Shown here in pieces: positions 1-64,000 of a stretch of 64,000 bases of DNA. Position numbers and translations under genes: made by a program. Each line of letters opens with the position of its first letter. Position 1 is the first letter of the stretch. This stretch comes from Mycobacteriales bacterium. GTDB taxonomy: Bacteria > Actinomycetota > Actinomycetes > Mycobacteriales > CADCTP01. The notes beneath the pieces are model-generated. The model had not been told where the DNA came from and did not search any database. It saw only the letters and a program-made list of their open reading frames with translations. The stretch is from the NCBI GenBank assembly GCA_036558285.1, contig DATBFW010000145.1, positions 19,214-83,213 of the forward strand, read 5' to 3'.

Positions 1-1028
1 ATGATGCACGGGTCGCTGGTGCCGCCGTTGAACTCGTACCGCTTCCACATCTTGAACGGGGTGTTGAACGCCATCGCCCAGCCGGTCGGGTAGTGGTTGT
101 AGGTTTTGGTGCTGCCGAGCTCGTCGAGCATGGCCAGGTTCTGCTCGAGGTCGTCGGGCAGCCCGTTCATGAACATCATCTCGTTGACCGAGCCGTTCGG
201 TCCGCTCTCCGCGCTGGCGCCGTTGTCGGAGACCACCATCAGCAGCGTGTTGTCGAGCTCGCCGATCGCCTCCAGGTAGTCCAGCAGTCGGCCGATGTGG
301 TGGTCGGCGTGCGACAGGAACCCGGCGTAGACCTCCGCCATGCGGGCGAACAGCCGCTTCTCCTCGTCCGACAGCGAGGCCCATGGCCGGGTGAAGTCCA
401 GCAGCGGGAACGGCTTACCCTCGGGCCCGGTAGGTGAGGTGGTAGCCCTCCTCCGGCGACCGCGGCTGGTCCACCGGGTGGTTGTCGTAGACCAGGTCCG
501 GATACCACCGGTTCGTCTCGGCGCCGAGGAAGCCGTACCACCGCTCGAACCCGCGGCCGCTGGGCCAGTTCCGCCGGGTCGCGGCCAGGTTCATCTCGTC
601 GGTCGGGCACAGGTGCCACTTGCCGACCATGTACGTGTTCCACCCGTACTCGCCGAGGATCTCGGACAGCATGCCGTTCTCCGGAGGCACGGTGCCGCGG
701 GCGTTGGGAAAGCCGATGGCCGCCTCGGTGATACAGGCCATCGAGTTGCGGGTGTGGTTCCGTCCGGTCAGCAGGCACGAGCGGGTCGGCGAGCACGCGC
801 GGTCGTGTGCCACTGGGTGTAGCGCAGGCCCGCCGCCGCGATCCGGTCGATGTTCGGCGTGTCGATCGGCCCGCCGTAGCAGTTCAGTGCCGCGAATCCG
901 ACGTCGTCCAGCACGATGTACACCACGTTGGGCGCTCCGGCGGGCGCCCGCGCCGCCCGGAACGGCGACCAGTCCGGGACCGAATCCCGGATATCGACGT
1001 TGACGACGCCGCCGAACCGCTCCGCCAT
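1..1028 (-). pseudogene. Arylsulfatase (type I sulfatase) gene, disrupted; its 3' end runs off the window start
   Basis: N-terminus MAERFGG..NVVYIVLDDVGFAALNCYGG..LRYTQWHTTA (ORF 768-1028). The sulfatase signature CSPTRSCLLTGRNH continues in a different frame (tail of ORF 415-2667) because one base is missing from the Leu codon at ~796-797. After ..SPEEGYHLT the reading jumps at ~430-440 into a third frame (TGPEGKPFPLLDFTRPW..MAEVYAGFLSHADHHIGRLLDYLE..VSDNGAS..FKMWKRYEFNGGTSDPCII). From memory, family members carry about 100 more residues at this junction. Confidence 0.8.
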
Positions 1029-1228
1029 GACAGCCCCTCGTGCCGCTGCGACCGGATCGAGTCTCTCGGGGGCCGGCGGCCCGGCGAACCCCTCGCCGGG
1101 GATGAATCGGCCGGCCGCTCCGTCGGCGCCCGCGCATCATCTGTTCGACGCCGGTCCGGTCGCACCGGGACCGGGTCCGGCGGGTGGACACCACCGGGGT
1201 CGAGGCGTACGTTGCGACCAATCTGTCA

Positions 1229-1243
1229 GTAAGGTTTCCTAAC
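1229..1243. promoter_or_regulatory. AT-rich imperfect palindrome GTAAGGTTTCCTAAC just upstream of the GH9 gene (candidate operator)
   Basis: Arms GTAAGG/CCTAAC (5 of 6 complementary) in a locally low-GC stretch 15 nt before ATG 1258. No known operator consensus recognised. Confidence 0.2.
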
Positions 1244-1257
1244 TTTTGGAGACCACC

Positions 1258-3189
1258 ATGCGGATGCGCCCTCGCCTGAACCTCGTCACGGCATCGCTCC
1301 TGGTGCTCGCGGTCACCCCGGCGGTCGCCTCGGCCGCGCCGGCATCGGCCTCCGACGGCGCCCCAGCCGGCGGGCTGGTCCGGGTCGACCAGGTCGGTTA
1401 CGCGCTGGACGAGAGCAAGCAGGGCTACCTGATGACCACGGCGACGCTGCCGAGGCCGGCGTTCGCCGTGACCGACAGCGCCGGGCGCGTCGTGCTGACC
1501 GGCCGCGCCGGCAGCAGCCTGGGTGGCTGGAACGCCCGCTACCAGGGCGTCTACCCGCTGGACTTCAGCGGCCTGCACCGGCGTGGCGTCTACCGGCTGG
1601 ACGTGCCCGGCCTGCACGCACGCTCGGTGCCGTTCCGGATCGACCGGGCCGACGCGCTCTGGCGGCCGCGGGTCGCCGACACCGTCGCGTTCTTCCAGGC
1701 CCAGCGGGACGGGCGGCACGTCGTCGGCGGCCCCTTGCGCCGCAAGCCGTCCCACCTCCACGACGCCACCGCCGCGGTCTACGCGCACCCGCAGTACGAG
1801 GACCCGGACAGCGACGTGATCGTCGGGGCGAGCCTGCGCCGGATCGGCGGCCCGGTGGACCTGGAAGGCGGCTGGTTCGACGCCGGCGACTTCATCAAGT
1901 TCACCCACACCACGGCGTACGCCGACAGCCTGCTGCTCGTCGCCGAGCGCGACCTGGGCCACGAGGCGCCGGCGAGCCTCGACAGGGAGATCCGGTTCGG
2001 GCTCGACTGGCTGCGCAAGGCCTGGGACCCGGCTCGCAACCGGCTCTACATCCAGGTCGGCATCGGCTCCGGCAACCAGGAGGGCACCTTCCTCGGTGAC
2101 CACGACCTGTGGCGGCTGCCGGAGAAGGACGACGCGCTGACCGGCGCGGAGAACCGGTACCTGGCGCACCGGCCTGCGTTCGACACCGACGCCGCACCCG
2201 GCCGGCTCGCGCCGAACCAGGCCGGCCGGATGTCCGCCGCGTTCGCGCTGGCCGCCCAGGTCGACGCGGCAACCCGACCGGGGCGCGCCCGCGCCGAGCT
2301 GGCCCTGGCCGCGGACATCTTCGCCCGGGCCAAGACCACCGGGGTCACCGAAGCCGACGTGGTGACCGCACTGCCGCACGCGTTCTACCCGGAGAGCGCC
2401 TGGCGGGACGACATGGAGCTGGGCGGCACCGAGCTCGCCCGGGCCGGCGCCCGGCTGCACGACCCGCGGGCGGGGGCATGGCTGGTGGCCGCGTCCCACT
2501 GGGCGGCGGACTACCTGCGCACCGAGGCCGCCGGCGGCGACACGCTCAACCTGTACGACGTCAGCGCGCTCGCGCACGCGGAGCTGATCCGCACGATCCG
2601 GCTCGGCGCCGGCCGTCCGCGGCTGGCGGTCTCCCCCGCCCGCCTGCTCGCCGACCTGCGCCGGCAACTGGCCATCGGGCTCGACCGCGCCGCCGGTGAC
2701 CCGTTCCGGGCCGGCGGGAACTACACCGACTTCGACGTCGCGTCACACACCTTCGGGCTGGTCGCCACCGCCGCGCTCTACCGGCAGGTGACCGGCCGGC
2801 AGGACTACGACCGGTTCGCCAGCCGGCAGCGCGACTGGGTCTTCGGCGCCAACCCCTGGGGCGCGTCGCTCATGATCGGCGCCGGCACGACGTTCCCCGC
2901 CTGCCCGCAGCACGTGGTGGCCAACCTGTCCGGCCGCCTGGACCGGACACCCCCGGTGCTGCGCGGCGCGGTGGTGAACGGGCCGAACAGCGCCGACCTG
3001 TTCACCGACGGCCTCGGCGAGTTCTTCGACACCGGGCGCACCTGCCCGGCCGACGGCGTCGACCGCTACGCGCCCTTCAACGGCCGGGGCAGCCAGTACA
3101 TCGACGACGTACGGGCCTGGCAGACGGTCGAGCCCGCCATCGACTTCACCGCGACCGCGGCACTCGCCCTCTCGCTGATCGCCACCTGA
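1258..3189 (+). CDS. Secreted glycoside hydrolase family 9 endoglucanase
   Basis: Signal peptide MRMRPRLNLVTASLLVLAVTPAVASA after RBS TGGAGA. GH9 hallmarks GGWFDAGDFIKF, DHDLWRLPEKDD and C-terminal YIDDVRAWQTVEPAIDF. ORF track 1246-3189; ATG 1258 preferred as start. Confidence 0.9.
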   Translation: MRMRPRLNLVTASLLVLAVTPAVASAAPASASDGAPAGGLVRVDQVGYALDESKQGYLMTTATLPRPAFAVTDSAGRVVLTGRAGSSLGGWNARYQGVYPLDFSGLHRRGVYRLDVPGLHARSVPFRIDRADALWRPRVADTVAFFQAQRDGRHVVGGPLRRKPSHLHDATAAVYAHPQYEDPDSDVIVGASLRRIGGPVDLEGGWFDAGDFIKFTHTTAYADSLLLVAERDLGHEAPASLDREIRFGLDWLRKAWDPARNRLYIQVGIGSGNQEGTFLGDHDLWRLPEKDDALTGAENRYLAHRPAFDTDAAPGRLAPNQAGRMSAAFALAAQVDAATRPGRARAELALAADIFARAKTTGVTEADVVTALPHAFYPESAWRDDMELGGTELARAGARLHDPRAGAWLVAASHWAADYLRTEAAGGDTLNLYDVSALAHAELIRTIRLGAGRPRLAVSPARLLADLRRQLAIGLDRAAGDPFRAGGNYTDFDVASHTFGLVATAALYRQVTGRQDYDRFASRQRDWVFGANPWGASLMIGAGTTFPACPQHVVANLSGRLDRTPPVLRGAVVNGPNSADLFTDGLGEFFDTGRTCPADGVDRYAPFNGRGSQYIDDVRAWQTVEPAIDFTATAALALSLIAT

Positions 3190-3203
3190 CGCGCGCAGCG
3201 TCA
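3187..3203. terminator. Short hairpin TGACGC-GCGCA-GCGTCA spanning both stop codons of convergent genes
   Basis: 6-bp stem, 5-nt loop, seen directly. It includes TGA of the GH9 gene and TCA (rc TGA) of the minus-strand ORF. No U-tract. Confidence 0.3.
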
Positions 3204-3596
3204 GTGCCGGCCGCCGGGCGCCAGCAGGCGCACCTCGCCGGGCAGCACGAGGCCCTCGGCGGCGAGCGCACGCAGCAGCCGGCGCAGCTCCTCGGTGTCG
3301 AGCCCGTTGTAGGGCGGTGGGTCCTGGTGCGGCAGCTGGAGCGCCCGCGCCGCCTTGATCGCCGGCCAGCTGATCGCCGCCTCCAGCGGCTTGAGCCACC
3401 TGGCGTGGACCGGGTCCCTGGACCGGCTCAGCTGCTCGTGCCTCCACAACAGGCGACGCAGGTCGTGGGCGAGCTGCTCGATCGGCGGGCCGGTGGGGGT
3501 CAGGTCGCGCCCGGCGCGCCGGCCACCGGCGAGCCACCGGAGGAGTCGGCGCAGGCGACCCGGGTCGCGATGCCGTCCGGCTGCGCCCATGCTCAT
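3201..3596 (-). CDS. Hypothetical protein
   Basis: ORF 3201-3632. ATG at 3596 (MSMGAAGRH..) has AGGAG 7 nt upstream. No family recognised. Confidence 0.45.
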   Translation of the reverse strand: MSMGAAGRHRDPGRLRRLLRWLAGGRRAGRDLTPTGPPIEQLAHDLRRLLWRHEQLSRSRDPVHARWLKPLEAAISWPAIKAARALQLPHQDPPPYNGLDTEELRRLLRALAAEGLVLPGEVRLLAPGGRH

Positions 3597-3783
3597 GGCT
3601 GGCTCCTGTCGGCGTCGGTGCGGTGCCTGCAACCACGATCGCGCGCAGACCCACTGCCGTCCTCACGGCCAGTGCCCAACTCCACCTACCCGCCACCGGG
3701 AAGTCGGAGGTGCAGGCCGCCGGCATCGTTACCCGGCCACGGCCGGCGCATGCGGCGGGAGTGCCGACGCCGCCAGGGGGCGG

Positions 3784-4338
3784 CTAGGTCGTCATCAGGC
3801 CGCGGCAGGCGTCGACGATGTCGACCATGCCGACCAGGCGGCCGTCGTCGACGACCGGGAGGTGGCGGATGCGGGAGGCCACCATGACGTTGGCCGCGGC
3901 GACGGCGGTCTGCTCCGGCGCCACCGTGATCGGCCGCCGCGCCGGCAGGTCGCTGATCCGTACGTCGTTGGGATCCTTGCCGTCCGCGACCGCGGCGGCG
4001 ATGTCCGTGTCGGTGATCACCGCGACCGGCCGGAGGTCGGCCTCGTCCTCGACCACGACCAGCGCGCTGTCGCCCGCCTTCTTCATCAGGTAGGCCGCGG
4101 CGGCGAGATGGGCGTCCCGCTCGACGCTGACGACCGGCGGCCGCATCAGGTCGCGCACCCGGATCGGCCGCTCCTCCACCCGCTCCAGCGACCGCACGTG
4201 ATCGTCGCGCACCCGAAGGATCGCGTCGCCGCCCCGGAACAGGACGGTCCAGCCGTCCTCCTGCTCGACGGTCACGCCGGCGAACGTCTCGCGCGCGACC
4301 TGCTCGCCGTCGCCGTACACCATCCGGTACGTCGCCAT
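3784..4338 (-). CDS. CBS domain-pair protein
   Basis: MATYRMVYGDGE.. then two CBS-like repeats (VRDLMRPPVVSV..ALVVVEDE; ISDLPARRPITV..IRHLPVVDDGRLVGMVDIVD). GGAGG lies upstream of ATG 4338. The long N-terminal extension in ORF 3784-4665 looks non-coding. Confidence 0.85.
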   Translation of the reverse strand: MATYRMVYGDGEQVARETFAGVTVEQEDGWTVLFRGGDAILRVRDDHVRSLERVEERPIRVRDLMRPPVVSVERDAHLAAAAYLMKKAGDSALVVVEDEADLRPVAVITDTDIAAAVADGKDPNDVRISDLPARRPITVAPEQTAVAAANVMVASRIRHLPVVDDGRLVGMVDIVDACRGLMTT

Positions 4339-4427
4339 GCCCCTGGCACCTCCGGCGGGTCTCTGGTCTCGATCACGAGCGTACGCCGACGGCGCGAGCG
4401 GGCGCGGCCCGGACGGCGGCGCCGGAA

Positions 4428-5102
4428 CTACGCCTCGCGCGGGGCGACGACCGGTTCCGCGGGCGCGAAGACCGCGGAGAACAGGTAGCTGGTCGCCAGG
4501 CTGCGGTACGGCCGCCACGGCTCGGCGATCGCGAGCACCTCCGGCTCGGTGGGCAGGTGGTCGAGCCCGTACGCGGCCCGCACCGCCTTGCGCAGCGCCA
4601 GGTCGCCCGGCAGCACGACGTCCGCCCGCTGCAGCGCGACGAGCATGGCTCCCTCCACCGTCCACGGACCGATGCCCGGGACCGCGGTCAGCTCGGCCAG
4701 GAGCTCGTCGTCCGGCAGGCCGCGCAGGACGTCCGGGTCGAGCCGGCCGTCGGAGAACCGCTCGGCCAGGTCGCGCAGCGTGCCGACCTTCCGCCAGGAC
4801 AGCCCCGCCTCGCGGAGCCGGCCCGGATCCACCGCGAGCAGTTCGGCGGGCTCCGGGAGGCGACCGGCGAACAGGCCCTCGATGCGGCCGATGATCCGCC
4901 GGGTCGCGACCACGGACAGCTGCTGGCCGGTGACCTGGAACAATAGCGCGCCGTAGAGGTCCATCGGCGGCAGCTCCGCCAGCCAGGCCCGCGGGTCGAA
5001 ACCCGGCCGCTCGTCGATGAGCCGGCCGATCACCGGGTCGGCCTCGCGAAGGTGGGCCCGCGCCTTCCGCAGCCCCGCCGCCCCGTCGGAGTCCTTGGTC
5101 AC
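4428..5102 (-). CDS. DNA-3-methyladenine glycosylase II-like base-excision enzyme (HhH-GPD, AlkA family)
   Basis: LFQVTGQQLSVVATRRI, LTAVPGIGPWTVEGAML (helix-hairpin-helix GPD) and PGDLALRKAV. GTG 5102 is preceded by GGGAGGG. Confidence 0.85.
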   Translation of the reverse strand: MTKDSDGAAGLRKARAHLREADPVIGRLIDERPGFDPRAWLAELPPMDLYGALLFQVTGQQLSVVATRRIIGRIEGLFAGRLPEPAELLAVDPGRLREAGLSWRKVGTLRDLAERFSDGRLDPDVLRGLPDDELLAELTAVPGIGPWTVEGAMLVALQRADVVLPGDLALRKAVRAAYGLDHLPTEPEVLAIAEPWRPYRSLATSYLFSAVFAPAEPVVAPREA

Positions 5103-5170
5103 CGAACCCTCCCTCTGCCGGCCCGAGACACTCCGTACCCCATCGACCGCCGGCCGGTCCAGCGCGGAAT

Positions 5171-5186
5171 TTCCGGCTAGCCGGGA
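5171..5186. promoter_or_regulatory. CTAG-centred palindrome, site D (TTCCGGCTAGCCGGGA)
   Basis: 15 of 16 match to the consensus TTCCGGCTAGCCGGAA derived from seven copies in this window. Lies 69 nt upstream of the AlkA-like start (minus strand). Confidence 0.5.
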
Positions 5187-5355
5187 CCTCGGGATTCCGG
5201 TGACCGGGAAGGCGAGATGGGTGTCAGCGCTGCTGAAAACCGCCCCGAAAACGGGCCGAGTGTCGAAAGCCGAGCGAAGGCCGCCCGCGAGGCCACCGAG
5301 GCAGTGGCCACGGGACCGCGGGGTCGCACCAACTGGACCCGCGGGGTCCGGCGGG

Positions 5356-5529
5356 GCGTTGATCATCGTCTCGGTGTTCTTCGTCTTCCGGCAGATCACC
5401 GGCATCAACGTGCCGTTCTACTACGGCCCGACCCTGCTCGGCCCGATCTTCGGCGGCACCGGCAGCCTCCTCAACCAGACGGTCGCCGGCCTCGAGGTCA
5501 CCGCCATGCTGGCCGCCGTCAACGTCGTT
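5356..5529 (+). pseudogene. Fragment of an MFS sugar-porter gene
   Basis: ALIIVSVFFVFRQITGINVPFYYGPTLLGPIFGG..NQTVAGLEVTAMLAAVNVV resembles the QQ(L/F)TGIN..YY.P loop/TM7-8 region of sugar porters. There is no N- or C-terminal remainder in any frame. Confidence 0.55.
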
Positions 5530-5664
5530 AGGGCGGCGGGCGCGTCGACCGGCCCCGGCGACACCCCGACCGCGGCCGTCCGCAGCGACGCCCACTGACT
5601 GCGACGCCGGCCCCCGAGTGGCCCGGACGCACACCGACGCTGCGCCGTTCTCGGGCCGCGGCCG

Positions 5665-5850
5665 ATGACGGAGAGCCGACGCAGTGGGCGTGGGATCGGC
5701 TACGTGCTCAAGCGCCGGGTGGCGGACGTGGCGGGTTCCTGGACACGATCGAAGCACGTACGGAGCATCCTGGCGAAACTGAGCCTGTGCGAGGTCGACG
5801 ACGACCACCGCCGGGTGCTCGCCGTGCTCACCTTCCTCGAGGCGTCCTAA
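5665..5850 (+). pseudogene. Remnant of a NarL/LuxR-type response regulator (decayed paralogue of 11991-12650)
   Basis: GYVLKRRVADV...KHVRSILAKLSLCEVDDDHRRVLAVLTFLEAS parallels GYLLKDRVVDM...EKHVRSILAKLDLPETEDDHRRVLAVVTFLGAR of the intact gene. The receiver domain and most of the HTH are missing. Confidence 0.65.
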
Positions 5851-5855
5851 TGGCC

Positions 5856-6218
5856 CTAGCCGGCGAGCAGGTCGCGGATCGCGCCGGCGGACAGCGAGAT
5901 CTTCGGGATGAACCCGACCGCGGGGCTGGCGGCGATCAGCTCGGCGTAGTCCTCCTCGGGATGGGTCGAGATCAGGATCACCGGCGGCGCCGCCGGGCCG
6001 CCGGCGTCGTGCAGCCGGTGGCTCAGCTCGAGGCCGCTCTCCCCGCCCAGGTCGATGTCCATGAGCACGACGTCCGGACGCAGATCCGCCGTCTGCCGCA
6101 GTGCCTCGGCACCGGTCGACGCCACCCCGGCCACGGTGATCCCCTGCAGCTCGAGCAGGCCGCGGGCGGCAGCGAGGAACTGCGGACTGTCGTCGACGAC
6201 CAGGCAGCGCAATTCCAT
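5856..6218 (-). CDS. Single-domain response regulator (REC only), paralogue 1
   Basis: MELRCLVVDDSP..RPDVVLMDIDLGGESG..PVILISTH..VGFIPK carries the acidic pocket, acceptor Asp, Thr/Ser and Lys positions. No output domain. Confidence 0.85.
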   Translation of the reverse strand: MELRCLVVDDSPQFLAAARGLLELQGITVAGVASTGAEALRQTADLRPDVVLMDIDLGGESGLELSHRLHDAGGPAAPPVILISTHPEEDYAELIAASPAVGFIPKISLSAGAIRDLLAG

Positions 6219-6252
6219 GACTCGATCGTGCAAGGCCGGCCTCCGGCATGCA

Positions 6253-6268
6253 TCCCAGCTACCTGGAA
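6253..6268. promoter_or_regulatory. CTAG-family palindrome, site F (TCCCAGCTACCTGGAA), degenerate
   Basis: 12 of 16 to consensus. Lies 35 nt upstream of the REC-only start 6218, in the same relative position as site E before the paralogous gene. Confidence 0.4.
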
Positions 6269-6283
6269 GGCAGACGGTAGCGT

Positions 6284-7207
6284 TCAGACGACCTCGGCGG
6301 CGGGGTCGAGTTTGACGTCGATGAGCAGCGGCCGGTCCCGTTCGGCGATGACCTTCGCCAGCTGCGCCAGGTCGGCCGCCGTACGGACGGTGACGCCGGC
6401 GCCGCCGAGCGCGTCGGCGACCGGCGCGAGGTCGGGCCACGGGATGAGGCTGAGGCCGACGTCGTGGCCGCGACCCCGCAGGTTGTCGCGCTCGGCGCCG
6501 TAGGCGCCGTCGTTGCAGACGACGGTGATCAGGTCGACGCCGTGCCGGACGGCGGTGTTGAACTCGGTCAGGCCGCCGAGCATGAAGCCGCCGTCGCCGA
6601 CCACGGCGACCGTCGGCGTCTCCGGCCGGGCGCAGGCCAGACCGACGGCCGTCGCGAGGGCGTTGCCGATCGCGCCGAACGCCCGGCCGGGGAAGGACCA
6701 CTGTTCCGGCCGCGGCACGTCGAGCCGCTTCACCGGTACGGACATGAACCTGCCGCCGTCCACGACGACCGAGCGGTCGGGCGGCAGCGCCGCGTTCAGC
6801 GCGTCCATCGCGGCGTCCAGGTCGACGAACTCGCCGGGCCGGCTGCTGCGCCGGCTGACCGGCTCCTCCCACCGCCCGGTCTGCGCGTGCCCGCGCCGGG
6901 CGGTGGCGGTGTCGGCGACGATCAGCACGATCGGCGCCCGTTCCCGGACCGCCGAATACAGCGTGCCCATCGCATTGGCCAGGCCCGGTCCCTGCGTCAC
7001 GGTGGCCACCCCGACCCGGCGGCACCCGAACGCGTACCCGGCCGCCATGAGCACCGACCCCGCCTCGTGCGCGGCCGCGACGTACCGACCGCCCTCGTCG
7101 GCGGTGAAGCTGTCGACGAGATAGACGTTGCCGTCGCCGACGAGACCGAACATCGTCGTGACGCCGTGGTCGGCCAGGGCGGCGGCGAGGGCGGCGTGCA
7201 CCTTCAT
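6284..7207 (-). CDS. Thiamine-diphosphate-dependent enzyme, short form (PYR + PP domains, no central domain)
   Basis: The N-terminus MKVHAALAAALADHGVTTMFGLVGDGN..AAHEAGSVLMAAGYA..TQGPGLANA is PYR-domain-like. The C-terminus VVGDGGFMLGGLTEFNTAVRHGVDLITVVCNDGAYG is the ThDP-binding GDG..N motif. At 307 aa it is much shorter than acetolactate-synthase-like enzymes. Confidence 0.75.
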   Translation of the reverse strand: MKVHAALAAALADHGVTTMFGLVGDGNVYLVDSFTADEGGRYVAAAHEAGSVLMAAGYAFGCRRVGVATVTQGPGLANAMGTLYSAVRERAPIVLIVADTATARRGHAQTGRWEEPVSRRSSRPGEFVDLDAAMDALNAALPPDRSVVVDGGRFMSVPVKRLDVPRPEQWSFPGRAFGAIGNALATAVGLACARPETPTVAVVGDGGFMLGGLTEFNTAVRHGVDLITVVCNDGAYGAERDNLRGRGHDVGLSLIPWPDLAPVADALGGAGVTVRTAADLAQLAKVIAERDRPLLIDVKLDPAAEVV

Positions 7208-7296
7208 GCCGCCGCCCCCGCCAGCGGCAGGAACGCCGCCGGCCGCGGCAGGCTCCCGGAGTGGGTCGTCAGGATCCGGTTCGACGCTGGCTCCAT
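7204..7296 (-). pseudogene. N-terminal 30-codon stub of a MetE-like (cobalamin-independent methionine synthase family) gene
   Basis: GAGGAGAG RBS, then MEPASNRILTTHSGSLPRP (family-typical start), then unrelated sequence and a stop overlapping the next gene's ATG (ATGA). Confidence 0.5.
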
Positions 7297-7422
7297 TGCG
7301 CGCTCTCCTCGTGCGGGACGCGGACACATCACATGCGGTTCCGTACGGCTTCGACGTCGTCGGCGGCGACGGCGAGCCGGGCCGGATCGAGGCCGGCCCG
7401 CTCGACCTGCAACAGCAGCCCG

Positions 7423-7602
7423 GACAGCGTCGACGAGATCGTGCGGGACGTCCGGGAGGCGTTGCGGTTCATCCCGGCCGAGAACCTGATCCTGTCCAGC
7501 GACTGCGGGTTCGGCCGCCAGGGCCTGAGCCGGCTGGTCGCCTTCCACAAGGCCGAGGCCCTCGCCCAGGCGGCCGCGACCGTCCGCGCCGACCTGCCCT
7601 GA
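7423..7602 (+). pseudogene. C-terminal fragment of a MetE-like gene, on the opposite strand to its N-terminal stub
   Basis: DSVDEIVRDVREALRFIPAENLILSSDCGFGRQGLSRLVAFHKAEALAQAAATVRADLP matches the family C-terminus (..lspdCGf..). The upstream part of ORF 7261-7602 is Arg/Ser-rich and looks non-coding. Confidence 0.6.
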
Positions 7603-7626
7603 GCCGCCGGCACCGCCCGGATCGAC

Positions 7627-9549
7627 TTAGTCGTACAGGCGGAGGTCGGCGACGCTCCACCAGCTGCCCGACGACCCGGTCGAGACCACCCGCAGGTAGC
7701 GGGCGTGGGTCCGCGGGACGTCGATGGCGGTGAGCTGGCCGGTGCCGGTCCCGCTAGCCAGCGTTCGCCAGCCGGCGGCGTCGTTGCTGGCCTGCAGGGT
7801 CCACGAGCGGGCGTAGTCCCCGGTGCTGGCACCGGTGTCGAGGACGACCCGGCGGAAGGCCTCCCGGCGGCCGAGATCGACCTGCAGCTGCTGGCCGGGC
7901 TCCTGCGCGGTGTCGGTCGACCACCGGGTGGACGCGTCGTCGTCGACCGCGCCCTGCGGCGTCTCGCCGGTCGGCGTCGCGGTCACCGTCGCCCCGTTCA
8001 GCGGCACCAGGTCGTACCCGTCGTCGAGCTGGCGGCTGCGCGGCCAGGTGAAGGTCGCCAGCGCCCCGCCGGGCAGCGTGTAGTCGAACGACCGGCCGCC
8101 GACCGCGACCGCGAACGTCCGCGGGTCGTCGTTCTCGTTGTGCACGACGAGCGCGGTCGAGCCGTCCGGGTTGCGGAACGCGACGTCCATGATCTGGCCG
8201 TTCCAGCCGGTGGTGCCGAAGGACGTGCTGGCGATCCGGACCGCGCCCGGCTGCACGAACTTCGACAGGTGGCCGATCGTGTAGTACTCGGCGTTGGTGG
8301 ACACCGTGCCGTCCGCCTCGAGGGTCAGCAGCCCGGTGCAGGTGTCGCAGCCGCCGTTGTGCGGGCCGCCGCTGGAGTCGAGCGCGATGTTCCAGGTGAT
8401 CGCGGTCTTCGCCCAGTTGCGGGTGGTGCCGATGGTGATGTTGCGGGCATGGAAGGTCAGCGTGTCCCGGAAGAACTTGGCCGGCGGGTCGTCCGGGCCG
8501 TGCGAGCCGGAGCACTCGGTGAACCAGATCCCCTTGTCCGGATAGGCGTCGTGCAGCGCGGTCTGCGCGCTCGGGTCACCGGAGTAGCAGTGGTAGGCGG
8601 TGCCGGCCACCCACTTCGCGGCGGGGCTGGCGAGCACCTCGTACGGGTAGTCGGTCTCCGGATCCTCGCCCGGCGGCGTGCTGGCGATGTCGCCGGGGTG
8701 GGTGGTCCAGTTGTGGTCGTACGCCAGGATCCTGGTCCGCAGACCGGCCGCCCGCAGCGCCGGCCCCACCGCCTCGATGAGCTTGACCTCCTGCGGCACC
8801 GGCAGGTCCATGCCAGGGTAGGCGTTCGGGGTCCGGTTCTGCGGCTCGTTCTGCACGGTGAGGTAGTCGACCGGGACGCCGGCGGCGCGGTACGCCTGGA
8901 CGAACTTGACGAAGTAGCGGGCGTACGCGGCATAGACGCGCGGGTCGTCCTTGAGCCGGCCGCCGATGAGGGAGTCGGTGGTCTTCATCCACGCCGGCGG
9001 GCTCCACGGGGTGGCGATCACCGTCACGCGCGGATTCAGCGCCCTGGCCCGGCGCAGCAGCGGCAGGATCTGCGCCTGGTCGTGGGCGATGCTGAAGTGC
9101 GCCAGCGCGAAGTCGGTCTGCCCGGCGGGCATGTCGTCGTAGGTGTAGTGCGGCTCGTCGGTGAAGTCCGAGGACCCGATCGGCTGGCGCAGCGCGCTGA
9201 CGCCGATCCCCCGTGCCGGATCGAACAGGCTGCGCATCGCCCGCTCGCGCGCCGCCGGGTCGAGCCGGTAGAGCACGGCGGCCGACGAGTCGGTGATCGA
9301 CGCTCCGAACCCGTCCATCGTCTGGTAGGTCCGGCTCGGGTCGACCGTGATCGTCAGCTCCCCGCTCCGCTGGGTGCCGAACGCGACGGTGCCGCGGTCG
9401 TGCATCAGCTCGGCCCGGTCGGGCGAGGTGACCCAGACCCGCGCGGTCGGAGCGGCACCGCCGGGGTCGGCGCTCGCGGCAGCGGGTGGGACGACCGCCG
9501 CGGTCAACGCGACCGCACCGACGACGACGAAGAAGCGACGTTGCCTCAT
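7627..9549 (-). CDS. Secreted glycoside hydrolase family 30 enzyme with C-terminal F5/8 type C (CBM32-like) domain
   Basis: Signal peptide MRQRRFFVVVGAVALTAAVVPPAAASA. TMDGFGASITDS, YLTVQNEPQ (acid/base Glu) and IWFTECSG (nucleophile Glu). C-terminal AVDDDASTRWST..YLRVVSTGSSGSWWSVADLRLYD. The ORF 7627-10479 upstream extension is rejected. Confidence 0.9.
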   Translation of the reverse strand: MRQRRFFVVVGAVALTAAVVPPAAASADPGGAAPTARVWVTSPDRAELMHDRGTVAFGTQRSGELTITVDPSRTYQTMDGFGASITDSSAAVLYRLDPAARERAMRSLFDPARGIGVSALRQPIGSSDFTDEPHYTYDDMPAGQTDFALAHFSIAHDQAQILPLLRRARALNPRVTVIATPWSPPAWMKTTDSLIGGRLKDDPRVYAAYARYFVKFVQAYRAAGVPVDYLTVQNEPQNRTPNAYPGMDLPVPQEVKLIEAVGPALRAAGLRTRILAYDHNWTTHPGDIASTPPGEDPETDYPYEVLASPAAKWVAGTAYHCYSGDPSAQTALHDAYPDKGIWFTECSGSHGPDDPPAKFFRDTLTFHARNITIGTTRNWAKTAITWNIALDSSGGPHNGGCDTCTGLLTLEADGTVSTNAEYYTIGHLSKFVQPGAVRIASTSFGTTGWNGQIMDVAFRNPDGSTALVVHNENDDPRTFAVAVGGRSFDYTLPGGALATFTWPRSRQLDDGYDLVPLNGATVTATPTGETPQGAVDDDASTRWSTDTAQEPGQQLQVDLGRREAFRRVVLDTGASTGDYARSWTLQASNDAAGWRTLASGTGTGQLTAIDVPRTHARYLRVVSTGSSGSWWSVADLRLYD

Positions 9550-9632
9550 CGAAAGGCCCTTCGGTCCGAAAGGGGCACCAGCTACCCGACTGTTACCCAG
9601 CCCCGGCCCCTGGCTACCCCGGGCGGACCCGG

Positions 9633-10100
9633 TCAGAGCACCGGGCGGAGGGGCGGCTCGTGCGGTCCGTACCGGGAGCGCAGCACGGCCGAGACGGCGC
9701 GACGCAACGCGGCGACGTCGCCCGGCCCGGCGACCTGCGCCCACCCGTCCTCGATCGCCCGGTACGCCGCCTCCGCGTCGGCGAGGAACCGCCGCCCGTC
9801 CGCGGTGAGCCCGAGGACGGCGGCCCGGCGGTCGCCGGGATCCTCGCGCCGCTCGACCAGCCCCTCGTCGACGAGCGAGGAGACCACCTTCGCCGCGGCC
9901 TGCTTGGTGACGCCGAGCAGCTCGCCCACCGCGCCGATGTTGCGCGGCCGGTCCCGCAGGGCGAGCAGCACGAAGCCCCACATCGGCCGTGCCCGCGGCC
10001 ATCCCGCGTCGGCCAGCCGCTCGTGCAGCTCGTCGACGACGGCGGCCAGCGCCATCGCCAGCAGCCGCCCGAGCGGCTGGTCGCCGACTACAGCGCCCAC
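9633..10100 (-). CDS. MarR family transcriptional regulator
   Basis: Winged-helix region IGAVGELLGVTKQAAAKVVSSLVDEGLVERREDPGDRRAAVLGLTADG. The GTG start overlaps the stop of the upstream cupin gene (GTGGGCGCTGTAG). Confidence 0.9.
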   Translation of the reverse strand: MGAVVGDQPLGRLLAMALAAVVDELHERLADAGWPRARPMWGFVLLALRDRPRNIGAVGELLGVTKQAAAKVVSSLVDEGLVERREDPGDRRAAVLGLTADGRRFLADAEAAYRAIEDGWAQVAGPGDVAALRRAVSAVLRSRYGPHEPPLRPVL

Positions 10101-10462
10101 GGCGGGGTGAACGGCTCCTCGCCCGGCATCCGTGCCTGACCGCCCACCGGGAGGTACGCGAGGGCGACCACGGGTTCCGTGCCGACCGCGGCCAGGCTGA
10201 ACGGGGTGTTGGGCGGCACGATGATCGCGCCGCCGGCCTCGACCTCGGCGACCCGGCCGCCGATCGAGGCGCGAGCGGTCCCGGACAGGACCACCAGCAC
10301 CTCCTCACGGGTGAGCTCGTGCGGGACGGCATCGGCGTCGGGTGGCAGCTCGACCCGCCACACGCAGATCTCGGTGGATCCGGACGACGGCGCGGCGAGC
10401 GGCGTGAACCGGGTGCCGGCCAGCTCGTGGACGGACGCGGTACGGGAGTGGGCGACGGGCAT
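10088..10462 (-). CDS. Cupin domain protein
   Basis: MPVAHSRT..HELTREEVLVVLSGTARASIGGRVAEVEAGGAIIVPPNTPF has a beta-barrel cupin pattern. Translationally coupled to the MarR gene. Confidence 0.8.
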   Translation of the reverse strand: MPVAHSRTASVHELAGTRFTPLAAPSSGSTEICVWRVELPPDADAVPHELTREEVLVVLSGTARASIGGRVAEVEAGGAIIVPPNTPFSLAAVGTEPVVALAYLPVGGQARMPGEEPFTPPWAL

Positions 10463-10472
10463 GTCGGCATGA

Positions 10473-10491
10473 TAGACAACCAAGTTGTCTA
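10473..10491. promoter_or_regulatory. Perfect 8+8 inverted repeat TAGACAAC-CAA-GTTGTCTA (candidate MarR operator)
   Basis: Seen directly, 11 nt upstream of the cupin-MarR operon start. AT-richer than its surroundings. MarR proteins typically autoregulate through such palindromes. Confidence 0.5.
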
Positions 10492-10509
10492 GTGTCGAGT
10501 AGCCGGGCA

Positions 10510-10580
10510 TGGCGGCTAGCAGGAACTCCGGCACTCCGGGTGGCATGGCCGGCGGCCTCCGGCTGACCGGGCTGACAGCC
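10510..10580 (+). promoter_or_regulatory. Conserved upstream module A: CTAG palindrome (TGGCGGCTAGCAGGAA) + TGGCATGG box + GGCTGACCGGGCTGACAGCC
   Basis: Aligns base-for-base with module B (12790-12860), including an identical 21-mer, and with module C. Its first base lies 144 nt before the Ser/Thr kinase ATG. Confidence 0.5.
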
Positions 10581-10653
10581 GCGACGGGAGAGGCCATTTT
10601 TGCTTGTGTCCGGTCGAGTACGCCCGATTGTCCACAAAGGAGCATCGACCGCC

Positions 10654-11547
10654 ATGACCGCTTACTGTCCACAGCCGACGATCCGCCAGCCGCGCGCCGC
10701 GCGAGCGCGGGTTCCGGTAAGGGCGGCCCGGTCACCGGTCGGCGAGCTGCTGGCCGGCCGCTACCGGGTGGCGGAGCGGGTCGGTCACGGCGCGACCGGC
10801 GGGGTGTGGCGCGCCGAGGACGAGCTGCTCGACCGGGACGTCGCGGTCAAGCGGCTCCCCCATCGACAGCCGGAGGGGTTGGCCGAGGCCCGCATCGCGG
10901 CCAGGGTGCGGCATCCCTCGGTCGCCACCGTGCACGACCTGGTCGAGCACGACGGGTCGTCCTGGATGGTGATGGACTACTACCCGGGCGGCACGCTCGC
11001 CGCGCTGCTGCAGGAGCAGTCCCGGCTGCCTCCGCCGGTGATCGCGGCGCTCGGCCTCCAGCTGGTCACCGCGCTCGACGCGGTGCACGCCGCCGGCATC
11101 GTGCACTGCGACGTCAAGCCGGCCAACCTGGTGCTCGGTGCGGACGGCCGGCTGGTGCTGGTGGACTTCGGGATCGCCGAGGCCGGCGACGCCGGTCCGG
11201 TCAACCCCGTCCGTGACGAGGGCTTCGTCGTCGGCTCCCCGGCGTACATGGCGCCGGAGCTGGTCCGCGGCGAGACCGCGTGCCCGGCGGCCGACGTGTG
11301 GTCGCTCGGCGCGACCCTGTACGCCGGGGTCGAGGGGCGGCCGCCGTTCGCGGGCGACGCGGCGGAGATCCTCGCAGCGGTGCTCAACGACCCGCCGCTG
11401 CCGACCCGCCGGGCCGGCCCGCTGGCGCCGCTGCTCGATCGGATGCTGGCCAAGGACCCGGCCCAGCGTCCCGCTCACGAGGCGATCCGGACGGCGCTGG
11501 CGGACGTCTCCCTCGCCCCGGCCGCGGGTGTGGTCGGCCAGGGCTGA
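10654..11547 (+). CDS. Ser/Thr protein kinase, catalytic domain only
   Basis: RBS AAAGGAG. GHGATGGVW (Gly loop), VAVKRL, HCDVKPANLV, DFG and SPAYMAPE are all intact. No TM or sensor domain follows. Confidence 0.9.
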   Translation: MTAYCPQPTIRQPRAARARVPVRAARSPVGELLAGRYRVAERVGHGATGGVWRAEDELLDRDVAVKRLPHRQPEGLAEARIAARVRHPSVATVHDLVEHDGSSWMVMDYYPGGTLAALLQEQSRLPPPVIAALGLQLVTALDAVHAAGIVHCDVKPANLVLGADGRLVLVDFGIAEAGDAGPVNPVRDEGFVVGSPAYMAPELVRGETACPAADVWSLGATLYAGVEGRPPFAGDAAEILAAVLNDPPLPTRRAGPLAPLLDRMLAKDPAQRPAHEAIRTALADVSLAPAAGVVGQG

Positions 11548-11551
11548 CGAC

Positions 11552-11567
11552 TTCCGGCTAGCCGGGA
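11552..11567. promoter_or_regulatory. CTAG-centred palindrome, site E (TTCCGGCTAGCCGGGA)
   Basis: Identical 16-mer to site D. Lies 36 nt upstream of the REC-only gene start 11603, in the 55-nt gap after the kinase gene. Confidence 0.5.
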
Positions 11568-11602
11568 TGCGCGGCGGCGATCCGCCGGGCAGCGTTGTCC
11601 GC

Positions 11603-12013
11603 ATGACACTGCGGTGCCTGATCGTCGACGACAGCCCTGCCTTCGTCGCGACCGCCCGCAGCCTGCTGGAGGGCCAGGGGATGAGCGTGCTCGGCGCGGT
11701 CGCCACCGGGGCCGACGCGCTACGGCTGACCGCGGACCTGCGCCCCGACGTCGTGCTGGTCGACCTGGATCTCGGCCCGGAGAGCGGCCTCGAGGTGGCC
11801 GGACGGCTGGCCCGGTCCGCCGAACCCGCGCCAACGCCGGTGATCCTCATCTCGACCTACGCGCAGGAGGACTTCGCCGACCTCATCGCCGACAGCCCCG
11901 CCGTCGGGTTCATCCCCAAGACCGCACTGGCGGTCGCCGCCATCCGCGAACTGCTCGGCGGTCAGGGCACCGCGGACCCGACCGGGACCGTCACCGGGCC
12001 CCGAGGAAGGTGA
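11603..12013 (+). CDS. Single-domain response regulator (REC only), paralogue 2
   Basis: MTLRCLIVDDSP..RPDVVLVDLDLGPESG..PVILISTY..VGFIPK. Roughly two-thirds identical by eye to 5856-6218. An upstream in-frame ATG at 11567 is possible. Confidence 0.85.
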   Translation: MTLRCLIVDDSPAFVATARSLLEGQGMSVLGAVATGADALRLTADLRPDVVLVDLDLGPESGLEVAGRLARSAEPAPTPVILISTYAQEDFADLIADSPAVGFIPKTALAVAAIRELLGGQGTADPTGTVTGPRGR

Positions 12014-12650
12014 CGACAGCCAGCACCCGGCGGTGGTCGTCCTCGGTCTCCGGCAGGTCGAGCTTGGCCAGGATGCTGCGCACGTGCTTCTCGACGGTGC
12101 CCTCGCTCACCCACAGCCGTCTCGCGATGCCCCCGTTCGACCGGCCCTCCGCCATCAGCGCCAGCACCTCGCGCTCCCGGCCGCTCAGCCGGCCCAGCGG
12201 GTCGTGGCGACGGCGGACCATGACCAACTCCTGCACCAGGGCGGGATCGACGACCGACCCGCCCTTCGCGATGCGGTCGAGCGTGTCGGCGAACTCGGCC
12301 ATGTCGACGACCCGGTCCTTGAGCAGGTAACCGACCGCACGGCCGGTGGCCAGCAGACCCATCGCCTGCTCGACGTCGGCGTGCGCGGAGAGGACCAGGA
12401 TGCCGATCTCCGGATGCTGCTCGCGGATCTGGCGGGCGGCGTCGAGGCCCTCGGTCGTCCTGGTCGGCGGCATCCGGACGTCCACCACGACCACGTCCGG
12501 CGTGCAGTCCGCCACCAGCGCCAGCAGCTGTGTCCCGTCGCCAGCCTGGCCGACCACCTGCATTCCCGACCGCTCGAGCAGGCTGGCCATCCCCTCCCGG
12601 AGCAGGACGTCGTCATCGGCCAGGACGATCCGGAGCCCACTGCCGCCCAC
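11991..12650 (-). CDS. NarL/FixJ-family two-component response regulator (REC + LuxR HTH)
   Basis: LRIVLADDDVLLREG..DVVVVDVRMP..LVLSAH..GYLLK, then LSGREREVLALMAEGRSNGGIARRLWVSEGTVEKHVRSILAKL. Confidence 0.92.
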   Translation of the reverse strand: MGGSGLRIVLADDDVLLREGMASLLERSGMQVVGQAGDGTQLLALVADCTPDVVVVDVRMPPTRTTEGLDAARQIREQHPEIGILVLSAHADVEQAMGLLATGRAVGYLLKDRVVDMAEFADTLDRIAKGGSVVDPALVQELVMVRRRHDPLGRLSGREREVLALMAEGRSNGGIARRLWVSEGTVEKHVRSILAKLDLPETEDDHRRVLAVVTFLGAR

Positions 12651-12789
12651 CGGTCACGCTCCGGGAGCCGGGCGGCCCGCCGCCGTCGGCCGCGTCGTCA
12701 TCGGGCCATTGTCGGCGAGCGGCCGCGGACCCGGTACCCCCACGCGCAGGTACGGCCGTACACCCGGCCCGACGGACGCCGGGACGGTC

Positions 12790-12860
12790 TGGCGGCTAGC
12801 TGGAAGGCCGACGCTGCTGATGGTGTGGACGCGGCCTGGTGGCTGACCGGGCTGACAGCC
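12790..12860 (+). promoter_or_regulatory. Conserved upstream module B: CTAG palindrome (TGGCGGCTAGCTGGAA) + TGGTGTGG box + GGCTGACCGGGCTGACAGCC
   Basis: See module A. Sits in the divergent region between the NarL-type regulator (start 12650) and the cupredoxin gene. First base is 146 nt before ATG 12936. Confidence 0.5.
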
Positions 12861-12935
12861 GGGACCGGCCGCGGGATGGTCATGGCGTCGGAGGCCACGC
12901 GGCGTCCGGACAAGGGTCCGCAAAAGGGATCGGGG

Positions 12936-13358
12936 ATGTCCAGGACAGCAGTAGCCCGGATACGAGCGCGCCGCCTGCTCGTCGGGATCGTCGCCATGCT
13001 GGCAGCTCTCACGACGGTCGCCGCGTGCGGCTCGGACTCGGGCGGCGGTGGCGGCGCGACCCCGCCACCGGCCTCGGCGTCCGCGTCCAACGGATCGGCC
13101 GCCCAGGGAGGCGGATCCACGGTGGAGATCATGAACTTCATGTTCATGCCGGGCACCCTGACCGTCCCCGCCGGCACCACGGTGACCTGGAAGTTCGACG
13201 ACTCGACCCAGCACACCGTCAACGCCGACGACAATTCGTTCTCGTCGTCGCCGATGGCGAACAGCTAGACGTTCACGCACAAGCTCACGACCGCCGGCAC
13301 GGTGACCTATCACTGCTCGATACACCCGTTCATGAAGGGCACGATCGTCGTCACGTAG
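12936..13358 (+). pseudogene. Cupredoxin (plastocyanin/amicyanin-like) lipoprotein gene interrupted by an in-frame TAG at 13266-13268
   Basis: Lipobox LAALTTVAAC. VEIMNFMFMPGTLTVPAGTTVTWKFDDSTQHTV..SSPMANS-stop-TFTHKLTTAGTVTYHCSIHPFMKGTIVVT. The Cys/His/Met copper ligands lie after the stop, in the same frame. Confidence 0.75.
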
Positions 13359-16300
13359 CAGCTGGTCGTGCCAGCGGCAGCTCGGCCCGGACGGTGGTGC
13401 CGGTGCCGGGCGCGCTGGTCAGCCACATGCGGCCGCCGAGCGCCTCGACCCGGTCCTTGACCCCGATCAGCCCGGATCCGCCGTGCAGGTCGGCGCCGCC
13501 GCGGCCGTCGTCGCTCACCCGGACCCGCAGGACCCCGTCGTCCGCGTCGACGTCGACGGTGACCGCCGTGGCCTCCGCGTGTTTGGCCGTGTTGGTCAAC
13601 ATCTCGGCGACGGCGAAGTACGTGGCGATCTCGACCTGCTCCGGCAGCCGCCCACCGACCTGTACGTCGAGGCGAACCGGCACGGTGCAGCGGCGGGCCA
13701 GCACGCGCAGCGCGGGACCGAGGCCGCCCTCGGTCAGAGCGGCCGGGTGGATGCCGCGGGCCAGCTCGCGCAGCTCGCCGACCGCGGTGTCGGCCTCGGC
13801 GGCGATGGCGTCCAGCCGCGCGTCCAACTCCGCGGACCCGGCCGGGCCGGCCTCCTTGGCGATCCGGGCCTGGATCGCGAGGCTGACCAGCCGCTGCTGG
13901 GCGCCGTCGTGCAGGTCCCGCTCGATGCGCCGGCGGGTCTGGTCGGCCGCCGTGACGATCCGCGCGCGGGACGCGGTGAGCTCCGAGTACAGCTGGGCGT
14001 TGTCGAGGGAGACGGTGAGCTGGGCGGCGATGAGCCTGACCGCGTCGAGCCGCTCGCTGGTGAACGCGCCGCGGATGAGCCGGTTCTCCAGCAGCAGCAC
14101 CGCCCGGAGCGACTCGCGGCCGAGGACGGGCAGCGCCAGCACGGAGCAGCGGCTCAGGCCGGCGAAGTACGGGTCGCGGGCGAACCGGTCGTCGCAGGTC
14201 GCGTCGTCCACGACCAGCGGCTGCCGGGCCCGCCGCACGTACCGCAGCACGGACATCGGCAGGTCTGACCCGCGGCCCGCGCCGGTGCCGCCCGGGCCGG
14301 GCAGCCAGGCCTGCTCGTCCTCGCTCCACAGCACCAACCGCACGCCGGTGGCTCCGGTCATCGTGCTGACCACCTGGACGACGCGCGAGCGCAGCCGCTC
14401 GATGCTGGTCTCCGAACTCAGTGCCTGCGACGCGGAGAGGATGCCGAGCAGGTCGAGCGTGCCGGTGGTGACGGTCGGGCGCGGGCCGACCGGGGCGCCG
14501 GCCGCCGGGTCGGTGTCCGGTCGCAGCGTCGGGTGCGCCCAGTCGAGCTGGGCGACCTTCGCCGTCGCGCCCCACACCGCGTAGGCGTGCCTGGCCTGCG
14601 CGAGCAGGTCCAAGCCGGCGTGCTCGACGCCGTGGGCGAGGTAGAAGCGGGCCGCGCGCTCGTCGATCAGCGCCCGGTGCCAGGGCCGGCCGCGGCCGGC
14701 GACGGCGCGTCGGGCGGCGTCGAAGGCGAGCACGGCGATGCGGAAGTCGCCGACCGTCCAGGCGCGCTCGGCCTCGACCAGCCGCAGCAGGTGCAGGAAG
14801 TTGGCCGGCCCGTCGGCGGCGCGGGCGGACAGCCACCGGGTCAGCTCGTCCAACTCGGCCAGCAGGGCGGCCCGCTCGTCGCCGTCGGTGCCGCGGGCCT
14901 GCCCGGCCAGCGCCAGCCCGCGCAGCAGCCGGGCGACCCCGGTCGGGTAGATGCCCTGCGCCGCTGTGAGCAGCGGCGTCGCCGCCGCGGTGTGCCGCAG
15001 CAGCCCGGGCGCGTCGTCGAGGACGGCGGCCGCGATCGCCCGGTTGATGTGCGTGTAGACGAGCGCCGCCGGGTTGTCGGCCGGTCGGTCGATCGGGATG
15101 ACGTCGCCGGCCGGTTCGCTTTCCCCGCGCAGCACGCCGCCCAGCCACCGGTACGGGTCGAGCAGCTCGCCGGACTGCGCGTTGCCGGTCCGGCGGACGA
15201 AGGCCAGGCACGCCTCCACGGCCGAGACGTAGGCGTCCAAGGACGGCGACGACTCCAGCAGGCCGGCCACCTCGGTGTGGCAGGCGTATCCGGCCCAGGC
15301 CAGCTCGCCGCCCGCGACCAGGCCCTCCCTGGCCCGCGCGGCCTCCCGGACGGCCAGCTCGATCGGCTCGAACCAGCAGCAGAGGGTGGCGAACGACGCG
15401 CGCACCAACGACGTCTCCGGCTCGAAGCCGCGGGACTCACCGAACGCCAGCGCGTACCGCATCGCCCGGTAGCCGACGGCGTAGTCGCCGCGCAACGCCA
15501 TCACGGCGTTGGCGGCGTGGGTCGCCGGGCCGATCAGGGACCGGCCGGGGCCGTGCTCCAGCCAGATCCGTACCGTCTCCAGGCTCAGCCACGCGTACAG
15601 GGAGAAGTCCGACGCGAAGAAGGCGGGCGGCAGGATCGCGTTGGTCAGCCGGGTCCCGGCGAGCAGCGCCGGATCGGTGATGTCCGGCCGGGCCGGGCCG
15701 GCAGAGCCCTCGACGTGGTCGAGCCACCGGTAGAGGTGATCGACCTGGGCGTCGAGCTCGGCCGGGAACCGCTCGGCGGTCGGAACGGCGATGCCGAGGT
15801 CGCGCAGCGCCGCGACGCCGAGAGCGACCGCGTCGGCGAAGCGGTTGCGGTGCGTCAGGCTGCTCAGCTGCACCGCCGTCGCGTCCGCCCGCTCCAGCGC
15901 GAGCGGGCACATCCCCTCGAGAATGCCGTACTCCTCGTCCGCCTCCTCCAGCCGCCCGAGGCCGAACAGGGCGGCGTGCCGGCGGGTGTGGATCTCGACG
16001 AGCGCGTCGGTCCGGTCGTCGTCGACGAGGGTCAGCGCGGCGCCGAGCAGGGCGCACACCAGCGCGTGGTCGGCCAGCGACCGGGCGCCCTCGGCCGCGC
16101 GCCGCAGCAGCTCTACCACCCGCTCCCGCTCGGCCGGGTCGTCCAGCGCGTCGATGACCGGCAGGTACTGCTCGGCGGCGACCGCGCACAGCTCGGGCAC
16201 CGGCGCCAGCCGGCGGGCCATGGTCAGGTGCAGGTCGCGTCGCCGGTCCGGGCCGAGGCCGCGGACGATCGCCTCCTGGATGCGGTCGTGGCGGAACCGC

Positions 16301-18267
16301 ACCGCCTCCTCGGCGCCCGGCTCGACCACCAGGACGCCCTCGTCGAGGGCCGGGGCGAGCTGCCGTTCCAGCGTGTCGGCCGGCTCGCCGGTGGCGGTCT
16401 GCAGCGCGTTGGCGGTGGCGCGCCCGCCGAGGCACGCCATCGCCTCGACCAACTGCCGGGACGGCGCCGGCATGTCCGCGACCGGCGTCGGCAGCGGCCC
16501 CCCGGCGTCGGGCCGGTCGAGGCGCTCACGGGCGGCGGCTGCGTCCCAGCGCCAGCCGCCGCCGGTCGCGGTGAGCACGCCCTCGCGGCGCAGCGCGTTG
16601 AGCAGTTCCACCGTCTCGTACGGGTTGCCGGCGGTGTGCAGCCCGACCAGCTCGGCCAGCTCCGCCGCGTCGGCCGGGTCCGCCCGCAGCATCTCGGCGA
16701 CCATGGTGGTCAGGCCGGCGGCGGGCAGGTTGGCGAGCCGGACGTGCCGCACGCCGGCCCGGTCCTGCCACCGGGACAGCGGCCCTGCCAGCGGATTCGC
16801 GCCGGTCACCGCCTGCTCCCGGTACGCGCACACGACCAGCAGGCCCTCGATCGGCTCGTCCTCCTCCAGCAGGAGGTCGACGAAGCCGAGCGGGGTTCGG
16901 CCGACCCACTGCAGGTCGTCGAGGACGAGCACGATCGGTCGCGCCGGTGACGCGGCCGCCCGCAGCACCTCGACGCCGTTGCGCTGGCCGCGGATCTGCA
17001 CGGTCATCGGATCCCCGGTGTCCGGCGGCACCGCCAGCAGCGCGCCGTACTCCGGGACCACCGCGGCCATCAGGCCGGCGCTGGCACCGAGCGCCGCCCG
17101 CATCCGCTCGCGCACCTCGACCAGCTCGTCCTCCGGCTCGGCCAGCAGCAGCCGGCCGAGCGTGCGGAACGCCCGGTAGACCGCGCTGGCCTCCAGGTCC
17201 CGCCGGTACTGGTCGAACTTGCCGGCCACGAACCAGCCGCCGGCGCGGGTCACCACTGGCCGCAGCTCGTCGATCAGCGCGGTCTTGCCGACCCCGGCCG
17301 CGCCGCCGACGAGCACCGCCCGGCCGCGCCCGGCGAGCGCGTCGTCGAACGCCTCGTGCAGCGTCGCGACCTCGGCCTCGCGGCCCACCAGCCTGGACGG
17401 CGGCAGCAGCCGCAGCGGGACGTCGCCCCGGCCGACGCGCACCGGCGCCGCGGCCCGATCCGGGCGGGCGTCCCGTACCCGCTGGAGGTCGTGGAGCAGG
17501 CCGTCCGCGGTCTGGTAGCGGTTGTCCGGCTCCTTCTCCAGCAGGTGCAGGATGATCTCGGACAGCGGCAGCGGCATGGCGGCGTTCATCTCGGCCGGCG
17601 ACACCGGGACCCGGGCGAGGTGGTCGTGGGTGAGCCGCAGCGGGTCGCCGGCACCGAACGGCGGTGCGCCCGTCGCCAGCTCGTACAGCGTCGCACCTAA
17701 GGCGTACAGGTCGGCCCGCTGGTCCACGGAACGGCCGGTGCGCCCGGTCTGCTCCGGGGCCAGGTACGCGAGCGTGCCGACGATCTCGGTGTGGTGGGTG
17801 AACTCGGGCCGGATCTCGGCCAGCGGCGTCGCCAGGCCGAAGCCGACCAGGCAGGGCGTGCCGTCCCGGGACAGCACGACGTTCGCCGGGGTGATGTCGC
17901 GGTGCAGCACACCCTGGCGGTGCATCCCCGCCACCGCGCCGGCCAGCGCGGACCCCAGCCGGACCAGGGCCGCGGCGTCCAGCGGCGTCGGCGCGCTGGC
18001 CAGGCTGGGGCCGCCGAGGTCCAGCAGCGAGATCGACCCCGGATACCGCGGCTCGTCCAGCAGCTGCACGACCCCGGCGACGCCGACCAGCCGCTGCAGC
18101 ACCGCCCGCTCCTGCCGCAGCCGGCGCTCGGCGTCCGGCCCCAGCGGCTGCTTGCGGATGACCGTCCCGCCGGGGAGGAAGATGCGGGTGACCCGGGTAC
18201 GGCCGGTCTCGCGCAGCACGTCAGCCGGACCAGGCAGCTCTCCGCCTGTCTGCATCGGCGCCTCCAC
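13351..18267 (-). CDS. Multidomain signalling protein: kinase-like domain + AAA/STAND ATPase + helical repeat region + GAF + HisKA_3/HATPase histidine kinase
   Basis: N-terminal HRDITPANVV..LVGFGLAT..LAYLAPEQ. Walker A VLVGGAAGVGKTAL. GAF region ..DPYFAGLSRCSVLALPVLGRESLRAVLLLENR. H-box RRIERDLHDGAQQRLVSL and a C-terminal ATPase (..GGSGLIGVKDRVEALGGRMW). The start may be GTG 18267 or ATG 18255. Confidence 0.92.
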   Translation of the reverse strand: MEAPMQTGGELPGPADVLRETGRTRVTRIFLPGGTVIRKQPLGPDAERRLRQERAVLQRLVGVAGVVQLLDEPRYPGSISLLDLGGPSLASAPTPLDAAALVRLGSALAGAVAGMHRQGVLHRDITPANVVLSRDGTPCLVGFGLATPLAEIRPEFTHHTEIVGTLAYLAPEQTGRTGRSVDQRADLYALGATLYELATGAPPFGAGDPLRLTHDHLARVPVSPAEMNAAMPLPLSEIILHLLEKEPDNRYQTADGLLHDLQRVRDARPDRAAAPVRVGRGDVPLRLLPPSRLVGREAEVATLHEAFDDALAGRGRAVLVGGAAGVGKTALIDELRPVVTRAGGWFVAGKFDQYRRDLEASAVYRAFRTLGRLLLAEPEDELVEVRERMRAALGASAGLMAAVVPEYGALLAVPPDTGDPMTVQIRGQRNGVEVLRAAASPARPIVLVLDDLQWVGRTPLGFVDLLLEEDEPIEGLLVVCAYREQAVTGANPLAGPLSRWQDRAGVRHVRLANLPAAGLTTMVAEMLRADPADAAELAELVGLHTAGNPYETVELLNALRREGVLTATGGGWRWDAAAARERLDRPDAGGPLPTPVADMPAPSRQLVEAMACLGGRATANALQTATGEPADTLERQLAPALDEGVLVVEPGAEEAVRFRHDRIQEAIVRGLGPDRRRDLHLTMARRLAPVPELCAVAAEQYLPVIDALDDPAERERVVELLRRAAEGARSLADHALVCALLGAALTLVDDDRTDALVEIHTRRHAALFGLGRLEEADEEYGILEGMCPLALERADATAVQLSSLTHRNRFADAVALGVAALRDLGIAVPTAERFPAELDAQVDHLYRWLDHVEGSAGPARPDITDPALLAGTRLTNAILPPAFFASDFSLYAWLSLETVRIWLEHGPGRSLIGPATHAANAVMALRGDYAVGYRAMRYALAFGESRGFEPETSLVRASFATLCCWFEPIELAVREAARAREGLVAGGELAWAGYACHTEVAGLLESSPSLDAYVSAVEACLAFVRRTGNAQSGELLDPYRWLGGVLRGESEPAGDVIPIDRPADNPAALVYTHINRAIAAAVLDDAPGLLRHTAAATPLLTAAQGIYPTGVARLLRGLALAGQARGTDGDERAALLAELDELTRWLSARAADGPANFLHLLRLVEAERAWTVGDFRIAVLAFDAARRAVAGRGRPWHRALIDERAARFYLAHGVEHAGLDLLAQARHAYAVWGATAKVAQLDWAHPTLRPDTDPAAGAPVGPRPTVTTGTLDLLGILSASQALSSETSIERLRSRVVQVVSTMTGATGVRLVLWSEDEQAWLPGPGGTGAGRGSDLPMSVLRYVRRARQPLVVDDATCDDRFARDPYFAGLSRCSVLALPVLGRESLRAVLLLENRLIRGAFTSERLDAVRLIAAQLTVSLDNAQLYSELTASRARIVTAADQTRRRIERDLHDGAQQRLVSLAIQARIAKEAGPAGSAELDARLDAIAAEADTAVGELRELARGIHPAALTEGGLGPALRVLARRCTVPVRLDVQVGGRLPEQVEIATYFAVAEMLTNTAKHAEATAVTVDVDADDGVLRVRVSDDGRGGADLHGGSGLIGVKDRVEALGGRMWLTSAPGTGTTVRAELPLARPAAT

Positions 18268-18353
18268 GCTCGGACCTGGGCGCGGCTCCCGCCGTGCCTA
18301 CGCCCGCCCCACCCACTCGCGCAAGAGTGGCACCCAAGCCCGGCCCAACGGCA

Positions 18354-18427
18354 TACCAGCTAGCCGGAAGGGCGAGGCTGCGGATGGCATGGACCCCGGT
18401 AGGCGGCTGGCCGGGCAGACGGCAGCC
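18354..18427 (+). promoter_or_regulatory. Conserved upstream module C: CTAG palindrome (TACCAGCTAGCCGGAA) + TGGCATGG box + GGCTGGCCGGGCAGACGGCAGCC
   Basis: Third copy of the module, in the divergent region between the giant kinase gene and the LuxR solo. First base is 133 nt before ATG 18487. The GGCTG/CAGCC arms are kept although the loop is 3 nt longer. Confidence 0.5.
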
Positions 18428-18486
18428 GTGCCGGCAGCGATGGTTGGTGTACATCGAGCGGAGCGGTGCGACACCGGAGGTAGCTC

Positions 18487-18981
18487 ATGACCGCGGCAAC
18501 GGCCCCGCCGGACGTCCTCGACGGCAGCGCGCCGCTCCCGGGCGGCGGCCCGGCCGGGGACCTGCGGGCCGTGTTCGGCGACCTGATGCGGCTGCACGCG
18601 GAGGCGGCCGGGATCCAGGCCGAGGCGCGCCACCGGGTGCCGCACGACCTGGACGAACGGCTCGCCGGGCTCGCCAGGGGTCTCGGCCGGGCCGCCGGCC
18701 GGCTGTCGTCCTCCTACCCGTCCCCGCACGCCGTCCGGCCCGTCGGGTCCGTCCGGCCCCGTCACTGGCAGGGGTGGGCTGCGCTGACCCCGGCGGAGCT
18801 TGAGGTGATCCGGGTGGTGGTGGCCGGCCGCACCAACCGGGAGGCGGCGGCGCTGCTGTTCCTGTCGCCGCACACGGTCAGCTCACACCTCCGGCACGCG
18901 TACGCGAAGCTCGGCATCAACTCCCGCGTCGAACTGGTCCGCGCGGCGGTGGCCACCGACATCCCCGGGCAGCAGCTGTAA
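18487..18981 (+). CDS. LuxR-family HTH regulator without a receiver domain (LuxR solo)
   Basis: RBS GGAGG. C-terminal LTPAELEVIRVVVAGRTNREAAALLFLSPHTVSSHLRHAYAKLGINSRVEL. The N-terminal ~95 aa has no recognisable domain. Confidence 0.85.
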   Translation: MTAATAPPDVLDGSAPLPGGGPAGDLRAVFGDLMRLHAEAAGIQAEARHRVPHDLDERLAGLARGLGRAAGRLSSSYPSPHAVRPVGSVRPRHWQGWAALTPAELEVIRVVVAGRTNREAAALLFLSPHTVSSHLRHAYAKLGINSRVELVRAAVATDIPGQQL

Positions 18982-19006
18982 CCCTGGCGGGGCTCGCGGA
19001 CATCTG

Positions 19007-19573
19007 ATGGGTATGGAGCCCGACCAGGTCGCCCGCTTCGAGCAGCTGTTCGCGGCGCACTACGGCGACCTGATGCGGTTCGCGACGCGGCGAGTGGGCG
19101 CGGATGCCGCCGGCGACGTCGTCTCCAGCACGTTCCTGGTCGCGTGGCGCCGGCTCGCCGACGTACCCGCCGATCGGAGCCGGGCCTGGCTGTTCGGCAC
19201 CGCCCGCCGGGTGATCGCGAACGAGCTGCGCGGACGCGAACGCCGTGAGCGGCTCGGCCGCCGGGTCGCGGCGCACGTCGACGTGGCGGCCGACGACCAC
19301 GCGGGACCGGTCACCGAGCAGCTGCGGGTCCGGGCCGTGCTCGGCGAGCTCCCACCGGGCGACCAGGAACTGTTGCGCCTGACCGAGTGGGACGGCCTCG
19401 ACATCGACCAGGTCGCCGCCGTCCTCGGCTGTTCCCCCGCCGCGGTGAAGGTGCGCCTGCACCGGGCCCGGCGCCGCTTCGCCAACCGGCTGGCCGCCGC
19501 CGACAGGGCCGACGAGGCCGTCGGTCGCACGGTCCGGCCGATCAGACTTCCCGAAGGGAACGCGACCTCATGA
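19007..19573 (+). CDS. ECF-type RNA polymerase sigma factor
   Basis: Region 2 (FEQLFAAHYGDLMRFATRRV..VSSTFLVAWRR) and region 4 (LPPGDQELLRLTEWDGLDIDQVAAVLGCSPAAVKVRLHRARRRF). Confidence 0.9.
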   Translation: MGMEPDQVARFEQLFAAHYGDLMRFATRRVGADAAGDVVSSTFLVAWRRLADVPADRSRAWLFGTARRVIANELRGRERRERLGRRVAAHVDVAADDHAGPVTEQLRVRAVLGELPPGDQELLRLTEWDGLDIDQVAAVLGCSPAAVKVRLHRARRRFANRLAAADRADEAVGRTVRPIRLPEGNATS

Positions 19574-20328
19574 ACACCACCACCGGCGCTGCCCTGGCCC
19601 GCCTTCGCTCGGTCGATCCGGTGTCCGGCCTGCCCGTGCCGGATGCGCAGGACGTCACCGCCAGGGCCATGCTCGACCAGATCCTCGCCGAACAACCGGG
19701 CGGTACGCCGGGTCATCGCCGCACCCGGCGTCGGCTGGTGATGGCCGGCGTCGTCGCGACGACGGCCGCCGCCGTGGTCGCTGCGGGAGTCGTCACCACC
19801 CCGTGGTCGCACGGTCGGCCGGCATCCGCCGCCTACGCGGTGACGACCGACGGCGACGGCGCGGTGAGCGTGACGGTGTACTGGGACCAGTTGCGCGATC
19901 CCGCGGCGCTCAACGCGGAGCTGGCGAGGCTGGGCGCGCGCACCGTCGTGATGCAGCGCTCGACCGACGGCGCGTGCCGGACGGGGGTCGCGACGGACCC
20001 GGCCCATCCTCCGTACCTGGGCATCAAGTTCGACGAGCACCCCGAGCTGCGTGACCCGGCGAAGTTCCGGGACTACGTGTGGTCGCAGATGCCGTGGATC
20101 GACCAGACGTACCGGTGGACGGACGGGGTGGCCTTCACGATCCGGCCGAACAGGATCCCCACCGGCGACACGCTGCTGATCCCGTACGAGTTCGCCCGCA
20201 CCGAACCGGCGGAGCCCGGCGGCACGGATGCGGCACTCTACGGCTCGATGCTCGTACGGGACGTTCCGGCCTGCTTCCCGGGCACCGCCGATGCCGTGTA
20301 CACGACCAACGGCGTCGAGGTGCGCTGA
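19570..20328 (+). CDS. Membrane-anchored protein, probable anti-sigma partner
   Basis: The start overlaps the sigma stop (ATGA). One TM segment (LVMAGVVATTAAAVVAAGVV). No family recognised for the extracytoplasmic part. Confidence 0.65.
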   Translation: MNTTTGAALARLRSVDPVSGLPVPDAQDVTARAMLDQILAEQPGGTPGHRRTRRRLVMAGVVATTAAAVVAAGVVTTPWSHGRPASAAYAVTTDGDGAVSVTVYWDQLRDPAALNAELARLGARTVVMQRSTDGACRTGVATDPAHPPYLGIKFDEHPELRDPAKFRDYVWSQMPWIDQTYRWTDGVAFTIRPNRIPTGDTLLIPYEFARTEPAEPGGTDAALYGSMLVRDVPACFPGTADAVYTTNGVEVR

Positions 20329-20350
20329 CGGAGCCGGCCCGGGCCGGCCG

Positions 20351-21010
20351 TCACTCGACGGTCACCAGACCGTTCGCGATCTCGATGAGCGTGCCGAGCG
20401 GCAGGACGTGTGACATCAGCTGGACGCCGTCGCCGTCCTCGACCCAGTGCAGCGACGTCTCCCCCGGTCCGCTGCCCCACTCGCCGGACACGCCGCGCAC
20501 GGCCGTGACGCCGGTGGACTCGAAGAAGGCCGGATGCGAGACGACGCCGAGCGGCGAAGGGCCCTGGTTCAGCAGGAACTCGCCACCCGGCCCGGTGAAC
20601 CACTGCGTCCAGGTCGGGCCGTGCCCGCTCTCGGATCGCGGCTGCCAGCCGGAGGCGGGGTGGACCGTGAGCACCCGCCGGAAGACCGGCACCGGGGACC
20701 CGGTCGACCGGTCGATCACCGGCCGATCGCCCGGCGGGCGCGCCAGCCCGACCGCGAGCAGGTAGGAGAAGCCGGCGAGGTCGAGGGCGTGACCGGGCGG
20801 CAGGTCCGCGTCCGGCAGCTGTTCCTGGACGACCAGCTCGATCACCTCGTCCGTCTCGGTGACCTCGGCCTGGTAGCCGCGCCAGCCCGGGTCCGCCGGC
20901 CCGCCCGCCACCGGGCGCAAGCCGGTGATCGACACGTACAAGGTCGCGCCGGCGACCCGCACGCCGTGAATCCGCATGCTGCGGCCCAGCCGTCCGCCCC
21001 AGCCGCTCAC
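20351..21010 (-). CDS. Hypothetical protein
   Basis: ORF with a non-repetitive, balanced composition, unlike off-frame ORFs here. The start is uncertain (GTG 21010 or ATG 20977). No family recognised. Confidence 0.55.
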   Translation of the reverse strand: MSGWGGRLGRSMRIHGVRVAGATLYVSITGLRPVAGGPADPGWRGYQAEVTETDEVIELVVQEQLPDADLPPGHALDLAGFSYLLAVGLARPPGDRPVIDRSTGSPVPVFRRVLTVHPASGWQPRSESGHGPTWTQWFTGPGGEFLLNQGPSPLGVVSHPAFFESTGVTAVRGVSGEWGSGPGETSLHWVEDGDGVQLMSHVLPLGTLIEIANGLVTVE

Positions 21011-21143
21011 CCAGCCCTCACCCCCACCGAGATCCTAGGGATCACCCCCGAACAAGGCACCGTCGGCGGCGGTTCGCCGAGCAGGATGAGACCCTGGGGT
21101 CGCCGGCCGACAGTCACCTGCACGCCGAACGCTGGCAGGTGTC

Positions 21144-21497
21144 TCAGTCGGTGTGGTGGACGATGTTGACCACGTTGCCGTCCGGGGCGCGGACCAGGAA
21201 CCGGTGCACTCCCCACGCCTCCGTGGTCAGTGGATGGACTATCTCGTAGCCGAGCCGCTGCGCCTCCGCGTAGGCGCTCTCGACGTCGTCGGTGTGGATG
21301 GAGATGACCGCGTCGTCCGCCGCGGCCGCGTCGCGGGTCAGCAGCTGCAGCCGCGCGCCGGTCTCCGGCGAGGTGTAGCGCGCCACCCAGCCCATGTTGA
21401 ACTCCTCGGTGGTCAGGCCGAGAAAGTCGGTGTAGAAGCCCTTCGCGGCCTCGATGTCGGCCACTCGAAGGTTGGCCATGATGCGCCTGGCCCGCAT
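21144..21497 (-). CDS. VOC (glyoxalase/bleomycin-resistance) family protein
   Basis: AGGAGG lies 6 nt before ATG 21497. MANLRVADIEAAKGFYTDFLGL..VHRFLVRAPDGNVVNIV. Confidence 0.85.
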   Translation of the reverse strand: MRARRIMANLRVADIEAAKGFYTDFLGLTTEEFNMGWVARYTSPETGARLQLLTRDAAAADDAVISIHTDDVESAYAEAQRLGYEIVHPLTTEAWGVHRFLVRAPDGNVVNIVHHTD

Positions 21498-21618
21498 GCG
21501 GTCCTCCTGTCTACGACGGGACGTGCACGATGATCGTCCGGACGGCACGCCTCGCCGGCAAGCACCGGCAGCGGCCATTGCCGCCGCCGGCGGGTCGTGG
21601 TCCGGGATACTCGGCCGG

Positions 21619-23118
21619 GTGAGCTCATCCGGTACGGGGAACCTCGTCACCATCACCAAGGCGCCGCTCGCGATCGAGGACCTGCTGGCGGTCGTCGACG
21701 GGGCGCGGGTGGAGCTGGACGACGCGACGAAAGCCCGGATCGCCGCCGGACGGGCGGTGGTCGACCGGGCGCTCGCCGACGGCCAGGCCGTCTACGGCCT
21801 CACGACGCAGGTCGGCCACGCCAGGAACACCAGGCTCACCGAGGAGGAGATCCTCGGCGAGCAGCGCTTCCTCGTCATCTCGCACGGCGGCGGGATCGGC
21901 CCGCCGCTGCCGACCGCGATCGTGCGGGCCGCCCTCACCGTGCGGCTTAACGGCATCGCCCGCGGGGGATCCGGCGCCGGCGTCGCGGTCGCCGAGATGC
22001 TGGCCGCGATGCTGAACGCCGGGGTGCATCCGGTCGCTGCCGGGACGGCGTCGGTCGGGGCGGCCGACGTCTCGCAGATGGCCGCCATGGCCCAGGTGAC
22101 CATCGGCCTCGGTCGCGCCGAGTACCAGGGAGAGGTGGTCTCCGGCGCCGAGGCGCTGCGCCGCGCCGGGATCGCCCCGCTGGAGCTCGGCGGCAAGGAC
22201 GGGCTGGCGCTCATCTCCGCGAACGGCGTGTCGATCGGCCAGGCGGCGTTGGTGGTCGCCCGGGCCGCGGCCGCGGCGGAGGCCGCGGACGTCGCCGCCG
22301 CGCTGTCGATGGAGGCGATCGAGGCCAACACGTCGATCCTGCAGCCGGTGGTGGGGCGGGCCAAGCCGATCCCGGGGCAGATCGCGGCCGCGGATCACCT
22401 GCGCGCGGTGCTCGCCGGGAGCCCGCTGCTCGTCCCTGGCACCGAGCGGTCCGTCCAGGACCCGCTGTCGTTCCGGGTCGTACCGCAGGTCCACGGGGCG
22501 CTGCGGGAGTACGTGACCGCGGCGCGGGACGCGGTGACGACGGAGCTGAACGCCGCCGCCGACAATCCGCTCGTGTCGGTCACCGACCAGGTGCTGGTCA
22601 GCAACGGCAATTTCCATCCGGTCGTCATGACGATCGCGCACGACGCGCTGCGGATCGCGCTGGCGCAGGTGGGACAGCTCAGCGAACGGCGGATGGGCCA
22701 CCTCTGGGACGCCTTCTTCCGGCATCCGGTGAGCAGCCTGCCCACGGTGGGCTACGGCCTGCAGCTGCGCTACCCGGCGGCCGCCCTGTTCCCCGAACTG
22801 AAGCAGCTCGCGGCACCGGCGAGCCTGGACACACCGCCGCTCGACCTCGACGTCGAGGACCACGGCACCAGCGCGCCGCTGAGCGTACGGAAGACCGACG
22901 CGGCGCTCGGCCTGCTCGAGGACCTGCTGGCGATCGAGCTGTTGCTGGCCCGGGACGTGCTGGCGACGGCGCCCGTCCCGCCCATGCTCGGCGCCGGCAC
23001 GGCGGCGGCCGTGCAGACGGCTGAGCAGGCGATCGCCGCCGCCGACCCGTACCCGGACGCCGTCCACCGTGCCCTGCGCGACCGTTTCCCGGCCCCGCCG
23101 GTAACCAGGGATCGATAG
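21619..23118 (+). CDS. Histidine/aromatic amino-acid ammonia-lyase family protein lacking the MIO-forming Ala-Ser-Gly triad
   Basis: Family-wide similarity (YGLTTQVGHA, ALISANGVS, QDPLSFRVVPQVHGA, NAAADNPLV, NGNFHP). Where GSVGASGDLAPL is expected the protein reads TASVGAADVSQM (22045-22080). Start GTG 21619 chosen by alignment logic. Confidence 0.85.
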   Translation: MSSSGTGNLVTITKAPLAIEDLLAVVDGARVELDDATKARIAAGRAVVDRALADGQAVYGLTTQVGHARNTRLTEEEILGEQRFLVISHGGGIGPPLPTAIVRAALTVRLNGIARGGSGAGVAVAEMLAAMLNAGVHPVAAGTASVGAADVSQMAAMAQVTIGLGRAEYQGEVVSGAEALRRAGIAPLELGGKDGLALISANGVSIGQAALVVARAAAAAEAADVAAALSMEAIEANTSILQPVVGRAKPIPGQIAAADHLRAVLAGSPLLVPGTERSVQDPLSFRVVPQVHGALREYVTAARDAVTTELNAAADNPLVSVTDQVLVSNGNFHPVVMTIAHDALRIALAQVGQLSERRMGHLWDAFFRHPVSSLPTVGYGLQLRYPAAALFPELKQLAAPASLDTPPLDLDVEDHGTSAPLSVRKTDAALGLLEDLLAIELLLARDVLATAPVPPMLGAGTAAAVQTAEQAIAAADPYPDAVHRALRDRFPAPPVTRDR

Positions 23119-23183
23119 CGTGTCGGGAGATCCGCCGGTCGGCGCCCGCCCGGGAGGGCCCGCCGCAGGAGCTGGGAGCTGAC

Positions 23184-23420
23184 ATGGACGGTGGGACGGT
23201 GGCCGTGGCGGTGGTCGACAACCGCATCGAGGCAGAGCTGATCGCCGGGCTGCTGCGCAGTCATGGCGTCCGCGCCGCGGTGACGGCGGACGACGCCGGC
23301 GGCCAGGAACCGCAGCTGCAGCTGGACGGTGTCCGGGTGCTGGTGGCCCGCGCCGACGAGACCGTCGCCCGGGAGCTGCTCGCCGCCGCCGACGACACCG
23401 ACACGACCAGCGAGCGCTAG
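23184..23420 (+). CDS. Small DUF2007-like (putative signal-transducing) protein
   Basis: RBS GGGAG. VAVAVVDNRIEAELIAGLLRSHGVRAAV..GVRVLVARADETVARELL matches the pattern of that family. Confidence 0.7.
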   Translation: MDGGTVAVAVVDNRIEAELIAGLLRSHGVRAAVTADDAGGQEPQLQLDGVRVLVARADETVARELLAAADDTDTTSER

Positions 23421-25082
23421 TCAGCCGCGCGCGGGGGGCAGCGCCAGATACTCGTGCACCTGGTGGATGCACATCGAGCCTTCGCCCACGGCCGAGGCGA
23501 CCCGCTTGACGGAGCCGTGCCGGACGTCGCCGACGGCGAACACGCCGGGCATGGTCGTCTCCAGCGGAAGGGGCGGCCGCTCCAGCGTCCACGTTCCGCG
23601 GGCGTCCGGCCCGGTGAGCAGGTAACCCCACCGGTCGCGGCCGAGCCGGCCGGGCAGCCAGCCGGTGAGCGGCTCGGCGCCGATCAGGACGAACAAGCCC
23701 CCGGCCGGCAGCGAGTCGACGCTGCCGGAGAACCGGTCTTGCAACCGTACGTACTCCAGCCGCCCGTCGCCGCCGCCGCCCACCACCTCGACGCCGTATC
23801 GGACGTCCACAGTGGACGCGGCGTCGATCTCCCGGATCAGGTAGTCCGACATGCTCTCGGCCAGCGACCGCGAGCGGACCAGGATCGAGACCTGGCTGGC
23901 GTACTTCGACAGGTGCAGCGCGGCCTGCCCGGCCGAGTTGCCGCCGCCGACGACGACGGCGTGCCGTCCCGCCATCGCCTGCGCCTGCACGGTGGCGGCA
24001 CCGTAGAACACGCCGGCGCCGACGAGCGCCTCGAGCTCGGGAACGCCGAGCCGCCGGTACGAGGCGCCGCTCGCGATGATCACCGTGCGGCTCCGGACCT
24101 CGCTGCCGTCCGCGAGCCCGAGGACGTAGCTGCCGCCGTCGTCGGCCATCGAGATGGCCGGGTTGCCGTAGACGAACTGCGTCCCGAACGTCCACGCCTG
24201 CTGGTACGCCCGCCAGGCCAGCTCCACCCCGCTGACACCCCACGGGAAACCCGGGTAGTTGCGGATCAGCGAGCTGGTCCCGGCCTGGCCGCCGAACGCC
24301 TCCCGCTCGAGCACCGCGGTCGGCAGGCCCTCGGAGGCCCCGTACACCGCCGCGGCCAGGCCCGCCGGCCCGGCGCCTACGATCAGCAGGTCGTACGTCC
24401 GCTCCGATGGCCGTACGTCGACCCCGAGCGCCTGCCCGACCTCGGCATTGCTGGGATCGACCAGGACCGCGCCGCTGTAGAGAATGACCACCGGACCCTG
24501 ATCGGGTCGCAGCCCCAGCCGGTCCAGCGCGGCGACTCCCTCCGCCGAGTCGGCACGGTGGAAGCCGAACGGCACGCTGTTGCGGGTGAGCACGTCGCGG
24601 ATCTCGTGCGAGCGGGCGTTGTGCTCGCCGCCGACCACGGTCACCGCCTCGAACCGGCCGCCCCGGTGCCGCCACCACTCCCCCAACGACGCGGTCAGCG
24701 CCAGGTGGAACTCCTCGTCCGGCGACCAGGCCGGCTTCGGGAGGTAGAACTCGATCTGTCCGAGTGCCGTGGCGGCGAGGATCGGCGCGGTGCTCGACCG
24801 GTCCCCCCACGAGATCAGCAGCCCGCGCCGGGCGGTGGGATGCAGCTCCCGGACCCGGGCCAGCATCTCGGTGCCGGTCGTCTCCGGCATCCACTGGTCG
24901 GCCAGGACCAGCGGCACGTCGACGGCCGCGGCCCGCAGCTCGGTCAGGACCGCCATCGCCTCCCGCGCCGAGGCGCACGCCACGATCCGGTAGTGCGCGC
25001 CGTAGCGCGCCTCCAGCTCCAGGCTGAGCGCCCGCAGGCTCTCCGCGTCGTCGTCGACGACGAGCACCACCGGCCTGGCCAC
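23421..25082 (-). CDS. Fused receiver (REC) domain / thioredoxin-reductase-like FAD-dependent oxidoreductase without the CxxC redox motif
   Basis: VVLVVDDD..VLADQWMPETTG.. then YDLLIVGAGPAGLAAAVY (FAD), VVVGGGNSAGQAALHL (NAD(P)H) and GVFAVGDVR. Where CATCDG is expected the protein reads GAATVQAQ. Confidence 0.88.
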   Translation of the reverse strand: MARPVVLVVDDDAESLRALSLELEARYGAHYRIVACASAREAMAVLTELRAAAVDVPLVLADQWMPETTGTEMLARVRELHPTARRGLLISWGDRSSTAPILAATALGQIEFYLPKPAWSPDEEFHLALTASLGEWWRHRGGRFEAVTVVGGEHNARSHEIRDVLTRNSVPFGFHRADSAEGVAALDRLGLRPDQGPVVILYSGAVLVDPSNAEVGQALGVDVRPSERTYDLLIVGAGPAGLAAAVYGASEGLPTAVLEREAFGGQAGTSSLIRNYPGFPWGVSGVELAWRAYQQAWTFGTQFVYGNPAISMADDGGSYVLGLADGSEVRSRTVIIASGASYRRLGVPELEALVGAGVFYGAATVQAQAMAGRHAVVVGGGNSAGQAALHLSKYASQVSILVRSRSLAESMSDYLIREIDAASTVDVRYGVEVVGGGGDGRLEYVRLQDRFSGSVDSLPAGGLFVLIGAEPLTGWLPGRLGRDRWGYLLTGPDARGTWTLERPPLPLETTMPGVFAVGDVRHGSVKRVASAVGEGSMCIHQVHEYLALPPARG

Positions 25083-25123
25083 GCGGCCGACCGTACGCGG
25101 CCCGACCGGCGGCCGGGCCGGAT

Positions 25124-26179
25124 TCAGCCGCCGGCGAGCACGTCCGGGCCGACCACGCGCACCGGGACGGCCGGCAGCGGCGAGGGTGCCGGCCCGGCCA
25201 GCACGGCGCCGGTGCCGGCGTCGTAGACCGCCCCGTGGCACGGGCACCGGAACGTACGCCCGTCCGGGGCGATCTCGACCGCGCAGCCGGCGTGGGTGCA
25301 GGCCCGCTGGAACCCGACGACCGTGTCGGCGGTCGGGCGGGCGAGCAGCGCCGGTGTGCCGCTGCCCGGCAGGGTCACGGCGACCGCTCCCCCGACCGGG
25401 ACGTCCGTCACCGCGGCCAGCCGAGCGCCGGACGCGCCCGGGTTCGCGCCGCCCGGGTTCGCGCCGCCAGGGTTCGCGCCGCCAGGGTTCGCGCCGCCCG
25501 GGTTCGCGCCGCCAGGGGTCGGGACGGCCGCGGGGACCACCGGCGACCGCGTACCGCGGGCGAGGAGCGCTGCCGCCCCGGCGAGTCCCGCCGTCACCGC
25601 GACCACGGCCGCCTGGGCCAGCAGCGCCCGCCGGTCGGGCCGCGGCTCGCCGCCGGCCGGGAACCGGCGGGCCAGCACGACCTCGAGCGACAGCACCCCG
25701 CCGGCGCCGAAGAGAACCAGCGGTAGCCAGCACACCAGGAACACGACGTCCGAGCCGTAGTAGTAGGGCCTCGTCGCCCAGGTGACCGTCAGCAGCAGGG
25801 ACAGCGAGATGAGCGCGCCGCCGGCCGCCGCCAGCCGGACCCGTACGCCGAGCAGGGTGGCCACGCCGACGGCGATCTCGCCGAGGGCGATCAGCACGCC
25901 GAGGGTGCCCGCGTGCCCGGACAAGGCTCGCAGGAGCGGACCGAGCGGGCTGGTGTCGCGGACGGCGGCGAGCTGGGCGTGGATCGAGGTCGGCGCCGCC
26001 GGGTCGAAGAAGCTCCGGTCCGCCAGCTTGTCCAGCCCGGCGTACGCGAAGGTGAACCCGAGGAACAGCCGCTGCGGCAGCAGCAGCCAGGTCGGGTCGG
26101 TGGTCCTGGCCCGCCATCGCCGCAGCCGGCCGTCGAGCGGCCGTACCTGGACGTGGTCGTCGTCCGCGCCGATCGCCAT
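25124..26179 (-). CDS. DoxX-like membrane domain fused to a Rieske [2Fe-2S] domain
   Basis: RBS GGAGGAGG. N-terminal TM helices (LLLPQRLFLGFTFAYAGLDKL..). C-terminal CTHAGC..(x14)..CPCHG Rieske ligands. A PGGAN x5 linker joins the two. Confidence 0.85.
   Translation of the reverse strand: MAIGADDDHVQVRPLDGRLRRWRARTTDPTWLLLPQRLFLGFTFAYAGLDKLADRSFFDPAAPTSIHAQLAAVRDTSPLGPLLRALSGHAGTLGVLIALGEIAVGVATLLGVRVRLAAAGGALISLSLLLTVTWATRPYYYGSDVVFLVCWLPLVLFGAGGVLSLEVVLARRFPAGGEPRPDRRALLAQAAVVAVTAGLAGAAALLARGTRSPVVPAAVPTPGGANPGGANPGGANPGGANPGGANPGASGARLAAVTDVPVGGAVAVTLPGSGTPALLARPTADTVVGFQRACTHAGCAVEIAPDGRTFRCPCHGAVYDAGTGAVLAGPAPSPLPAVPVRVVGPDVLAGG
25436..25510. repeat. 15-nt tandem repeat x5 (GCCCGGGTTCGCGCC-like) encoding (PGGAN)5
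   Basis: Seen directly. Units differ only at one position (C/A). Lies in-frame inside the DoxX-Rieske gene between the membrane and Rieske parts. Confidence 0.9.
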
Positions 26180-26283
26180 CGCGCCCCTCCTCCGCCGACC
26201 GCCGGTCCTCCTACACCGGTCGGGGCGGCCACGTTCCGATGGGAACCCCGGTGGCGGCAGTGGTGTAGAGGAGGCAGGCGGCG

Positions 26284-26916
26284 GTGTGGGAGCGACGACG
26301 TCGGTGCCACTGTTGGCCGACGTCGACCAGTGCCCGAGGGGAGGAGCAGACGGACGACGCGGAGGCGGCGGCCCGCGCCCGCGACGGCGACCTCGACGCG
26401 TTCGAGCTGCTCGTCGCGCGATACGCCACGGTCGCGCACCGTACGGCCGCGCTGCTCGGCGGCGGGGACGACGCGGCGGACATCGTGCAGGAGGCGTTCG
26501 TCAAGGCGTTCCGCGGGCTGCGCGGCTTCCAGCCCGGCGCGCCGTTCCGCCCGTGGTTGCTGAAGATCGTCGCGAACGAGACGCGCAACGTCCAGCGCTC
26601 CGCCCGCCGCCGGGCCGGTGCCTACCTGCGGCTGGCGAGCGAGCCCGGCCGCGGACCGGCCGAGCCCGAGCCGTCGCCGGAGCTGGCCGCGGTGGCGGCG
26701 GACCGTCGCGCCCGCCTGCTGGCCGCCGTCCGCGGGCTCCCCGAGCGGGACCAGCTGGTGATCACCTGCCGGTACTTCCTGGAGTTCGACGAGGCCGAGA
26801 CGGCGACGGTGCTCGGCTGGCCGCGCGGGACGGTGAAGTCCCGGCTGTCCCGCGCGCTGCGGCGGCTGCGGCTGCAACTGGACGAGGAGCTCGGGACGGA
26901 GGTGCGCCGTGCCTGA
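26284..26916 (+). CDS. ECF-type RNA polymerase sigma factor
   Basis: GDLDAFELLVARYATVAHRTA..DIVQEAFVKAFRGL..PWLLKIVANETRN and LPERDQLVITCRYFLEFDEAETATVLGWPRGTVKSRLSRAL. GAGGAGG precedes GTG 26284. Confidence 0.88.
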   Translation: MWERRRRCHCWPTSTSARGEEQTDDAEAAARARDGDLDAFELLVARYATVAHRTAALLGGGDDAADIVQEAFVKAFRGLRGFQPGAPFRPWLLKIVANETRNVQRSARRRAGAYLRLASEPGRGPAEPEPSPELAAVAADRRARLLAAVRGLPERDQLVITCRYFLEFDEAETATVLGWPRGTVKSRLSRALRRLRLQLDEELGTEVRRA

Positions 26917-27682
26917 CCCGGCTTCGACATCACCGGTGGACAGCGAGCTGCGGGAGCTTAGCCGCTGGCTGGCGGTACCGCCGGAGCCCGACGTGGCGAC
27001 CGCGGTCCGGGCGCGCCTGCAGGCGGCGGGGTCGGTCGGCAGGCCGCACCACCGGCTGTGGCGGGCTGCGGCGGTGCTGGTCGCGCTCATGATCGTCGCG
27101 GCCGGGACGGTGGTCGCGTCTCCGCAGGTCCGGGCCGCGCTGCTGGACGTCCTGCGGGTCGGCTCGGTCGAGGTGCACCCCGGCCCGGCGCCGACGGCCA
27201 CCTCGCCGCCGGCGCCGGTGGTCGGCCTGCACGCGGCGTCGCTGACCGCGGCCCGGGAGTCGGCGGACTTCCACGTGCTGGTGCCCGGCGCGCCGCTGCA
27301 GCACCCGGACGAGGTGCTGGTCGAGAACGGCCCGCGACCGACGTACGTGGCGCTGCGCTACCGTGCCGGTCCGGGTCGGCCGCCGGTCAGCACCGGTGGG
27401 CTCGCGGTGCAGGTCGACGAGATCGCCGGCGACAGCACCCGGTTCTACGAGAAGTACCTCGACGGCGCCGGGGCACGCCGGGTCCGGGTCGGCGGCGCGC
27501 CGGGCGTGTGGATCGACGGGCCGCACGAGCTGATCGTGGTCGACCGGGCCGGTGAGGTCCGCGTCGAGCAGCCGCGGCTGGCCGCGAGGACCCTGGTGTG
27601 GCAGCGCGACGGCGTCACCCTCCGGCTGGAAGCGGACCTGACGCTGGCGCAGGCCCTCGCGGTCGCCGGCGGAATGCGCTGA
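26909..27682 (+). CDS. Membrane-anchored anti-sigma-like protein with DUF4367-like C-terminus
   Basis: GTG overlaps the sigma stop. One TM (AAAVLVALMIVAAGTVVA). C-terminal ..TLVWQRDGVTLRLEADLTLAQALAVA pattern. Confidence 0.7.
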   Translation: MPDPASTSPVDSELRELSRWLAVPPEPDVATAVRARLQAAGSVGRPHHRLWRAAAVLVALMIVAAGTVVASPQVRAALLDVLRVGSVEVHPGPAPTATSPPAPVVGLHAASLTAARESADFHVLVPGAPLQHPDEVLVENGPRPTYVALRYRAGPGRPPVSTGGLAVQVDEIAGDSTRFYEKYLDGAGARRVRVGGAPGVWIDGPHELIVVDRAGEVRVEQPRLAARTLVWQRDGVTLRLEADLTLAQALAVAGGMR

Positions 27683-27720
27683 CGCTCGCTGCCGGCCGAA
27701 CTCGTGTGGTAGCAAGGGGA

Positions 27721-28698
27721 ATGGCCGGCGCCCGGCCCACCCACGACCCGCTGCGCGAGCAGCGGGTGGAACGAGTTCGGCTCGGGATCTGCGAGACCAT
27801 CGTGCCGTTCGACCTCCGCGTCGGCGCGGACGAGGACTGCCGGGCCGAGATCCACTCCCTGGATCTCGGGATGATCAGGATCGTCTGCGCCGCGGGCGAT
27901 TCGCTCGAGGGCGAGGTGTTCCGTACGCCCCGGCTCATCCGCGCCTCGGATCCGGACCTGTGCAAGATCGACGTGCAGGTGCGCGGGCGGGGGGTGCTCG
28001 AGCAGGACGACCGGCAGGCCGAGCTGGGACCGGGCGCCTTCAGCTTCGTCGACCTGTCCCGGCCGTGCCAGCTGGCCGGCGGGCTCGACGGCGTGGCGGC
28101 TGTGATGTTCCCGCGCTCGCTGCTGCCGCTGCGCTACCGGGACACCAAGCAGCTCGCCGGCGTCCGGTTCGACCCGGATGAGCCCAACAGCGCGCTGGTC
28201 GGCCTGCTGGTCGGGAAGGTCGCCGGCAACCTGGACGAGCACGTCACCCCGGCGAACGTCCGGATCGGCGGGGCCATCTTCGACCTGATCGTCGCGGCGC
28301 TGTCGGTCCGGCTCGACCGGGTCGACGCGGTCCCGGCGGACACCCGGCTGCGGGCGCTGGGCTGGCAGGTCAAGAGCTTCATCGAGGCGCAGCTGGGCGA
28401 CCCCGCGCTGACGCCGGGCCGGATCGCCGCCGCGCACCACATCTCGCTGCGGTACCTGTACCGGATCTTCGAGGCCGAGCACACGTCGGTCGGCTCCTGG
28501 ATCCGCGGTCGCCGGCTCGACCACTGCCGCCGCGACCTCACCGACCCGGCGCTGGCCGGACGTGCGGTCAGCGCGATCGGCGCCCGGTGGGGGTTCGTCG
28601 ACGCCACGCACTTCACCCGCGCGTTCAAGACGGCGTACGGCGTGACGCCCGGCGACTACCGGCGTCTGTCCGTCCAGCCCGACCGATCCCGCAGCTGA
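27721..28698 (+). CDS. AraC family transcriptional regulator
   Basis: C-terminal dual HTH: IAAAHHISLRYLYRIFEAE..SAIGARWGFVDATHFTRAFKTAYGVTPGDYR. Confidence 0.88.
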   Translation: MAGARPTHDPLREQRVERVRLGICETIVPFDLRVGADEDCRAEIHSLDLGMIRIVCAAGDSLEGEVFRTPRLIRASDPDLCKIDVQVRGRGVLEQDDRQAELGPGAFSFVDLSRPCQLAGGLDGVAAVMFPRSLLPLRYRDTKQLAGVRFDPDEPNSALVGLLVGKVAGNLDEHVTPANVRIGGAIFDLIVAALSVRLDRVDAVPADTRLRALGWQVKSFIEAQLGDPALTPGRIAAAHHISLRYLYRIFEAEHTSVGSWIRGRRLDHCRRDLTDPALAGRAVSAIGARWGFVDATHFTRAFKTAYGVTPGDYRRLSVQPDRSRS

Positions 28699-28814
28699 CT
28701 GACAGCGGGCACGGGCGGCCGAGGGTTGTGCACGGCCGGCCGAGACACCGCCGCGCGCGGGCCGCCACCCTCGACCGGAGTCCGCTCGGCGGACGTCGGC
28801 GGAAGGGGCCCGGG

Positions 28815-29636
28815 GTGAGCACATACCTGTTCGATCCGACCTGGCAGAAGGAACGGGACCGGCTCGGTGCCCTGGAGGCACTGTTCGACGGCTCGTCCCG
28901 GCGGCTGTTGGCCGACCTCGGCCTGCGCGAGGGGATGCGCTGCCTCGAGCTGGGCTGCGGCGCCGGCGGCCTCGCCGTCTGGCTGGCCGACGAGGTCGGC
29001 CGGACCGGACACGTGCTGGCGACCGACCTCGACACGCGGTTCGTCGACGGGCAGGGGCGCGCCAACCTCGACGTGCTCACCCACGACGTCGTCACCGACC
29101 CGCTCACCGAGGGGACCTTCGATCTCATCCACGCCCGCGCCGTGCTGGAGCACATCCCGGCCCGGGACGACGTCCTGCGCACGCTGGTCTCCGCGCTGAG
29201 GCCCGGCGGCCGACTGCTGCTGGAGGACGTCGACTTCGGCGCGCCGACGGCACCCGCGCTCGCGCACTACTTCTCGCCGGCGGCCGTGGCGGCGCCGACC
29301 GAGCGGATCTACCTGGCTGTGGCGACCCTGTTCGCCGCCGCCGGCGCGGACGCGTCGTACGGCCGCCGGCTGCCGGCCGCCCTGACCGGCGCCGGCCTGC
29401 GGGACGTGGGTGCCGAGGTGCACGCGCCGGTGGTCAGCGGCGGCACCGAGACCTGGACGCGCGGCTCGATCGAACAGCTCGCCGACCGGCTGATCGGCAC
29501 CGGGCTGACCAGCCCGGCGGACATCGAGCTGTTCCTCGCCACGACGGCGCAGCCGGCCACGTTCTACCTGCCCCCGCTGATGGTCAGCGCGTGGGGCCGG
29601 CGCCCCGCGCGGCTGATTCCGGCTAGCGGAGGGTAG
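28815..29636 (+). CDS. Class I SAM-dependent methyltransferase
   Basis: Motif I CLELGCGAGGLAVWLA, then ATDLD and LLLEDVD. GTG 28815 chosen as start. Confidence 0.85.
   Translation: MSTYLFDPTWQKERDRLGALEALFDGSSRRLLADLGLREGMRCLELGCGAGGLAVWLADEVGRTGHVLATDLDTRFVDGQGRANLDVLTHDVVTDPLTEGTFDLIHARAVLEHIPARDDVLRTLVSALRPGGRLLLEDVDFGAPTAPALAHYFSPAAVAAPTERIYLAVATLFAAAGADASYGRRLPAALTGAGLRDVGAEVHAPVVSGGTETWTRGSIEQLADRLIGTGLTSPADIELFLATTAQPATFYLPPLMVSAWGRRPARLIPASGG
29617..29632. promoter_or_regulatory. CTAG-family half-palindrome, site G (TTCCGGCTAGCGGAGG)
   Basis: The left half is perfect and the right half is degenerate (12 of 16). It lies where two convergent genes overlap, not in a promoter, so it may be a relic. 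Confidence 0.25.
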
Positions 29637-30324
29637 CCACCAGGGTCGGGCTGCCCGGCTGGACCAGCTCGACCCGGCGGATCGCACTGACCGCCAGGTC
29701 GATCGTCCGCCCGTACGCGCCGGAGCCGGCGGTGACCCGGCAGACGCCGGCGTCGACCGTGCGGTTGTCGGTGGTCACCAGGCGGATCGCGTACGACCCG
29801 GAGGCCGGGGCCGCGGTCAGCTCGACGAACAGCCAGGACGGCGAGCCCTGGTAGGCGAAGACGTGACCGGCCTTCTGCCCGGACGCCTCGGCGAGACCGG
29901 CGGCGGTGAGGTAGCGGCCGTCCGCCACCGCGAGGGTCTGCCGGTAGTGGTCGGCGAGCCGGCGGTCGTCGGCGGTGTGCCGCCAGGTCAGGCCGACCGC
30001 CAGCACCGCTACCAGCACCGCCGCCAGCACCGCGGCGGCGGCCCGGAGCACCAGCCGCCGGGTGGGCCGCCGCCGGTGGCGGTGCCGGGTCACGGGCAGC
30101 GCCGCCAGCACCCGGCTCTCGAAGCCGGCGGACGGCTCGTGCTCCGGGGCGAGCACCAGCATCAGCTCGTCGACCAGCGTCGCCGCCTCCTGCAGCTCAT
30201 GCCGGCAGTCGGGGCAGCCGGTGAGGTGGGCCAGCGCGCGGGCCCGCTGCTCGCCCGAGGCCACCCCCGAGGCGAGCTCGGGCAGGAGCTCGCGGACCTC
30301 CTGGCAGTCGGCACGGTCAGTCAT
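29623..30324 (-). CDS. Zinc-binding anti-sigma factor (ZAS type), membrane-anchored
   Basis: HLTGCPDCRHE (HxxxCxxC) in the N-terminal anti-sigma domain. TM AAAAVLAAVLVAVLAV. Overlaps the upstream ECF gene by 8 nt. Confidence 0.85.
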   Translation of the reverse strand: MTDRADCQEVRELLPELASGVASGEQRARALAHLTGCPDCRHELQEAATLVDELMLVLAPEHEPSAGFESRVLAALPVTRHRHRRRPTRRLVLRAAAAVLAAVLVAVLAVGLTWRHTADDRRLADHYRQTLAVADGRYLTAAGLAEASGQKAGHVFAYQGSPSWLFVELTAAPASGSYAIRLVTTDNRTVDAGVCRVTAGSGAYGRTIDLAVSAIRRVELVQPGSPTLVATLR

Positions 30325-30865
30325 CGGACACCCCCAACCCCTGCCGCAGAACGCTGAACCCCCTGCGTACCCGCGTCTTCACCGTGCCGACCGGGATGCC
30401 CTCCCGTTCGGCGATGTCCCGCGCGGTCAGCCCGTAGAGCACCATGAGCACGAGCGGCAGGCTCTGCTCGCTCGGCAGCTTGCCCAGCGCCCGGCGCAGG
30501 TCGTCCAGGCTGTCCACATCGGACGGATCCGGCGCACCGTCCGGCTGGCTGTCGAGAGCACTGAGCAGCAGGCTCGGATCGGTCGGCAACTCACGCTGGT
30601 AGCGGACGGCGTCGATCGCGGTGTTCCGGGTGATCGTCAGCAGCCAGGTCGTCACCCGACCGCGCCGGGGGTCGTACGCGCCCGCGTACCGCCAGGCCTT
30701 GAGGAACGCCTCCTGGGCGACGTCCTCGGCCAGCGCCGGACTGCCGACGATCGTGCGGGCCAGCCCGTAGACGCGCGCCTGGTAGCGGCGCACGAGCGTC
30801 GCGGCCGCCTGGGCGTCACCCGCGGCCATGCCGGCCAGCAGCGACTCGTCGGACAGTGAGACCAC
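30317..30865 (-). CDS. ECF-type RNA polymerase sigma factor
   Basis: AEDVAQEAFLKAWRY..TWLLTITRNTAIDAVR and LVLMVLYGLTARDIAEREGIPVGTVKTRVRRG. Confidence 0.9.
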   Translation of the reverse strand: MVSLSDESLLAGMAAGDAQAAATLVRRYQARVYGLARTIVGSPALAEDVAQEAFLKAWRYAGAYDPRRGRVTTWLLTITRNTAIDAVRYQRELPTDPSLLLSALDSQPDGAPDPSDVDSLDDLRRALGKLPSEQSLPLVLMVLYGLTARDIAEREGIPVGTVKTRVRRGFSVLRQGLGVSDD

Positions 30866-30978
30866 TCCGGTAGTACGGGACGCGACCCGATCGGGTTTGG
30901 TCCGGCCCGGAGAAATCCCGACGGCGGCGACCTCCCGTACACCCGTCAGAAGCGCGACGACACCCGAGGAGGACCCGC

Positions 30979-31413
30979 ATGCCGCGCCATTTCCGGTTTG
31001 CCCTGTTGCTCGTGGTCGGGATGCTGGCGGTCGCCGCCTGCGGCTCGGCCGGGGCGAACTCCGAGAGCCCTGCGAAGCTCGCGATCACGTCGCCGGCGGA
31101 CGGTTCCACCGTTCAGCTGCCGATCAACCTGCGGTTCACGTCCAACGTCCCGCTCGGGCCGCCCGACTCGGGCATGGACCACGTGCACGTGTTCATGGAC
31201 GGTCACACCAGCGACTACACGGTCGTGCCGACGACCACCTTCCGGATCACGAACCTCAGTCCGGGGCGGCACACGATCGGGGTGACGCTGCAGCACGCGG
31301 ACCACTCGCCGGCCGGTGCCAAGGCACAGGTGACCGTCGTCGTCTCCGGCATCGGACCCGGCGGCGCGACTCCGGGCAGCAGCCCGACCAGTGCCCCTGG
31401 CTATGACTACTGA
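30979..31413 (+). CDS. Lipoprotein, DUF4399-like
   Basis: RBS GAGGAGG. Lipobox MLAVAAC. ITSPADGSTVQLPINLRF..GMDHVHVFMDG resembles the DUF4399 pattern. Confidence 0.8.
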   Translation: MPRHFRFALLLVVGMLAVAACGSAGANSESPAKLAITSPADGSTVQLPINLRFTSNVPLGPPDSGMDHVHVFMDGHTSDYTVVPTTTFRITNLSPGRHTIGVTLQHADHSPAGAKAQVTVVVSGIGPGGATPGSSPTSAPGYDY

Positions 31414-32125
31414 GCCGGAGACCAGACGACCGCGTCCGATCGGGTCACGACGTGGGCGCGCCGGCACCGTCCAGCGGTACAACCGGCGCACCCGTTGGTT
31501 CCACGCCGGCATTTACCTGACGGTGCTGGTGCTGCTGGCCACCGGCTGGTGGTTGCGGCTCGGCCAGGAAGGACGACCGAGCCCGCTGTCCAGGATCGCC
31601 GGGGTCCCGGACACCCAGCTGCACACCTGGACCGGCTGGGCGCTCGCCGGCGTGGCCGCGCTCGGCCTCGTCCTCGGCGTCCGCGCGGTGCGCACCTTCG
31701 CGGTCGAGACGGCGCGGTTCCGCCGGGCCGACCTGACCTGGTTCGCCCGGTGGCCGCGGGCGGTGTGGACGGGCCGGTTCGCCCGGCACGACGGCCACTT
31801 CGACCCGGGCCAGCGCATCGCCAACGTGGTGATCGTGGCCGGCCTGGCCGCGCTGATCGGCAGCGGCGTCGGGATGGCCCTGCTGCACGGCGGGCCCGCG
31901 TTCGTCGTGCTGGTCCGGGTGCACCGCTGGTCGACGTACGTGATCACGCCGGTGCTGGTCGGGCACATCCTGATCACCTTCCTGCCGCCCGGTTACCGAG
32001 GCGCCTGGCGGTCGATGCACCTGGGCGGCCGGGTGAACCGCGCGGTCGCCCGCCGGCTCTGGCCGGGCTGGCTGGAGCGCACCGGTGGCCCGGACGACGA
32101 GCCGACCCCACTTCGCCGGCGCTGA
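31403..32125 (+). CDS. Cytochrome b (b561 / Ni-hydrogenase b-type) family membrane protein
   Basis: VQRYNRRTRWFHAGIYLTVLVLLATGW start pattern. Four TM helices with four candidate haem-ligand His. Overlaps the preceding lipoprotein gene. Confidence 0.8.
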   Translation: MTTEPETRRPRPIGSRRGRAGTVQRYNRRTRWFHAGIYLTVLVLLATGWWLRLGQEGRPSPLSRIAGVPDTQLHTWTGWALAGVAALGLVLGVRAVRTFAVETARFRRADLTWFARWPRAVWTGRFARHDGHFDPGQRIANVVIVAGLAALIGSGVGMALLHGGPAFVVLVRVHRWSTYVITPVLVGHILITFLPPGYRGAWRSMHLGGRVNRAVARRLWPGWLERTGGPDDEPTPLRRR

Positions 32126-32366
32126 GCTCGCCCGGGGCGAGGCATGCCTCCCGCACCGCCTCCGCAGCGTCCACATCGGACGGCGGGCGGCGTGCAGCGG
32201 ATCATCCGCGGCGGATGGTGTCGCCCGGACGTCCGGCACGGGCGCCGGGCCGGCCGCCGCACGGGCGCCGTCGAGCCGCCGCACTAGTCCCCATGGGATG
32301 AGGCGGCGACCTCCCGCGCGGCGACAAGGTCTGCGCACAGTGTGCGGCGGTCAGGGAGGCGGAGCC

Positions 32367-33251
32367 ATGTCGCGGCCGGTCGGGGCGCTTGGTGTGCTGC
32401 TCGCGGCGGTGGTTCTCGGTCCCGCGCTCGCCGGCTGCGGCGGGGGTGGCGGCGTGTCGCTGCCGTCCGAGCGCCCCGGCAGCGGGCTGCCCACGCTGTC
32501 GACGGACGCGACCCGACCGACGTTGCCCTCGGTGACCACGCCGACGCGAACGGTGGTTCCGCCGCCGCTCGTGACCACGACGGCACCGCCCACGACGCCG
32601 GCCCCGCCCACCACGACGGCACCCCCGACGACGACCGCGCCACCCACCACCGCGCCGCCGCCGACCGTGCCGCCGCCGACGCCGCCGCCGACCACCGCGC
32701 CGCCGACCACGGCCGCCCCGAGCTCGACCGCGCCGACCGCGTCACCGACTCCCACGGCGACCGCGACCGCTGCCACGGTGCCGGTGGCGTCCTCGTCCTC
32801 GCCGTCGACGTGGGTGTGGTGGCTGCTCGGCGTGCTCCTCGCGGTCATCGTCGCCGTGCTCGTGGTGATGGCCGTCCGGGCGCGCCGAGCGCGGAAGGCG
32901 TGGGAGGCACGGCTGGCCGAAGCGGTCGCCGAGTCGACCTGGCTCGCTCGGGAGTTTCTCCCCTACGTGCTCAGTGCCGGACCCGCCGTCAACCGCCACG
33001 ACGTCTGGGCCGCCTTCCGGCCCCGGGTGCATGCGCTGGTGAACAACCTCAACGCGGTGACGGCCTCGGCGTCGACCGATCGGACGCCCACCGTGGACCG
33101 GTTGCGCGCCGCCGTGACCGACGTCAGCGCGGCGATGGACCGCCACGCGGCGGCCGACCCGCAGGACCGGGAGACCCTCGGGGCCGTCCGGCAGGCGCAG
33201 CGACAGCTCGAGGAAGCCCTGCGCGTCCTCCAACCGCCACCGGTCAGCTGA
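32367..33251 (+). CDS. Pro/Thr-rich membrane protein (possible lipoprotein)
   Basis: Signal/lipobox LGPALAGC. A long PT-rich low-complexity region (TTAPPTTPAPPTTTAPP..), then one TM (WVWWLLGVLLAVIVAVLVVMAV) and a cytoplasmic helical tail. Confidence 0.7.
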   Translation: MSRPVGALGVLLAAVVLGPALAGCGGGGGVSLPSERPGSGLPTLSTDATRPTLPSVTTPTRTVVPPPLVTTTAPPTTPAPPTTTAPPTTTAPPTTAPPPTVPPPTPPPTTAPPTTAAPSSTAPTASPTPTATATAATVPVASSSSPSTWVWWLLGVLLAVIVAVLVVMAVRARRARKAWEARLAEAVAESTWLAREFLPYVLSAGPAVNRHDVWAAFRPRVHALVNNLNAVTASASTDRTPTVDRLRAAVTDVSAAMDRHAAADPQDRETLGAVRQAQRQLEEALRVLQPPPVS

Positions 33252-33648
33252 CCGTGACCGTGACGGCCCAGCGGGTCGCGGAGGTCGGCCCCGGTCCGAC
33301 GCCGCTGCCGCCCGGGCAGCTCGGAGGGTCCACGGCCGGTCCACAGAGGACCCGGACCAGCACGACCTGACCGGACCCGGCGCGCCGCGCCACGAGGGCG
33401 ACGCCGCCGACCGGCATGGCGCCGGTGTCCGGTGCCAGGGCCGGACGCGGGAACGACGCCAACGCCCAGTCGCCGTTGAGCCGGCCACCGGAGAGGATCA
33501 CCTGCAACCGGTCGCCCACCGCGAGGGTCACGGTCGTCCCGTTGTCGGCCGGGCCGAGCCGCACCACGGCACCCGTGCCGGCGCCGCCGCAGGACGCCAC
33601 GCCGAGCGCGGCGACGACGACGAGCGGGACGAGACTGGTGACCCGCAT
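33244..33648 (-). CDS. Small secreted lipoprotein of unknown function
   Basis: GAGGAG lies before ATG 33648. Lipobox ALGVASC. The beta-rich pattern ends ..RWAVTVTVS, a weak resemblance to I42-type inhibitor folds only. Confidence 0.7.
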   Translation of the reverse strand: MRVTSLVPLVVVAALGVASCGGAGTGAVVRLGPADNGTTVTLAVGDRLQVILSGGRLNGDWALASFPRPALAPDTGAMPVGGVALVARRAGSGQVVLVRVLCGPAVDPPSCPGGSGVGPGPTSATRWAVTVTVS

Positions 33649-33726
33649 GCCGGCCACTCCTCACGGGGCCCAGCCCGCAGCGTAGGAACCGTCGTACGAG
33701 GATCCTAGAAAGGGTAGCTCGCTGAG

Positions 33727-34137
33727 ATGACCAGCCGGGACGACGTGATGCGGTGGGTGGCCGGGTACGAGCGGGCCTGGCGCGAGGGCGACGTCGGTGC
33801 GCTCGCCGCGTTGTTCACCGAGGACGCCCGCTACCGGCGGTCCCCGTACGAGGCGGATGAGGTCGGCCACGCGGCGATCGGCGCGTTCTGGCGCGAGGAC
33901 GAGGGCGAGACCTTCACGGTCCGCGCCGAGCCGGTGGCGGTGCAGGGCAGGACCGCGGTGATCCGCCTCCAGGTGCGCTACGGCGACCCGGTCCACCAGG
34001 AGTATCGCGACCTGTGGGTGCTGCGCTTCGCCGCCGACGGTCGCGTCGAGGACTTCGAGGAATGGGCCTACTGGCCGGGTCACCCGTACTCGGCCGACGC
34101 CGATCCCGCTCCGGGCCGGACGCGCCCGGGTCGCTAA
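33727..34137 (+). CDS. SnoaL-like / NTF2-fold protein
   Basis: VMRWVAGYERAWREGDVGALAALFTEDARYR..WVLRFAADGRVEDFEEW. Confidence 0.85.
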   Translation: MTSRDDVMRWVAGYERAWREGDVGALAALFTEDARYRRSPYEADEVGHAAIGAFWREDEGETFTVRAEPVAVQGRTAVIRLQVRYGDPVHQEYRDLWVLRFAADGRVEDFEEWAYWPGHPYSADADPAPGRTRPGR

Positions 34138-34415
34138 CCCGTGCCGGCGCGGCAGGCGACGCTGCCGACCTTGCAGCGGTTGCTGCGGGCGGCCGGATAC
34201 GAGGTCCGGCTGGTGCTGGTGCCGACCGAAGGGGATGGCGAGTTCCGCCGCGCCGAGCCGGAGACGAGGCGGAAGCGCGACGAGCGGGCGCGGTGAGCGG
34301 CGCGCGGTGACCAGCCTGCTGGTCGCCGCCGGTGCCGTTCTGCTGGCCGGGCCGCTCCGGCACGAACGAGGGCTCCCGGACCGTCCACATCGGACGGAGC
34401 TGGCCGGGGCCGGGA

Positions 34416-34856
34416 TCAGTCCGCGGTGAGGTGGTCCTGGCGGCCGACCAGGTAGGCCTCGGCGAGCCAGGCACGGACGTCGGCGTCGACGTCCTCCGGG
34501 CCGAAGAGGCGAAATGCGTGCAGAACGTTGCGCGTGGAGTATTCCTCCACCCGGACGAACCGCGGGTGGTCCAGTCGCCTGGCGAGCACGACATGCCCGT
34601 CCAGACGATGTCGGCGGGCGACGAACGCCGCGAAGCTCATCCGGACCTGCAAGGCGATGCGACTCGACTGCGGCAGCACCGTCACCGGCCCGTACCGGCG
34701 GACCTCCCCGAGGACGGCGTCGAACGCCTGCCGCACCTGGGGATCCGTCCCGACGAAGTGCTCGTGCAGGTTGCGCAGCGGCCGGCAGGTGTGGGTCTGG
34801 TTACGGTTGGCGAAGGCACGTGTACACAGTGGACACACCCACAGCGTTTCGGCCAC
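34416..34856 (-). CDS. DUF5655-like protein with N-terminal CxxC..HxC knuckle
   Basis: WVCPLCTRAFANRNQTHTC then HFVGTDPQVRQAFDAVLGEVRRYGPVTVLPQSSRIALQVRMSFAAF. GTG 34856 chosen as start. Confidence 0.75.
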   Translation of the reverse strand: MAETLWVCPLCTRAFANRNQTHTCRPLRNLHEHFVGTDPQVRQAFDAVLGEVRRYGPVTVLPQSSRIALQVRMSFAAFVARRHRLDGHVVLARRLDHPRFVRVEEYSTRNVLHAFRLFGPEDVDADVRAWLAEAYLVGRQDHLTAD

Positions 34857-34983
34857 GAATACCAGGCTATCCCGCCATCCGGTCGTATCGAGCAGAGCCG
34901 GAAGACCCCTGTCCCCGGAGGCCCGCGGGCGGCATCGTTGTCCTGTGCAACGACAAGGTCGCGCCATTGCGATCGCGTCGACG

Positions 34984-35256
34984 GTGTGCGCCGCGGCGCT
35001 GGCGCTCGCGTGGGCGGTCACCGAGGCGGAGCGGAACAAGCTCGCGGCCGTCGCACAACGGCATCACGACGCAGTGATGGTGCAGGAACGGATGGTGCAG
35101 GACCTGGTCGCGGCGAAATGGGCGATCGAGGCCGGACACCCCGAGCGCGGGCTCGAGATCGTCAGGAACGCGTTGAGTGACGCGCAGGACGTGGTCACCC
35201 AGCTGCGGCGGGACGAGCACACGGGCCTGGCCGGCTGGCCGGGCCGCCGGCACTGA
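34984..35256 (+). CDS. Small ORF resembling an isolated HisKA_3 dimerisation/phosphotransfer (DHp) segment; may be a kinase remnant
   Basis: ..ALALAWAVTEAERNKLAAVAQRHHDAVMVQERMVQDLVAAKWAIEAGHPERGLEIVRNALSDAQDVVTQLRR parallels the H-box region of NarL-class kinases (E.R..IAR.LHD....L). No ATPase domain follows. The start is uncertain. Confidence 0.3.
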   Translation: MCAAALALAWAVTEAERNKLAAVAQRHHDAVMVQERMVQDLVAAKWAIEAGHPERGLEIVRNALSDAQDVVTQLRRDEHTGLAGWPGRRH

Positions 35257-35375
35257 CGGGCGAGTCCCGGTCACCGGGCACCGGTCCGGCCGCCGGCCGT
35301 TCCGCACCGTCCGCAGTGGACGGTCACCCGGACGCGCCGACAGCTCGGGGAACCGGCGAGACCCTTACGGCAGGC

Positions 35376-35585
35376 TCAGTCCTCGACCCGGAAGCCGATC
35401 TTCAGGACGACCTGCACGTGCGCCACGGCTCCGTTCTCGACGTGACCACGGATCTGGCCCACCTCGAACCAGTCGATGTTGCGCACGGTCTCCGACGCCT
35501 TCTGGATGGCCCGGCCGATCGCATCGTCCACGCTGGTCTCGCTGCTCCCGACGATCTCGCTGAGCCGGTACACGTGGTTGGTCAT
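35376..35585 (-). CDS. Dodecin family flavin-binding protein
   Basis: MTNHVYRLSEIVGSSETSVDDAIGRAIQKASETVRNIDWFEVGQIRGHVENGAVAHVQVVLKIGFRVED has the family-typical length and motifs. Confidence 0.92.
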   Translation of the reverse strand: MTNHVYRLSEIVGSSETSVDDAIGRAIQKASETVRNIDWFEVGQIRGHVENGAVAHVQVVLKIGFRVED

Positions 35586-35726
35586 CGGTGTCCTCCCGAT
35601 CGGTCAGCCGTCTGCTTCGGCGGGTCAGCGGCGCCATCCTCCTCCACGCGGGCGGCTCGTGGGGCCGGTCCGGCGCGGACGCGCCGAAGGCCGGGACGCG
35701 GCGCCGGCGGTCGCTATCCTGCGTCC

Positions 35727-35915
35727 GTGGTGAGCCGAGCCGAGGCGGTCGAGGCGTTCACCCGATGTTCGAACGCGGGCCGCTGGGGCACGGACGACGA
35801 GCTCGGCACGCTCAACCTCATCACCCCGGATACGCGGCGGCGCGCCGCCGGCCAACCCCATCGCCACGTTTCTAGGCCGGCGCGGATCAGCCTCCGCTGC
35901 CGTACGGGCGGGTGA
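35727..35915 (+). pseudogene. N-terminal fragment of a cyclase/arylformamidase-family gene
   Basis: SNAGRWGTDDELGTLNLITPDTRRRAA matches the family N-terminus. Similarity ends after ~40 codons and the frame runs into the convergent VOC gene. Confidence 0.5.
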
Positions 35916-36270
35916 TGATCTCCAGCAGGTGCCCGCTCGGGTCCTCCCAGTAGACGCCGCGGCCGCCGTCGTTGGTGTTGATCTCGCCGGACCGGCGCCG
36001 ACCGGGATCAGCCCAGTAGGGCAGGCCGCGGGCCTGGATCCGGCCGAAGATGCGGTCGAAGTCGGCCTCGCCGACGAGAAACGCGTAGTGCCGCGGGTGG
36101 ACGGGTCCGTCGTCGTCGGCGAAGTCCAGCGAGACGTCGTTGTCGACCTGCACCACCAGGAACCGCCCGAACGGGGTCGGCTCGGCCAGGCCGAGGATCT
36201 CGGCGAGGAAGGTCGCCGACTCACGCCGGTCGCGGACGGACACGATCGTGTGGTTCAACTGGACGGCCAT
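35887..36270 (-). CDS. VOC (glyoxalase/bleomycin-resistance) family protein
   Basis: MAVQLNHTIVSVRDRRESATFLAEILGL..HYAFLVGEADFDRIFGRIQARGLPYWADP..VYWEDPSGHLLEIIT. Confidence 0.85.
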   Translation of the reverse strand: MAVQLNHTIVSVRDRRESATFLAEILGLAEPTPFGRFLVVQVDNDVSLDFADDDGPVHPRHYAFLVGEADFDRIFGRIQARGLPYWADPGRRRSGEINTNDGGRGVYWEDPSGHLLEIITRPYGSGG

Positions 36271-36456
36271 CGCACCCCCTGACCGCGCGACACGCGCCAC
36301 GTCGTCGCCAGGACCCGGTGAACCTCGTAGCGTGACCCGCCCGTGTGATGCATTGTGCGCCGACGGTCGGGCGGAGGGGGCTGCTGTCCGGACGGGGGCG
36401 TATCACGGCTGGATACACTCGTTCATGACTCCACCATCATCGTGGAAGTAGGCGCA

Positions 36457-36927
36457 ATGACCGACGTCGAAACATCCGCCCGCAGCTACCGGGCAGTACG
36501 GACCGTGCTCATCGTCATCGTGGTCGCGGGGCTCGCCATCGACGCGTACGTGCACTTCGACCTCGCCAAGGCCTATTCCCCGGTGAAGACCAGCACGCTC
36601 AGCCAGGGCGACCTGTTCCGGGCCGAGGCCGTGGTGTCGATCCTGGCCGCGCTGCTGCTGATCTTCCACCCGAGGCGCTGGACGGCGGCGGTCGCCGCGG
36701 TCGTCGCCGGGGCGGGGCTGGCGGCCGTGCTCGTGTACGCGTACATCAACGTCCCGCAGATCGGCCCGATCCCGGCGATGTACGACGCCGTCTGGTACAC
36801 GGAGAAGACCATCTCCGCGATCGGCGAGGGTGCCGCCTTCGTCGCCGCGCTGATCCTGGTCTTCATCCCGTGGGGACGGTCGACGCGGACCACGGTCGGC
36901 GCCCACGGGCGCGCCGTCACCTCCTGA
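36457..36927 (+). CDS. Integral membrane protein (4 predicted TM helices)
   Basis: Hydrophobic segments VLIVIVVAGLAIDAYV, AVVSILAALLLIF, AVAAVVAGAGLAAVLVYAY and AAFVAALILVFI. No family recognised. Confidence 0.7.
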   Translation: MTDVETSARSYRAVRTVLIVIVVAGLAIDAYVHFDLAKAYSPVKTSTLSQGDLFRAEAVVSILAALLLIFHPRRWTAAVAAVVAGAGLAAVLVYAYINVPQIGPIPAMYDAVWYTEKTISAIGEGAAFVAALILVFIPWGRSTRTTVGAHGRAVTS

Positions 36928-36939
36928 CGCGGCCGGCGC

Positions 36940-38127
36940 TCAGCAGGTCCTGCCTGTGTTCAGGCAGGCGGTGAGCTGGGTCATCAGCCGCTCGGGCATG
37001 ACGTTCTCGAAGTCGAAGTGGTCGGTGATCGGCTTGCGCTGCTGGTCCGGGAAGGTGTCCACGGCGTACGCGTCGCCAGTGGGCACCCGGTAGCTCAGCG
37101 TGATCCGCAATCGCGGGATCGGCACCGTGCCGGCGGGGCAGGCGCCGGTGGCCGGGTCCGGGAACGTGACGTGCGAGCGGTGGGTGTCGCTGTCCAGGTC
37201 GACGCCGTTCCAGCAGCTCGGGAACTCGCCGACGCGCTGGACCAGCTGCCCGGCCGGGCACAGCGGATAGTACGTCGCGGTGGCCAGGGCCGGGGTTCCG
37301 GAGCAGGTCCAGTGCGCGCGGGCGGCGCCGGGTCCCTTCGTGACGGCCTTCGCGTCGCCGGTCACGATCCGCAGGAACCGCGGCATCGGCTGGACCGGCG
37401 CGCGGGGGTTGCCGAGGAAGCGAACGGCGACCGCGTCCGGGGTGAGGATGTGGCCCATGTTGCCGTCCTGGCCACCCCCGGCGTGGCCGGCGTCCCGACC
37501 GGAGTGCCGGAGGTCCCGGAGCACCGGCCAGAAATAGACCGACTTGTCGCCCCGTACGCAGGTCGTGCCCGCGCCCGCCAGCGACTCGTCGGTCGACGTG
37601 CCGTCGGTCGAGGTGTTGCCGACGTAGTCGTGGACGTGGTGGGCACCGTTGCTGCGCCCGGGCGCGGTGATGAAGTTGTCGGAGTTGCGGTGGCCGTTCT
37701 CGTTGCGGCCGCAGTCGGCGGCGAACGACCCGGTCGAGGCGGTCGGGCCGGGTCGCGGCGCCGGCGGCACGGCGTCGGCCATCACGATGGGCAGGAAGTC
37801 GGCGGAGACCGGCCCGGCGTGCACCGCCGCCCCCGCTCGGGGACCGCTCACCGCGGTCATCACCAGGGCGAACGCGACCAGGACGACGACGCCGGCGAGG
37901 GCGTCGACGATGGCGTGCCGTCGCCCGAACGGCCCGCGCTCCCCGCTCCGTTCCGCCACCGGGGCGGCCGGGCTCGCGGCGGGGGTCGAGGCGGCGGCCG
38001 GACTCGCAGCGGGGGTCGGGGTGGCGGCCGGGGTCGGGGTGGCGGCCGGGGTCGGGGCCGGGTCGGCGGGACGGTCGGCTATGACGCTCGTCCGGCCGGC
38101 GGCGTCGGCGTCCAGGTACGGCGGCAT
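36940..38127 (-). CDS. DUF1996 domain protein with Pro/Ala/Thr-rich N-terminus and membrane anchor
   Basis: SFAADCGRNENGHRNSDNFITAPGRSNGAHHVHDYVGNTSTD..GTTCVRGDKSVYFWPVL matches the DUF1996 pattern (..H.H.f.GN...St...L....TtC...D.S.YW.P). Confidence 0.85.
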   Translation of the reverse strand: MPPYLDADAAGRTSVIADRPADPAPTPAATPTPAATPTPAASPAAASTPAASPAAPVAERSGERGPFGRRHAIVDALAGVVVLVAFALVMTAVSGPRAGAAVHAGPVSADFLPIVMADAVPPAPRPGPTASTGSFAADCGRNENGHRNSDNFITAPGRSNGAHHVHDYVGNTSTDGTSTDESLAGAGTTCVRGDKSVYFWPVLRDLRHSGRDAGHAGGGQDGNMGHILTPDAVAVRFLGNPRAPVQPMPRFLRIVTGDAKAVTKGPGAARAHWTCSGTPALATATYYPLCPAGQLVQRVGEFPSCWNGVDLDSDTHRSHVTFPDPATGACPAGTVPIPRLRITLSYRVPTGDAYAVDTFPDQQRKPITDHFDFENVMPERLMTQLTACLNTGRTC

Positions 38128-38225
38128 GGGGTGTCCTCCGGTGGTGTCACTGCGGTACCGAGGACGCTAGGGACGCAGGTCGCCGGCCGAATCCGTAGCG
38201 GTCCCCCATACCGGCCCAGCCATTA

Positions 38226-38291
38226 CCCATCTCGGCCCCGACCCGGCCTCCGTACCGACCCATCTCGGCCCCGACCCGGCCTCGGTACCGT
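38226..38291. repeat. 33-nt tandem duplication (2 copies, 31 of 33 identical)
   Basis: CCCATCTCGGCCCCGACCCGGCCTC[C/G]GTACCG[A/T], seen directly in the intergenic region between the divergent DUF1996 and PhzF-like genes. Confidence 0.85.
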
Positions 38292-38369
38292 CCCGGATAG
38301 GGTCCGGGCCGTCCGGTCGTCGCCGTCACCCGGAGTGCCGATGTCCACAGCCCACCCGCGCGCCGGCCG

Positions 38370-39266
38370 ATGACGGCGCTCCCCGGCGGACGGGTCGAGT
38401 TCGCGATAGTCGACGTGTTCGCCGTCGCGCCGCTGACCGGCAACGCGCTGGCCGTCGTCCCGGACGCGGACGCGCTCGACGTGCCGACGATGCGGGCGAT
38501 CGCCCGGGAGTTCAACCAGTCGGAGACGACCTTCCTGGTGCGGCCCACCCTGCCCGCGGCCGCCTGGCGGCTGCGGTCGTTCACACCCGGCGGGCACGAG
38601 GTCGGCGGCGCCGGGCACAACGCGCTCGGCGCCTGGCTCTGGCTGGCCGACGCCGGCCGGGTCGGCGCCGGAACCTTCACCCAGCAGATCGGGACCGACC
38701 TGCTCCCGGTCGAGGTCGCCACCGGCGAGCCGACCCGCGTGACGATGGACCAGTCCGCACCCCGGTTCGGCGGCGAGGCCTCCGACCGCGCCGAGCTGGC
38801 CGCGGCGCTCGGGCTGACCGCCGGCGAGCTGGTCGCCGACCGCCCGGCCCAGGTCGTCTCCACCGGCGCCGGCCACCTGCTGGTGCCCGTCGCGAGCCGG
38901 GCGGCCGTGGACCGGGTCGCGGTCGACACCGCCCGGCTGCTGACCCTCCTGGTCGCCGCCGGCGGCGAGGGCTGCTACATATACACGACGGAGGCCGGCG
39001 CCGACGGCGCGGACGCGTACGCGCGCTTCGTGAACCCGGCGATGGGCATCGTCGAGGACCCGGCCACCGGCACCGCGGCCGGACCGCTCGCCGCCGTCCT
39101 GGTCCGGCACGGCGACGTCCCCGCCGGCCGGCCGGTGCTGATCCAGCAGGGCAACGCGACCGGCCGGCCCAGCCGGCTGAGGGTCGACGTCGACCGGGAG
39201 CGCGTCCGCATCACCGGCACCGGCCTGGTCGTCGCCGCCGGCCACCTCACCGTCCGGGTGGGCTAG
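38370..39266 (+). CDS. PhzF-family (phenazine biosynthesis-like) isomerase
   Basis: FAIVDVFAVAPLTGNALAVVPDAD..MRAIAREFNQSETTFLV, with the two-repeat DapF-like architecture. Confidence 0.9.
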   Translation: MTALPGGRVEFAIVDVFAVAPLTGNALAVVPDADALDVPTMRAIAREFNQSETTFLVRPTLPAAAWRLRSFTPGGHEVGGAGHNALGAWLWLADAGRVGAGTFTQQIGTDLLPVEVATGEPTRVTMDQSAPRFGGEASDRAELAAALGLTAGELVADRPAQVVSTGAGHLLVPVASRAAVDRVAVDTARLLTLLVAAGGEGCYIYTTEAGADGADAYARFVNPAMGIVEDPATGTAAGPLAAVLVRHGDVPAGRPVLIQQGNATGRPSRLRVDVDRERVRITGTGLVVAAGHLTVRVG

Positions 39267-39936
39267 CGGCGATCCGGGCGCTCGAGCCGCGCGTGGTCCA
39301 CAGGACCGCCGAGAGGCAGAGCAGCCAGCCGCACCACAGGACGTACCCGGCGAAGTTGGTGAGGGAGGCGGCGTCGACGCCGGCCGGGATCAATACTCCG
39401 GTCGCGATCAGCACCGCTGCCGCCGCGCCGAGCCAGGCCAGCCAGCGGGGCGCGCCGGCCCGGTCAAGGCCGACGACGACCAGGACGGTGAAGGTCGCGG
39501 TCAGTGCGTAGCCGACGGTCTCGCCGAGGACCTGGCCGAGCCAGGTGTGCAGCAGCTCGAAGGTGTGCCGGCCGCCCGCGTCCGCGGGCAGCCACGGTAC
39601 GACGAGCACCCACCGGGACAGGCCCACGGCCTGCACGACCGCGGCGGCGATCCCGACCCCGGCGATCCAGCGGCCGAGCCGCCCGCCGACCAGCCGGCCG
39701 AGCAGCACCCCCGCCGGCGCGAGCAGGGCGGCGCCGACGACGAGGACCAGGAACCAGCCGCTGACCGCCGCCCGGTGCGCCCGGTAGAGGGCGAGGATGT
39801 CGCCGGTCGGCTCGTCCAGGATCTGCGGGTAGTCGAACACCGATCCGAGGGCGGTGAAGCCGGCGATGGCGAGCCCGGCGGCGGACGCCAGGCAGGCGGC
39901 CGCGACCCGGCGGTCGCGGCGGTCGGCGGTGCTCAT
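39247..39936 (-). CDS. Integral membrane protein (DUF4386-like)
   Basis: Six hydrophobic segments. Its ATG overlaps the stop of the upstream gene (ATGA). The family assignment is tentative. Confidence 0.75.
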   Translation of the reverse strand: MSTADRRDRRVAAACLASAAGLAIAGFTALGSVFDYPQILDEPTGDILALYRAHRAAVSGWFLVLVVGAALLAPAGVLLGRLVGGRLGRWIAGVGIAAAVVQAVGLSRWVLVVPWLPADAGGRHTFELLHTWLGQVLGETVGYALTATFTVLVVVGLDRAGAPRWLAWLGAAAAVLIATGVLIPAGVDAASLTNFAGYVLWCGWLLCLSAVLWTTRGSSARIAASPPGR

Positions 39937-40874
39937 CGGACCGTCTCCTTCGCCTCGTCGTACGCCGCGAGGGTGCCGGCCAGGGCCTCGTCGAGGGGCG
40001 TGGCGCCCTCGCCGAACGCGGCGCGGAACTTGCCGTCGTCGACGACCCAGCGGTCGGTGAACTGGTAGAGCGTGTGCAGGTAGTCGCGCATCGCCGGCCG
40101 GACCAGGCCCAGCAGCCGCAGCGTGGTCGCGCCGGCGGCGAACAGCCGCGGCCGGTGCCCGGCGAGCCGGTAGACGTGCTCGACGATCTCCCGGGTGGTG
40201 CGCGGCGCAGCGACCGGAAGGTGCCAGATGTCGCCGGTCGCGCCGGGCCGGGTGGCCAGGGTGACCAGCCCGGCCGCGACGTCCGGCGTGTACGAGTAGC
40301 TGTGCGGCTGGTCCGGGTCGCCCATGACCTGGGCGGTCCGGCCGGCGAGCGCGGCGCCGAACACGGCCTCGCCCAGGGCGGAGCGGGTGGCGCCCGGGCC
40401 GACGTAGTCGGAGGCGCGACCGATCGCGACCTCGACCCGGCCGGCGCGGTGCGCGGCCAGCAGCTGCTCGGTCATCGCCGCCCGGGTGGCGGACTTCGCC
40501 GAGGTCGGCCGGGCCGGCAAGGTCTCCACCAGGTCCCGCCCGCCGGTCGGCCCGTACGCGTAGAGGTTGTCCAGGACGACGAGCCGCGCGCCGGCGGCGG
40601 CCGCCCCGGCGAGCACGCCGTCCTGCAGCGGCGGGAACTCCTCCGCCCAGCCGGCGTAGTTCGCGGCGTTGAGGCAGAAGTAGACGGCGTCCGCACCCGC
40701 GGTGACCGTGCCGGTGAACCGCGGGTCGGTGGCATCGCCGCCGACGACGGTGGCGCCGGGCAGGACGCCCCGGCCGGTGCGGTTGACGGCGACGACGTCG
40801 ACACCGCGCGCGACGAGCTGCTCGACGACGAGCCGGCCGATCTGGCCGGTGCCGAACACGACGTGCCGGGTCAC
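39933..40874 (-). CDS. NAD(P)-binding epimerase/dehydratase-family protein
   Basis: Rossmann start HVVFGTGQIGRLVVEQLVARG. GTG 40874 overlaps the upstream stop (GTGA). The long upstream part of ORF 39933-41897 is rejected. Confidence 0.85.
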   Translation of the reverse strand: MTRHVVFGTGQIGRLVVEQLVARGVDVVAVNRTGRGVLPGATVVGGDATDPRFTGTVTAGADAVYFCLNAANYAGWAEEFPPLQDGVLAGAAAAGARLVVLDNLYAYGPTGGRDLVETLPARPTSAKSATRAAMTEQLLAAHRAGRVEVAIGRASDYVGPGATRSALGEAVFGAALAGRTAQVMGDPDQPHSYSYTPDVAAGLVTLATRPGATGDIWHLPVAAPRTTREIVEHVYRLAGHRPRLFAAGATTLRLLGLVRPAMRDYLHTLYQFTDRWVVDDGKFRAAFGEGATPLDEALAGTLAAYDEAKETVR

Positions 40875-41431
40875 GACCGGACCGCCGTCCGGGCGGAGCG
40901 CGCGAGCGCGGCGGGCAGCACGAGGGTCAGGGCGGTGACGACCACCGCGCCGCTGGAGCCGAAGACCGTGAACCGGAGGTCGACCTCGACGCCGATCGCC
41001 GCGGTGACCGCCCAGCCGAGCGCCCAGCAGCCGGCCAGCAGCGCCGGCCAGGCGGCCGCGACCGGGCCGATCCGCCGGGCCAGCACCACGGCCTGCGCCA
41101 GGCCGACCACCGCGCCGCAGACCGCGCCCTGCACGACGAGATCGGACGTGCCGGTGCCGTACGAGACGGCTCCGGCGCCGAGCCCGAGGCCGGCGGCGAG
41201 CCCGAGCGCGGTGGCGAGGACCCAGGCACCGACCGCCGGCCGGGTGCGGCCGAGGCCGAGGGCCTGGACCAGGCCGAGGACGGCGCCGGTGACGAGGCCG
41301 CCGACGAGGGCCGGAACGGCACCGTCGACGGGGCCGGCGACGAGCCGGCCGGCGACGCCGCCGAGCGGGAAGCCGGCGAACGTGGCGAGCCAGCTCAGCG
41401 CGCTGCGCAGGGTGAGGACGGGCATGGTCAC
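40871..41431 (-). CDS. Gly/Ala/Val-rich integral membrane protein
   Basis: Continuous TM-like segments. Translationally coupled both upstream and downstream. Confidence 0.7.
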   Translation of the reverse strand: MTMPVLTLRSALSWLATFAGFPLGGVAGRLVAGPVDGAVPALVGGLVTGAVLGLVQALGLGRTRPAVGAWVLATALGLAAGLGLGAGAVSYGTGTSDLVVQGAVCGAVVGLAQAVVLARRIGPVAAAWPALLAGCWALGWAVTAAIGVEVDLRFTVFGSSGAVVVTALTLVLPAALARSARTAVRS

Positions 41432-41763
41432 TCCAGGGTGTCGGGGCCGGCGTGCTGGGTGGCGATCCAGGCCGCCAGCAGGCTGTCCGGATGGTCGGCG
41501 AGGTGGTCCCGGACGAGGACGCCGAGCCGTTCGGTGTCCCCGGCCAGGTGCGTCCGGGCGATGGCGACCAGCTGGCGGTCGCGGCTGGTCCGAGCGGCCA
41601 GCGCGGCCCGCTCCAGCAGGTCACCCGCATCCGGCCGGACCAGAGCAGCCAGCACCAGTGGCACCGGTCCGTCCGCCGCGGACGGCCGGCGCAGGGCGTC
41701 CCGGACACCGTCCGTGTCGCCGGCGACCAGCCGGCGGATGAGGGTCTCGCTGTCGATGGGCAC
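41428..41763 (-). CDS. Hypothetical helical protein, first gene of a four-gene minus-strand operon
   Basis: ORF with a balanced composition. Overlaps the next gene by 4 nt. No family recognised. Confidence 0.6.
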   Translation of the reverse strand: MPIDSETLIRRLVAGDTDGVRDALRRPSAADGPVPLVLAALVRPDAGDLLERAALAARTSRDRQLVAIARTHLAGDTERLGVLVRDHLADHPDSLLAAWIATQHAGPDTLE

Positions 41764-41785
41764 GCCGGCACCGTCCCGGACGGTC

Positions 41786-41913
41786 CTGACGCGGCGCTGA
41801 CGGCGGCGCTGACGGCGGCGCTGACGGCGGCGCTGACGCCGGCGCTCACGGCGGCGCTGACGCCGGCGCTCACGGCGGCGCTGACGGCGGCGCTCACGGC
41901 GGCGCTGACGGCG
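41786..41913. repeat. 12-nt tandem repeat, about 10.5 copies (CTGACGGCGGCG with C/G variants)
   Basis: Seen directly. It fills most of the 199-nt divergent intergenic region between the operon start at 41763 and the SARP gene start at 41963. Confidence 0.9.
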
Positions 41914-41962
41914 TGCCGGCGATCGGGCCCGCCGGCCAGCCGGTCCGCCCTACCCTCGGCGG

Positions 41963-44900
41963 ATGCTGACCGTCGCCGTGCTCGGACCGGTACGGGTCCA
42001 CCGCGACGGCCAGCCGGTGCCGGTGCCGGCCGGCAAGACCACCGAGGTGCTGGTCCGGCTGGCGCTCGAGGCCGGCCGGCCGGTCCGGGCGGAGCGGATC
42101 ATCGAGGACCTCTGGACCGATGCCGCGGCCACCGGTCGCAACACCCTCCAGTCCAAGGTGTCCCAGCTGCGGCGGGCGCTCGGCGACGCCGGCCTGGTCG
42201 CCGCCGCGGCCGGCGGTTACGCGCTCGCGGTCGATGCGGCCCAGGTCGACGCGCTGGCCGTGGCGCGGCTGGCGGAGTCGGCCGCGGCCGCCCGGCGGAA
42301 CGGCGACGCGCAGGCCGCCGCCGACACGGCGACCGAGGCGCTGGCGCTGTTCGGCGGCGACGTGCTGCCCGACGCCGGCGACGGCGACTGGGTCCGGCCG
42401 TACCGGGCGCGGCTGGAGGAGGTGCGTCTCGGCCTGCTGGAGGACCGCGTCGCCGCCCTGGTCGCCCTCGGCGCCGGTGCGGACGTGCTCGGCGAGCTGG
42501 AAGGCCTGGTCGAGCTGCACCCGCTGCGGGAGGGCCTGTGGTCGTCGCTGATCACCGCGCTCTACCGGGCCGGGCGCCAGGCGGACGCGCTCGCCGCGTA
42601 CGGGCGGGTGCGCGGCCGGCTCGCCGACGAGCTCGGCCTCGACCCCGGTCCGGCGCTGCGCGCGCTGGAGGAGCAGGTCCTGCGGCAGAGCCCGGCGCTC
42701 GGCGGCGACGACGGCGGTGCGCCGCTGGGCGTGGGCAACCTGCCAGGGCTCGTCTCCGAGCTGGTCGGACGCGTCGACGAGCTGGCCGAGCTGTGCGGCC
42801 TGGTGCGGCGGCACCGGCTGGTCACCGTCGTCGGTCCGGCCGGCGTCGGCAAGACGCGCACGGCGATCGAGGTGGCCCGCGGTCTCGACCCGCCCGGCGG
42901 GGTGTGGCTGGTCCGGCTCGACGGCCTGGACGCCGCGGCCTCGGTTCCTCGCGCGGTGGCCGAGACGCTGCACGTGGCCGGCGGCGAGGCGATGCTCGCC
43001 GAGCGGTTCGCCGGCGGCGAGAGCCTGCTGCTGCTGGACAACTGCGAGCACGTCGTGGACGGTGCGGCCGCTCTGGTCGGTCGGTTGCTCGACTCGGCGC
43101 CGCAGCTGCGGGTGTTGGCCACCAGCCAGCTGCCGCTCGGTCTGGACGGTGAGGTCGTGCACACCCTGCCGCCGCTGTCGCCGGCCGACGCCACCGCGCT
43201 GTTCGCGGCGCGGGCGGCCAGGATGCGCCGCGGCTTCACGGTCGGTCCGGCGAACGCGGCGACCGTCGAGGAGGTCTGCCGGGCGCTGGACGGCCTGCCG
43301 CTCGCCATCGAGCTGGCCGCCACCCGGCTCAAGTCGTTGTCGGTGCAGGAGATCGCCCGCCGGCTCGACGATCGGTTCGCCCTGCTCCGCGACCCGACCA
43401 GCCGGGCCGCCGAGCGCCGCCGCACGCTGGCCGCCGCGATCGGCTGGAGCTACGACCTGCTGTTCCCGGACGACCAGCGAGGGCTGTGGGCGCTGTCGAC
43501 GTTCGCCGGCGGCGCGCCCTTGGACGCGGCCGAGCACGTGCTCGCGGCGCTCGACGTGCCACCCGAGTCCACAGTGGACCTCGCCGGCCGGCTGGCCGAC
43601 CGGTGCCTGGTCTCGGTGGCCGAGGGGGCCGACGGCGCCGTCCGCTACCGGCTGCTCGACAGCATCCGCGCGTTCGCCCGGGCCAGGCTGGCCGACGCCG
43701 ACCTGGAGGACACCGCCTGCGCGGCGCACGCCGGCTGGTTCGCCGCCGCGGCCGACCGGTGCGCCGCGACCGTCCGCGGTCCCGGGCAGGCCGCGTGCCT
43801 CGACGTCGTGCGCGCCGACCGGGCCGACATCGATGCCGCCCTCGCCTGGTGCGCCGGGCACGACCCGGCGCTCGGCGTACGGATCGGGGTCGGGTTCGGG
43901 TGGACCTGGGTGGTGCTCGGCGACGGGGTCGCCGGAGCGGCCCGGGTGCGGGACGCCGTGGCCGCGGCCGGGACGCTTCCCCCGGCGGTCGCGGCCGAGG
44001 CGCTGCTGCTCGCCGGCTGGCTGGAAGCCTCCGCCGGCGACGTGAGCCGGGCGGAGTCCGACCTTGACCGGGCGCTGGCCATCGCCGCCGGGCTCGACGA
44101 CGAGCGGCTGCGCGCCGACGGCCGCCGGCACCTGGCCTTCCTCCGGATCCAGCAGGGCCGCCCGCGCGACGTGCTCGCCGAGGCCGCGGCGAGCCTCGAG
44201 GTCTGCCGGCGGCTGGGGCGGGTCTGGGAGACGGCCGCCGGCCTGCTGCTGTCCGCGTACGGGTCGATCATGCTGGGCGACACCGCGGCCGCCCGCCGGG
44301 CCGCCGAGGAGGCGGTGGCGCTGCTGGAGCCGATCGACGACTCCTGGGGCCAGGTGCACGCCCAGGGGATGCTCGGCGCGATCGCGCAGGCCGAGCACCG
44401 GTTCGACGACGCCGTCGCCGCGCTGTCCGCCGCCGTCGCCGAGTCCGACCGGCTGGGCTTCCTCGGCCAGGCGGCGCTGCACCTCACCCGGCTCGGGCGC
44501 GTCGAGCAGCAGCGTGGCGACCCGGACGCCGCCGTCGGCACGCTGCACCGGGCCATCGCCGCGGCGCGTCGCAGCGGTGACCTCCGGATCGCGGCTACCG
44601 CCCGGATCATCCTGGCCCGGATCCTGCGGTCGGCCGGCGACGACGTCGCCGCGCTCGCCCTGCTCGAGCAGGCCGACCGCTGGTACCGGGTCGCCGGCGG
44701 CGGGGACGACGCCCTGCTCACGCGCTGCCTGATCGCCTCACTGACCGCGCGGACCGACCCCGCCGGCGCCCGGCCGCTGCTCGACCGGCTCGCCGGCGAG
44801 GCCCGCGACGCCGGCGCGGCGGAGGCCGAGCTCGTGGCGCTGGACGCGCTGGCCAGGCTGGCCGCGGAGGCGGGCGACGCGGACGCGGCCCGCCGGCAGC

Positions 44901-44992
44901 TGGACGCGGCCGACGCGCTGCACGGCCGGCTCCGGCACCTGGTGGACGACCCCGACCGGCTCGATGCGGCGATCGCGCGCCAGGTCCGCTGA
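41963..44992 (+). CDS. AfsR/SARP-family regulator (OmpR-type DNA-binding + BTAD + NB-ARC ATPase + TPR)
   Basis: MLTVAVLGPVRVHRDGQPVPV..KTTEVLVRLAL; BTAD ..WSSLITALYRAGRQADALAAYGRVRGRLADELGLDPGPAL; Walker A VVGPAGVGKTRTA; LLLLDNCEHV; C-terminal TPR-like repeats. Confidence 0.92.
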   Translation: MLTVAVLGPVRVHRDGQPVPVPAGKTTEVLVRLALEAGRPVRAERIIEDLWTDAAATGRNTLQSKVSQLRRALGDAGLVAAAAGGYALAVDAAQVDALAVARLAESAAAARRNGDAQAAADTATEALALFGGDVLPDAGDGDWVRPYRARLEEVRLGLLEDRVAALVALGAGADVLGELEGLVELHPLREGLWSSLITALYRAGRQADALAAYGRVRGRLADELGLDPGPALRALEEQVLRQSPALGGDDGGAPLGVGNLPGLVSELVGRVDELAELCGLVRRHRLVTVVGPAGVGKTRTAIEVARGLDPPGGVWLVRLDGLDAAASVPRAVAETLHVAGGEAMLAERFAGGESLLLLDNCEHVVDGAAALVGRLLDSAPQLRVLATSQLPLGLDGEVVHTLPPLSPADATALFAARAARMRRGFTVGPANAATVEEVCRALDGLPLAIELAATRLKSLSVQEIARRLDDRFALLRDPTSRAAERRRTLAAAIGWSYDLLFPDDQRGLWALSTFAGGAPLDAAEHVLAALDVPPESTVDLAGRLADRCLVSVAEGADGAVRYRLLDSIRAFARARLADADLEDTACAAHAGWFAAAADRCAATVRGPGQAACLDVVRADRADIDAALAWCAGHDPALGVRIGVGFGWTWVVLGDGVAGAARVRDAVAAAGTLPPAVAAEALLLAGWLEASAGDVSRAESDLDRALAIAAGLDDERLRADGRRHLAFLRIQQGRPRDVLAEAAASLEVCRRLGRVWETAAGLLLSAYGSIMLGDTAAARRAAEEAVALLEPIDDSWGQVHAQGMLGAIAQAEHRFDDAVAALSAAVAESDRLGFLGQAALHLTRLGRVEQQRGDPDAAVGTLHRAIAAARRSGDLRIAATARIILARILRSAGDDVAALALLEQADRWYRVAGGGDDALLTRCLIASLTARTDPAGARPLLDRLAGEARDAGAAEAELVALDALARLAAEAGDADAARRQLDAADALHGRLRHLVDDPDRLDAAIARQVR

Positions 44993-45086
44993 CCTGTTGG
45001 CCGTGCGTTGACCGGCCCGGTGCCGGTGGCTGACCTGGTCGTTCCTAGCGTGGGCTGTGTCGGTGGGAGGCGGCGATGGCGGCGGC

Positions 45087-46292
45087 ATGACAGCGCGCGG
45101 AGTCCACTCGATCGCGACACTGCCGCCCGGGTTGGTCCGTTCGGTGCGGCAGAACGGCTGGCTGGAGGACTGGTGGCTGGCCGCCGGGCTGGTCGCGCTC
45201 GGCCTGGCCGTGGCGGTGGGGTGGACGGTGCTCGCCGTCCGGGACCGGCGGGCCGGCCGGCGTCGCCGCCACCCGATCGTGCGGCGCAGCGGGCTCGCGG
45301 CCCTGGTCACGCTGCTCGTGCTCGCCGGCGCCGGGCTCGGCGTCAACGCGTACGCCGGCTATGCGCCGGATCTCACCACGCTGCTGCGCACCATGCCGGA
45401 CCTGCTCGGCGGCGGGTCGACGGCCAGGCCCGGCCAGACCGCGGCGCTGCCCGGGACCGGCCGGTACCCGGCCGAGCTGGTCGCGCTCGTACGCTCCGAC
45501 CCGGCCGACCGCATACCGCGCGGCGCGAACTGGGTCTACCTGCCGCCGGGCTACGCGGACCCGATCAACGCCCACCGGCGCTATCCCGTCGTCTACCTCG
45601 TACACGGCTGGCCCGGCACGCCGTGGGACTGGTTCGGCGCCGGCCAGGCCGGCCGCACCGCCGCAACCATGCAGCGAGAACACCTGATCCGGCCGATGAT
45701 CCTGGTCTCGGTCAATGCGGGCGCCGGCACGCCCCGGGACACCGAGTGCCTCGACTCCACCACCGGCGGCCCGCGGATCCAGACCTTCCTCAGCGCCGCG
45801 CTGGTGGCCGACGTCGACCACGCCTACCGCACGATCCGCGGCCCGGCCGGTCGGGCCCTCGGCGGCGTGTCGTCGGGCGGCTACTGCGCCCTCAACCTCG
45901 GCCTGCGCCACCAGCGGGTGTTCGGCACGATCCTGGCGATGATGCCGTACGGCGACCCGGGCCGGAACGCGGTGGCGTTCATGCTCGGCGGCGACACCGC
46001 GCTCGGCCGGGCGAACAGCCCGTCCGACTACGTCCGCACGATGCGGCTGCGGGCGCACCAGTCGGTCTTCCTCGCCACCGGCCGGCGCGATTCCGACACG
46101 TACCGGACCGTGCAGCTGATGGCGTCGGTGCTGGGCGAGCGCGGCGACTACGTCGGGGTCCGGATCAACTCCGGGCTCGGGCACAACTGGCGGGAGGCCA
46201 GGGACGAGCTGCCGTACGCGCTCGCGTTCGCCGCTGCCCGATTCGGCCCGCCGCCGGCCGCTCCGCCGACCTCCCATCGGGTGGCCTTCTGA
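45087..46292 (+). CDS. Membrane-anchored esterase-family (alpha/beta hydrolase) protein
   Basis: Two N-terminal TM segments. YPVVYLVHGWPGTPWDWF and GGVSSGGYCALNLG (GxSxG-like). The start is uncertain (45057 or 45087). Confidence 0.8.
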   Translation: MTARGVHSIATLPPGLVRSVRQNGWLEDWWLAAGLVALGLAVAVGWTVLAVRDRRAGRRRRHPIVRRSGLAALVTLLVLAGAGLGVNAYAGYAPDLTTLLRTMPDLLGGGSTARPGQTAALPGTGRYPAELVALVRSDPADRIPRGANWVYLPPGYADPINAHRRYPVVYLVHGWPGTPWDWFGAGQAGRTAATMQREHLIRPMILVSVNAGAGTPRDTECLDSTTGGPRIQTFLSAALVADVDHAYRTIRGPAGRALGGVSSGGYCALNLGLRHQRVFGTILAMMPYGDPGRNAVAFMLGGDTALGRANSPSDYVRTMRLRAHQSVFLATGRRDSDTYRTVQLMASVLGERGDYVGVRINSGLGHNWREARDELPYALAFAAARFGPPPAAPPTSHRVAF

Positions 46293-46383
46293 CCGAAAGC
46301 CTTCTGGGCCGTGCCGACGATGCGTCATGATGCCCGCCGTCGACACTTACGCCTGGAGGCACGACATGGAAGACGGCGGATCG

Positions 46384-47265
46384 ATGGAGCGCGCACCGGG
46401 TCACCTGCCGGGGCGCCGTGCGGTGATCGCGGCGGCGCTGGCGGCGGCCGGGGTGGCGGTACTGCCCGCGGCGCCGGCGTCGGCCGCGCCGGCACCGGCC
46501 GCGAAGGGACGGCGGCGGATCCCGGCCGGGTATGGCCAGGTCGACCCGCGGACCGCCCAGCGGGTGCCGCTGACGCTCTCGCTGCGCGACGGCGTGCCGC
46601 TGTTCCCGGGGGACCCGCAGTTCACCTGGGAGGTGTTCACGGACACCCGCACCCCCGCGCACGACGACGGCGGCTTCCTGCTCGAGCACATCACCAGCCT
46701 CGGCACGCACACCGCCAGCCACATCTCGGCGCCGGTGCACTTCATCCTCGGCGGGAAGCGTCTCAACCAGCTCAACGAGGACTTCACGCTCATGCCGCTC
46801 GCCGTCGTCGACGTGCGGGCGCGGATCCGGGCGCACGGTCCGGACTTCTTCATCACCCGCGCCGACCTGCAGCGGTACGAGCGTGAGCACGGCCGGATCC
46901 CGGCGGGCGGGTGCGTGCTCATGCTCACCGGCTACGCGCCGCTGTTCTTCCGCGGCAGCGGCGAGACCTCCCCGTACGTGACGACGCCGGCGCCGGGGTT
47001 CAGCGGTGACGCGGTCGACTGGCTGTTCCGGGAGCGGTCGATCATCGCCACCGGCTCGGACACGCTCGGTCCGGACGCGACGATGGACCTCGTGCTGCAG
47101 GCGACCACCCGCACTCTGCTGCACGGCGGCATCACGCTGGAGAACGTCGGCACCCAGCTGCCGCGGATGCGCCCGCACGGCGACTGGATCGCGGTGAACG
47201 GCAACCGGCCGGCGTTCAGCGGGTTCCAGATGGGCTTCACCGGCTTCACCGTCCCCCACCACTGA
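46384..47265 (+). CDS. Cyclase-family (kynurenine-formamidase-like) protein with a Tat-type signal
   Basis: GRRAVIAAALAAAGVAVLPAAPASA. SLGTHTASHISAPVHF resembles the H.GTH.D.P.H motif. Confidence 0.82.
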   Translation: MERAPGHLPGRRAVIAAALAAAGVAVLPAAPASAAPAPAAKGRRRIPAGYGQVDPRTAQRVPLTLSLRDGVPLFPGDPQFTWEVFTDTRTPAHDDGGFLLEHITSLGTHTASHISAPVHFILGGKRLNQLNEDFTLMPLAVVDVRARIRAHGPDFFITRADLQRYEREHGRIPAGGCVLMLTGYAPLFFRGSGETSPYVTTPAPGFSGDAVDWLFRERSIIATGSDTLGPDATMDLVLQATTRTLLHGGITLENVGTQLPRMRPHGDWIAVNGNRPAFSGFQMGFTGFTVPHH

Positions 47266-47278
47266 GGCAGCGGACCCG

Positions 47279-49681
47279 TCAGCGGCGCGGGTAGCCGTCG
47301 GCGGGGAGCGGGTCCGGCGCGGCGGCGTGGGCGCCGCCGTTGGCGGACCGGACGGCGGCGGTGGTGAGCGGGCCGGGCACGTGCGGCGCGGTCAGCCGGA
47401 GCCGGGTGACCGGCTCCGGCCGGCCGAAGAAGTAGCCCTGCCCGAGGTCGCAGCCGAGCCGGGTCAGGTCGGCCGCCTGCTCGGCGGTCTCGATGCCCTC
47501 CCCCACCACGAGCATGCCGAGCGTCCGGGAGATCGAGACCACCGAGCGGCGCAGCGCGGTGCCGCGGTCCGGGTCGCCGGCCGGCACCGCGAGCGTCCGG
47601 TCCAGCTTGACCACGTCGATCGGAAGGACGTGCAGGCTAGCGAGCGTTCCGTAGCCGGTACCGAAGTCGTCGAGCGCCAGCCGGATCCCCCGACTGCGCA
47701 AGGCCTGCAGGATCGGCATGGCCGCGTCGACGTCCGGCACCATGCTGGTCTCGGTGATCTCGAGCACGAGCGACGCCGCGGGCAGGTCGTGCCGGGCCAG
47801 CGCCGACTCGACCGCGGCGACCAGCCCCGGGTCGTCCAGCCGGGTCGCGGAGACGTTCACGTGCACCGCGAGCGGGATGCCACTGTTCGCCCGCAGCGCG
47901 GCCATGTCCCGGCAGGCGCGGTCGAGCACGTGGTCGTCGAGGGCGTCGATGAGCCCGGTGCGCTCGGCCGCCGCCACGAACGCCTCCGGCGGGACCGGCC
48001 CGCGCTCCCGGTCCGTCCACCGCGCCAGCGCCTCGACCGCGACGGTGCTGCGGTCGCTGAGCCGGACGATCGGCTGGTAGACCACCTCGACGTCGCCGCG
48101 GCGCAGCGCCTCGGCCAGCCGGGTCGGCAGGCCGGGGTCGTCCACCAGCGAGATCAGGCCCGGCTCGTAGCAGACCACCGCGCCACCGCCGCGCCGCTTG
48201 GCCGCATACATCGCCGCGTCGGCCCGCCGCAGCAGCGACTCGGCCGAGACCGCAGCGTCCGGCCCGTCCGGCACCACCAGCCCGATGCTCGCCCGTACGT
48301 ACCGGGCCTGGGTCTCCAGCGGGAACGGCCGGGCCAGCGCCTCGACGACCCGGGCGGCGACCACGGTCGGGTCGCGGTCGCTCTCCACCAGCACGGCGAA
48401 CTCGTCCCCGCCCAACCGGGCGACCGTGTCCGCCGCCGGGACGCAGCCGCGCAGGCGCTGCCCGACCTGCCGCAGCAGCGCGTCGCCGGCCGCGTGCCCG
48501 AGCGTGTCGTTGACGATCTTGAAGTCGTCGAGGTCGACGAACAGCAGGCCGATCGGATGCCGGTCGTCCCGGTGCAGGTCGGCGGCGTGCGCGAGCCGGT
48601 CGCCGAACAGCGTGCGGTTGGGCAGGCCGGTGAGCGGGTCGTGGAAGGCCTGGTAGGACAGCGCCTCCTGGCCGCGCTGGACCCGTTCCAGCAGGATCGT
48701 GTTCTCCCGCAGGGTCAGGAACTGGCGGGTGACGACGAGCGCGACCACCAGCAGGCCGAGGTAGATCTCCAGCCGGTCGAACATCTGGTCCATCGACGTC
48801 TGCACGACGAGCAGGACGCCGACGGCGGCCAGCGGCACGTACGGGACGAGCAGGTGCCAGCGGGTGCCCTGGCGGCGATCCGTGTCGGCGCCGTCCGGTG
48901 CGGCCGCCGCCATCGGCGCGAGCGCAGCCAGCGCGACCAGGAACGGGCCGGCGACGAAGCCGACGTCGCCGATCGGCGGCAGGTCGTGCGCGCCGGAGCT
49001 GACCAGGTAGGCGAAGACGCTGTCGGAGACCGAGATCGCGACCAGGCCGAGGACGAGCAGCAGCAGCTGCGGGCGCCGCTCCACCCGGCGCAGGGTCAGT
49101 GCCAGCAGCGCGATCGCGACCAGCACCAGGTCGGAGATCGGGTACGCCACCGCGACCGCCAGTGCCAGCCGGGTCGGCGCGCCGGCCATGACCACAGCCG
49201 ACAGCACGGTCGACCAGGTCAGCACGCTCATCGAGCCGACGATCACCAGCGCGTCGAGGACGAGCACCGACCGGGACCGGCCGGAGGTCTCGAAGGAGTC
49301 CCCGCGCCGGCGTCGCCCCGACGCCGCGATCACCAGCAGCGACGGCAGCGCGAACACCGGCAGCATCAGGTAGCCGACGTCGGCCAGCGACGGCGACGGG
49401 ATCGGGTCGAGGCTGACCACCTGCGACCAGGTCCACAGCGCCTGGCCGCCGGTCCAGCCGGCGAAGCCGGCGGCCATCAGCAGCCGCCAGCGGCGCTCCG
49501 CACCGGTCGCGCGCAGGCCGGTCACGGCGCAGGCGACGGTCGCCGCGGCGCCGCCGAGCAGCTGCCCGAGGTCGTTGACGGCGCTCGACGCCCGGTCGCT
49601 GAGCACTCCGGAGCCGGCTACCGCCACGACGCCGACGACCAGCACGGCGACGGCCACGGCGGCAGACCGGAAGCGGGTCAC
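47279..49681 (-). CDS. Membrane-bound GGDEF-EAL protein (diguanylate cyclase / c-di-GMP phosphodiesterase)
   Basis: About 8 N-terminal TM helices. RLGGDEFAVL; YQPIV..VEALARW; LEITET; ALDDFGTGY. Confidence 0.92.
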   Translation of the reverse strand: MTRFRSAAVAVAVLVVGVVAVAGSGVLSDRASSAVNDLGQLLGGAAATVACAVTGLRATGAERRWRLLMAAGFAGWTGGQALWTWSQVVSLDPIPSPSLADVGYLMLPVFALPSLLVIAASGRRRRGDSFETSGRSRSVLVLDALVIVGSMSVLTWSTVLSAVVMAGAPTRLALAVAVAYPISDLVLVAIALLALTLRRVERRPQLLLLVLGLVAISVSDSVFAYLVSSGAHDLPPIGDVGFVAGPFLVALAALAPMAAAAPDGADTDRRQGTRWHLLVPYVPLAAVGVLLVVQTSMDQMFDRLEIYLGLLVVALVVTRQFLTLRENTILLERVQRGQEALSYQAFHDPLTGLPNRTLFGDRLAHAADLHRDDRHPIGLLFVDLDDFKIVNDTLGHAAGDALLRQVGQRLRGCVPAADTVARLGGDEFAVLVESDRDPTVVAARVVEALARPFPLETQARYVRASIGLVVPDGPDAAVSAESLLRRADAAMYAAKRRGGGAVVCYEPGLISLVDDPGLPTRLAEALRRGDVEVVYQPIVRLSDRSTVAVEALARWTDRERGPVPPEAFVAAAERTGLIDALDDHVLDRACRDMAALRANSGIPLAVHVNVSATRLDDPGLVAAVESALARHDLPAASLVLEITETSMVPDVDAAMPILQALRSRGIRLALDDFGTGYGTLASLHVLPIDVVKLDRTLAVPAGDPDRGTALRRSVVSISRTLGMLVVGEGIETAEQAADLTRLGCDLGQGYFFGRPEPVTRLRLTAPHVPGPLTTAAVRSANGGAHAAAPDPLPADGYPRR

Positions 49682-49767
49682 CGGGCCTCCTCGACGCCGA
49701 CCGTCCTCGGAGCACTACCCGCGAGGGGCGGCAGTCATGGTACTGGAACACCGGTGCTGTCGGGGGC

Positions 49768-49795
49768 GTCCCGCTCTGGCGCCTCGGAGCGGGAC
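49768..49795 (-). terminator. Hairpin GTCCCGCTC-(10 nt)-GAGCGGGAC downstream of the Cys-rich micro-ORF
   Basis: A perfect 9-bp GC-rich stem, seen directly, 21 nt after the micro-ORF stop on the minus strand. No clear U-tract, as is common in high-GC actinomycetes. Confidence 0.55.
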
Positions 49796-49816
49796 GGACG
49801 TGCTCAACCCTGCGAC

Positions 49817-49882
49817 TCAGCCGCAGCAGCAGCCGCTGCCGCAGTCACAGCCATGCTCCTCGCAGCACGGGCAGCATGCCAT
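49817..49882 (-). CDS. 21-codon cysteine-rich micro-ORF MACCPCCEEHGCDCGSGCCCG (candidate miniature metallothionein / metal-buffering peptide)
   Basis: Absent from the ORF track (too short). AGGAGG lies 10 nt upstream of the ATG. 9 Cys + 1 His in 21 residues. 18 of 21 codons end in G/C. The MerR-type metal regulator gene ends 40 nt upstream on the same strand. A hairpin follows. Confidence 0.55.
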   Translation of the reverse strand: MACCPCCEEHGCDCGSGCCCG

Positions 49883-49922
49883 CGGTCGGTCACCTCCTCT
49901 CGACGGTGCCGGACTCCGCCCG

Positions 49923-50384
49923 TCAGGGCACGACGGGCGGACACCAGGTGCCCGGTTCCGGATCCGGGCAGGCCGGGCCGGGCATGTGCGCGAGCATGCC
50001 GACCAGGTCCTCGCGCAGCCGGGACAGGCGGCGCATCTCGCTGTCGATCTCGTCCAGGTGCCGGCGCAGCAGCAGCTCGGCCGGCTCGCACGGGCAGACC
50101 CCGGTGTCCCGCACCGCCAGCAGGTCGCGGATCTCGGCCAACCGGAGACCGAGCCGCTGGGCCCCGCGGATGAACTGGAGCCGGTCGACCATGGCCGACG
50201 GGTACCGGCGGTGCGCGCCGCTGGTGCGCGGCGGCTCGGGCAGCAGCCCGACCCGCTCGTAGTAGCGGATCGTGTCGATCGGCACGTCGACCGCGCGGGC
50301 GATCTGCGCCGTCGACAGCCCTGGTTCGAACTCGACGCTCGTCACGTCCTCGACGGTAGAACCTGGACCGCGGTCCAGGGTCAA
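49923..50384 (-). CDS. MerR-family (heavy-metal-responsive type) transcriptional regulator
   Basis: HTH LSTAQIARAVDVPIDTIRYYERVGLL..SGAHRRY. Cys pairs at ..DTGVCPCEP.. and ..GPACPDPEPGTWCPP at positions typical of metal-binding MerR proteins. The start may be GTG 50345 rather than TTG 50384. Confidence 0.88.
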   Translation of the reverse strand: MTLDRGPGSTVEDVTSVEFEPGLSTAQIARAVDVPIDTIRYYERVGLLPEPPRTSGAHRRYPSAMVDRLQFIRGAQRLGLRLAEIRDLLAVRDTGVCPCEPAELLLRRHLDEIDSEMRRLSRLREDLVGMLAHMPGPACPDPEPGTWCPPVVP

Positions 50385-50400
50385 GCGCTCGCCGCGAAGA

Positions 50401-52164
<1,764 letters not shown>

Positions 52165-52203
52165 TCTCCCCGATCCCGTCCTCGTCCCGATCCGGTGACC
52201 TGT

Positions 52204-52746
52204 CTACCCCTGCCCGCCGCGGTACGTCGAGGGCAGGCCGGCACGCACCGCCCGGGTCCGCAGCTCGGCGGCGATGTGGTCGGCCCAGGCGCGGACGGCC
52301 GCCCAGTCCCGGTAGTCCCCGTCGTCGGCGCGGACGAGCCGGACGGCCAGCCGGTCCCGCGCGCCGAGTAGCTCCCGGTGCAGTGCGCCGGGGAACACCA
52401 CGTGCTCGCGGGCGCCGATGGCGGCGGCCAGCTCGGCGGCGTCGGCCGGCTCGGTCGCGGGCAGCGCCGGATCGCCGACCGGCCCGCTGGAGAACAGCCA
52501 GACCGGCCGCTGCCGCAGCTGCTCCGCGTGCGCGGTCACCTGCCAGCGAGCCTCGCTCAGCCACCGTCCGAAGTAGACGGCGCTGCCGACGACGACCGCG
52601 TCGTAGTCGGCCAGGTCGCCGACCCTGGTCGGCGGGACGACGTCGACGCCGACACCGGGCAGCGCGCCACGCAGTGCCTTGCCGAGCTCGGTCGCGATCT
52701 CGGCGGTCGAGCCGTGCCGGCTCGCCGCGGTCACCAGCAGTCGCAT
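52204..52746 (-). CDS. Flavodoxin-like fold protein
   Basis: MRLLVTAASRHGSTAEIA..YDAVVVGSAVYFGRW. GGGAGG precedes ATG 52746. Confidence 0.82.
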   Translation of the reverse strand: MRLLVTAASRHGSTAEIATELGKALRGALPGVGVDVVPPTRVGDLADYDAVVVGSAVYFGRWLSEARWQVTAHAEQLRQRPVWLFSSGPVGDPALPATEPADAAELAAAIGAREHVVFPGALHRELLGARDRLAVRLVRADDGDYRDWAAVRAWADHIAAELRTRAVRAGLPSTYRGGQG

Positions 52747-52786
52747 CACGGCCACCTCCCTCGGGTCGTGGCTCGGTCCCGGCTGT

Positions 52787-53791
52787 TCAGTCCTGGTAGC
52801 CGAGCACGTCGGTCAGCGGGCGTCGGCCGGTCGGGGGCGGGGTCGCACCGGGCTGGGGACGTCCGATGCGCATCACCATCTGCGGGTGGTCCGGCCAGTC
52901 CATCAGCATGCGGAACCGCTCGCGGACCGCCGGCAGGTCGACCGCCTGGGTCATCGCCGAGCTGGCCAGGCCGAGCCGTTCGGCCTCGACCGAGATCCGC
53001 GCGTACGCCTCGCCGGCGCGCAGCCGGGCCGCCGGGTCGTCGGCGGTGCTGAACACGACCAGGTAGACCGGCCGCTCGTCGACGGCCTCGGTCAGTTCCT
53101 GGCCGCCGGTGATGCCGGCCTCGAAGTCCCGCACCGGCACCTCGGTGTGCCGCACCGCCCCCGCGGGCAGGTGCGGGACCGCCGCGGCCGGCACCCCGTC
53201 GGGCGCGTCGCCGGAGCGTGTCCAGTGCGCGAGCTCGGTCCGGTAGGCCGGGTCGGCCAGCTCCACCCCGTCCGCCCAGGAGAACACCACGGCCAGGTCG
53301 AGCTGCTCGTCGGCCCGTTCGACCGCGTACGCGTAGACACCCGCGTCGGTGGCCACCGCGAGCAGGGACCGGATCGTCCCGTCGTCGACCGGCTCGGGCA
53401 GGAACGGGCGCCGTTCGGTGTGCCGGCGCTCGGCCGCCTCCGCCCGCTCCACCACCGTCGCGTCCACCGCCGCCCGGGCCGCCGGCCGGATTCGGGCCAG
53501 CAGGTCGGGCCGGTCCGGGTCGGGCAGCCGCTCGACCTCGGTCTGCCGGCCGCCGGCCGCGAACCCCAGCCGGGCCAGCTCCAGCGCCGCTCCGCAGGAC
53601 AGCAGCATCGACCGGCCGTCCGGATCGAGCGCCGGCAGCTGCCGGGACCGGTCCGCGTACAGCTCCAGCACGCCGGCGCGGTAGACCCACCGCCACGGCT
53701 GGGAGTTGTGGATCGAGGGCGCGCGCACGCCGAACGACACGGCCCGCTCGACCTCGGACCGCGCCGGCGCCTGGCTGGTGGTGTCGGTCAT
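52787..53791 (-). CDS. Acg-family (DosR-regulon type) putative nitroreductase
   Basis: RAPSIHNSQPWRW start motif, a two-lobed nitroreductase-like layout and a C-terminal ..MVMRIGRP pattern, as in mycobacterial Acg/Rv3131-like proteins (from memory). Confidence 0.9.
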   Translation of the reverse strand: MTDTTSQAPARSEVERAVSFGVRAPSIHNSQPWRWVYRAGVLELYADRSRQLPALDPDGRSMLLSCGAALELARLGFAAGGRQTEVERLPDPDRPDLLARIRPAARAAVDATVVERAEAAERRHTERRPFLPEPVDDGTIRSLLAVATDAGVYAYAVERADEQLDLAVVFSWADGVELADPAYRTELAHWTRSGDAPDGVPAAAVPHLPAGAVRHTEVPVRDFEAGITGGQELTEAVDERPVYLVVFSTADDPAARLRAGEAYARISVEAERLGLASSAMTQAVDLPAVRERFRMLMDWPDHPQMVMRIGRPQPGATPPPTGRRPLTDVLGYQD

Positions 53792-54449
53792 GACCCGACG
53801 CTAGAGCCGGGACCCGGCCGCCGACCCGGGTCGAAGGTCCCTACCTGGCAGGCCTCCCCCGCCGCCGGGCTGCCGAAGGGCATGTTGTCCCTCACGATCG
53901 CCAGCTCCCGGCCGCTGTCGTCGGTGATGCTGGTGAGCACGCGGTGCGCGGACGCCGGGGTGTCCTCGTCCGGCAGCTCGGCGTTCGACAGCTTGTCCCG
54001 GCCGATGGCCCGCTGCTGCTCCTCGACGGTCAGCGCGTTCCACGCCACCAGGTCGTGCTGGTAGCGCTGCACCATGAGATAGCTGCCACCGGCGAAGGCC
54101 GGGTCCTCGGGCCCGATCAGCGCCGCGTCGGCGGCGGCGCGACCGGTCGGGTTCTCGGTGCCGTCGACGAAGCCGAGCAGGTCGCGGAAGTCGAAGAACC
54201 GGAAGCTGCACCTCGTCGACCGGGGTGACCGCGCCGCCGAGCGCGGTCAGCACCTGGCTGGCCAGCTCGAAGCACAGGTCCGGGCGGCCGGACCGGATGT
54301 GCAGCACCAGGTCGCCCGGCGTCGCCGGCGCCCGGTGCCGGTCCCGGCCAGCTCCCGGAACGGGTGCAGCTCGGCCGGCGGAGCGGAGCTGAACAGCCTC
54401 GGCCAGACGCCCGGACCGGCCGATCCACCCGGTTCGCAACCGGCGAACG
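53788..54449 (-). pseudogene. DyP-type peroxidase gene, truncated at both ends and carrying at least two frameshifts
   Basis: There are three frame segments: ..AELHPFRELAGTGTG | HRAPATPGDLVLHIRSGRPDLCFELASQVL..VDEVQ | FRFFDFRDLLGFVDGTENPTG..SYLMVQRYQHDLVAWNALTVEEQQRAIGRDK..SAHRVLT..IVRDNMPFG. The breaks are near 54335 and 54203-54206. Both the N-terminal part and the C-terminal part after ..PFGSPAAGE are missing. Confidence 0.8.
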
Positions 54450-55181
54450 TCAGGCCAGCGCCTTCAGCCCTTCGCCGGACAGCAGGTACGCGGGTGCGAT
54501 CGACGCGGCGTCCGCCCGGACCAGATCGACGACCGCGGTGCCGGCCGCCGCCGGGGTGAGCGGCTCGCCGAGCTGCCGCAGGTAGTCCTCTTCGGACAGA
54601 CCGCCGCGCGCCGCGTACGCGGCCACGGCCGGGCGGCCCAGGTCGGTCAGCGGGGTGAGCCGCGGCAGCACGGCGGTGACGGTGATGCCGAGGCCGGCCC
54701 GGTCCGCCTCGTCCCGGGCGTAGCCGGCGAGGAAACGCTGGGTCGCCTTCGCTCCGGCATAGCCGCCGGACAGCGGCGAGCCGGCCAGGGCGGCACCGCT
54801 GCTGACGACGACGACCCGGCCGCCGGGCCGCAGCGGCCGGCGCAGGATCTCGCCCAGCCAGCTGAACGCGATCCGGACGTCGGCGTGCCAGTTGACCGAG
54901 AACGTCTCCCAGGTCTGGTCCTGCAGCGGGCGCAGGACCGGGGTCGCCCCGGCGACGAGGACGACCGCGAGCGGGTCGTACCGGTCGAGCAGCCGGCGGG
55001 CCGCACCGGCGTCGGTGGCGTCCGCGACCTCGGCGGCGACGCCGTCCGCCGGTTCCGGTGCGGTCCGGGCGACCGCCACGACCGGCGCACCGGCCTCGGC
55101 GAGCGCGGCCGCGATCCCCCGGCCGAGCCCGCGGCTGGCGCCGACGACGAGAGTGGTCGTGCCGGACAGGTCACCGGTCAT
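54450..55181 (-). CDS. Short-chain dehydrogenase/reductase (SDR)
   Basis: TLVVGASRGLGRGIA (TGxxxGxG-like), VVVSSGAA, YAGAKA. Confidence 0.9.
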   Translation of the reverse strand: MTGDLSGTTTLVVGASRGLGRGIAAALAEAGAPVVAVARTAPEPADGVAAEVADATDAGAARRLLDRYDPLAVVLVAGATPVLRPLQDQTWETFSVNWHADVRIAFSWLGEILRRPLRPGGRVVVVSSGAALAGSPLSGGYAGAKATQRFLAGYARDEADRAGLGITVTAVLPRLTPLTDLGRPAVAAYAARGGLSEEDYLRQLGEPLTPAAAGTAVVDLVRADAASIAPAYLLSGEGLKALA

Positions 55182-55602
55182 CGCTGGTACCGCCCGTCGC
55201 GATCCGGTTCCGCAGGCTGGTTTCGACGTAGTGGCGCCAGGCGGTCGAGCAGGCCTGGTAGCAGTCGTAGTCCGGGACGAGGCCGAGGTGGGTGAACCTG
55301 ACCTCGGTCCCGCCGTCCGTGCCGGCGATGTCGAAGGTGATCTCGGTGCCGGTCCACTCGGTCTTGTCCGCGGCGAAGTCGAGCTCGGCGTCGACGACCC
55401 GCCAGGCGACCCGCTTGCCCGGGACCAGCTCGGTGATCCGCTGGGTGCTGCGGTGCACGGTCCCGTACCGGTAGGTGAACTCGCTGCCGAGCTCGTCGGT
55501 GCCGCCGTCGATCTGTCCGGTCCACCAGCTGCGGACGTCGTTGATGGCGGCGAACACCTCGTCGGGGCTGCGGTCCACGGTGAACGCGGTGCTGAAGCTC
55601 AT
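55171..55602 (-). CDS. SRPBCC-superfamily protein (AHSA1-like)
   Basis: FTVDRSPDEVFAAINDVRSWW..FTYRYGTVHRSTQRITELVPGKRVAWRV..TEVRFTHLG. Confidence 0.88.
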   Translation of the reverse strand: MSFSTAFTVDRSPDEVFAAINDVRSWWTGQIDGGTDELGSEFTYRYGTVHRSTQRITELVPGKRVAWRVVDAELDFAADKTEWTGTEITFDIAGTDGGTEVRFTHLGLVPDYDCYQACSTAWRHYVETSLRNRIATGGTSDDR

Positions 55603-55733
55603 GTCTGTCTCCTCCTCAGGGACGGTTCGGGAGGACAGACACGGCCGGCCGCGGAAACTGGTCGCCGGAGGAGCGACCAGTTCCGCCCCGCGCCGGTGTC
55701 GGTACCGGAGACGATCTGGACAGGAGGTGGCCG

Positions 55734-56723
55734 ATGTCGGCAGAGCTGCTCGCGCGGGCGCGCGCCGGGGACCGGGACGCGTTCGCCGCCCTGGTCGAGC
55801 CGCACCGGCACGAGCTGCAGGTGCACTGCTACCGCATGCTCGGATCGCTGCAGGACGCCGAGGACGCGCTGCAGGAGACCCTGCTGGCGGCGTGGCTCGG
55901 CCTGGACGGCTTCGAGGGACGCTCGTCCGTACGCACCTGGCTCTACCGCATCGCCACCAACCGGTGCCTCAACCTGCTGCGCTCGTCGGCGCGCCGGCCG
56001 GCGGCCGCGGCGGCGCTGCCGGCGCCGGCTCCGGACCCGAGTGGGCTCGGCGAGGTGCTGTGGCTGCAGCCGTACCCGGACGAGCTGCTCGACGGCCTGC
56101 CCGACGGCGCGCCCGGCCCGGAGGCCCGGTACGAGACGCGGGAGGCGATCTCGCTCGCGTTCGTCACCGCCGTGCAGCTGCTGCCGCCCAACCAGCGGGC
56201 CGTGCTGCTGCTGCGCGACGTGCTCGGCTACCGCGCGAGCGAGGCCGCCACGATCCTCGGCAGCACCGAGGACGCGGTCACCAGCGCGCTCAAGCGGGCC
56301 CGCGCGACGATGGACGCGGCCCGCCCACCCCGGCCGGCCGCCGTGGCGGGCGCGGCCGAGCAGGCGCTGCTCGACCGGTTCGTCGCGGCCTTCACCGGAT
56401 CGGACGTCGACGCGCTGCTGGCGCTGATGACCGACGACGCCTGGGTTCGGATGCCGCCGCTGCCGTTCGAGTACCGCGGGACCGAGGCGGTGCGCCGGTT
56501 CTTCAGCGCGATCGACGCGCACCGGCGCCAGATCGGCCGGATGGTGCCGGTACGGGCGAACGGCCAGCCGGGCTGGGGCGAGTACGTCCGCGACCCGGTC
56601 GCCGGCGGCCTGCACCTGGCCGGCATCGTCACGATCGCCCTGGCCGGCGACCGGATCTGCGAGATCACCCACTTCGAGACGACCGTCGCTCCCTACCTCG
56701 GCCTCCCCCGCACCCTCGACTGA
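55734..56723 (+). CDS. ECF41-like sigma factor with fused C-terminal SnoaL-like domain
   Basis: Sigma regions (HCYRMLGSLQDAEDALQETLLAAW..WLYRIATNRCLN; LPPNQRAVLLLRDVLGYRASEAATILGSTEDAVTSALKRAR) plus ..LLDRFVAAFTGSDVDALLALMTDDAW... No anti-sigma gene is adjacent. Confidence 0.9.
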   Translation: MSAELLARARAGDRDAFAALVEPHRHELQVHCYRMLGSLQDAEDALQETLLAAWLGLDGFEGRSSVRTWLYRIATNRCLNLLRSSARRPAAAAALPAPAPDPSGLGEVLWLQPYPDELLDGLPDGAPGPEARYETREAISLAFVTAVQLLPPNQRAVLLLRDVLGYRASEAATILGSTEDAVTSALKRARATMDAARPPRPAAVAGAAEQALLDRFVAAFTGSDVDALLALMTDDAWVRMPPLPFEYRGTEAVRRFFSAIDAHRRQIGRMVPVRANGQPGWGEYVRDPVAGGLHLAGIVTIALAGDRICEITHFETTVAPYLGLPRTLD

Positions 56724-56728
56724 CCGGC

Positions 56729-57241
56729 TCAGCCCAGCTCGCGGTCGATGTCCCGGTAGACCGGGCTGAGCGCGGTCCAGCGGGCGTGCCAGTCGCCGGG
56801 TTCGCGGCCGGCGAGATGGGCGGTCAGGTCCTCCACGTGTGCCTGCCAGCCGGCGCCGTGGTCGGCGAGCTCGGCGACCGGGAGGCCGCGCTCCTCGATG
56901 ACGAGGTGGGTCCGGTCCTGCTCGGCGACGAGGACGGCGTCGATGACGGTCTCGTCGCTCGCGCCGGGCGACATCGTCACGGTCAGGTGGTGCGGGGCCG
57001 CGCAGACGTCGATCCGGCCCGCTCCCTCCCAGGAGCTGGTGAACCGCGCGTGGATCAGGCCGCCGAGCCTGAGGTCGCCGTCCACCTCGGCGATCCAGCG
57101 GGCCAGCCGGGCCGGGTCGGTCAGCGCGGACCACAGGTCGTCGATGTCCGTGTCGTAGCGGTCCTCCATCCGGACGACGCCCTTGCCGTCGCCGGTGCGG
57201 CGGAGGCTCCCCACGATGCGGGTGCTGGTCATGTCCTGCTC
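56729..57241 (-). CDS. SRPBCC-superfamily protein (AHSA1-like)
   Basis: VRMEDRYDTDIDDLWSALTDPARLARW... Overlaps the upstream ArsR gene by 13 nt. Confidence 0.85.
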   Translation of the reverse strand, partial: EQDMTSTRIVGSLRRTGDGKGVVRMEDRYDTDIDDLWSALTDPARLARWIAEVDGDLRLGGLIHARFTSSWEGAGRIDVCAAPHHLTVTMSPGASDETVIDAVLVAEQDRTHLVIEERGLPVAELADHGAGWQAHVEDLTAHLAGREPGDWHARWTALSPVYRDIDRELG

Positions 57242-57555
57242 CTTCGTTCGCGCTTTCCGCGGGCGACTTCGGTGTGGAGGGCGTCGACGCGCTGCTCCCA
57301 GAGGGCGCGGTAACGCCCGAGCCAGGCGTCGAGCTCGGCGAGCGGCTCGGGGCGCAGGCTGTAGACCCGCCGCTGCGCGTCCTGCCGGACGTCCACCAGC
57401 CCGGCCTCGCGCAGCACCCGCAGATGCCGGGAGACTCCCGGTCTGGCGATGGGCAGCCGGTCGGACAGCTCGCCGGCCGTGGCCGGGTGGTCCCTGAGCA
57501 CGTCGAGGATCGTCCGCCGGCTCCGGTCCGACAGCGCGTTCACCACTGCGTCCAC
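57229..57555 (-). CDS. ArsR/SmtB-family transcriptional regulator
   Basis: ALSDRSRRTILDVLRDHPATAGELSDRLPIARPGVSRHLRVLREAGLV. Confidence 0.9.
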   Translation of the reverse strand: MDAVVNALSDRSRRTILDVLRDHPATAGELSDRLPIARPGVSRHLRVLREAGLVDVRQDAQRRVYSLRPEPLAELDAWLGRYRALWEQRVDALHTEVARGKRERRSRT

Positions 57556-57596
57556 AGGGGCAGCGTACCCGACTGGTTACGTAACCGGCAAGGTAC

Positions 57597-58211
57597 CTAG
57601 AGGCCGCGGCGGACGACGGCGAGGGCGGTGCTGGTGGCATCCTCGCGCTCCTGTGGCGACAGCGCCCGCAGCGGCCCGTCCAGCAGCAGGCCGGACAGCC
57701 CGTGCACCGTCGACCAGGCGGCCACCTCGGCGCCCGGCCGGCGCTCCGGCGGCAGCGCGCCCACCTCGACCAGCTCGTCCAGCCGCGCCGACAGCAGCGC
57801 GTACGGGTCGTCCTCGGGCGGCACCGCCTGCTCGCCGGGGTCGGCCGGGTGCCCGGCGAAGGCGGTGCGGAACCAGCCCGGCTCGCTGACCGCGAAGTCG
57901 ACGTACGCCCGGCCGATCGCCTCCAGCCGCGCCCGTGCCCGCCGGACCGGCTCGCGCACCCGGACGGCGCGAGTCCGCTCGGCCATGAGGTGGGCGAGCT
58001 CGGCCATGCACCGCGCGGCGACCGCGGCCAGCAGCTCGTCGTGATCGGCGAAGTGCCGGTACGCGGCGTTGTGCGAGACGCCCGCCTGCCGGGACACCGC
58101 ACGCAGCACGACGGCGTCGGGCCCACCGGCGCGGGCCAGCTCGACCCCGGCCTCGACCAGGGTCTCCCGCAGGTTGCCGTGGTGGTACGGCCGGCTCGTG
58201 TGCGTCTGCAT
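57597..58211 (-). CDS. TetR-family transcriptional regulator
   Basis: YHHGNLRETLVEAGVELARAGGPDAVVLRAVSRQAGVSHNAAYRHF. The upstream part of ORF 57597-59708 is rejected. Confidence 0.9.
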   Translation of the reverse strand: MQTHTSRPYHHGNLRETLVEAGVELARAGGPDAVVLRAVSRQAGVSHNAAYRHFADHDELLAAVAARCMAELAHLMAERTRAVRVREPVRRARARLEAIGRAYVDFAVSEPGWFRTAFAGHPADPGEQAVPPEDDPYALLSARLDELVEVGALPPERRPGAEVAAWSTVHGLSGLLLDGPLRALSPQEREDATSTALAVVRRGL

Positions 58212-58263
58212 GTTGACAGTGTCCACATGAAATGCCAGGCTCGTCAATGTTGTCAGTGTCAAC
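58212..58263. promoter_or_regulatory. Two related boxes GTTGACAGTGTC (58212-58223) and GTTGTCAGTGTCAAC (58249-58263) between the TetR and MFS genes (candidate TetR operators)
   Basis: Seen directly. The second box is an imperfect palindrome (GTTG.CA.TG.CAAC). The region is AT-richer than its surroundings. The divergent TetR/efflux layout is classical. Confidence 0.4.
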
Positions 58264-58283
58264 ATGACCTTCGGGAGTGAAAC

Positions 58284-59828
58284 ATGGGCGCTTCGGCCCT
58301 CCGCCGGCGCTACGCGGTCCTGGCCACGGTGTGCCTGGCCGCGTTCGCGATCAACCTCGACACGACGATCGTCAACGTCGCGCTGCCGGATCTCGCCCGC
58401 GAGCTGGGCGCGACCACCCGGCAGCTGCAGTGGATCGTCGACGGCTACAACCTGGCCTTCGCCGGCCTCGTCCTCACCGCCGGCTCGCTCGGCGACCGGT
58501 TCGGCCGCCGGCCGGCGCTGCTGCTCGGCCTCGGCGGGTTCGCGCTCGCCAGCGGGCTCGGCGCGGCGGCCGGCTCCAGCGGCGCGCTGATCGCGGTGCG
58601 GTTCGCGATGGGCGCGTTCGCCGCGCTGATCTTCCCGACCACGCTGTCGATCATCACCAACACCTTCCCCGACCGCGGCGAGCGCGCCAGGGCGATCGGC
58701 ATCTGGGGTGCCGTCACCGGCCTCGGCGTGGCGATCGGCCCGGTGACCGGCGGGTTGCTGCTGGCGCACTACTCGTGGCCGTCGGTGTTCCTCGCGCTGG
58801 TCCCGGTGGCGCTCGTCGCTCTGGTCGCGGCCGCGATCCTGGTGCCCGAGTCCCGCGACGCCGGCCGGGCCAGGCTCGACCTGCCCGGGCTCGTCCTCTC
58901 CTCGGCCGCGGTCGGCCTGCTCGTCTACACGGTGATCGAGGCGCCCCGGCGCGGCTGGCAGGACCCGGCGACGCTGGCCGGCTTCGCCGTCACCGCCGTG
59001 CTGGCCGCCGCGTTCGTCGCGATCGAGCGGCGGCGGGCGCACCCGATGATCGACGTCTCGCTGTTCCGCACCCCGGCGTTCTCCGCCGCCAGCGGCTCGG
59101 TGACCGTCGCGTTCTTCGCGCTGTTCGGCTTCATCTTCCTGGTGACGCAATATTTCCAGTTCATCCGCGGCTACGGCACGCTGTCCACCGGCCTGCGCAT
59201 CCTCCCGGTCGCGACCACCATCGCGATCGGCTCCGTCGCCGGTGTCGCGCTCGCCGGCCGGCTCGGCACCCGCGCGGTCGTCAGCACCGGGCTGTTGCTG
59301 CTCGGCACCTCGTTCGGCTGGATCGCGCTGTCGCCCGCGTTCACCGCGTACGGGCAGATCGTCGGGCAGATGGTGCTCATGGGCCTCGGCCTCGGCCTCA
59401 CCACCGCCCCGGCGACGGAGTCCATCCTCAGCGTGCTGCCGCCGGCGAAGGCCGGCGTCGGCTCGGCCGTCAACGACGCGACCCGGGAGGCCGGCGGCAC
59501 GCTCGGCGTCGCCGTGCTCGGCAGCATCTTCACGTCGCTGTACGCCGACCGCATCGGCTCCGGCGCGTTCGCCGTGCTGCCGGAACCGGTCCGGCGGGCC
59601 GCGCAGGACTCGGTCGCCGCCGCGATCGGCGCGGCCCAGCAGGCCACCGGATCTTCCCGGATCGCGCTGAACGACGCGCTGCAGGCGTCGTTCATGTCCG
59701 GCATGCACGTGGCGAGCTTCGTCGCTGCCGGCGTCTGCTGGGCCGGCGCGCTCGGCGCGCTGGCCCTGCCGGGCCGCTCCCGGGCGACCGCGCCGGCACC
59801 CCGGGCGGTCGAGGCCGCGCTCTCGTGA
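58284..59828 (+). CDS. MFS transporter, DHA2 (EmrB/QacA-like, 14-TM) drug:H+ antiporter family
   Basis: LDTTIVNVALP, WIVDGYNLAFAGLVLTAGSLGDRFGRR, and about 14 hydrophobic segments. Confidence 0.92.
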   Translation: MGASALRRRYAVLATVCLAAFAINLDTTIVNVALPDLARELGATTRQLQWIVDGYNLAFAGLVLTAGSLGDRFGRRPALLLGLGGFALASGLGAAAGSSGALIAVRFAMGAFAALIFPTTLSIITNTFPDRGERARAIGIWGAVTGLGVAIGPVTGGLLLAHYSWPSVFLALVPVALVALVAAAILVPESRDAGRARLDLPGLVLSSAAVGLLVYTVIEAPRRGWQDPATLAGFAVTAVLAAAFVAIERRRAHPMIDVSLFRTPAFSAASGSVTVAFFALFGFIFLVTQYFQFIRGYGTLSTGLRILPVATTIAIGSVAGVALAGRLGTRAVVSTGLLLLGTSFGWIALSPAFTAYGQIVGQMVLMGLGLGLTTAPATESILSVLPPAKAGVGSAVNDATREAGGTLGVAVLGSIFTSLYADRIGSGAFAVLPEPVRRAAQDSVAAAIGAAQQATGSSRIALNDALQASFMSGMHVASFVAAGVCWAGALGALALPGRSRATAPAPRAVEAALS

Positions 59829-59846
59829 CGGACGCCGGCGAGCCGG

Positions 59847-60482
59847 CTACCGCGGCGCGGCGGCGGGCTGCGGCCGGCCGGCCCGGCGACGGTCGAGCCG
59901 GCCGCCGCGCAGAGCGGTGACCCAGGCGACGAGGAGCAGGTTTCCGCCGATCAGCAGCACGCTGCCGAGGCCGGCGCCCTTGACGTCGGCGAGCAGCGTG
60001 TCGCGCTGCTCGGGCGACCAGGCGCCGTCGTCGTACGCCGAGTTCGTCGCGCCGGACGCGCCGATGAGGTGGGTGGTGTGCAGCGACGACGACTTGGTCA
60101 GCAGTTGGGACTGCAGGTGGTAGTCGTACGTGGTGCTGACGATCATCGCGACGATGCCCGCAACGGCCGCGACGGCCGCGATGAGCAGCACCGTCGCGGC
60201 CGTGCGCCGGCCGCGGCCGGACGACCGGGCCAACGCCCAGGTCACCGCGAGGACGAAGACCGGCACCAGGATCGCCGAGTAGCGTAGCCAATTCGTGAAC
60301 GGGGTCTGCGCCCGTTCGATCGCGCCGATCGCGCCCTGCACCGCGACGATGACGAACCCGTTCGCCAGCGCCAAGGTCACAGCCAATCCGGCCACGAAGC
60401 CCCACGGCAACGGGACCCGGCCGCGCAGGGCCGCGAAACGAACGGTCGGTGGGCTCGCCGGAACGCTGGTCGACACGGTCAC
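59847..60482 (-). CDS. Integral membrane protein of unknown function
   Basis: Four TM-like segments. The start is uncertain (GTG 60482 chosen). The upstream part of ORF 59847-60629 is Arg/Pro-rich. Confidence 0.6.
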   Translation of the reverse strand: MTVSTSVPASPPTVRFAALRGRVPLPWGFVAGLAVTLALANGFVIVAVQGAIGAIERAQTPFTNWLRYSAILVPVFVLAVTWALARSSGRGRRTAATVLLIAAVAAVAGIVAMIVSTTYDYHLQSQLLTKSSSLHTTHLIGASGATNSAYDDGAWSPEQRDTLLADVKGAGLGSVLLIGGNLLLVAWVTALRGGRLDRRRAGRPQPAAAPR

Positions 60483-60532
60483 CTCGGCACGGTCCGCTGT
60501 GGACAGTGGCGTGTGGACCTCCGGGTCGGCTC

Positions 60533-60577
60533 CTCGGTGCCTGTCCCCGGGAGGTTGGGACGGAGGCAGGCACCGAG
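60533..60577. other. Hairpin with an 11-bp perfect stem CTCGGTGCCTG / CAGGCACCGAG and a 23-nt loop
   Basis: Seen directly in the 278-nt intergenic region that also holds the most AT-rich stretch of the window (60630-60730). Confidence 0.4.
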
Positions 60578-60760
60578 CCCCGGGAAGGGTGGGAGACTCC
60601 TGCCCGGACGCGCAACCGCGGCGATCCACACGTCACTGCTTCATGCAATCACTGCACTATGCAGATAATCGTCGCGCGACTCAGGAATGCGGCCTACTCC
60701 CCAAAATGGTTCGAGCGCCCATCCCCAACATTGGGGGTGCGCGAGGGCTAAGGTCGGCCC

Positions 60761-61201
60761 ATGCCGGTGGACGTCACCACCTGGACCGACATCGCCCGGC
60801 CGCGGGTCGAGGTCGCGGCCTTCGCGGCGGACCCGAGCAACGCGCCGCGCTGGTACGAGAACATCGACTCGGTCCGCTGGGAGACCGAGCCGCCGGTCGC
60901 CGTCGGGTCCCGGATGGCGTTCGTGGCCAGGTTCCTGGGCCGGCGGCTGGCGTACACCTACCAGGTGCGCGAGCTGGTCCCCGGCGAGCGTCTGGTGATG
61001 AGCACGGCCGAGGGTCCGGTCCCGATGGAGACCACGTACACCTGGGCCGACGTGGACGGCGGAACCCGGATGACACTGCGCAACCGCGGCGAGCCGGCCG
61101 GGCTGACGAAGCTGGCCGCGCCGGCGGTCGCGGCCGCCATGCGCCGCGCCAACCGCAAGGACCTCGCCCAGCTCAAGCGCCTGCTGGAGGACAGGACCTG
61201 A
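60761..61201 (+). CDS. SRPBCC-superfamily protein (polyketide cyclase/dehydrase-like)
   Basis: IARPRVEVAAFAADPSNAPRWYENIDSVRWET..RLVMSTAEGPVPMETTYTW..TRMTLRNRGEP. Confidence 0.85.
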   Translation: MPVDVTTWTDIARPRVEVAAFAADPSNAPRWYENIDSVRWETEPPVAVGSRMAFVARFLGRRLAYTYQVRELVPGERLVMSTAEGPVPMETTYTWADVDGGTRMTLRNRGEPAGLTKLAAPAVAAAMRRANRKDLAQLKRLLEDRT

Positions 61202-61237
61202 CCGGCCGAGGTCAGGACGGAGGTCCTCGGGTCGCCC

Positions 61238-61291
61238 CGACCCGGACCGGGAAGGTGCCGCGGCCGACCCGGACCGGGAAGGTGCCGCGGC
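61238..61291. repeat. 27-nt perfect tandem duplication CGACCCGGACCGGGAAGGTGCCGCGGC x2
   Basis: Seen directly, in the intergenic region upstream of the recombinase remnant. Confidence 0.85.
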
Positions 61292-61430
61292 CCCGGTAGA
61301 AGGCCCCGCGCCCGTGCCGGCACGCGCAAACGCGATCCGCGTCACGGTGGCGGCCGCCCGCGGGCGCGTCATGCCGGAGCGCCGTCGCGCTGTCATGGGT
61401 GAGGACGGTCGCGGACCCGGGAGGTGACGC

Positions 61431-62285
61431 ATGTCGACCGACGAGAAGACGAGCCCGCTCTTCCCGTCGGCCATCCGGCGGGCGTACGACCTGCTGTTGG
61501 CCGGGGTGAGCCCGGGCAGCATCGCCGGCACCTGGAACGCGGCCGGCCTGCCGGCCGGGCCGGGCGGCGGCCCGGCGGCGACCGGACGGCGCGGGACCTG
61601 GACCGCCGACCGGGTCCGGGCCGTGCTCGGGGATCCCGGCCACGCCGGCGACCTGGTGGACGAGCCGACCTGGCGCGCGGCGACGGCACTGCTGTCGAAG
61701 CCGCCCCGGCACGGGTCGCCGGGCTCGGACCGGGCGCTGCTCACCGCGATCGCCTGCTGCGGACGGTGCGGGCGGCCGGTGCGGGCGGCGGTCGTCTCCC
61801 CCGCCCGGGTCGCGTACCAGTGCGGCGGCGGCGAGCACCGCATCCACCTGGCCCGTAGCTCCGCCCCGATCGATGCGCACGTCCGGCTGGAGGTGCTGGC
61901 CCGGCTGGATCGCCCCGGTGCGCCGGACGTGCTCGCCGACCGGCGTACTCCCGACCTGCCCGCGCTGGGCGCCCACTCGGCCGGGCTGCGGACCCGCCTG
62001 CAGCAGTCCCGGCCGGCCGCCGGCGGCGGGCTGGACGCGCAGCTGGCCGCCGTCGAGGACCAGATGATCGAGCACGCCGCCCGGGACCTGCCGGTCTCGC
62101 TCACCGGGGCCGACCCGCTCGACCATGCCTGGGACCGGCTCGCCGTCTCCCGCCAACGCGGGATCCTGCTCGCGCTGGCCGAGCGGATCGAGCTGCACCC
62201 GATCCCGCCGGGCCGGCGGGCCGGCGACCCGGACGTCCTCCGGCAGAGCGTGTTGATCACGTGGCTGGAGGAGCAGGCCGCGTAA
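61431..62285 (+). mobile_element. Large serine recombinase remnant: recombinase + zinc-ribbon + coiled-coil regions only, with no N-terminal resolvase catalytic domain
   Basis: IAGTWNAAGLP..RRGTWTADRVRAVLGDPGHAG (W..v..iL.np.Y.G pattern) and LLTAIACCGRCGRPV..VAYQCGG (zinc ribbon). The ORF starts at an ATG with a GGGAGG RBS, but the catalytic Ser region is absent in all frames upstream. Confidence 0.75.
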
Positions 62286-62364
62286 TGGGCTCGCCTCCGG
62301 GCGCTCTCCTCTGCGTACGGGTCGTCCGGGCGACCCCCCAACAGCCCGGTCCGGCCCGGCCGTC

Positions 62365-62412
62365 ACCGCTCGCGGGTTTCGTTGCCGAGGGACAGTGGAA
62401 CCCGCGAGCGGT
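62365..62412. other. Hairpin / inverted repeat with a 14-bp perfect stem ACCGCTCGCGGGTT / AACCCGCGAGCGGT and a 20-nt loop
   Basis: Seen directly, 80 nt after the recombinase-remnant stop and 81 nt before the hydrolase start. Could be a terminator or a recombination-site relic. Confidence 0.5.
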
Positions 62413-62492
62413 CCCGTGTCCTGGCCCCGCACAGGCCGCAGGTGGATGCTGGCCCCGCCGGCACGGACGGTGCCGGCCGTGGGGGCGAGCGG

Positions 62493-63344
62493 ATGCGGGT
62501 GCGGGTCAACGGGACCGAGCTGTGGTTCGACGTCGACGGACCCGGTCTCGTGCCGGACGGGCGCCGGATGCGGCGGCGGCCCACGGTCCTGGCCGTGCAC
62601 GGCGGCCCCGGCGGCTACGACCACTCCTACCTGGCGGCGCACTTCGCGCCGCTGACCGCGCACGCCCAGGTCGTCTACCTCGACCTGCGCGGGCACGGGC
62701 GGTCTGCGCGGACGCCCGTCCCGGACTGGACGTTCGAGGCCTGCGCGGACGACCTGGCCGCGTTCTGCGACACCGTCGGCATCGCCGACCCGGTGGTGCT
62801 CGGCCACTCGCTCGGCGGCTGCATCGCGCTGCTGTATGCGGCCCGCCACCCGGACCACCCGGCCGGGCTGGTGCTGCAGTCCACGATGGCCCGGTTCGAC
62901 CTGGACCGGATCTCCGCCGGCTTCGCCAGGGTCGCCGGCGCCGACGTCGCCGCGCTGGCCCGGCGCGACTACGGCGGCGACCCCGTCACGGACGAGGAGT
63001 GGTCGCGGGTGTTCGCCGCCTTCGGCCCGCGGGTCCCGGACGCCGACGAGCTGGCCCGCCGGGTCAGGAACCCGGAGCTGGGCGAGCACGGCATGGCGCT
63101 GCTGCGCCGCTTCGACGCGGTCGACCAGCTCGCCCGGATCCGCTGCCCGGTGCTGGTCTGCGTGGGCCGGGAGGACGCGGTCACCCCGGTCGAGGCCGCC
63201 CGCGAGATCGCCGACCACCTCGACCCCGCCACCACCAGGCTGGCGCTCCTCGACGACACCGGCCACTTCCCCTGGCTCGACCACCCCGACCGCTACTGGC
63301 CGCTGCTGACCGGGTGGCTGGCGGAGAACGGCGCCCGCGGGTGA
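62493..63344 (+). CDS. Alpha/beta hydrolase (prolyl aminopeptidase-like, S33-type)
   Basis: LAVHGGPGG (oxyanion HGGPG), LGHSLGG (nucleophile elbow), and a C-terminal ..DDTGHFPW (catalytic His region). Confidence 0.88.
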   Translation: MRVRVNGTELWFDVDGPGLVPDGRRMRRRPTVLAVHGGPGGYDHSYLAAHFAPLTAHAQVVYLDLRGHGRSARTPVPDWTFEACADDLAAFCDTVGIADPVVLGHSLGGCIALLYAARHPDHPAGLVLQSTMARFDLDRISAGFARVAGADVAALARRDYGGDPVTDEEWSRVFAAFGPRVPDADELARRVRNPELGEHGMALLRRFDAVDQLARIRCPVLVCVGREDAVTPVEAAREIADHLDPATTRLALLDDTGHFPWLDHPDRYWPLLTGWLAENGARG

Positions 63345-64000
63345 GGGCCAGGGTCCCGGTCGCGCTCGCCGTGCTCGGTGCGGTGCTGCTCTCGCTCGGG
63401 CTGTTGGCCGGCTCGGTGAACCGCGAGGTCCTCGACGGCGCGCGGTTCGCCGAGCACGTCGACACGGTACGCAAGGACCCGCTGGTCGCTGAGCGGGCCG
63501 GGCAGGCGATCACCGGCCGGCTGCTGATCGCCGACCCTGACCTGGTCGCGGTGCGGCCGCTGCTGGAGTCCGCGGCCACCTCGCTGGTGGGCAGCCCGAC
63601 CTTCGGGCCGGTGGTCCGGCTCGCGGCGCGGCAGGCGCACCAGGCGATGACCAACGACGACCCGACGCAGATCGTGCTGCGGCTGGCCGACCTCGGCGTG
63701 GTGCTGGCCGGGGTGCTCCGGGCGGTGGCGCCGGCCGAGGCGGCGAAGATCCCGCCCGACCTCAACCTCACCCTGGCCGAGCTCGGTGCGCAGACGCCGG
63801 CCGCGGACACGCTCCGGCTGATCCGGACCGTCGGCCTGCTGTCCTGGCTGTTCCCGCTGCTGGCGCTGGTCGCGTTCGGGGTGGCGGTCGGCATCGGCAC
63901 CGACCGGCGGCAGGAAACGGTGACCGTCGGCCGCGGCATCCTCGCCGCCGGCGTCGTCGTCGGCGTGGTGGCGGTCGCGGCTCGCATCGCCGCCGCCGCG
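63341..64000 (+). CDS. Membrane protein of unknown function, 3' end beyond the window
   Basis: Not in the ORF track (no stop in the window). GTG overlaps the hydrolase stop (GTGA). The open frame covers all 220 codons: VRARVPVALAVLGAVLLSLGLLAG..LLSWLFPLLALVAFGVAV..ILAAGVVVGVVAVAA. Confidence 0.6.
   Translation, partial: MRARVPVALAVLGAVLLSLGLLAGSVNREVLDGARFAEHVDTVRKDPLVAERAGQAITGRLLIADPDLVAVRPLLESAATSLVGSPTFGPVVRLAARQAHQAMTNDDPTQIVLRLADLGVVLAGVLRAVAPAEAAKIPPDLNLTLAELGAQTPAADTLRLIRTVGLLSWLFPLLALVAFGVAVGIGTDRRQETVTVGRGILAAGVVVGVVAVAARIAAAA

What the first reader, a model, noticed from the sequence alone, without database searches (positions are those of the whole stretch)
49768..50384. MerR regulator followed by a 21-codon, 9-cysteine micro-ORF with its own RBS and terminator (candidate ultra-short metallothionein)
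**What the sequence shows.**
- The minus strand, 40 nt downstream of a MerR-family gene, reads AGGAGG, a 10-nt spacer, then ATG GCA TGC TGC CCG TGC TGC GAG GAG CAT GGC TGT GAC TGC GGC AGC GGC TGC TGC TGC GGC TGA.
- This translates to MACCPCCEEHGCDCGSGCCCG, with CC-P-CC, C-x-C and CCC motifs.
- 18 of 21 codons end in G/C, like genuine genes here.
- A perfect 9-bp-stem hairpin follows 21 nt after the stop.
- The MerR protein carries two Cys pairs (VCPCEP; ACPDPEPGTWCPP) where metal-sensing MerR proteins place their ligands.

**Why it matters.**
- Regulator, RBS, ORF and terminator together form a complete small unit that length-filtered annotation misses.
- From memory, described bacterial metallothioneins are more than twice as long (SmtA/BmtA about 55 aa, mycobacterial MymT 53 aa). 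The nearest size analogue is the 25-26 aa fungal Cu-metallothionein.

**Alternatives.** It could be a Cys-rich RiPP precursor, or a chance ORF in GCAGCAGC-type low-complexity DNA.
Basis: partly seen in the sequence, partly recalled or inferred. Interest (0 to 1): 0.82.

Follow-up and report, generated by a model that had tools for sequence, protein, structure and literature searches.

The report
MerR sensor with tiny cysteine-rich peptide
A 21-residue peptide with nine cysteines sits just after a metal-sensing MerR regulator gene, and the same unannotated pairing recurs in 68 of the 80 best MerR-homologue loci, nearly all actinobacterial, so it is a real gene that most likely encodes a very small metal-binding (metallothionein-like) peptide.

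Summary
The minus strand carries AGGAGG, 10 nt, then ATG…TGA encoding MACCPCCEEHGCDCGSGCCCG (49882..49817), 40 nt after a MerR-family gene.

Comparative genomics settles that the gene is real:
- 68 of the 80 best MerR-homologue loci, plus a Rhodococcus conjugative plasmid, carry a same-strand ORF directly after merR. It is 11-31 aa long with 4-11 Cys.
- 66 of the 69 ORFs (68 loci plus the window) have a GGAGG or AGGAGG ribosome-binding site 5-11 nt upstream (58 of them at 7-9 nt).
- About 38 start before the merR stop by my calculation, and 4 are fused in frame to MerR.
- Pooled composition is C 36%, D 16%, G 11%. 47 of 69 end in CC.
- No other neighbouring gene is conserved.

The promoter is a textbook MerR type. 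In 66 of 69 loci it reads TTGAnn, exactly 20 nt containing the dyad YTGGAS-N4-STCCAR, then TAnnnT. The merR start codon follows 6-8 nt later, so the mRNA is probably leaderless.

The 3' hairpin has covarying stems and a conserved, module-specific loop.

The peptides are absent from a 15-billion-protein collection, from Pfam and NCBIfam, and from the searchable literature.

Best reading: a self-contained, metal-induced sensor plus thiolate-buffer operon. Metal binding and the identity of the metal (Zn, Cd, Pb or Hg) are inferred, not shown.

The parts
50379..50384 (-). -35 hexamer TTGACC of the MerR-type promoter.
   Evidence: Sequence read. TTGAnn sits at the same position in 66 of 69 homologous loci.
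50363..50378 (.). Operator: the perfect dyad CTGGACCGCGGTCCAG, inside the 20-nt spacer between -35 and -10 (50359..50378).
   Evidence: The family consensus is YTGGAS-N4-STCCAR, with the TCC of the second half-site invariant (spacer positions 12-14). The spacer is exactly 20 nt in 66 of 66 matched loci. This is the only exact match in the 64-kb window.
50353..50358 (-). -10 hexamer TACCGT (TAnnnT type).
   Evidence: The merR start codon lies 6-8 nt downstream in all 66 matched loci, which implies a leaderless or near-leaderless mRNA.
49923..50345 (-). merR-family metal-sensor gene. It starts at GTG and encodes 140 aa. Signatures are RDTGVCPCEPAE (Cys84, Cys86) and CPDPEPGTWCPP (Cys126, Cys135).
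   Evidence: Pfam MerR, MerR_1 and MerR-DNA-bind. NCBIfam best hits are MerR (97 bits), CadR-PbrR (83 bits) and ZntR, all below the equivalog cut-offs. The closest solved structure is CadR 6jgf at 9e-21. The Cys motifs are conserved across homologues. An independent gene call uses the same start.
49893..49898 (-). Shine-Dalgarno sequence AGGAGG, 10 nt upstream of the micro-ORF ATG.
   Evidence: GGAGG, AGGAGG or AGGAG lies 5-11 nt upstream in 66 of 69 family members, and at 7-9 nt in 58 of them.
49817..49882 (-). Micro-ORF of 21 codons plus TGA: MACCPCCEEHGCDCGSGCCCG (9 Cys).
   Evidence: Syntenic Cys-rich ORFs occur in 68 of 80 loci plus plasmid pGA1. The peptide is identical in L001, with 2 synonymous and 0 non-synonymous changes.
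49767..49796 (-). Conserved 3' stem-loop. The 10-bp stem is CGTCCCGCTC with GAGCGGGACG. The loop CGAGGCGCCA (49786..49777) contains the self-complementary hexamer GGCGCC. It is the probable terminator or 3'-end structure of the operon.
   Evidence: 11 of 13 stem pairs show compensatory changes while the loop is invariant. A covariance model finds it only at this position, on this strand, across 718 kb. It is 100% identical to L001.

Best explanation
This is a self-contained two-gene metal-response operon.

**Proposed mechanism**
1. A MerR-family sensor binds the dyad inside the over-long 20-bp spacer of its own promoter.
2. A thiophilic divalent metal binds the sensor's four conserved cysteines: the Cys-x-Cys at the start of the dimerisation helix and the Cys-x8-Cys C-terminal loop. 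The most likely metals are Zn(II), Cd(II) or Pb(II), and Hg(II) is not excluded.
3. The metal-bound regulator remodels the promoter and switches on a leaderless merR-peptide transcript.
4. The second cistron has a near-consensus ribosome-binding site and is often translationally coupled to merR. It produces an acidic peptide of 11-31 residues (21 here) that is about 36% cysteine.
5. The peptide chelates the metal in thiolate clusters, working as a minimal metallothionein or a ribosomally made analogue of phytochelatin.
6. Free metal falls, the sensor resets, and the loop closes as negative feedback.
7. A conserved hairpin ends and probably stabilises the short mRNA.

**Shown**
- The gene is real and is linked to MerR.
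- The promoter architecture, the ribosome-binding site and coupling, the peptide composition, and the hairpin conservation.

**Inferred**
- Metal activation, the identity of the metal, metal binding by the peptide, and feedback.
For: **Gene reality and linkage**
- A Cys-rich ORF follows merR on the same strand in 68 of 80 loci drawn from Pseudonocardiales, Streptosporangiales, Micromonosporales, Geodermatophilales, Glycomycetales, Catenulisporales, Mycobacteriales, Micrococcales, Acidimicrobiia and others. The same arrangement is on Rhodococcus plasmid pGA1.
- Across about 1.25 Mb of six-frame space in these loci, only about 10 other ORFs pass the same Cys filter, and those are Arg/Ser/Trp-rich off-frame artefacts.
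- 66 of 69 have an SD-like site 5-11 nt upstream. 61 start with ATG and 8 with GTG.
- The start lies before the calculated merR stop in about 38 loci. 27 of these overlaps are 1-20 nt, mostly -1, -4 or -8.
- Selection acts on the peptide. L023 and L025 encode identical peptides with 2 synonymous changes, yet the 60 nt downstream do not align. The window against L001 shows 2 synonymous and 0 non-synonymous changes.
- The only nearly invariant alignment columns are Cys. 65 of 69 peptides end in Cys or Cys plus one residue.

**Metallothionein-like chemistry**
- Composition is C 36%, D 16%, G 11%, E 6%. Aromatic residues, His, Lys and Arg are nearly absent.
- CC occurs in 61 of 69 peptides and CxC in 59 of 69. 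Median net charge is -4.

**Metal-sensor context**
- The MerR is closest to the MerR, CadR-PbrR and ZntR models and to the CadR, MerR and PbrR structures.
- The Cys at the position that marks divalent-ion sensors is conserved.
- The promoter is TTGAnn, 20 nt with a dyad, then TAnnnT in 66 of 69 loci.
- A sister clade uses the same operator, facing the other way, to drive a P1B heavy-metal ATPase. Its best subfamily model is the Cd family (465 bits). That clade lacks both the last sensor Cys and the micro-ORF.

**Autonomy**
- No neighbouring gene family occurs in more than 12 of 81 loci (80 homologue loci plus the window).

**Precedent**
- A MerR-family CadR activates a small Cys-rich putative sequestration protein, Zrd, in P. 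aeruginosa (PMC12301328).
Against: - There is no direct evidence here of transcription, translation or metal binding.
- The module is not next to metal transporters in most loci. A heavy-metal ATPase family appears in only 7 loci, and most of those lack the micro-ORF.
- The peptide matches no curated metallothionein family.
- Some members have only 4-5 Cys in 11-16 residues, which is few for a polynuclear cluster unless the peptides oligomerise around the metal.
- Four in-frame MerR-peptide fusions would fit a sensor-associated role as well as bulk buffering.
- Sequence cannot resolve the metal. The Cys-x8-Cys spacing and the frequent CC pairs would also suit Hg(II).
Confidence: 0.65

Rival explanations
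1. The peptide is an accessory of the sensor rather than a bulk chelator. It would act as a detachable C-terminal tail of MerR that captures or hands over metal at the sensing site. That would set the threshold or speed the reset of the switch, in the way ligand-rich C-terminal tails are thought to act in some MerR-family sensors.
For: - In L007, L030, L039 and L074 the peptide is in frame with MerR with no stop codon. The Cys-rich segment is then tethered directly after the C-terminal metal-binding loop.
- Many loci overlap or closely abut the merR stop, which points to coupled synthesis.
- The peptide motif C-D/E-P resembles the sensor loop CPDPxPG.
- The regulon appears limited to its own operon: there is one operator per locus.
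- From my own knowledge, untested here: E. coli CueR ends in a CCHH motif and CadR has a His-rich tail.
Against: - A near-consensus ribosome-binding site behind a leaderless merR predicts far more peptide than regulator, which suits a buffer better than a 1:1 partner.
- Peptide length and Cys number vary widely (11-31 aa, 4-11 Cys), which is unexpected for a specific protein-protein interface.
- All four fusions are in metagenome-assembled genomes and keep the internal ribosome-binding site and ATG.
Confidence: 0.2
2. The peptide is a sacrificial thiol sink for a non-cationic stress, such as arsenite or antimonite, electrophiles, or oxidants, rather than for metal cations.
For: - The high thiol density and acidic character would also bind As(III) or Sb(III) or quench electrophiles (composition).
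- Some MerR-family members sense redox or electrophile stress. NmlR and SoxR models give weak hits.
Against: - The regulator scores far better against the metal-sensing models MerR, CadR and ZntR (97-62 bits) than against SoxR or NmlR (46-41 bits).
- It conserves the metal-ligand cysteines.
- The sister clade controls a heavy-metal P1B ATPase through the same operator.
Confidence: 0.05
3. The micro-ORF is a RiPP precursor, that is, a Cys-rich core modified by enzymes encoded elsewhere.
For: It is short, Cys-rich and ribosomally encoded.
Against: - No maturase, protease or exporter family is conserved near the module in 81 loci (80 homologue loci plus the window).
- Many members are only 11-16 residues long and begin directly with the Cys-rich segment, which leaves no leader peptide.
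- The only conserved partner is a metal sensor.
Confidence: 0.03
4. The micro-ORF is a cysteine-responsive leader or attenuator. Ribosome pausing at Cys codons would control the downstream gene, here a GGDEF-EAL protein, as described for polycysteine short ORFs in mycobacteria.
For: - Polycysteine short ORFs act as attenuators in mycobacteria (bioRxiv 10.1101/834739).
- The ORF is followed by a hairpin, and in the window by a same-strand gene 136 nt downstream.
Against: - The known attenuators are leaderless first cistrons placed upstream of cysteine-metabolism operons. This ORF is the last cistron, has a strong ribosome-binding site, and follows a regulator.
- Downstream genes are not conserved, and in 25 of 67 loci the next gene is on the opposite strand.
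Confidence: 0.02
5. It is a chance ORF in GC-rich, GCAGCAGC-like low-complexity DNA.
For: - The 3' half is a loose 6-nt repeat.
- Off-frame Cys-rich stretches do occur elsewhere in the window.
Against: - Syntenic conservation in 68 of 80 loci, each with a ribosome-binding site, a start codon, the Cys reading frame and the stop position kept despite unrelated nucleotide sequences.
- Synonymous-only divergence between close relatives.
Confidence: 0.005

Closest known systems
Bacterial metallothioneins SmtA/BmtA (Pfam PF02069) and mycobacterial MymT
   Same: These are small, Cys-rich cytosolic proteins induced by metal through a dedicated metal sensor, and they buffer metal in thiolate clusters. 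This is the proposed mode of action here.
   Different: - They are about 53-56 aa (my own knowledge). The peptides here are 11-31 aa with a median of 20.
- There is no sequence relationship: no Pfam or NCBIfam hit for 30 members.
- SmtA and MymT are controlled by repressors of the ArsR/SmtB or CsoR/RicR type (my own knowledge). This peptide is co-transcribed with a MerR-type activator.
- These peptides are strongly acidic and essentially lack His.
Fungal copper metallothioneins of 25-26 aa (Neurospora, Agaricus)
   Same: They are similar in size and in their CxC-rich, Gly/Ser-rich composition. They are the smallest gene-encoded metallothioneins I know of (my own knowledge).
   Different: - They are eukaryotic, bind Cu(I) and are under different regulation.
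- The sensor here carries the Cys that marks divalent-ion MerR sensors, so Cu(I) is less likely.
- Many members here are shorter still, at 11-16 aa.
- There is no sequence family match.
Phytochelatins and synthetic alpha-linked (Glu-Cys)n peptides
   Same: They alternate acidic residues with Cys, like CECECDCDCDCC, DCECDCECG and CDPDCDDSCDCDC here. They chelate Cd, Zn, Pb and As through thiolates (my own knowledge).
   Different: Natural phytochelatins are made enzymatically from glutathione with gamma-linkages (my own knowledge). These peptides are ribosomal, and from my own knowledge actinobacteria use mycothiol rather than glutathione.
CadR-Zrd in Pseudomonas aeruginosa (PMC12301328)
   Same: A MerR-family Zn/Cd sensor activates a small Cys-rich protein proposed to sequester metal.
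   Different: - Zrd is a zinc-ribbon protein with two mononuclear Cys4 sites, and the authors report it as a CadR regulon member rather than a co-cistron.
- Here the peptide is a co-cistron of the sensor and has no predicted fold.
Classical MerR-type promoters (merT, zntA, copA) and Gram-positive mer operons with merR as first gene
   Same: - An over-long spacer with a dyad operator between -35 and -10. The operator CTGGAGT-N-ACTCCAG resembles that of the zntA promoter (my own knowledge).
- merR is transcribed from the promoter it regulates.
   Different: - The mRNA is leaderless, and the only cargo is a micro-peptide, with no transporter or reductase.
- The regulator falls below all NCBIfam equivalog cut-offs, so it is a distinct subfamily with a Pro-rich CPDPxPGTWCPP loop.
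Polycysteine leaderless short ORFs of mycobacteria (bioRxiv 10.1101/834739)
   Same: They are unannotated Cys-rich micro-ORFs in Actinomycetota.
   Different: Those are the first cistron, leaderless, upstream of cysteine-metabolism genes, and act through ribosome stalling. This ORF is the last cistron, is led by a ribosome-binding site, and is linked to a metal sensor.

Membership tests
Metallothionein (operational definition) | Low molecular weight and very high Cys content (about 30%) | tested here: met
   21 aa with 9 Cys (43%) in the window. The family median is 20 aa and 35% Cys.
Metallothionein (operational definition) | Characteristic CC, CxC and CxxC motifs, with few aromatic or His residues | tested here: met
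   CC in 61 of 69 peptides, CxC in 59 of 69, CxxC in 27 of 69. There are 14 aromatic and 3 His residues among 1346.
Metallothionein (operational definition) | Binds metal ions in metal-thiolate clusters, and its expression responds to metal | not testable with these tools
   This needs metal titration of the peptide and expression assays. Only the sensor type and promoter architecture point to metal control.
Curated metallothionein sequence families (Pfam, including PF02069 bacterial MT; NCBIfam) | A significant match to the family HMM | tested here: not met
   The window peptide gave no hits. Among 30 family members scanned at E up to 10, the only hit was Keratin_B2_2 for 2 members at E = 0.015.
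MerR family, metal-responsive branch (the regulator) | An N-terminal MerR helix-turn-helix plus the MerR dimerisation and DNA-binding domain | tested here: met
   PF00376 at 2.5e-13, PF13411 at 4.6e-16 and PF09278 at 3.6e-18.
MerR family, metal-responsive branch (the regulator) | Ligand Cys at the start of the dimerisation helix (the position-79 equivalent that marks divalent-ion sensors) and two Cys in the C-terminal loop | tested here: met
   Cys84 and Cys86, with Cys86 aligned to CadR Cys77. Cys126-x8-Cys135. Conserved across micro-ORF-bearing homologues.
MerR family, metal-responsive branch (the regulator) | Target promoter with a 19-20 bp spacer and a dyad operator between -35 and -10 | tested here: met
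   Exactly 20 nt with YTGGAS-N4-STCCAR in 66 of 69 loci, including the window.
Named equivalogs MerR (Hg), CadR/PbrR, ZntR and CueR | A score above the curated NCBIfam cut-off | tested here: not met
   97.0 against 150.85 (MerR), 83.4 against 151.45 (CadR-PbrR), 69.1 against 143 (ZntR) and 66.2 against 147.4 (CueR). It is a distinct subfamily whose metal is unassigned.
Polycysteine attenuator short ORFs (mycobacterial 'Cys ribulon') | A leaderless first cistron upstream of the regulated (cysteine-metabolism) genes | tested here: not met
   It is the last cistron and is led by a ribosome-binding site. Downstream genes are not conserved, and 25 of 67 lie on the opposite strand.
RiPP precursor | A leader-plus-core architecture and a co-localised modifying enzyme | tested here: not met
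   No conserved neighbour other than MerR. Many members are 11-16 aa with no leader.
Intrinsic (rho-independent) terminator, canonical type | A GC-rich hairpin followed by a U-tract | tested here: not met
   The hairpin is present but no T-run follows it. The terminator scan found none. It may still terminate as a tail-less actinobacterial type, which is not testable here.

The most novel reading that the evidence does not exclude
Actinomycetota carry a widespread, entirely unannotated family of the smallest gene-encoded metallothioneins known, down to 11 residues. They would in effect be ribosomal phytochelatin analogues. Each is hard-wired to its own MerR sensor as an autonomous, sometimes plasmid-borne sense-and-sequester cassette. 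The peptide may double as a detachable metal-handling tail of the sensor, as the natural MerR-peptide fusions suggest. The mRNA ends in a conserved hairpin whose exposed self-complementary loop (GGCGCC, GCGCGC or GGGCCC) has a function of its own, for example RNA-RNA kissing or protein recognition.
Probability: 0.45. Interest if true: 0.85.

Novelty: new variant of a known kind. Interest (0 to 1): 0.75.

Why it matters
- **A blind spot in annotation.** It would add a new, very small class to the short list of bacterial metallothionein types. It also shows that a gene conserved across a phylum can be invisible to every annotation pipeline because it is shorter than their length limits.
- **Actinobacterial metal biology.** From my own knowledge, actinobacteria use mycothiol rather than glutathione and make no phytochelatins. 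A ribosomal Cys/Asp peptide under a dedicated sensor would explain how they buffer thiophilic metals.
- **Practical uses.** The cassette is about 650 bp, from promoter to hairpin, and contains sensor, operator and chelator. That makes it attractive as a biosensor or bioremediation part. The peptides are short enough to synthesise, so affinity and stoichiometry can be tested directly.
- **Open leads.** The conserved 3' hairpin and the MerR-peptide fusions are further testable leads on how MerR switches are tuned.

Tried and rejected
- **Terminator and promoter scan.** It found nothing, because the promoter's 20-nt spacer and the tail-less hairpin fall outside its rules. I read the promoter directly and confirmed it by conservation.
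- **Rfam at E up to 10 on 49650..50450.** Only noise.
- **Hairpin folding energy against shuffles.** Not significant (z = -0.15), so stability alone proves nothing.
- **Exact look-up of 10 peptides in the 15-billion-protein collection.** None present. An earlier attempt failed on the 20-aa minimum.
- **Profile search of the 5.8-billion cluster database.** I repeated it with a 42-aa extended first row, and no candidate scored E of 10 or better.
- **Pfam and NCBIfam on the family.** No metallothionein family matched.
- **Six literature searches for the module and one for novel metallothioneins.** Nothing describes it. The library covers open-access papers and bioRxiv only, so a subscription-journal report cannot be excluded.
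- **Neighbour clustering for a maturase, transporter or mer genes.** Nothing is conserved.
- **MAFFT alignment of all hairpin classes together.** It misaligned the stems, so I used the gap-free class-A subset instead.
- **First operator pattern with an N6 gap.** The gap was mis-specified. Correcting it to N4 found the site.
- **The exhaustive representative search and structure prediction.** These could not be used for the peptide because of the 30-aa minimum, and sequences from related loci are not accepted.
- **The hypothetical protein behind the second operator copy in the sister clade.** It is not Cys-rich, so I did not pursue it.
Full report
**1. The observation**

On the minus strand the window reads AGGAGG (49898..49893), a 10-nt spacer, then ATG GCA TGC TGC CCG TGC TGC GAG GAG CAT GGC TGT GAC TGC GGC AGC GGC TGC TGC TGC GGC TGA (49882..49817). 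This translates to MACCPCCEEHGCDCGSGCCCG. The ATG lies 40 nt after the stop of a MerR-family gene.

The upstream protein hits the Pfam MerR helix-turn-helix and MerR-DNA-bind domains. Within NCBIfam it is closest to the metal-sensing members: MerR 97 bits, CadR-PbrR 83, ZntR 69 and CueR 66. All are below the curated equivalog cut-offs. The nearest solved structures are CadR, Hg-MerR and PbrR.

The micro-ORF is the most Cys-dense 21-residue stretch in all six frames of this 74.6%-GC window. Other off-frame Cys-rich stretches exist, and the 3' half is a loose hexanucleotide repeat. A single sequence could therefore not settle the matter.

**2. Corrections to the anatomy**

- The region reads TTGACC (50384..50379), then a 20-nt spacer holding the perfect dyad CTGGACCGCGGTCCAG (50378..50363), then TACCGT (50358..50353), then 7 nt, then GTG (50345).
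- An independent gene call on a public contig uses the same GTG and gives 140 aa. It does not call the micro-ORF.
- The hairpin has a 10-bp stem (49796..49787 with 49776..49767) and the loop CGAGGCGCCA. No U-tract follows it.
- The consensus terminator scan missed it, and its folding energy is ordinary for this composition.

**3. The comparative test**

A scan of one genome per species with the MerR protein returned 80 loci.

- In 68 of them a Cys-rich ORF lies directly after the MerR homologue on the same strand.
- Most of the twelve exceptions have an explanation: contig ends (L057, L072), a one-base frameshift in a long-read metagenome bin (L026), distant non-actinobacterial homologues (L077-L080), or a sister clade described in section 5.
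- Using the same Cys filter over the whole 8-kb loci on both strands, only about ten other ORFs passed. Those are Arg/Ser/Trp-rich, the signature of wrong-frame translation in high-GC DNA.
- The carriers span Pseudonocardiales, Streptosporangiales, Micromonosporales, Geodermatophilales, Glycomycetales, Catenulisporales, Jiangellales, Propionibacteriales, Micrococcales, Mycobacteriales, one Streptomyces, and Acidimicrobiia (record titles).
- The module is also on the conjugative Rhodococcus plasmid pGA1, between integrase genes and an IS1380 transposase. It is unannotated by PGAP there.

**4. Evidence that the ORF is translated and selected as a peptide**

- 66 of 69 ORFs have GGAGG, AGGAGG or AGGAG 5-11 nt upstream of the start, 58 of them at 7-9 nt. 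61 start with ATG.
- The start lies before the calculated merR stop in about 38 loci. 27 of these overlaps are 1-20 nt, mostly -1, -4 or -8, as expected for translational coupling. In those loci the ribosome-binding site is embedded in the last MerR codons, which explains the recurrent K/R/G-E-V ending of the regulators.
- Lengths range from 11 to 31 aa (median 20) and Cys counts from 4 to 11.
- Composition is C 36%, D 16%, G 11%, E 6%, T 6%, P 6% and S 5%, with almost no aromatic, His, Lys or Arg residues.
- CC occurs in 61 of 69 peptides and CxC in 59 of 69. 47 end in CC, and 65 end in Cys or Cys plus one residue. Median net charge is -4.
- The only nearly invariant alignment columns are cysteines.
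- Close relatives differ by synonymous changes while the flanks diverge. L023 and L025 encode identical peptides with 2 synonymous differences, yet their downstream 60 nt do not align. The window and L001 differ by 2 synonymous and 0 non-synonymous changes.
- Between the window and L001, the micro-ORF is 97% identical and the merR-ORF spacer 80%.
- Chance is excluded.

**5. The regulatory context**

The MerR homologues that carry the micro-ORF share RDTGxCPCEPAE and CPDPxPGTWCPP, that is, four cysteines. One of the first pair aligns with CadR Cys77. From established knowledge of the family (Changela et al. 2003, my own recollection), a Cys at this position marks sensors of divalent ions, whereas Cu(I) sensors have Ser there. 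The loop spacing Cys-x8-Cys matches Hg-MerR, PbrR and ZntR (my own knowledge).

The promoter is nearly invariant:
- In 66 of 69 loci it reads TTGAnn, exactly 20 nt carrying YTGGAS-N4-STCCAR, then TAnnnT.
- The merR start codon follows 6-8 nt later.
- This is the over-long-spacer, dyad-in-spacer design through which MerR proteins activate transcription. The spacing to the start codon implies a leaderless mRNA, which is common in actinobacteria (one search gives the mycobacterial frequency).
- Only one such operator exists in the 64-kb window and in each locus.

A sister clade comprises M. abscessus plasmid pGD22-1, Streptomyces plasmid pFRL4, and loci L057, L061 and L063.
- In pGD22-1, pFRL4 and L057 the same operator faces the opposite way. 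In pGD22-1 and pFRL4 it sits in front of an annotated P1B heavy-metal ATPase.
- The best subfamily model for that ATPase is the Cd family, at 465 bits against a cut-off of 313.
- These regulators have lost the last loop Cys (W-R or W-K) and have no micro-ORF.
- The wider regulator clade is therefore tied to heavy-metal handling, and the peptide and the ATPase are alternative outputs of the same switch.

**6. What is not there**

Clustering all high-GC3 ORFs of the 81 loci (80 homologue loci plus the window) shows no gene family other than MerR in more than 12 loci. There is no maturase, exporter, mer gene or cysteine-metabolism gene. The next downstream gene is on the opposite strand in 25 of 67 loci. 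In the window the neighbours are a GAF-GAF histidine kinase upstream and a membrane GGDEF-EAL protein downstream, and neither is conserved elsewhere. This argues against a RiPP precursor. It also argues against a cysteine-responsive attenuator, because the known ones are leaderless first cistrons upstream of cysteine genes (bioRxiv 10.1101/834739).

**7. The hairpin is more than a generic terminator**

- In about half of the loci, from several orders, the stem-loop 6-35 nt after the stop has a variable stem but a conserved apex.
- The apex is either C[G/A/T]AGGCGCC[A/C], or a 7-nt loop made of A or T plus a self-complementary hexamer (GGCGCC, GCGCGC or GGGCCC).
- A loose structural search found 32 such hairpins in the 8.3 kb just downstream of the micro-ORFs, against 89 in the remaining 1.25 Mb. 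That is about 0.6 expected on target.
- For the 15 class-A sequences, 11 of 13 stem pairs show compensatory changes. The covariation score is 0.46 against 0.20 in shuffles (0 of 500 reach it) and 0.17 or less for slid controls, while the loop is invariant.
- A covariance model built from them scores 40-54 bits only at this position and strand in 718 kb. This includes the untrained L026. The best off-target hit is 21.8 bits, and the opposite strand of the same sites scores 12-28 bits.
- The element is therefore specific to the module and to the strand. It probably marks the 3' end of the short mRNA.
- Why the loop, with its exposed palindromic hexamer, is conserved remains unexplained. Loop-loop pairing or protein recognition are possibilities I could not test.

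**8. Fusions**

In L007, L030, L039 and L074 no stop separates merR from the peptide frame. The Cys-rich segment becomes a C-terminal extension placed directly after the sensor's metal-binding loop, while the internal ribosome-binding site and ATG remain. All four loci are metagenome-assembled genomes, so errors are possible. Four independent cases nevertheless suggest that the peptide can work next to the sensing site. This supports a rival or additional role as a sensor-tuning tail.

**9. Mechanism proposed**

1. Metal binds MerR.
2. Promoter remodelling switches on the leaderless merR-peptide mRNA.
3. The strong ribosome-binding site yields peptide in excess over MerR.
4. Thiolate chelation lowers free metal.
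5. The sensor resets.

The architecture and the selection on the peptide are shown. Metal activation, the identity of the metal and metal binding are inferred. Nine Cys would fit an M(II)3Cys9 cluster, like a metallothionein beta-domain (my own knowledge). Members with 4-5 Cys may bind one ion or assemble around metal.

The metal cannot be assigned:
- Zn, Cd or Pb is favoured by the ZntR-like operator (my own knowledge of the zntA promoter), by the nearest structure being CadR, and by the sister clade's Cd-family ATPase.
- Hg remains possible, given the best HMM hit, the Cys-x8-Cys spacing and the vicinal CC pairs.

**10. Comparison with known systems, and novelty**

The peptide fits the operational definition of a metallothionein in size, Cys content and motifs. 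It belongs to no curated metallothionein family. It is shorter than SmtA/BmtA or MymT, which are about 53-56 aa by my own knowledge. Many members are shorter than the 25-26-aa fungal Cu-metallothioneins.

Its alternating acidic-Cys patterns resemble phytochelatins and synthetic (Glu-Cys)n peptides. The nearest regulatory analogue I found is CadR activating the small Cys-rich Zrd protein in P. aeruginosa (PMC12301328).

The peptides are absent from a 15-billion-protein collection. A profile search found none. Seven full-text searches found no description. The library covers open-access papers and bioRxiv only, so prior work in subscription journals cannot be excluded.

I rate it a new variant of a known kind: a new, unannotated family of metallothionein-like micro-peptides with a dedicated MerR subfamily.

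**11. Verdict**

- The interpretation as a candidate ultra-short metallothionein is supported as the leading hypothesis. I put about 0.65 on metal buffering. That it is a real, translated, MerR-linked gene I regard as near-certain.
- The main rival is a sensor-accessory role, at about 0.2.
- Interest is 0.75.

Noticed in passing
window 49767..49796 (-); L003-L062, about 6-35 nt after each micro-ORF stop: The 3' hairpin has covarying stems but a conserved apical loop holding a self-complementary hexamer (GGCGCC, GCGCGC or GGGCCC) preceded by A or T. A covariance model finds it only at this position and strand in 718 kb. The reason the loop is conserved is unexplained.
   Followed up: yes
L007 about 2480-2536; L030 about 4424-4498; L039 about 4400-4444; L074 about 4406-4480: In four metagenome-assembled genomes the Cys-rich peptide is in frame with MerR with no intervening stop. 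This gives a MerR-peptide fusion that keeps the internal ribosome-binding site and ATG. It is either a natural fusion or an assembly error.
   Followed up: partly
L081 (M. abscessus plasmid pGD22-1) 2860-5423; L082 (Streptomyces plasmid pFRL4) 2817-5408; also L057, L061, L063: A sister MerR clade has lost the last loop Cys and has no micro-ORF. In pGD22-1, pFRL4 and L057 the same operator faces the other way, towards a divergent P1B (Cd-family) ATPase. A second operator copy sits at or just past the 3' end of the ATPase gene, in front of a membrane-anchored, His-containing hypothetical protein.
   Followed up: partly
L083 (Rhodococcus sp. GA1 plasmid pGA1) 4960-5530: The complete module is present on a conjugative plasmid: promoter, MerR, AAGGAGGTG, MHDCCEDPMCPPELCGCGC and hairpin. 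It lies between integrase/recombinase genes and an IS1380 transposase, which suggests the cassette is mobile. The peptide is not annotated in the PLSDB gene table for this RefSeq record.
   Followed up: partly
window 51201..51253: A near-perfect (CGGTGT)x8.8 hexanucleotide repeat lies inside the GAF-GAF histidine-kinase gene (minus strand). It encodes TDTDTDTDTDTGTGTGTGPGP within the second GAF region and could be a length-variable coding microsatellite.
   Followed up: no
L026 about 4440-4590: The micro-ORF (…CSCCDDLTCDGSCCE…) is broken by a single-base frameshift, while the promoter, MerR and the class-A hairpin are intact. This is either a sequencing error in a long-read metagenome bin or a recent pseudogene.
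   Followed up: partly
L069 about 2190-2260: After this more distant MerR homologue, an SD-like EEV-coding stretch is followed by a Pro/Cys-rich frame (VDPEPICPPGPYCPDCPPAG, 3 Cys). It may be a divergent member that my Cys threshold missed.
   Followed up: no
C-terminal codons of MerR homologues in L003-L062: The recurrent K/R/G-E-V ending of the regulators is caused by the peptide's ribosome-binding site (AAGGAGGTG) lying inside the merR reading frame. A translation signal is shaping the protein sequence.
   Followed up: partly
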